From: Salpingoeca rosetta
Taxonomy: Eukaryota; Protista; Choanoflagellata
DNA: 23,150 bases
Direction: 5' to 3'
Assembly: GCA_033442325.1 (NCBI GenBank)
Contig: JAWQFM010000003.1
Coordinates: 1,244,139-1,267,288, forward strand
Numbering within the stretch: position 1 is the first letter of the stretch; each line of letters starts with the position of its first letter. The notes beneath the pieces were generated by a model. It worked only from the letters and a program-made list of their open reading frames with translations. It did no database searches and had not been told where the DNA came from. Shown piece by piece: positions 1-23,150 of this stretch. A program made the position numbers and the translations under genes.

Positions 1-20
1 GTTCATGGTGGTGGTGCTGT

Positions 21-159
21 TGTTGGAGACTTGTGTGTGTGCTGTGTGTGCTGTGTGTGCTGTGTGTTGTGTGGGAGATTGTCTTGGCAAGAGGAAGTTG
101 TGTGTGTTTACTTGAGTTGTGAAGCAAACAAGGATGTAGGATGAATGAACACTCCAACA
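21..159. mobile_element. Putative short solo LTR (copia-type termini TGTTGGAG...CTCCAACA)
   Basis: 139-bp segment bounded by a perfect 8-bp inverted repeat (tgttggag 21-28, ctccaaca 152-159) with TG...CA ends, next to a copia pol remnant. No matching target-site duplication (gctgt vs gaaag) and no clear PBS or PPT. Confidence 0.35.
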
Positions 160-413
160 GAAAGAAACAGAGCAGAAGACAAGAGTTGTCGACAACGCAA
201 AGTGGTGACGTGGCAGTGTTTGTTGAGAGTTGTGTGGTTATGTGGTGTGTTATGCAAGAGCATGTAACATCGAGCAACCACACAAGCTAAACACTGCACG
301 TGCAACAGGTTGGAGGGAAGTCACGTGAACATTCCAGAACACAAGAGAGGTGAATGCAAATTTGTGGTGTCCTGAAGGAGGGAGGTCAATGATGACTCAG
401 CAGACAGGACTTG

Positions 414-1200
414 CCTGTCAACATTGACAGTCGTGACCACTGTGAGGGGTATGGCGTCCTTCGCGTCGGCGACGACGGGCCCGAAGACGTTGTGACGGTC
501 GAGGTTGGCGATCTCCTCCTGAAGTAACTACTCGGAAGATAGCAAAGCGCAGCTCCCTCGATGAAATAGATACCGCGCGTACTGCTTGCGCGTCCTCTCT
601 GACGGAACAAGTGCTGTTCATCGCCGCGCTTAGGCAGAAGCAAGTTGACACGCTGGCACTCTTCACACGCTTTACCGCAAGGCAACCGTTCATCCTGCTG
701 GACAGCAGCGCGTGTAAGCATCAAAAGTACCATGCAGAACCCCACTGTTGACTGACAAGCCCTGTCTGCTTACAAATATCATCCACCTCCCGTCTTCACA
801 TCAGTTGCACCTTCCGACACCACAGTCTGCACTCATCCCTGGCTGTTGGTGACGCCTTTGGTAGCGGGCGGTGCGAGAGTTACAATGGAGTCGATGTAGG
901 ACAGGGCGCAGCCACACTCCATGGTAACGAGCTGTACATTGTATACGGTGACAACTCTGTTGGTGCTTGGTGTGGAATCCGTTGATCACAAAGCCCGCGT
1001 GTATATACTGGGCCAAGCGTTGGATTGCCGTGTTGTTTTTGCCGTTTCCGTCATTCATGCAGGCGGAATACGCATCAAGTGAGCACACTTCTGCACCACT
1101 AAAACACGATGGCATGGCAAGCCAAATACTAATATGCGCAGGTCATATTTATAGGACAGCCCACTGAACAAGCATGTCAACAAGGATGACAGCAGCACCA
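414..1200 (-). mobile_element. Degenerate Ty1/copia retrotransposon pol remnant (integrase C-term, SH3-like segment, start of RT)
   Basis: Frameshifted minus-strand fragments in copia order: LFSGLSYKYDLRILVFGLPC (~1110-1171; cf. ELFxGxKPDLSHLRVFGC), RLAQYIHAGFVINGF (~975-1020; weak match to KLxxRxxxGxFxGY), LPSSY, then LLQEEIANLDRHNVFGPVVADAKDAIPLTVVTTVNVDR (414-527; cf. AMxEExxSLxxxxVFGPVV...AIxxKWVFxxK). Confidence 0.5.
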
Positions 1201-1221
1201 CCGCCGCTCGCATGTACGCAT

Positions 1222-1264
1222 GTGTGTGAGTGAGTGAGTGAGTGAGCGAGTGTGTGTGTGTGTG

Positions 1265-1328
<64 letters not shown>

Positions 1329-1432
1329 TGAGTGTGAGTGTGTGTGAGTGAGTGTGAGTGTGTGTGCGTGTGTGAGTGAGTGTGAGTGTGTGTGTGTGAG
1401 TGTGTGTGTGTGAGTGAGTGTGTGTGTGTGTG
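1222..1432 (+). repeat. (TG)n/(TGAG)n compound microsatellite
   Basis: Directly visible dinucleotide and tetranucleotide tract upstream of the AKR start. Confidence 0.95.
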
Positions 1433-1445
1433 TATTTTGTGAACC

Positions 1446-3458
<2,013 letters not shown>

Positions 3459-3829
3459 CCACGCGCTTTCACTCTCGATTCCTCGACATACACACATGTC
3501 GTGTGTGCGTGTGCGTGACTTTGATGCAAGGGTGTATGCAGTGTAGTCGATTTACTCAGCAATGTAATTGGCATCATGAACGAATAAGATGCACAAGCAA
3601 GTTGACCAGAGTACAAACAGTCAGTGTCGCACAGCCTTCCCCAGGAAGGCATGGTACAGGCGACAATGTCAAACGATGGATCAGCAAAGTCACAGCAGCA
3701 GAAGACCAAAGCTTCTGGTGGGCGCATATCAGCAAATAGAGAAACAAGAAGGGAAGGAGAGGAAGGACAGACGAAGGAAAGACGAACAAACAATCAGCGC
3801 ACAGCCACAAGGGGGCGCAGGAGGGTCTA

Positions 3830-6800
3830 CTACACATCAGACGCTGGCGTTGGGGTTCTGTGGCGCAGTTGTGCAGACGTCGGTGTCGCAGCTCGTGCCC
3901 GCGACAGAATCGACTTCAGCTCCTGCTCCTCCGCTGGCGTCTGTGGCAGCTGGCGCTGAAGTTCCTGCATGTCCATGTAGGGAGAGTCAGCAGCGTTATC
4001 TGGGGCTCCGGGTTGCATTTGCTGCTTGGCGTCACTGATGTCACCGGCAAGGTCAAGAGCATCAGGGTCAAGCACGAGCATGCGCTTCTTGTTGGGCTGT
4101 TGTTGCTTGTTCGGGGCAGACGACATATTTGGTGCGTTCTTGGTGTACAGCTCGTTCCGGCGTGGAGCAAGCATGTTGGAGCGAGACAGCCGGCGCTGGC
4201 GTGACAGCACATCTGCCTTCTCTGGACGGCCAAACACATCACCACCGTCATTGCGATCATCGTCATCGACGCTGCCATAATCAGCCCTGTCGTACGTTGT
4301 GCTGCTGTAAGCCCCTGCGTTGGCGTAATCGTACCCTGCACGGCTGTATGCGGGGTTGCTGGCGAAGTCATAGCCAGTGTTGCTTGCCTCGTCATAGCCA
4401 GTGTTGCTTGCCTCGTCGTAGCCAGCGTTGCTTGCCTCGTCGTAGCCGGCATAGCTGGCCGTGTCGTAGTCCGCATGGTCGGCTGCCGCGTACTCTGCGA
4501 CAGATGAGAGCTCTGCCGTCGTGATGGAGGACGAGTGGCTCTTGTGCGGCTGTGAGTACACCGGTGAGGACAAATCTGTTCCGCTGAGCGAGCGGAGCGC
4601 CGCGGACAGTGCGGCTGTGCTGGACTTGCGGCTGCGGTGGTCGCTGAAGGCAAAATGTTCAGACCGCAGAGACTCACGACGCTTGGCACGACGGCGGGCA
4701 ACCAGGACAGCGACAATGGCAACCAGCACCACGAGCGCGCCAACGCCGAGGATGACGCCCGAAGTCAGAGTGAACCTGTTGTCGTCGCCGCCTGAGGCGG
4801 ATGTCGCGTCGCCAGAGCTGCCGCTCGCATCTCCGTTCTTTGGCTTCTTGCCCTTCTTCGGTTTCTTGCCGTCCTTGTGCTTGCCCGGGGCAGGGTCAGC
4901 GGTGGTCGTAGTCGTTGAGATGGGGCGGTGATCGCCGCTAGTGCACAGCTCAACGCCTTCGCTCTCCACAGAAATGCACACGTCTTCTGCGGCGATGGCA
5001 CGCTCAACGCGCTTTGCCACGGCTCGGCTCACCACGCCAATGACAACATCCACGCCATGGCGGCCTTTGGTCACGTCAATCGAGCGGATGTCTTTCGGGC
5101 CTGCAATCTTCTCCAGCACCAGGTGCTCCCAGACAGCGCCAGCAAAGTCAAGCGCAGCGCGGCTGTCGGAGCTGTGGAAGAGGTTCTTGAAGTCCACATC
5201 GGGGAACGTCACGGTGACATAGTGGATGCGAGACGTGCCTGTCGTGGTGGCTGTACGCGTAACGGATGCGGTTGTGGTGCTGTGCTCACGGGTTGTGCCA
5301 GTCTCGGTCTCCGTCCTCGTCTCTGTTCGGGTCTCTGTGAGCGTCTCTGTGCGCGTGATGGGCTCCGTGGTGGTGTCGGTCCGTGTGGCAGTGGCATGTG
5401 CGGTGGTGGTTTCGGTCGGCCTGGTGGTCGTCGGACGCTCCGTTGTCGTGGTGCGACGCTCAGTGGTGGTGGTTGGGCGCTCAGTTGTTGTGGTACGACG
5501 CTCAGTGGTGGTGGTTGGGCGCTCAGTTGTTGTGGTACGACGCTCAGTGGTGGTGGTTGGGTGCTCAGTGGTCGTGGTGGATGGCTCCGCACGGTCACAG
5601 CAGTAGTCCCGGCTGCCACAGAAGCTGTCGCTCGGGCACGCATGGCCAGACTGACCGCAGAAGATGAGGTTGCCAAGGAAGTCACGTGTCGCAGTCAAGT
5701 CACCACACACATCTCCACCAGGAGTAGTCGTAGTGCGACGCTCTGTGGTGGTAGTTGGGCGCTCCGTGGTGGTGGTGCGACGCTCCGTGGTTGTGGTTGG
5801 TGCCCTTGTGGTTGTGGTGCGACGCTCCGTGGTGGTGGTGGATGGCTCCGCACGGTCACAGCAGTAGTCCCGGCTGCCACAGAAGCTTCCACCTGGGCAC
5901 GCATGGCCAGACTGACCGCAGAAGATGAGGTTGCCAAGGAAGTCACGTGTCGCAGTCAAGTCACCACACACATCTCCACTAGGAATATTCGTAGAGCGAC
6001 GCTCTGTGGTGGTAGTTGGGCGCTCCGTGGTTGTGGTGCGACGCTCCGTGGTGGTAGTTGGGCGCTCCGTGGTGGTGGTGCGACGCTCCGTGGTTGTGGT
6101 TGGTGCCTTTGTGGTTGTGGTGCGACGCTCCGTGGTGGTGGTGGATGGCTCCGCACGGTCACAGCAGTAGTCCCGGCTGCCACAGAAGCTTCCACCTGGG
6201 CACGCATGGCCAGACTGACCGCAGAAGATGAGGTTGCCAAGGAAGTCACGTGTCGCAGTCAAGTCACCACACACATCTCCACCAGGAGTAGTCGTAGTGC
6301 GACGCTCTGTGGTGGTAGTTGGGCGCTCCGTGGTTGTGGTGCGACGCTCCGTGGTTGTGGTTGGTGCCCTTGTGGTTGTGGTGCGACGCTCCGTGGTGGT
6401 GGTGGATGGCTCCGCACGGTCACAGCAGTAGTCCCGGCTGCCACAGAAGCTTCCACCTGGGCACGCATGGCCAGACTGACCGCAGAAGATGAGGTTGCCA
6501 AGGAAGTCACGTGTCGCAGTCAAGTCACCACACACATCTCCACCAGGAGTAGTCGTAGTGCGACGCTCTGTGGTGGTAGTTGGGCGCTCCGTGGTTGTGG
6601 TGCGACGCTCCGTGGTGGTAGTTGGGCGCTCCGTGGTGGTGGTGCGACGCTCCGGGGTTGTGGTTGGAGCCTTTGTGGTTGTGGTGCGATGCTCTGTAGT
6701 GGTGGTGGATCGATCCGACGTAAGAACATTAACCCGGCTGCACAGAAGATTCCACTTGGGCATCATTATATATGAACCTAAGATTAGGAAATTAAAATAT

Positions 6801-7224
6801 CATTATCGGGTTAGTGTCCTAGACGTTTCGCCAGTAGTTTTTTGGCGCGACGGTGGTGGGNNNNNNNNNNNNNNNNNNNNNNNNNNNNNNNNNNNNNNNN
6901 NNNNNNNNNNNNNNNNNNNNNNNNNNNNNNNNNNNNNNNNNNNNNNNNNNNNNNNNNNNNNNNNNNNNNNNNNNNNNNNNNNNNNNNNNNNNNNNNNNNN
7001 NNNNNNNNNNNNNNNNNNNNNNNNNNNNNNNNNNNNNNNNNNNNNNNNNNNNNNNNNNNNNNNNNNNNNNNNNNNNNNNNNNNNNNNNNNNNNNNNNNNN
7101 NAAAAGCCGTCTTTCATTTCGCGCGACAACCCGAAATTTCCGCAACGCGGGGCTCATCCACCTCCCGTCAACACCGTCCTCAGGGGCAGGTCGTGCTTTT
7201 GCTGGTCGCAATGCATGGGGGCTC

Positions 7225-7255
<31 letters not shown>

Positions 7256-7496
7256 CAGTAGCAGCATCAGCAGCAACATCACCACCACCACCTTGCCGTC
7301 CCGCTCTTCTCCCCCTTTCTTCTCTTGTTGCTGTTGTGGAAGAAGTCGAGCCGCCATCTTCCCGTAGTTGCACTCCGGTTCTGCCAATGGCGCTACTCTC
7401 GCTCGAGTCAGCAGACTTCATCATTAAGCCACACGCAGCTGCAACCATGAACACCACCGCCGCCGCCGCCACCACCACCGCCCAGACGCGCGCCAT
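3830..7496 (-). CDS. Type I transmembrane mucin-like receptor: signal peptide, 6-Cys repeats alternating with Thr-rich spacers, SEA-like domain, TM, Tyr-repeat cytoplasmic tail, PDZ-binding C-terminus; spans an assembly gap
   Basis: Uninterrupted ORF from 3830 to ~6710. N-terminal part 7496 to ~7102 begins with a hydrophobic signal-like sequence (MARVWAVVVAAAAVVFMVAAACG). TM GVILGVGALVVLVAIVAVLVA (~4697-4759) is followed by RRRAKRR. The protein ends ...PASDV*. Joining the two parts across the gap is inferred. Confidence 0.8.
4367..4447 (-). repeat. 24-bp coding tandem repeat encoding GYDEASN[A/T]
   Basis: Plus-strand unit gtc[a/g]tagccag[t/c]gttgcttgcctc repeated 3 times plus a partial copy. 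Confidence 0.9.
5580..6835 (-). repeat. Coding tandem repeat: Cys module (CGDLTATRDFLGNLIFCGQSGHACPGGSFCGSRDYCC) plus 21-bp TTTTER[R/P] units, period alternating 261/303 bp
   Basis: Near-identical modules at ~5580, 5841, 6144 and 6405, plus a degraded fifth at ~6708. Confidence 0.95.
6861..7101. other. Assembly gap (N run) inside the mucin gene
   Basis: 241 N. Flanking bases 6720-6860 look like a low-quality read of another repeat copy. Confidence 0.99.
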
Positions 7497-7808
7497 CGCC
7501 GAAACAGGGCAGCAGCGAACGACACACGAACCCCCTTCTCTTCGAGGTTGCTGAGCAGCCTCTGTTAGCCGTTTGTCGAGTGCCGAATGTCGCGTGAGTC
7601 GAACGATGCCGTGTGACCTGCAGTGCGAGGTGGTGCAGCAGCAGCGGAATCATCACCAGCAGCGTTCAACTCGCTTGCCGGCTGCTGAAAATCATACAAA
7701 AATTTGGCGATTCCTCCCAACTCGAAGGCAACCCCCCAACAACAGCAGCAACAAAACAAACGAACCAACACAGCACATCTTTTGCTGCTGCTGCTGTGCG
7801 CGAGCGAG
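7497..7808. promoter_or_regulatory. Divergent (bidirectional) promoter region between the mucin receptor and DAW1, with candidate RFX/X-box-like sites
   Basis: 312 bp between head-to-head ATGs. Contains GTTGCTGAGCAGC (7547-7559) and a GGCAAC half-site (7727-7732). Confidence 0.45.
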
Positions 7809-8998
7809 ATGCGGCTGCGACGGTTCCTGCTGCGGTATCACCCACCAGGTGTGTATGCGTGTGTGCGTGTGTGTGTGCGTGTGTGCGTGTGTGTTTGTAC
7901 AACCCCAGAGTGCCGAGAAAAGCACTCACTCAGTAAGCAGAGAGCGTACGCACACACACACATAGACAACAACGCGTGCACAAACATACACACACACACA
8001 ATCTCAAGCACACACATACACACTCTCAAACAAACACACACAGTCTCAAGCACACACTGAAAAGCACACTCAAACACACACACATACATGCGCATCTGGG
8101 CGCCCATCATCTTCAACGTGCTCAGGTGTCATTCTTGAGTATACAAAGGGCGGGGAGCAGCGGTCCAAGTGCATTGACCTTCTGGACCTTGATGAGACGT
8201 AAGTCGCGGGCGACCTGCAATGTTCGTACGAACAATGGCACGCAGGAAAAAGGCCAACACCCGTCTCTTACTCTGCCCCACTCTGCCCCACTCTGCCTGA
8301 CTCGCATCTGCATGGTTTGGGTGGACAGCACAAATTTGGACGAAGTACTGGACGAAATCACACAGCGGGAGGCCCTCATCACGGAGCGACGCAAACCACA
8401 GCTCAAACAGCTGCTCACCCGGTTGCAACAGCAGCTAGGAGCATTGGCATCCCACAAGCAGCTTGCGCTGTCCAAGGTTGTTGGCCTGCGGTCACTGTGG
8501 TCACTGTGGTCACTGTGGTGCACTTGTTTCTCGTCGTGGACAACCGTTTCCACATTCCTCATAATGTGTTCCTACCTCAAGCATGACATTCATACCTCTG
8601 GCCACCCACGCCCACCAGGTGATCAAGGCACATGTCCTGCCGTTGACCAACATTGCACTGAACAAATCTGGCACAAGGTTAATCACAGGCAGCTATGACC
8701 GCACCTGCAAGGTAGCCAATGTATTTGTATCCTGGCACTTTCTTTGAGTGGCAGGGTTTTTGTGTGTGCGTGTGTGTGCGTGCGTGTGTGTGTGTGCGTG
8801 TGCGTGTGCGTGTGCGTGTGTGCTTGTGTGCAAGTATGCTTGTGCGTTTTGGACAAGAATGCGCTTGTTTCTTGGGCAGCTGCATGCATGCGTTGGTTTC
8901 GCTTTCGTTCCCGGCTTCACGATGCAAACGAACACACACACACACACACTAACACACACAGACACACAGACACACACACACACACACTAACACACACA

Positions 8999-9087
<89 letters not shown>

Positions 9088-9343
9088 CGACCTCACACGC
9101 TCTGCCCCCCCCTTCACAACGTTTGTGGCAGGTGTGGAACACCTCAACTGGAGAGGAGCTGTTTAGCTTGGAAGGCCACAAGAATGTTGTGTATGCTGTA
9201 GCTTTTAACAACCCCTTTGGGTGAGTGTTGAGTGGTTTCAAGACGCAGCAGTGGTGTTGAAGCCTACTGCACTGGCACATGTAGCGCTTTGCTTGCCACA
9301 CACACATGTAAGCACACATGTGAGCACACATGTACACACACTT

Positions 9344-9405
<62 letters not shown>

Positions 9406-10126
9406 CACACCCCCCCCCACACACACACACACACCGCCCCATACATGTATTGTTCATGTGTTGTCACAGCTCACAATGAATCACCAATTCACGCATGCTG
9501 CTCCTGCCATGATGCACACGCGTGTCGTCATATCACTGCCGTTCCGTCAACAACAACAACAACAGCGACCGCATTGCCACCGGATCCTTTGACAAAACAT
9601 GCCGCGTGCGTATGGTGTTTCGCAACTTGTGGCCGACTGGGCCTTGCCTGTTGCTTCGTGCTTGGTTGTGACCACCCACGTACACATACGCACTCACACA
9701 CTCTCTGTCTCTCTGTCTCTCTCTCTCTCTCTGTCTCCTTTTTTTTTCTCTATTTCACACACACACACTGACATTTAAACTGCAGGTGTGGGATGCGGAG
9801 ACGGGCAAATGTGTTGCGACACTGCGGGGCCACAAGACGGAGATTGTGTGCCTGCGCTTTGATTACCACAACACGCTCCTGGCCACTGGAAGCATGGACC
9901 GCACAGCGCGCATCTGGGACACGGCCTCATACACAGAACTCGCCACATTGCAGGTGCGGCATGTGGTCGTGCAGGCGCGCGCGTGTGTGTGTGCTTGCGT
10001 GTGTGTGCTTGCGTGTGTGTGTGTGTGTGTGTTGGCTGGTCAGCGCCCATAGTGCAAGGAAGTGCACAACTCTATGGCACTCATCTTTTTTTCACATGCG
10101 TGTGTGTGCATGTTCGGGTGTATCTA

Positions 10127-10209
<83 letters not shown>

Positions 10210-11769
10210 CATCAGGGCCACACGGCAGAGATTATCTGCATGCGTTTCACACAGGACAGCTCCATCCTTGTCACAGGTGTGTTGCTGGTGTGCATGCGTG
10301 CGTTGATCAATATGCACGCACGGGGCGAAACACGTGCAGCCACACAACACACACACACACACACACACGTAACTGTGACTTGCCTCTTCTGCGTGTTTGC
10401 AGGGTCGTTTGACCACACGGCGATACTGTGGGACGCGCGGCGTGGGGAGCGATTGCATACACTCATCGGACACCAGCGCGAGCTCTCTTCCCTCGGCGTC
10501 AACTTCGAGGGCACCGTTGTTGCCACCGGTGGCATGGACAACACGTGTCGTCTGTGGGATGCCCACTCCGGCGCTTGCATCACCACCATCACGTATGTGT
10601 GGGTGTGGACGTGTGCGTGTGCGTGTGCATGTGCGTGCGTTTCTGGCTTGCTCTGCCTTTTCTGATTGTTTGATTTGGTTTGCTTTCGCTGTGTTGCACC
10701 CCCTCCCCCTCTTTGCTTGTGCATTTTGCATCTGGCGTACTAATGTGCTCACTCCTCCATTTCCCAACTCGTCCATCCCCGCGTCTGTGGGTGCAGTGCG
10801 CACAGCGATGGGGTGCTGGATGTGGCGTTTGACTGCACGGGCCGCTTGCTGGCGACGGCGTGTGCTGATGGCACCATCAAGGTGTTTGCCACAGACACCT
10901 TTGACATGCTCGTGTCCCTGCACGGTCACGAGGCAGACATCGTGAAGGTATGAATGTGTGCGTGTGTGCGTGTGCGTGCATGTGCGCGTGTGCGCGTGTG
11001 CGTGTGCGTGTGCGTGTGTGCGTGTGCGTGCGTGCTCTGCACCATACACACAACATAGCAATCACGCTGTCGGTCACCGTTCCGCGTGTTGCCTGAACCA
11101 CCTCGTCTCATGCCATCATTACATCATTACCACCGCCACAATCGCCACCACCACCACAATCGCCACGACGGCAGATTGCGTTCAGTCCGCTGGGAGACCG
11201 GCTCCTCTCGTCGAGTTCAGATCGCACCGCCCGCATCTGGGACGTGGCGACGGGGAGATGCATTCAGGTGTGACCCCCAAATGCACGCGCTTCCGTATCA
11301 TGACCGCAGGCACTGTGGTGGCAGCAGTAGTTGTGGTTGTGGTTGTGGTGGTGGTTGTGGTTGTGGTTGTGGTGCATGAGTGTATGGGCGCAAGCAATGA
11401 GCGTTCACTCACAAATACCTTTCTGTGCCTCTCTCATGCACGCACACACATACGCACGCACGCACACACACGCACACGCACATGCGGGTCTGCTTCAGGT
11501 GCTGGATGGGCATACGGAAGAGTTGATTTCGTGCAGCTTTAACTATCACGGCAACATGGTGATCACAGGTGGGTCAGCAGCACTCACGTGCGTGCGTGTA
11601 TGCGTGCGTGTGTGTGTGTGCGAGCTAAATTGTATCTGCACATGCACATGCTCGCCCCACTTTAAACCTCGTTCACATGCTCATCTTCCTTTCCTTGTAC
11701 AATCTGTTTCCTTGCCCTTGTGTGCGCTTTCCAGCAAGCAAAGACAACACTGTGCGCATCTGGAGATAG
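7809..11769 (+). CDS. DAW1: Dynein assembly factor with WD repeats 1 (ODA16/WDR69), 13 exons
   Basis: [14 protein letters not shown]|[22 protein letters not shown]-terminus, then [26 protein letters not shown]|[30 protein letters not shown]|[12 protein letters not shown] and further WD40 repeats to ..[10 protein letters not shown]. Exons 7809-7848, 8126-8198, 8329-8476, 8619-8711, 9132-9220, 9566-9605, 9786-9953, ~10216-10276, 10403-10592, 10797-10947, 11175-11267, 11499-11568, 11735-11769. Confidence 0.95.
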
Positions 11770-12317
11770 CAACACGCACCACACACACACAGACACACAC
11801 ACACACGCACGCAAATCATCATCGTGTACATTGCTGACTGTCTGAATTGTGTCCATAAACACTTCAGCAGAGTTGACTGGTGTATTTGGCGCGACCATAT
11901 GAACAAAGCGAGAGGGGGAATGAAATTGGTGGAGGTCATGTCACGTAAGGAACCAAGACGGCTGTCAAGGCAAGGGCAGGGCGTGTGTGGGCAACAACGG
12001 CAAGAAGGTTGGGGTCTGCTGCATGCAAGCATGGTAACAACAGGCGAAAGGGAAGTCGGGGAAGAGGGGAACATCAAGCAGGTGGAACGCAAAACCCATG
12101 AGCGCAGACAGCACGTCAGGTATGGACGAAAATTGCGGCGGTGGCACACCAAGCAAAACAAAACAAGAAACAAACCCCCCCCCCCCCACGTGAAGGTGGG
12201 GCGATCAACGTGAGCCAGCATGGCAGCCAACACGAAAGCCAACGGTGCGAGGAGCAGACAGAGTCATTCGCTTATGAGCAACAGGAGCAGGAGCAGGAGG
12301 TGGTGGCACGTTGGTGC

Positions 12318-13555
12318 TCATGGCTTGGCCAGGTGCATGTCCTGCTTCTTCAGCTTGTCCAGGTCCACGTTGCAGACGAGCGACACAAACTGGTTGAAGG
12401 TGTTGAGTTCCGTGTCGGTGCTGTAACCGGTCACGCTGACGAACCCGAGCGCACCGTCCAGCGCCCCCGTGCCGCCAACGACAAAGGCGGAGTACGCGAA
12501 GGTGTAGTCGTCCTTGCCGACAACGACGTATTGCTTGCGGCCAACGTTGCCACGCGAGTCAAAGTAGCTGCCAGCAAGCGGTTGAATGCACGCGTGGGTG
12601 TGCGGTCATGGGTGAGTCTGGATCAGGACAGTTCTGAGCACATAGCACCGCCGCTGCCGGCACGGCTCCACAGCACAACCAAGTAAACGCTTCACAAACA
12701 GCTGCACATCAACAGTGGGCTGGGGACTTACATGGTGTGGTCGCGGGAGGTTCCCGTGCCTACAAGTCGGGCAGCAGGATAGCGGGGGCGGAGGGCGCGA
12801 CAAAGGCGCACATGACAGCAGCAGCAGGTGTGTGAGTCGTGTAGCATCAGATATGCTTGTTTAGGATGGAGAGAAGTGGAGGCAGATTCACAAGAAGCGG
12901 CAGTCCCGCCCGTGCAAGAGTGCAGAGAAGGAAATCGGGGTGCGTACCGAACGTGATGTTGCCATACGCAGAGAAGGTGTTGTCGTCGGAAAACTTCATG
13001 GTGGTCTGCATCAGGGCGTCTGTCATCAATCAATGGGGGTTACACAAGAATAGCACGGCATGTGCACACATGAGTGTGTTGATGGTGAGCGGAGGTTACG
13101 GAGAGAGTGCAAAGGCGAAAGTGGCTCGGTAGGTGCGTAAGCAGGCGCAGCCACAAGGCGCGGCAACAAAGAACATCGTCCATGTGCACACGCTCACACG
13201 TGCATGAATGTGCACATCCACGCGTGCATGGGCAAGCATGCACACTCGCACACGCATGCATGTAACTCATATACATTCACGCACATTCGCGCACATTCAC
13301 GCACGCACAAATGCAGCCGTACGTACATGAGCCGATGAGCTCGTTGTTGGTGAATTCGACGGCGTCATCCGAGTCGAAGCGGGTGGTGAGGCTCTGCGAG
13401 TTGGCTTTGGCGACGCAGGTCTTGCCGTCGGCGTGGCAGTTGCCGTCCATCTGCACGGTAAACTCGTTGGTTGTTGCAGGCTTCTGCCAAGCCATGGCTG
13501 GTGCAACAGCACCAACGAGGGCCACAAGGGCCAGCACAAGAGAGAACCGCATCAT
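12318..13555 (-). CDS. Secreted 192-aa protein, dirigent/allene oxide cyclase-like beta-barrel (uncharacterised)
   Basis: Exons 13555-13327, 13019-12948, 12759-12732 and 12567-12318 join in frame through GT-AG introns: MMRFSLVLALVALVGAVAPAMAWQKPATTNEFTVQMDGNCHADGKTCVAKANSQSLTTRFDSDDAVEFTNNELIGSYALMQTTMKFSDDNTFSAYGNITFGTGTSRDHTIYFDSRGNVGRKQYVVVGKDDYTFAYSAFVVGGTGALDGALGFVSVTGYSTDTELNTFNQFVSLVCNVDLDKLKKQDMHLAKP*. Signal peptide and VVGGTGxxxGAxG motif. The gene model is more certain than the fold call. Confidence 0.8.
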
Positions 13556-14053
13556 GATGCGTTGTTAGACGTATGTATATGTGTGACTTCGAGCAGTCTG
13601 TATCCGATGTTCCTTGCTTCACTTGTCTCGGCTGCTTGGTTTGCTTTGCTTTGGCGTGTGCTTGTCTTGGCTGTTCGCTTGCTTGCTTGCTTGTGATGTG
13701 CTTTGGCGATATCCGCGATTGACAGGAGGAGATGTAAATGCAACAGTCCGAGGTGTTTGCTCGAAGGACAACGAACGATGCAACACAGCAAAGAAGCAAG
13801 ACACAGCCGCAGGAAGGACGCAATTCAAGAGTGATGGCTTTTGCTTCTGGTTTGTTTGGGTTTGAATTTCACCCAGTATCTTTTGCTGATTTTCTATGAT
13901 GACATCAAAATGCGTCTTTTCATGTATTTTGCTCATGCACTTGAATCCAGGAGCGCGCCAACCCACAGCAGCACGTTGTTCGAAAGCACCACAACTGCTC
14001 ACGAGAGTGTCCGAGCAAGCGACCGGAAGGCAAGTAAGCAGAGGAGCAGAGCC
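13556..14053. promoter_or_regulatory. Divergent promoter region between the secreted barrel gene and importin-9
   Basis: About 500 bp between head-to-head ATGs, relatively AT-rich and free of long dinucleotide tracts. Confidence 0.5.
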
Positions 14054-19950
<5,897 letters not shown>

Positions 19951-20170
19951 CACGATGAAGGACATTGCGTGTTGTGTTGCTCGAGTAGTGGCGGTGCAGA
20001 CGAAGGGTGTTTCGCGAATACACACACACACACACATTGACATGATCACATGTATGCAATGGAACACAGACGGATGAAGCAATGACGACGGTGTCAGGGA
20101 CGACACGCAGACAGAGAAAGAGAGAGGGGGACACCCACACACCCACACCCACACCCACACACCCACCCAC

Positions 20171-20252
<82 letters not shown>

Positions 20253-20283
20253 GTTGTGACGATTTACTGTTGGGTTCGAGGCA

Positions 20284-20521
20284 ATGACGGAGGACAAGAA
20301 GCACGATGCTGGCGATGCTGCTGGCCATGTGCTGGTGACGCCGGGCACGAGACTGGCACCCCAAAGCACACACGTAGCAGGAGAAGGTGCGTTTGTGCCT
20401 GAGTGGCAATAAGATTACGTGATTGTTTGTGCTGCAAAGTCTGCGTGCGCGCGTGCGTGCGTGTGTGTGTGTGCGTGTCTATGTGTGTGTGTGCGTGTCT
20501 ATGTGTGTGTGTGTGCGTCTG

Positions 20522-20595
<74 letters not shown>

Positions 20596-21976
20596 CCTCT
20601 CTCTCCCTCTCTGTCCCTGTCTCTCTGTGTCTCCTTGCCTTGATTCTTTTTGTGCTCGTGATTGAGCAACGATTCATGTGACTGGTTGGCGCAGGGACGT
20701 ACTTGCGGGACGGATACATCTACGCATCACTGGTAGGACAGCGGGTGGAGACAAAGAAGCCTGAGGACAGCAAAGACACAAAGGTCTGTGGAACGATGGC
20801 CGCTGCTTCACTGTCTTTGTCTGAGGCTCGTTTGGCCCAGGTTCCAGCACGTTGTGCCAGCTTGTCGCATGTTGAGTGACGGATGACTTACAGCTTGCTT
20901 TTCCTGTGACTTGAAACTTGCTGTTGCTGTGCTTGGATTATGTCTTTGCTGCTGAACAGCCGGTCATCTCAATCCATCGACCAGGCCAAATTGCTTCCCT
21001 CGTGCCGACTGTGGGCACCGTCGTCACATGCAAGGTGGTTGTGAGAGTGAGTGTGTGTGTGAGACAGAGAGTGTGTATGTGTGTGTATGTGTGTGTGTGT
21101 GTGTGTGTGCATGCGTATGTTTGCACTCGGGAAAGCAGCCACCCTTAGCTCTTGCATGAGATAACGAGGACGCTAAGCGGCAGGATTGGAGTGCGCATGC
21201 ATGCAAGTGTGCGTGTTGTTGTCGTTGTTGTTGGCTTCACTCATGCTGTCCTTCCGTTTCACACACCAATATGACGCAGGTCATATCCATGAATCCTCGC
21301 TTTGCAAAGACAAAGATCCTGTGTGTGGGCGCAGTACCACTGCAACAATCGTTTTCAGGCATCATCCGGTGTGTGTGTGCGCGTGTTTGTGAACTTGCAT
21401 CAAAGATGTGTGTGCTTCTGCACCACGACTGCAGCCCCGGTGTCGTTGTGGCACTTGCAGCATTCACTTACGCAGCCAANNNNNNNNNNNNNNNNNNNNN
21501 NNNNNNNNNNNNNNNNNNNNNNNNNNNNNNNNNNNNNNNNNNNNNNNNNNNNNNNNNNNNNNNNNNNNNNNNNNNNNNNGTGTGTGTGCATGTGTGCATT
21601 TCGTTTCCCCATTTCATGCCAACCCATCGTGTGAATTGCAGGTGTGTTGATGAAACCTGTTGGGTTGATGGAGATGGAATGCCCAAAGACAAAGGCGAGG
21701 GTAAGTCTAATCGCTGCTGTGCGCCAATGCGTGCTGGGTGCTGTGTGTGCATGTGTTGATGCTCGTGTCAGTTTGTGTCTGGCATGCTTCGTATGTGCGT
21801 GTTGTACACGTTTGCGCGTGCGCAGCGCCTCTTGTGTGCATTTCTGCACGTCAGCTGACATGTGTGACGACCACGCTGGGTCACAGGAGCAGCGAAAGGT
21901 CGCGCTGATTGCGGAAGAGGACACGGCGGAAGAAGACAGCGATCGAGCCATGGATACCAGCACCACCACGTCGTAA
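20284..21976 (+). CDS. EXOSC1: RNA exosome cap subunit CSL4 (middle exon or exons fall in the gap)
   Basis: Exons 20284-20386 (MTEDKK...VLVTPGTRL...AGE), 20695-20783 (GTYLRDGYIYASLVG), 20960-21034 (LVPTVGTVVTCK), 21280-21368 (VISMNPRFAKTKILCVG...FSGIIR), 21642-21700 (MKPVGLMEMECPKT), 21886-21976 (EQRKVA...*). Confidence 0.9.
21480..21579. other. Assembly gap (100 N, probably a placeholder length)
   Basis: N run located where the central S1-domain exon(s) of CSL4 are expected. Confidence 0.99.
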
Positions 21977-22379
21977 ACAGTCGTGTTGGTGGTCAATGCA
22001 CGTGCTCTTGTTGAACATTAAAGCTACAACCAAGCCACAGTTTATGATCTGATGCACCGAAACGTATGAATGCAACCGCACAGACACCCTCGCCCCCCTC
22101 TCATCGTGCAATTGCTTGTCCACGAACAACCAAGCACACCCGAAACTAGAATGGCCAAACAAAAGCCACCAGCACCACCATCAACAGCAGCAGCAGCAGC
22201 GGCAGCAACAACCACAAAGAACATTATGAGAATGAAAGCTACAAAGGCGAAACAGCAGCGCTCAAAGAAGCATGCGACTGCAAGTGTGTGAGCGAGTGCG
22301 AGTGCGAGTCTGCATGTGCGCGAGAGGCAGAGACAGACGTGCGTGCGAATGCGCGAGTGCGTGCGCGTGCGTACGCGTG

Positions 22380-22614
22380 CTAGAGTTTGTCGGCAGCGGC
22401 AGCGGCGATCTGCTTGATGTCGCGGAACGCGCGGGGTTTGTGGTGCTGCGAATACTTGAGTCCAAGCAGATCAGCAACCTGATCGCGTTGGCCCAAGAGG
22501 ATGTTGGGAGGGGGGGGGGGGCAACAACAGGAGTGTGCATTGTGTTGGCATGTGGGCATGTGAGCAAGGGTTAATTGATTTCAGGCAATAATGCCACGAA
22601 ACAACAGAACACGG

Positions 22615-22706
<92 letters not shown>

Positions 22707-22966
22707 ACACCCCAGCGACGACCATCATCACGGCCACGATGGGGCACCACCACCGCCACCGCCACCACCACCAACGACGACGACAGCAGTCGCAACAGCA
22801 GCAGCAGCAGCGCACCTCGTCAAGCGCCTGCAGCGCCTGGTCGAGCTGCTCGCGCGTGTGCGACGCAGAAATACAGAAGCGGACGCGGGACTCGACAATC
22901 GGGGTGGCCGGGTAGCCGACGACGACAACAGCAATGCCGCGCTTCTTCATCTCCCGTGATGTCGCA
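22380..22966 (-). CDS. SPTLC2: Serine palmitoyltransferase long chain base subunit 2, last two exons (gene continues beyond the window)
   Basis: Exon 22966-22816 [50 protein letters not shown] and exon 22478-22380 [32 protein letters not shown], matching the LCB2 C-terminus. Confidence 0.92.
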
Positions 22967-23150
22967 CTGGTGGCGGGCAGTGGTGATGTTTATTAGTTGT
23001 TGGTTGTTGGTTGTTGGTTGTTGTTGTTGTTGTTGTTGTTGGTGTTGTTGTTGTTGGTGGTGGTGGTGGTGGAAGTGAGAGCAAGCAGTGGGCAGAGCGG
23101 CAACGAAAGTGCCGTCTGTGTAAGGTCGACAGAACAGGCCGTTGTTGATG

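What the first reader, a model, noticed from the sequence alone, without database searches (positions are those of the whole stretch)
3830..7496. Kinase-less mucin-type signalling receptor: Cys-repeat/mucin ectodomain coupled to a pTyr array, YxxM and a PDZ ligand
Seen: signal-like N-terminus, a possible furin-type site (REERGRR), at least 5 Cys modules separated by Thr-rich spacers, an alpha/beta membrane-proximal domain, one TM, and a ~290-aa low-complexity tail. The tail has no catalytic domain but carries several docking-type motifs. Known: animal signalling mucins and adhesion receptors (MUC1, podocalyxin, nephrin, syndecans) work this way by recruiting Src-family kinases, SH2 adaptors and PDZ scaffolds, and choanoflagellates have expanded Tyr-kinase and SH2 repertoires. 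Inference: this is an uncharacterised glycocalyx, adhesion or prey-sensing receptor that feeds a pre-metazoan phosphotyrosine/PDZ circuit.
Basis: partly seen in the sequence, partly recalled or inferred. Interest (0 to 1): 0.8.

Follow-up and report, generated by a model that had tools for sequence, protein, structure and literature searches.

The report
Choanoflagellate mucin-stalk membrane protein, tyrosine-motif tail

Summary
The window is Salpingoeca rosetta scaffold GL832959.1. The 978-aa minus-strand ORF (3833-6766) is real, annotated as a single exon, and transcribed from the minus strand.

**Confirmed**
- Four Cys6 modules, not five, sit on TTTTERR/TTTTERP Thr-rich stalks.
- There is a ~100-aa alpha/beta membrane-proximal domain, one TM helix and a 288-aa low-complexity tail.

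**New here**
- An exhaustive search found a small family sharing this domain, the TM and the tail.
- Members are an S. rosetta paralogue (XP_004996065.1, "fibropellin Ia", 2508 aa) and several environmental proteins.
- Conserved tail elements are Y-[DE]-x-A arrays (7 seen, 0.32 expected), an RQRRLS...LYTxNAP box, and a near-invariant C-terminal 26-aa box ending in Val.

**Not supported**
- The YxxM motif is not conserved and is expected by chance (P = 0.29).
- The PDZ-type ending is only partly conserved (SDV, LDV, SNV).
- No SEA domain or other known domain was shown.

**Unresolved**
- The link to the 7496 ORF is untested. No spliced read was seen.
- No public run supports the gap flank 6700-6860, which holds the annotated ATG.
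- Relative read depth on the two sides of the gap differs between libraries.

Kinase-less choanoflagellate membrane proteins with SH2-docking Tyr arrays are already published (PMC5043372). This is therefore a new variant of a known kind. Phosphotyrosine signalling is inferred, not shown.

The parts
3678..3832 (-). Stop codon (3830-3832) and about 150 nt of 3' UTR
   Evidence: The RNA-like contig of run X1 ends at 3678. Stranded RNA reads stop between 3551 and 3701.
3833..6766 (-). Annotated single-exon CDS, 978 aa (P0001)
   Evidence: Stranded reads of X21 and X22 lie in the orientation expected for minus-strand RNA.
3833..3922 (-). C-terminal box ELKSILSRARAATPTSAQLRHRTPTP plus ASDV (residues 949-978)
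   Evidence: The box is identical in paralogue P0002 and differs at one residue in environmental P0003. The endings are SDV, LDV and SNV.
3968..3979 (-).
   Evidence: It is not conserved in P0002 or P0003. At least one YxxM occurs in 29% of shuffled tails.
4130..4210 (-). Conserved box VLSRQRRLSRSNMLAPRRNELYTKNAP (residues 853-879)
   Evidence: It aligns in P0002, P0003, P0004 and P0005. It holds an RRLS basophilic-kinase-type site and the best-conserved Tyr of the tail (Y874).
4277..4492 (-). Tyr array (13 Tyr, 7 Y[DE]xA), partly built by 24-bp duplication
   Evidence: Tandem Repeats Finder gives period 24 over 4367-4476. Seven motifs were seen against 0.32 expected, and none of 5000 shuffles reached that count.
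4697..4762 (-). Transmembrane helix (residues 669-690), followed by RRRAKRR on the tail side
   Evidence: Mean Kyte-Doolittle hydropathy is 2.86. A weak Pfam match to TM_ErbB1 falls below its cut-off.
4925..5233 (-). Membrane-proximal alpha/beta domain (residues 512-614) with conserved Cys597 and Cys608
   Evidence: The AF2 model has pLDDT 69 and a ferredoxin-like topology. The domain is conserved in P0002, P0004/P0006, P0005 and P0008. No Pfam or PDB sequence match was found.
5234..6706 (-). Thr-rich stalk (TTTTERR/TTTTERP, 42-bp units) interleaved with the Cys modules
   Evidence: Tandem Repeats Finder gives periods of 21, 42, 261 and 303. Residues 21-511 are 36% Thr.
5579..5716 (-). Cys6 module 4 (residues 351-396)
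5840..5977 (-). Cys6 module 3 (residues 264-309)
6143..6280 (-). Cys6 module 2 (residues 163-208)
6404..6541 (-). Cys6 module 1 (residues 76-121), pattern C-x15-C-x6-C-x5-C-x5-CC
   Evidence: The model has pLDDT 73 and no fold match.
6722..6860 (-). Gap flank not reproduced by any other data; it holds the annotated ATG, the in-frame TGA and a candidate acceptor AG
   Evidence: Depth is zero in all four runs. No run holds any of 13 sampled words of 6700-6860. An X1 contig already departs from the window at 6622.
6861..7101 (.). Assembly gap; the true length exceeds about 255 nt
   Evidence: A 1036-nt contig of X3 carries 260 nt beyond 7103 that match nothing in the window.
7102..7496 (-). Upstream ORF with a 23-residue hydrophobic N-terminus, open into the gap; candidate true first coding exon
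   Evidence: It starts at the first ATG downstream of the apparent transcript start. It stays open for 131 codons, and for 10 more after read-based correction. Minus-strand RNA depth is 1-17.
7497..7627 (-). Likely 5' UTR; the promoter region is shared with a divergent plus-strand gene that starts near 7809
   Evidence: Depth falls from about 12 to about 1 above 7627, and the read orientation switches there. The neighbouring gene is listed.

Best explanation
The locus encodes a type I, heavily Thr-rich (probably O-glycosylated) surface protein of Salpingoeca rosetta. It belongs to a small, so far undescribed family.

The family core has three parts:
- a ~100-aa ferredoxin-like membrane-proximal ectodomain with two conserved Cys;
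- one TM helix with a basic stop-transfer stretch;
- a disordered cytoplasmic tail of about 290 aa.

The tail carries three conserved elements:
- an array of Y-[DE]-x-A motifs;
- an RQRRLS...LYTxNAP box;
- a near-invariant C-terminal 26-aa box ending in x-x-Val.

The part of the ectodomain far from the membrane varies between members. Here it is four near-identical Cys6 modules on Thr-rich stalks. In the paralogue it is about 20 EGF repeats, a SUEL lectin domain and two of the same modules. In one environmental member there is nothing but a signal peptide.

The most likely mode of action is a kinase-less docking platform. The exposed modules bind something outside the cell. Cytoplasmic or receptor tyrosine kinases then phosphorylate the acidic Tyr array. 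The multivalent pY-[DE]-x-A sites, together with the two conserved boxes, recruit SH2-type and other adaptors.

Shown here: the architecture, minus-strand transcription, the family and the motif conservation. Inferred: glycosylation, topology, phosphorylation, the binding partners and any signalling output. The true N-terminus is unknown.
For: - ORF and annotation.
- Minus-strand RNA and the 3' end.
- Family members found by exhaustive phmmer: P0002 at E = 6e-90 and 48% identity across domain, TM and tail; P0003 at E = 5e-50; P0004, P0005, P0006 and P0008 at E of about 1e-9 to 1e-6.
- Identities and sources of the members.
- Conserved blocks.
- Y[DE]xA enrichment: 7, 4, 6, 3 and 7 motifs against 0.2-0.3 expected in five members.
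- P0006 carries the end of a Cys module, a Thr stalk, the domain and the TM, so the module-stalk-domain order exists in another organism.
- P0005/P0022 has a signal peptide directly before the domain.
- A C-terminal [ST]-x-[VLI] occurs in only 2% of shuffled tails.
- Precedent for kinase-less S. rosetta membrane proteins with cytoplasmic Tyr-motif arrays: two pYDVP peptides from one of them bound a choanoflagellate Crk SH2 domain (PMC5043372).
Against: - There are no phosphorylation data. The peptides were absent from the two supplementary files held for the S. rosetta p38 paper that was searched.
- To my own knowledge, Ala at +3 is not the preferred residue of any well-characterised animal SH2 class.
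- The annotated N-terminus has no signal peptide (mean hydropathy -0.15), and the real one is unresolved.
- Within each protein the array grew partly by tandem duplication, which inflates the per-protein statistics.
- The environmental members have no assigned organism.
- Both structure models are single-sequence and of moderate confidence.
Confidence: 0.6

Rival explanations
1. This is a structural glycocalyx or adhesion protein without phosphotyrosine signalling. On this reading the conserved tail boxes serve sorting, Ser/Thr-kinase regulation (RRLS and TP sites) or anchoring to the cortex. The Y[DE]xA repeats would then be an acidic, low-complexity spacer or a non-SH2 binding motif.
For: - The most constrained parts of the tail are the RQRRLS box and the C-terminal Ser/Thr-Pro-rich box, not the Tyr array, whose number and spacing vary.
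- No known SH2 class prefers Ala at +3 (own knowledge).
- The ectodomain is dominated by stalk and repeat sequence.
Against: Y[DE]xA recurs independently in members that are only 25-30% identical. Tyr, the acidic +1 residue and Ala +3 are all kept while the neighbouring residues drift. That is the behaviour of a selected linear motif. S. rosetta membrane proteins with YDVP arrays have published in-vitro SH2 binding.
Confidence: 0.3
2. The ORF at 7496 is not part of this gene. It would be a separate short transcript from the bidirectional promoter, and the real signal peptide and possibly further modules would lie in the unread gap.
For: - No joint links the two sides.
- In runs X21 and X22 depth is 5-17 over 7100-7627 but about 1 over the body.
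- In run X1 the body has depth of about 15 and 7103-7900 has none, so the ratio reverses between libraries.
- An X1 contig leaves the window at 6622 into other Thr-rich coding sequence (TSTTTTRRPR...).
- The 23-residue hydrophobic stretch is long for a cleaved signal peptide.
- The ORF found no relatives.
Against: - Both sides are transcribed from the same strand, with no annotated gene between them.
- 7496 is the first ATG after the apparent transcript start, and the ORF stays open for more than 140 codons into the gap even after read-based correction.
- A type I protein needs a signal sequence, and family members P0002 and P0005 have one.
- The tool states that holes in contig coverage prove nothing.
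Confidence: 0.4
3. The repeat region is an assembly construct. The number and order of the Cys modules, or their attachment to this tail, would then result from collapsed or chimeric assembly with the paralogous locus on GL832960.1.
For: - Modules 1-3 are identical over 138 nt.
- They differ from the paralogue's modules at only 2-4 of 138 nt, although the tails are 48% identical.
- Short-read contigs break throughout 5480-6620, and reads carry variants at 5726, 6396, 6416 and 6434.
- The gap flanks are erroneous or unsupported.
Against: - The unique tail and domain sequence runs without a break into the Thr-rich stalk as far as 5483 in contigs of two runs.
- Module 4 has its own substitutions.
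- Environmental P0006 shows the same order of module, stalk, domain and TM.
- The stalk DNA of the two loci is only about 80-86% identical.
Confidence: 0.15

Closest known systems
S. rosetta transmembrane proteins with cytoplasmic YxxP arrays (PTSG_05573, PTSG_12435, PTSG_12436; Shigeno-Nakazawa et al. 2016, PMC5043372)
   Same: They come from the same organism. They are single-pass and kinase-less, with a cytoplasmic array of acidic Tyr motifs proposed as SH2 docking sites. Two pYDVP peptides from PTSG_05573 bound M. brevicollis crka1 SH2 in vitro.
   Different: The motif here is Y[DE]xA, and the tail has only one YxxP (YSQP). No sequence relationship was detected, as those proteins are not among the phmmer hits. 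The ectodomain and the conserved tail boxes differ.
S. rosetta XP_004996065.1 'fibropellin Ia' (P0002)
   Same: It is a true paralogue. It has the same membrane-proximal domain, TM, tail boxes, Thr-rich stalk units and Cys6 modules.
   Different: It is 2508 aa and carries a signal peptide, about 20 EGF repeats and a SUEL lectin domain that the window's ORF lacks. It has only two Cys modules. Its tail is 48% identical and has no YMDM.
Animal membrane mucins (MUC1 type)
   Same: Both have a Thr-rich tandem-repeat stalk, an alpha/beta membrane-proximal domain, one TM and a short signalling tail with Tyr sites.
   Different: No SEA domain was shown. There was no Pfam hit, no SEA structure among the listed fold matches, and no G-S-V-V-V cleavage motif. 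A language-model search gave SEA clusters only as a weak lead (score 0.85). No sequence homology was found.
Nephrin and the p130Cas substrate domain (multivalent YDxV or YDxP arrays that recruit Nck or Crk)
   Same: Both have repeated acidic Y-D-x-small/hydrophobic motifs in a disordered region, which suits multivalent SH2 recruitment (own knowledge; Cas is covered).
   Different: The +3 residue is Ala. There are no Ig/FN3 or SH3/FAT domains. Binding is untested.
Fungal Wsc/Mid2 cell-surface sensors
   Same: Both have a Cys-rich head on a Ser/Thr-rich glycosylated rod, one TM and a short tail without an enzyme domain (PMC6685044, listed but not read here; otherwise own knowledge).
   Different: There is no WSC domain by Pfam. 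The tail here is much longer and Tyr-rich, and the lineage is different.

Membership tests
New family: membrane-proximal domain, TM and conserved tail (P0002, P0003, P0004/P0006, P0005, P0008) | Homologous ~100-aa membrane-proximal domain with two conserved Cys | tested here: met
   Columns F10, A27, F30, L38, I52, C86, C97 and G100 are invariant across 5 members.
New family: membrane-proximal domain, TM and conserved tail (P0002, P0003, P0004/P0006, P0005, P0008) | Array of Y-[DE]-x-A motifs in the tail | tested here: met
   Seven motifs were seen against 0.32 expected here, and the motif is enriched in 5 of 6 members.
New family: membrane-proximal domain, TM and conserved tail (P0002, P0003, P0004/P0006, P0005, P0008) | RQRRLS...LYTxNAP box and C-terminal ELKSILSRARAATPTSAxLRHRTPTPxxxV box | tested here: met
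   The first box is present in 5 members. The second is present in the 3 closest members and absent from P0022, which ends at a real stop.
Animal SEA-domain membrane mucins | SEA domain (PF01390), usually with a G/SVVV autocleavage site | tested here: not met
   There is no Pfam hit even at E = 10 and no SEA entry in the listed fold matches. The beta2-beta3 turn reads GRHGVDVV. Only a weak language-model lead points to SEA.
Animal SEA-domain membrane mucins | Pro/Thr/Ser-rich tandem repeats next to one TM helix | tested here: met
Choanoflagellate YxxP-array membrane proteins (PMC5043372) | [quoted passage not shown] | tested here: not met
   There is one YxxP (YSQP at residue 737).
Fibropellin / EGF-repeat proteins (the paralogue's annotation) | EGF-like domains | tested here: not met
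   Pfam finds no EGF domain in the 978-aa ORF, whereas P0002 has 20. The unread 5' part could not be tested.
Class I PDZ ligands | C-terminal [ST]-x-hydrophobic residue, conserved in relatives | tested here: inconclusive
   The endings are SDV here, LDV in P0002 and SNV in P0003. The chance rate is 2%. Binding cannot be tested with these tools.
p85-type SH2 docking site (YxxM) | YxxM conserved in relatives | tested here: not met
   It is absent from P0002 and P0003 and expected by chance in 29% of shuffles.
Receptor kinases | Catalytic domain in the tail | tested here: not met
   The tail has no Pfam domain at E = 10.

The most novel reading that the evidence does not exclude
A family restricted to choanoflagellates uses a multivalent pY-[DE]-x-A array, plus an invariant C-terminal box, as a docking code read by SH2 or other adaptors that are not yet identified. 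This would be an independent, pre-animal counterpart of nephrin- or Cas-type scaffolds. Its exposed Cys6 modules would be kept identical between distant paralogues by gene conversion, which implies a shared external ligand.
Probability: 0.3. Interest if true: 0.65.

Novelty: new variant of a known kind. Interest (0 to 1): 0.5.

Why it matters
Choanoflagellates have very large tyrosine-kinase and SH2 repertoires, but almost none of their substrates or docking sites are known. This family offers a defined, conserved and repeated Tyr motif (Y-[DE]-x-A) on a surface protein of a genetically tractable species. Which reader domain binds it, and what the exposed modules sense, can therefore be tested directly.

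The work also corrects the gene model. The annotated start codon lies in sequence that no other data set reproduces. It also shows that the paralogue's name, "fibropellin", hides a shared signalling-type core.

Tried and rejected
- **Pfam.** Scans of the whole ORF and of each part gave nothing above cut-off.
- **Word-index searches.** The tail half found only itself. The family alignment found only known members. The 7496 ORF found nothing. Low-complexity words probably swamp these searches.
- **phmmer hits P0007 and P0009-P0012.** These are unrelated tandem-repeat proteins and were rejected.
- **SEA domain.** It is not supported by Pfam, by a PDB profile search or by Foldseek and VIA. The best structural matches are generic ferredoxin-like folds. 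They include the SorCS2 membrane-proximal region at Z 8.7 and the Trop2 C-domain at Z 7.1, which is within the range the tool calls common.
- **Cys6 module.** No fold match was found; the best is Evasin-3 at Z 2.3. No PDB profile match was found, and the Atlas lead of 0.76 is below use.
- **Grb2-type YxN at Y874.** This was rejected because the Asn is at +3 (YTKN), not +2.
- **Published S. rosetta phosphoproteome supplements.** Peptides of this protein were not present in the two files held.
- **Closing the gap.** The two read-derived overhang sequences occur nowhere in the window or in the paralogous locus.
Full report
**What the sequence is**

The window is part of Salpingoeca rosetta assembly GCA_000188695.1, scaffold GL832959.1. 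The finding's main body is a 978-aa ORF on the minus strand, 3830-6766 with the stop codon. The public annotation calls exactly this ORF as a single-exon gene.

Its neighbours are:
- an aldo-keto reductase gene downstream;
- a divergent plus-strand gene that starts near 7809;
- a copia-type retroelement at the window's left edge.

**Anatomy, from the translation**

- Residues 21-511 are 36% Thr. They are built of 42-bp TTTTERR/TTTTERP units nested in 261- and 303-bp repeats.
- Four 46-aa modules with six Cys (C-x15-C-x6-C-x5-C-x5-CC) are embedded in this region. They cover residues 76-121, 163-208, 264-309 and 351-396 and are 91-99% identical to each other.
- Residues 512-614 model as a beta-alpha-beta-beta-alpha-beta sandwich (single-sequence AF2, pLDDT 69, pTM 0.65).
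- Residues 669-690 form a strongly hydrophobic helix, followed by RRRAKRR.
- The remaining 288 residues are low-complexity (Ala, Ser, Asp and Arg rich, 5.6% Tyr) and have no Pfam domain even at E = 10.

**Expression**

Two stranded RNA runs from 2026 (X21, X22) put all reads over 3702-6721 in the orientation expected for minus-strand RNA. The flanking plus-strand genes give the opposite orientation in the same runs. Depth over the body is low, about 0-3. An RNA-like contig from 2011 (X1) covers 3678-5483 and ends about 150 nt past the stop codon, which looks like a 3' end. The gene is therefore transcribed.

**The gap, tested first**

- No read or contig joins the two sides, and no joint of any kind was reported.
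- From 7103, ten RNA reads of X22 and a 1036-nt DNA-like contig of X3 continue co-linearly into the gap. The X3 contig carries 260 nt there without reaching the other flank. The gap is therefore longer than that, and it contains transcribed sequence that is not spliced out at 7103.
- Reads omit single bases at 7132, 7134, 7164 and 7183, so the assembly has errors at this flank.
- On the other flank, depth is zero over 6722-6872 in all four runs.
- No public run holds even one of 13 sampled 31-mers of 6700-6860, although 20 runs hold the adjacent gene body.
- One X1 contig already leaves the window at 6622 and runs into different Thr-rich coding sequence. That sequence occurs nowhere in the window or in the paralogous locus.

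The annotated start codon (6766), the in-frame stop above it (6800-6802) and the candidate acceptor AG (6778-6779) all lie in sequence that nothing else reproduces. The annotated N-terminus MMPKWNLL... is not hydrophobic. It is unlikely to be the real start of a type I protein.

**Is the 7496 ORF the real start?**

In favour:
- Minus-strand RNA covers 7103-7627, and depth falls sharply above about 7627.
- 7496 is the first ATG below that point.
- The ORF opens with a 23-residue hydrophobic stretch.
- It stays open for 131 codons to the gap, and for ten more after read-based correction.
- No other gene is annotated between the ORF and the gene body.
- Family members P0002 and P0005 have N-terminal signal peptides.

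Against:
- No joining read was seen.
- Depth is 5-17 over 7100-7627 against about 1 over the body in X21 and X22. X1 shows the reverse, about 15 over the body and nothing at 7103-7900. The tool warns that holes in contig data prove nothing.
- The hydrophobic stretch is long for a cleaved signal peptide.
- The ORF has no detectable relatives.

I put the link at roughly 55-60%. The REERGRR furin-type site sits in this untested ORF and could not be evaluated.

**Relatives**

Word-index searches found only the protein itself. The exhaustive phmmer search with residues 505-978 found a real family.

| Protein | Source | Match to the query | Notes |
|---|---|---|---|
| P0002 | S. rosetta XP_004996065.1, 'fibropellin Ia', 2508 aa, scaffold GL832960.1 | 48% identity across domain, TM and tail | Signal peptide, ~20 EGF repeats, a SUEL lectin domain, the same stalk units and two of the same Cys6 modules |
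| P0003 | Marine metatranscriptome | 52% identity over TM plus tail | Complete C-terminus |
| P0006 | Environmental | Domain and TM | End of a Cys module, a Thr stalk, the domain and the TM |
| P0005 / P0022 | Environmental | Domain, TM and tail | Signal peptide directly before the domain |
| P0004, P0008 | Environmental | Domain, TM and tail | |

Five further hits are unrelated tandem-repeat proteins. The conserved core is therefore the domain, the TM and the tail, and the outer ectodomain is variable. The environmental contigs carry no taxonomic label. Restriction to choanoflagellates is thus an inference.

**What is conserved in the tail**

1. **Y-[DE]-x-A arrays.** Counts are 7, 4, 6, 3, 1 and 7 motifs in six members, against 0.1-0.3 expected from shuffles. 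No more than 3 of 5000 shuffles reached the observed count in five of the members. In this gene the array grew partly by 24-bp duplication. The arrays in members that are only 25-30% identical have different spacers, so the motif itself is under selection.
2. **The box VLSRQRRLSxxNxLxPRRxxLYTxNAP.** It contains an RRLS site of the basophilic-kinase type and the single best-conserved Tyr. This is not a Grb2-type YxN, because the Asn is at +3.
3. **The box ELKSILSRARAATPTSAQLRHRTPTP.** It is identical in the paralogue despite 48% overall identity, and 25 of 26 residues match in P0003. It is followed by SDV, LDV or SNV.

The terminal Val is conserved, but position -2 is not. The PDZ-ligand reading is therefore possible but unproven, and the real constraint lies upstream of it.

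**The folded parts**

The membrane-proximal domain has no Pfam or PDB sequence match. Structure searches return generic ferredoxin-like folds. The top matches include two membrane-proximal domains of animal type I receptors: SorCS2 (Z 8.7, rmsd 3.1, 100 residues aligned) and Trop2 (Z 7.1). Both fall within the range the tool describes as common. A language-model search pointed weakly to SEA clusters (score 0.85). No SEA structure was listed and the autocleavage motif is absent, so SEA membership is not shown. The Cys6 module (pLDDT 73) has no fold match.

**A side observation on the modules**

The module DNA differs at only 2-4 of 138 nt between the two paralogous loci. The tails of the same two proteins are only 48% identical, and the stalk DNA is about 80-86% identical. 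This points to recent gene conversion or module transfer between the loci. It is also a reason for caution about the assembly of the repeats.

**Mechanism**

The best-supported reading is a kinase-less, mucin-stalked surface protein whose tail acts as a docking platform. What is shown is the architecture, transcription, family membership and motif conservation. What is inferred is O-glycosylation, topology (from the positive-inside rule), Tyr phosphorylation and adaptor recruitment.

The concept has a published precedent in the same organism. Shigeno-Nakazawa et al. (PMC5043372) described S. rosetta transmembrane proteins with cytoplasmic YxxP arrays. They showed that two pYDVP peptides from one of them, PTSG_05573, bind M. 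brevicollis crka1 SH2 in vitro. The present protein is not one of those: it has only one YxxP and no detected homology to them. Its +3 Ala fits no well-characterised SH2 class that I know of, so the reader domain is open.

The main rival is a structural or adhesive glycocalyx protein whose tail serves sorting or Ser/Thr regulation.

**Verdict**

The Tyr array stands. The YxxM does not. The PDZ ligand and the 5' exon remain open.
- The protein belongs to a new small family, but to a kind of system that is already known.

Other first-stage notes on this genome describe further kinase-less mucin-stalk proteins with Tyr-rich tails. I did not test them.

Noticed in passing
window 7132, 7134, 7164, 7183: Four single bases in the assembly are missing from the RNA reads that cover them and from a DNA-like contig. 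At three of the four places every covering read lacks the base; at 7164 it is 2 of 7 reads in run X22. These look like assembly errors at the gap edge, and they shift the reading frame of the last ~30 codons before the gap.
   Followed up: partly
window 6700-6860: No public run holds any sampled 31-mer of this gap flank, and no read or contig was laid on 6722-6872. The stretch is unusually AT-rich for this genome. The annotated start codon of the gene lies inside it.
   Followed up: yes
window 5579-6541 versus L002 8710-9192: The Cys6 modules of two paralogous genes on different scaffolds differ at only 2-4 of 138 nt, mostly in codons that stay synonymous. The tails of the same proteins are only 48% identical. 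This suggests gene conversion or recent module transfer.
   Followed up: partly
window 5726, 6396, 6416, 6434: Most RNA reads carry a different base from the assembly at these repeat positions. They probably come from other repeat copies or from the paralogue, although strain differences are possible.
   Followed up: no
window 7225-7275: A (GCA)17 repeat encodes poly-Ala in the 7496 ORF frame, and poly-Leu or poly-Cys in the other two frames. A contig of run X3 has 3 nt fewer across this stretch.
   Followed up: no
window 7628-7900: Read orientation switches here, and plus-strand RNA depth rises to about 27. This fits a bidirectional promoter shared with the divergent 417-aa gene annotated from about 7809.
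   Followed up: partly
window 1-693 (L001 16074-22937): A copia-type retroelement ORF (RVT_2, SH3_retrovirus) runs off the left edge of the window on the minus strand.
   Followed up: no
window 2526-3458 and 7800-8100: Long (CA)n/(TG)n microsatellites lie in the introns and flanks of the aldo-keto reductase gene and upstream of the divergent gene. They produce many spurious Cys/Val and His/Thr ORFs.
   Followed up: no
window 21480-21579: A second assembly gap of 100 N.
   Followed up: no
same genome, other pieces (notes s1-434382, s1-432452, s1-432556): First-stage notes describe other kinase-less, mucin-stalked proteins with 12-18-Tyr tails in S. rosetta. If these hold up, Tyr-rich docking tails may be a broad class in this genome rather than a peculiarity of this gene.
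   Followed up: no
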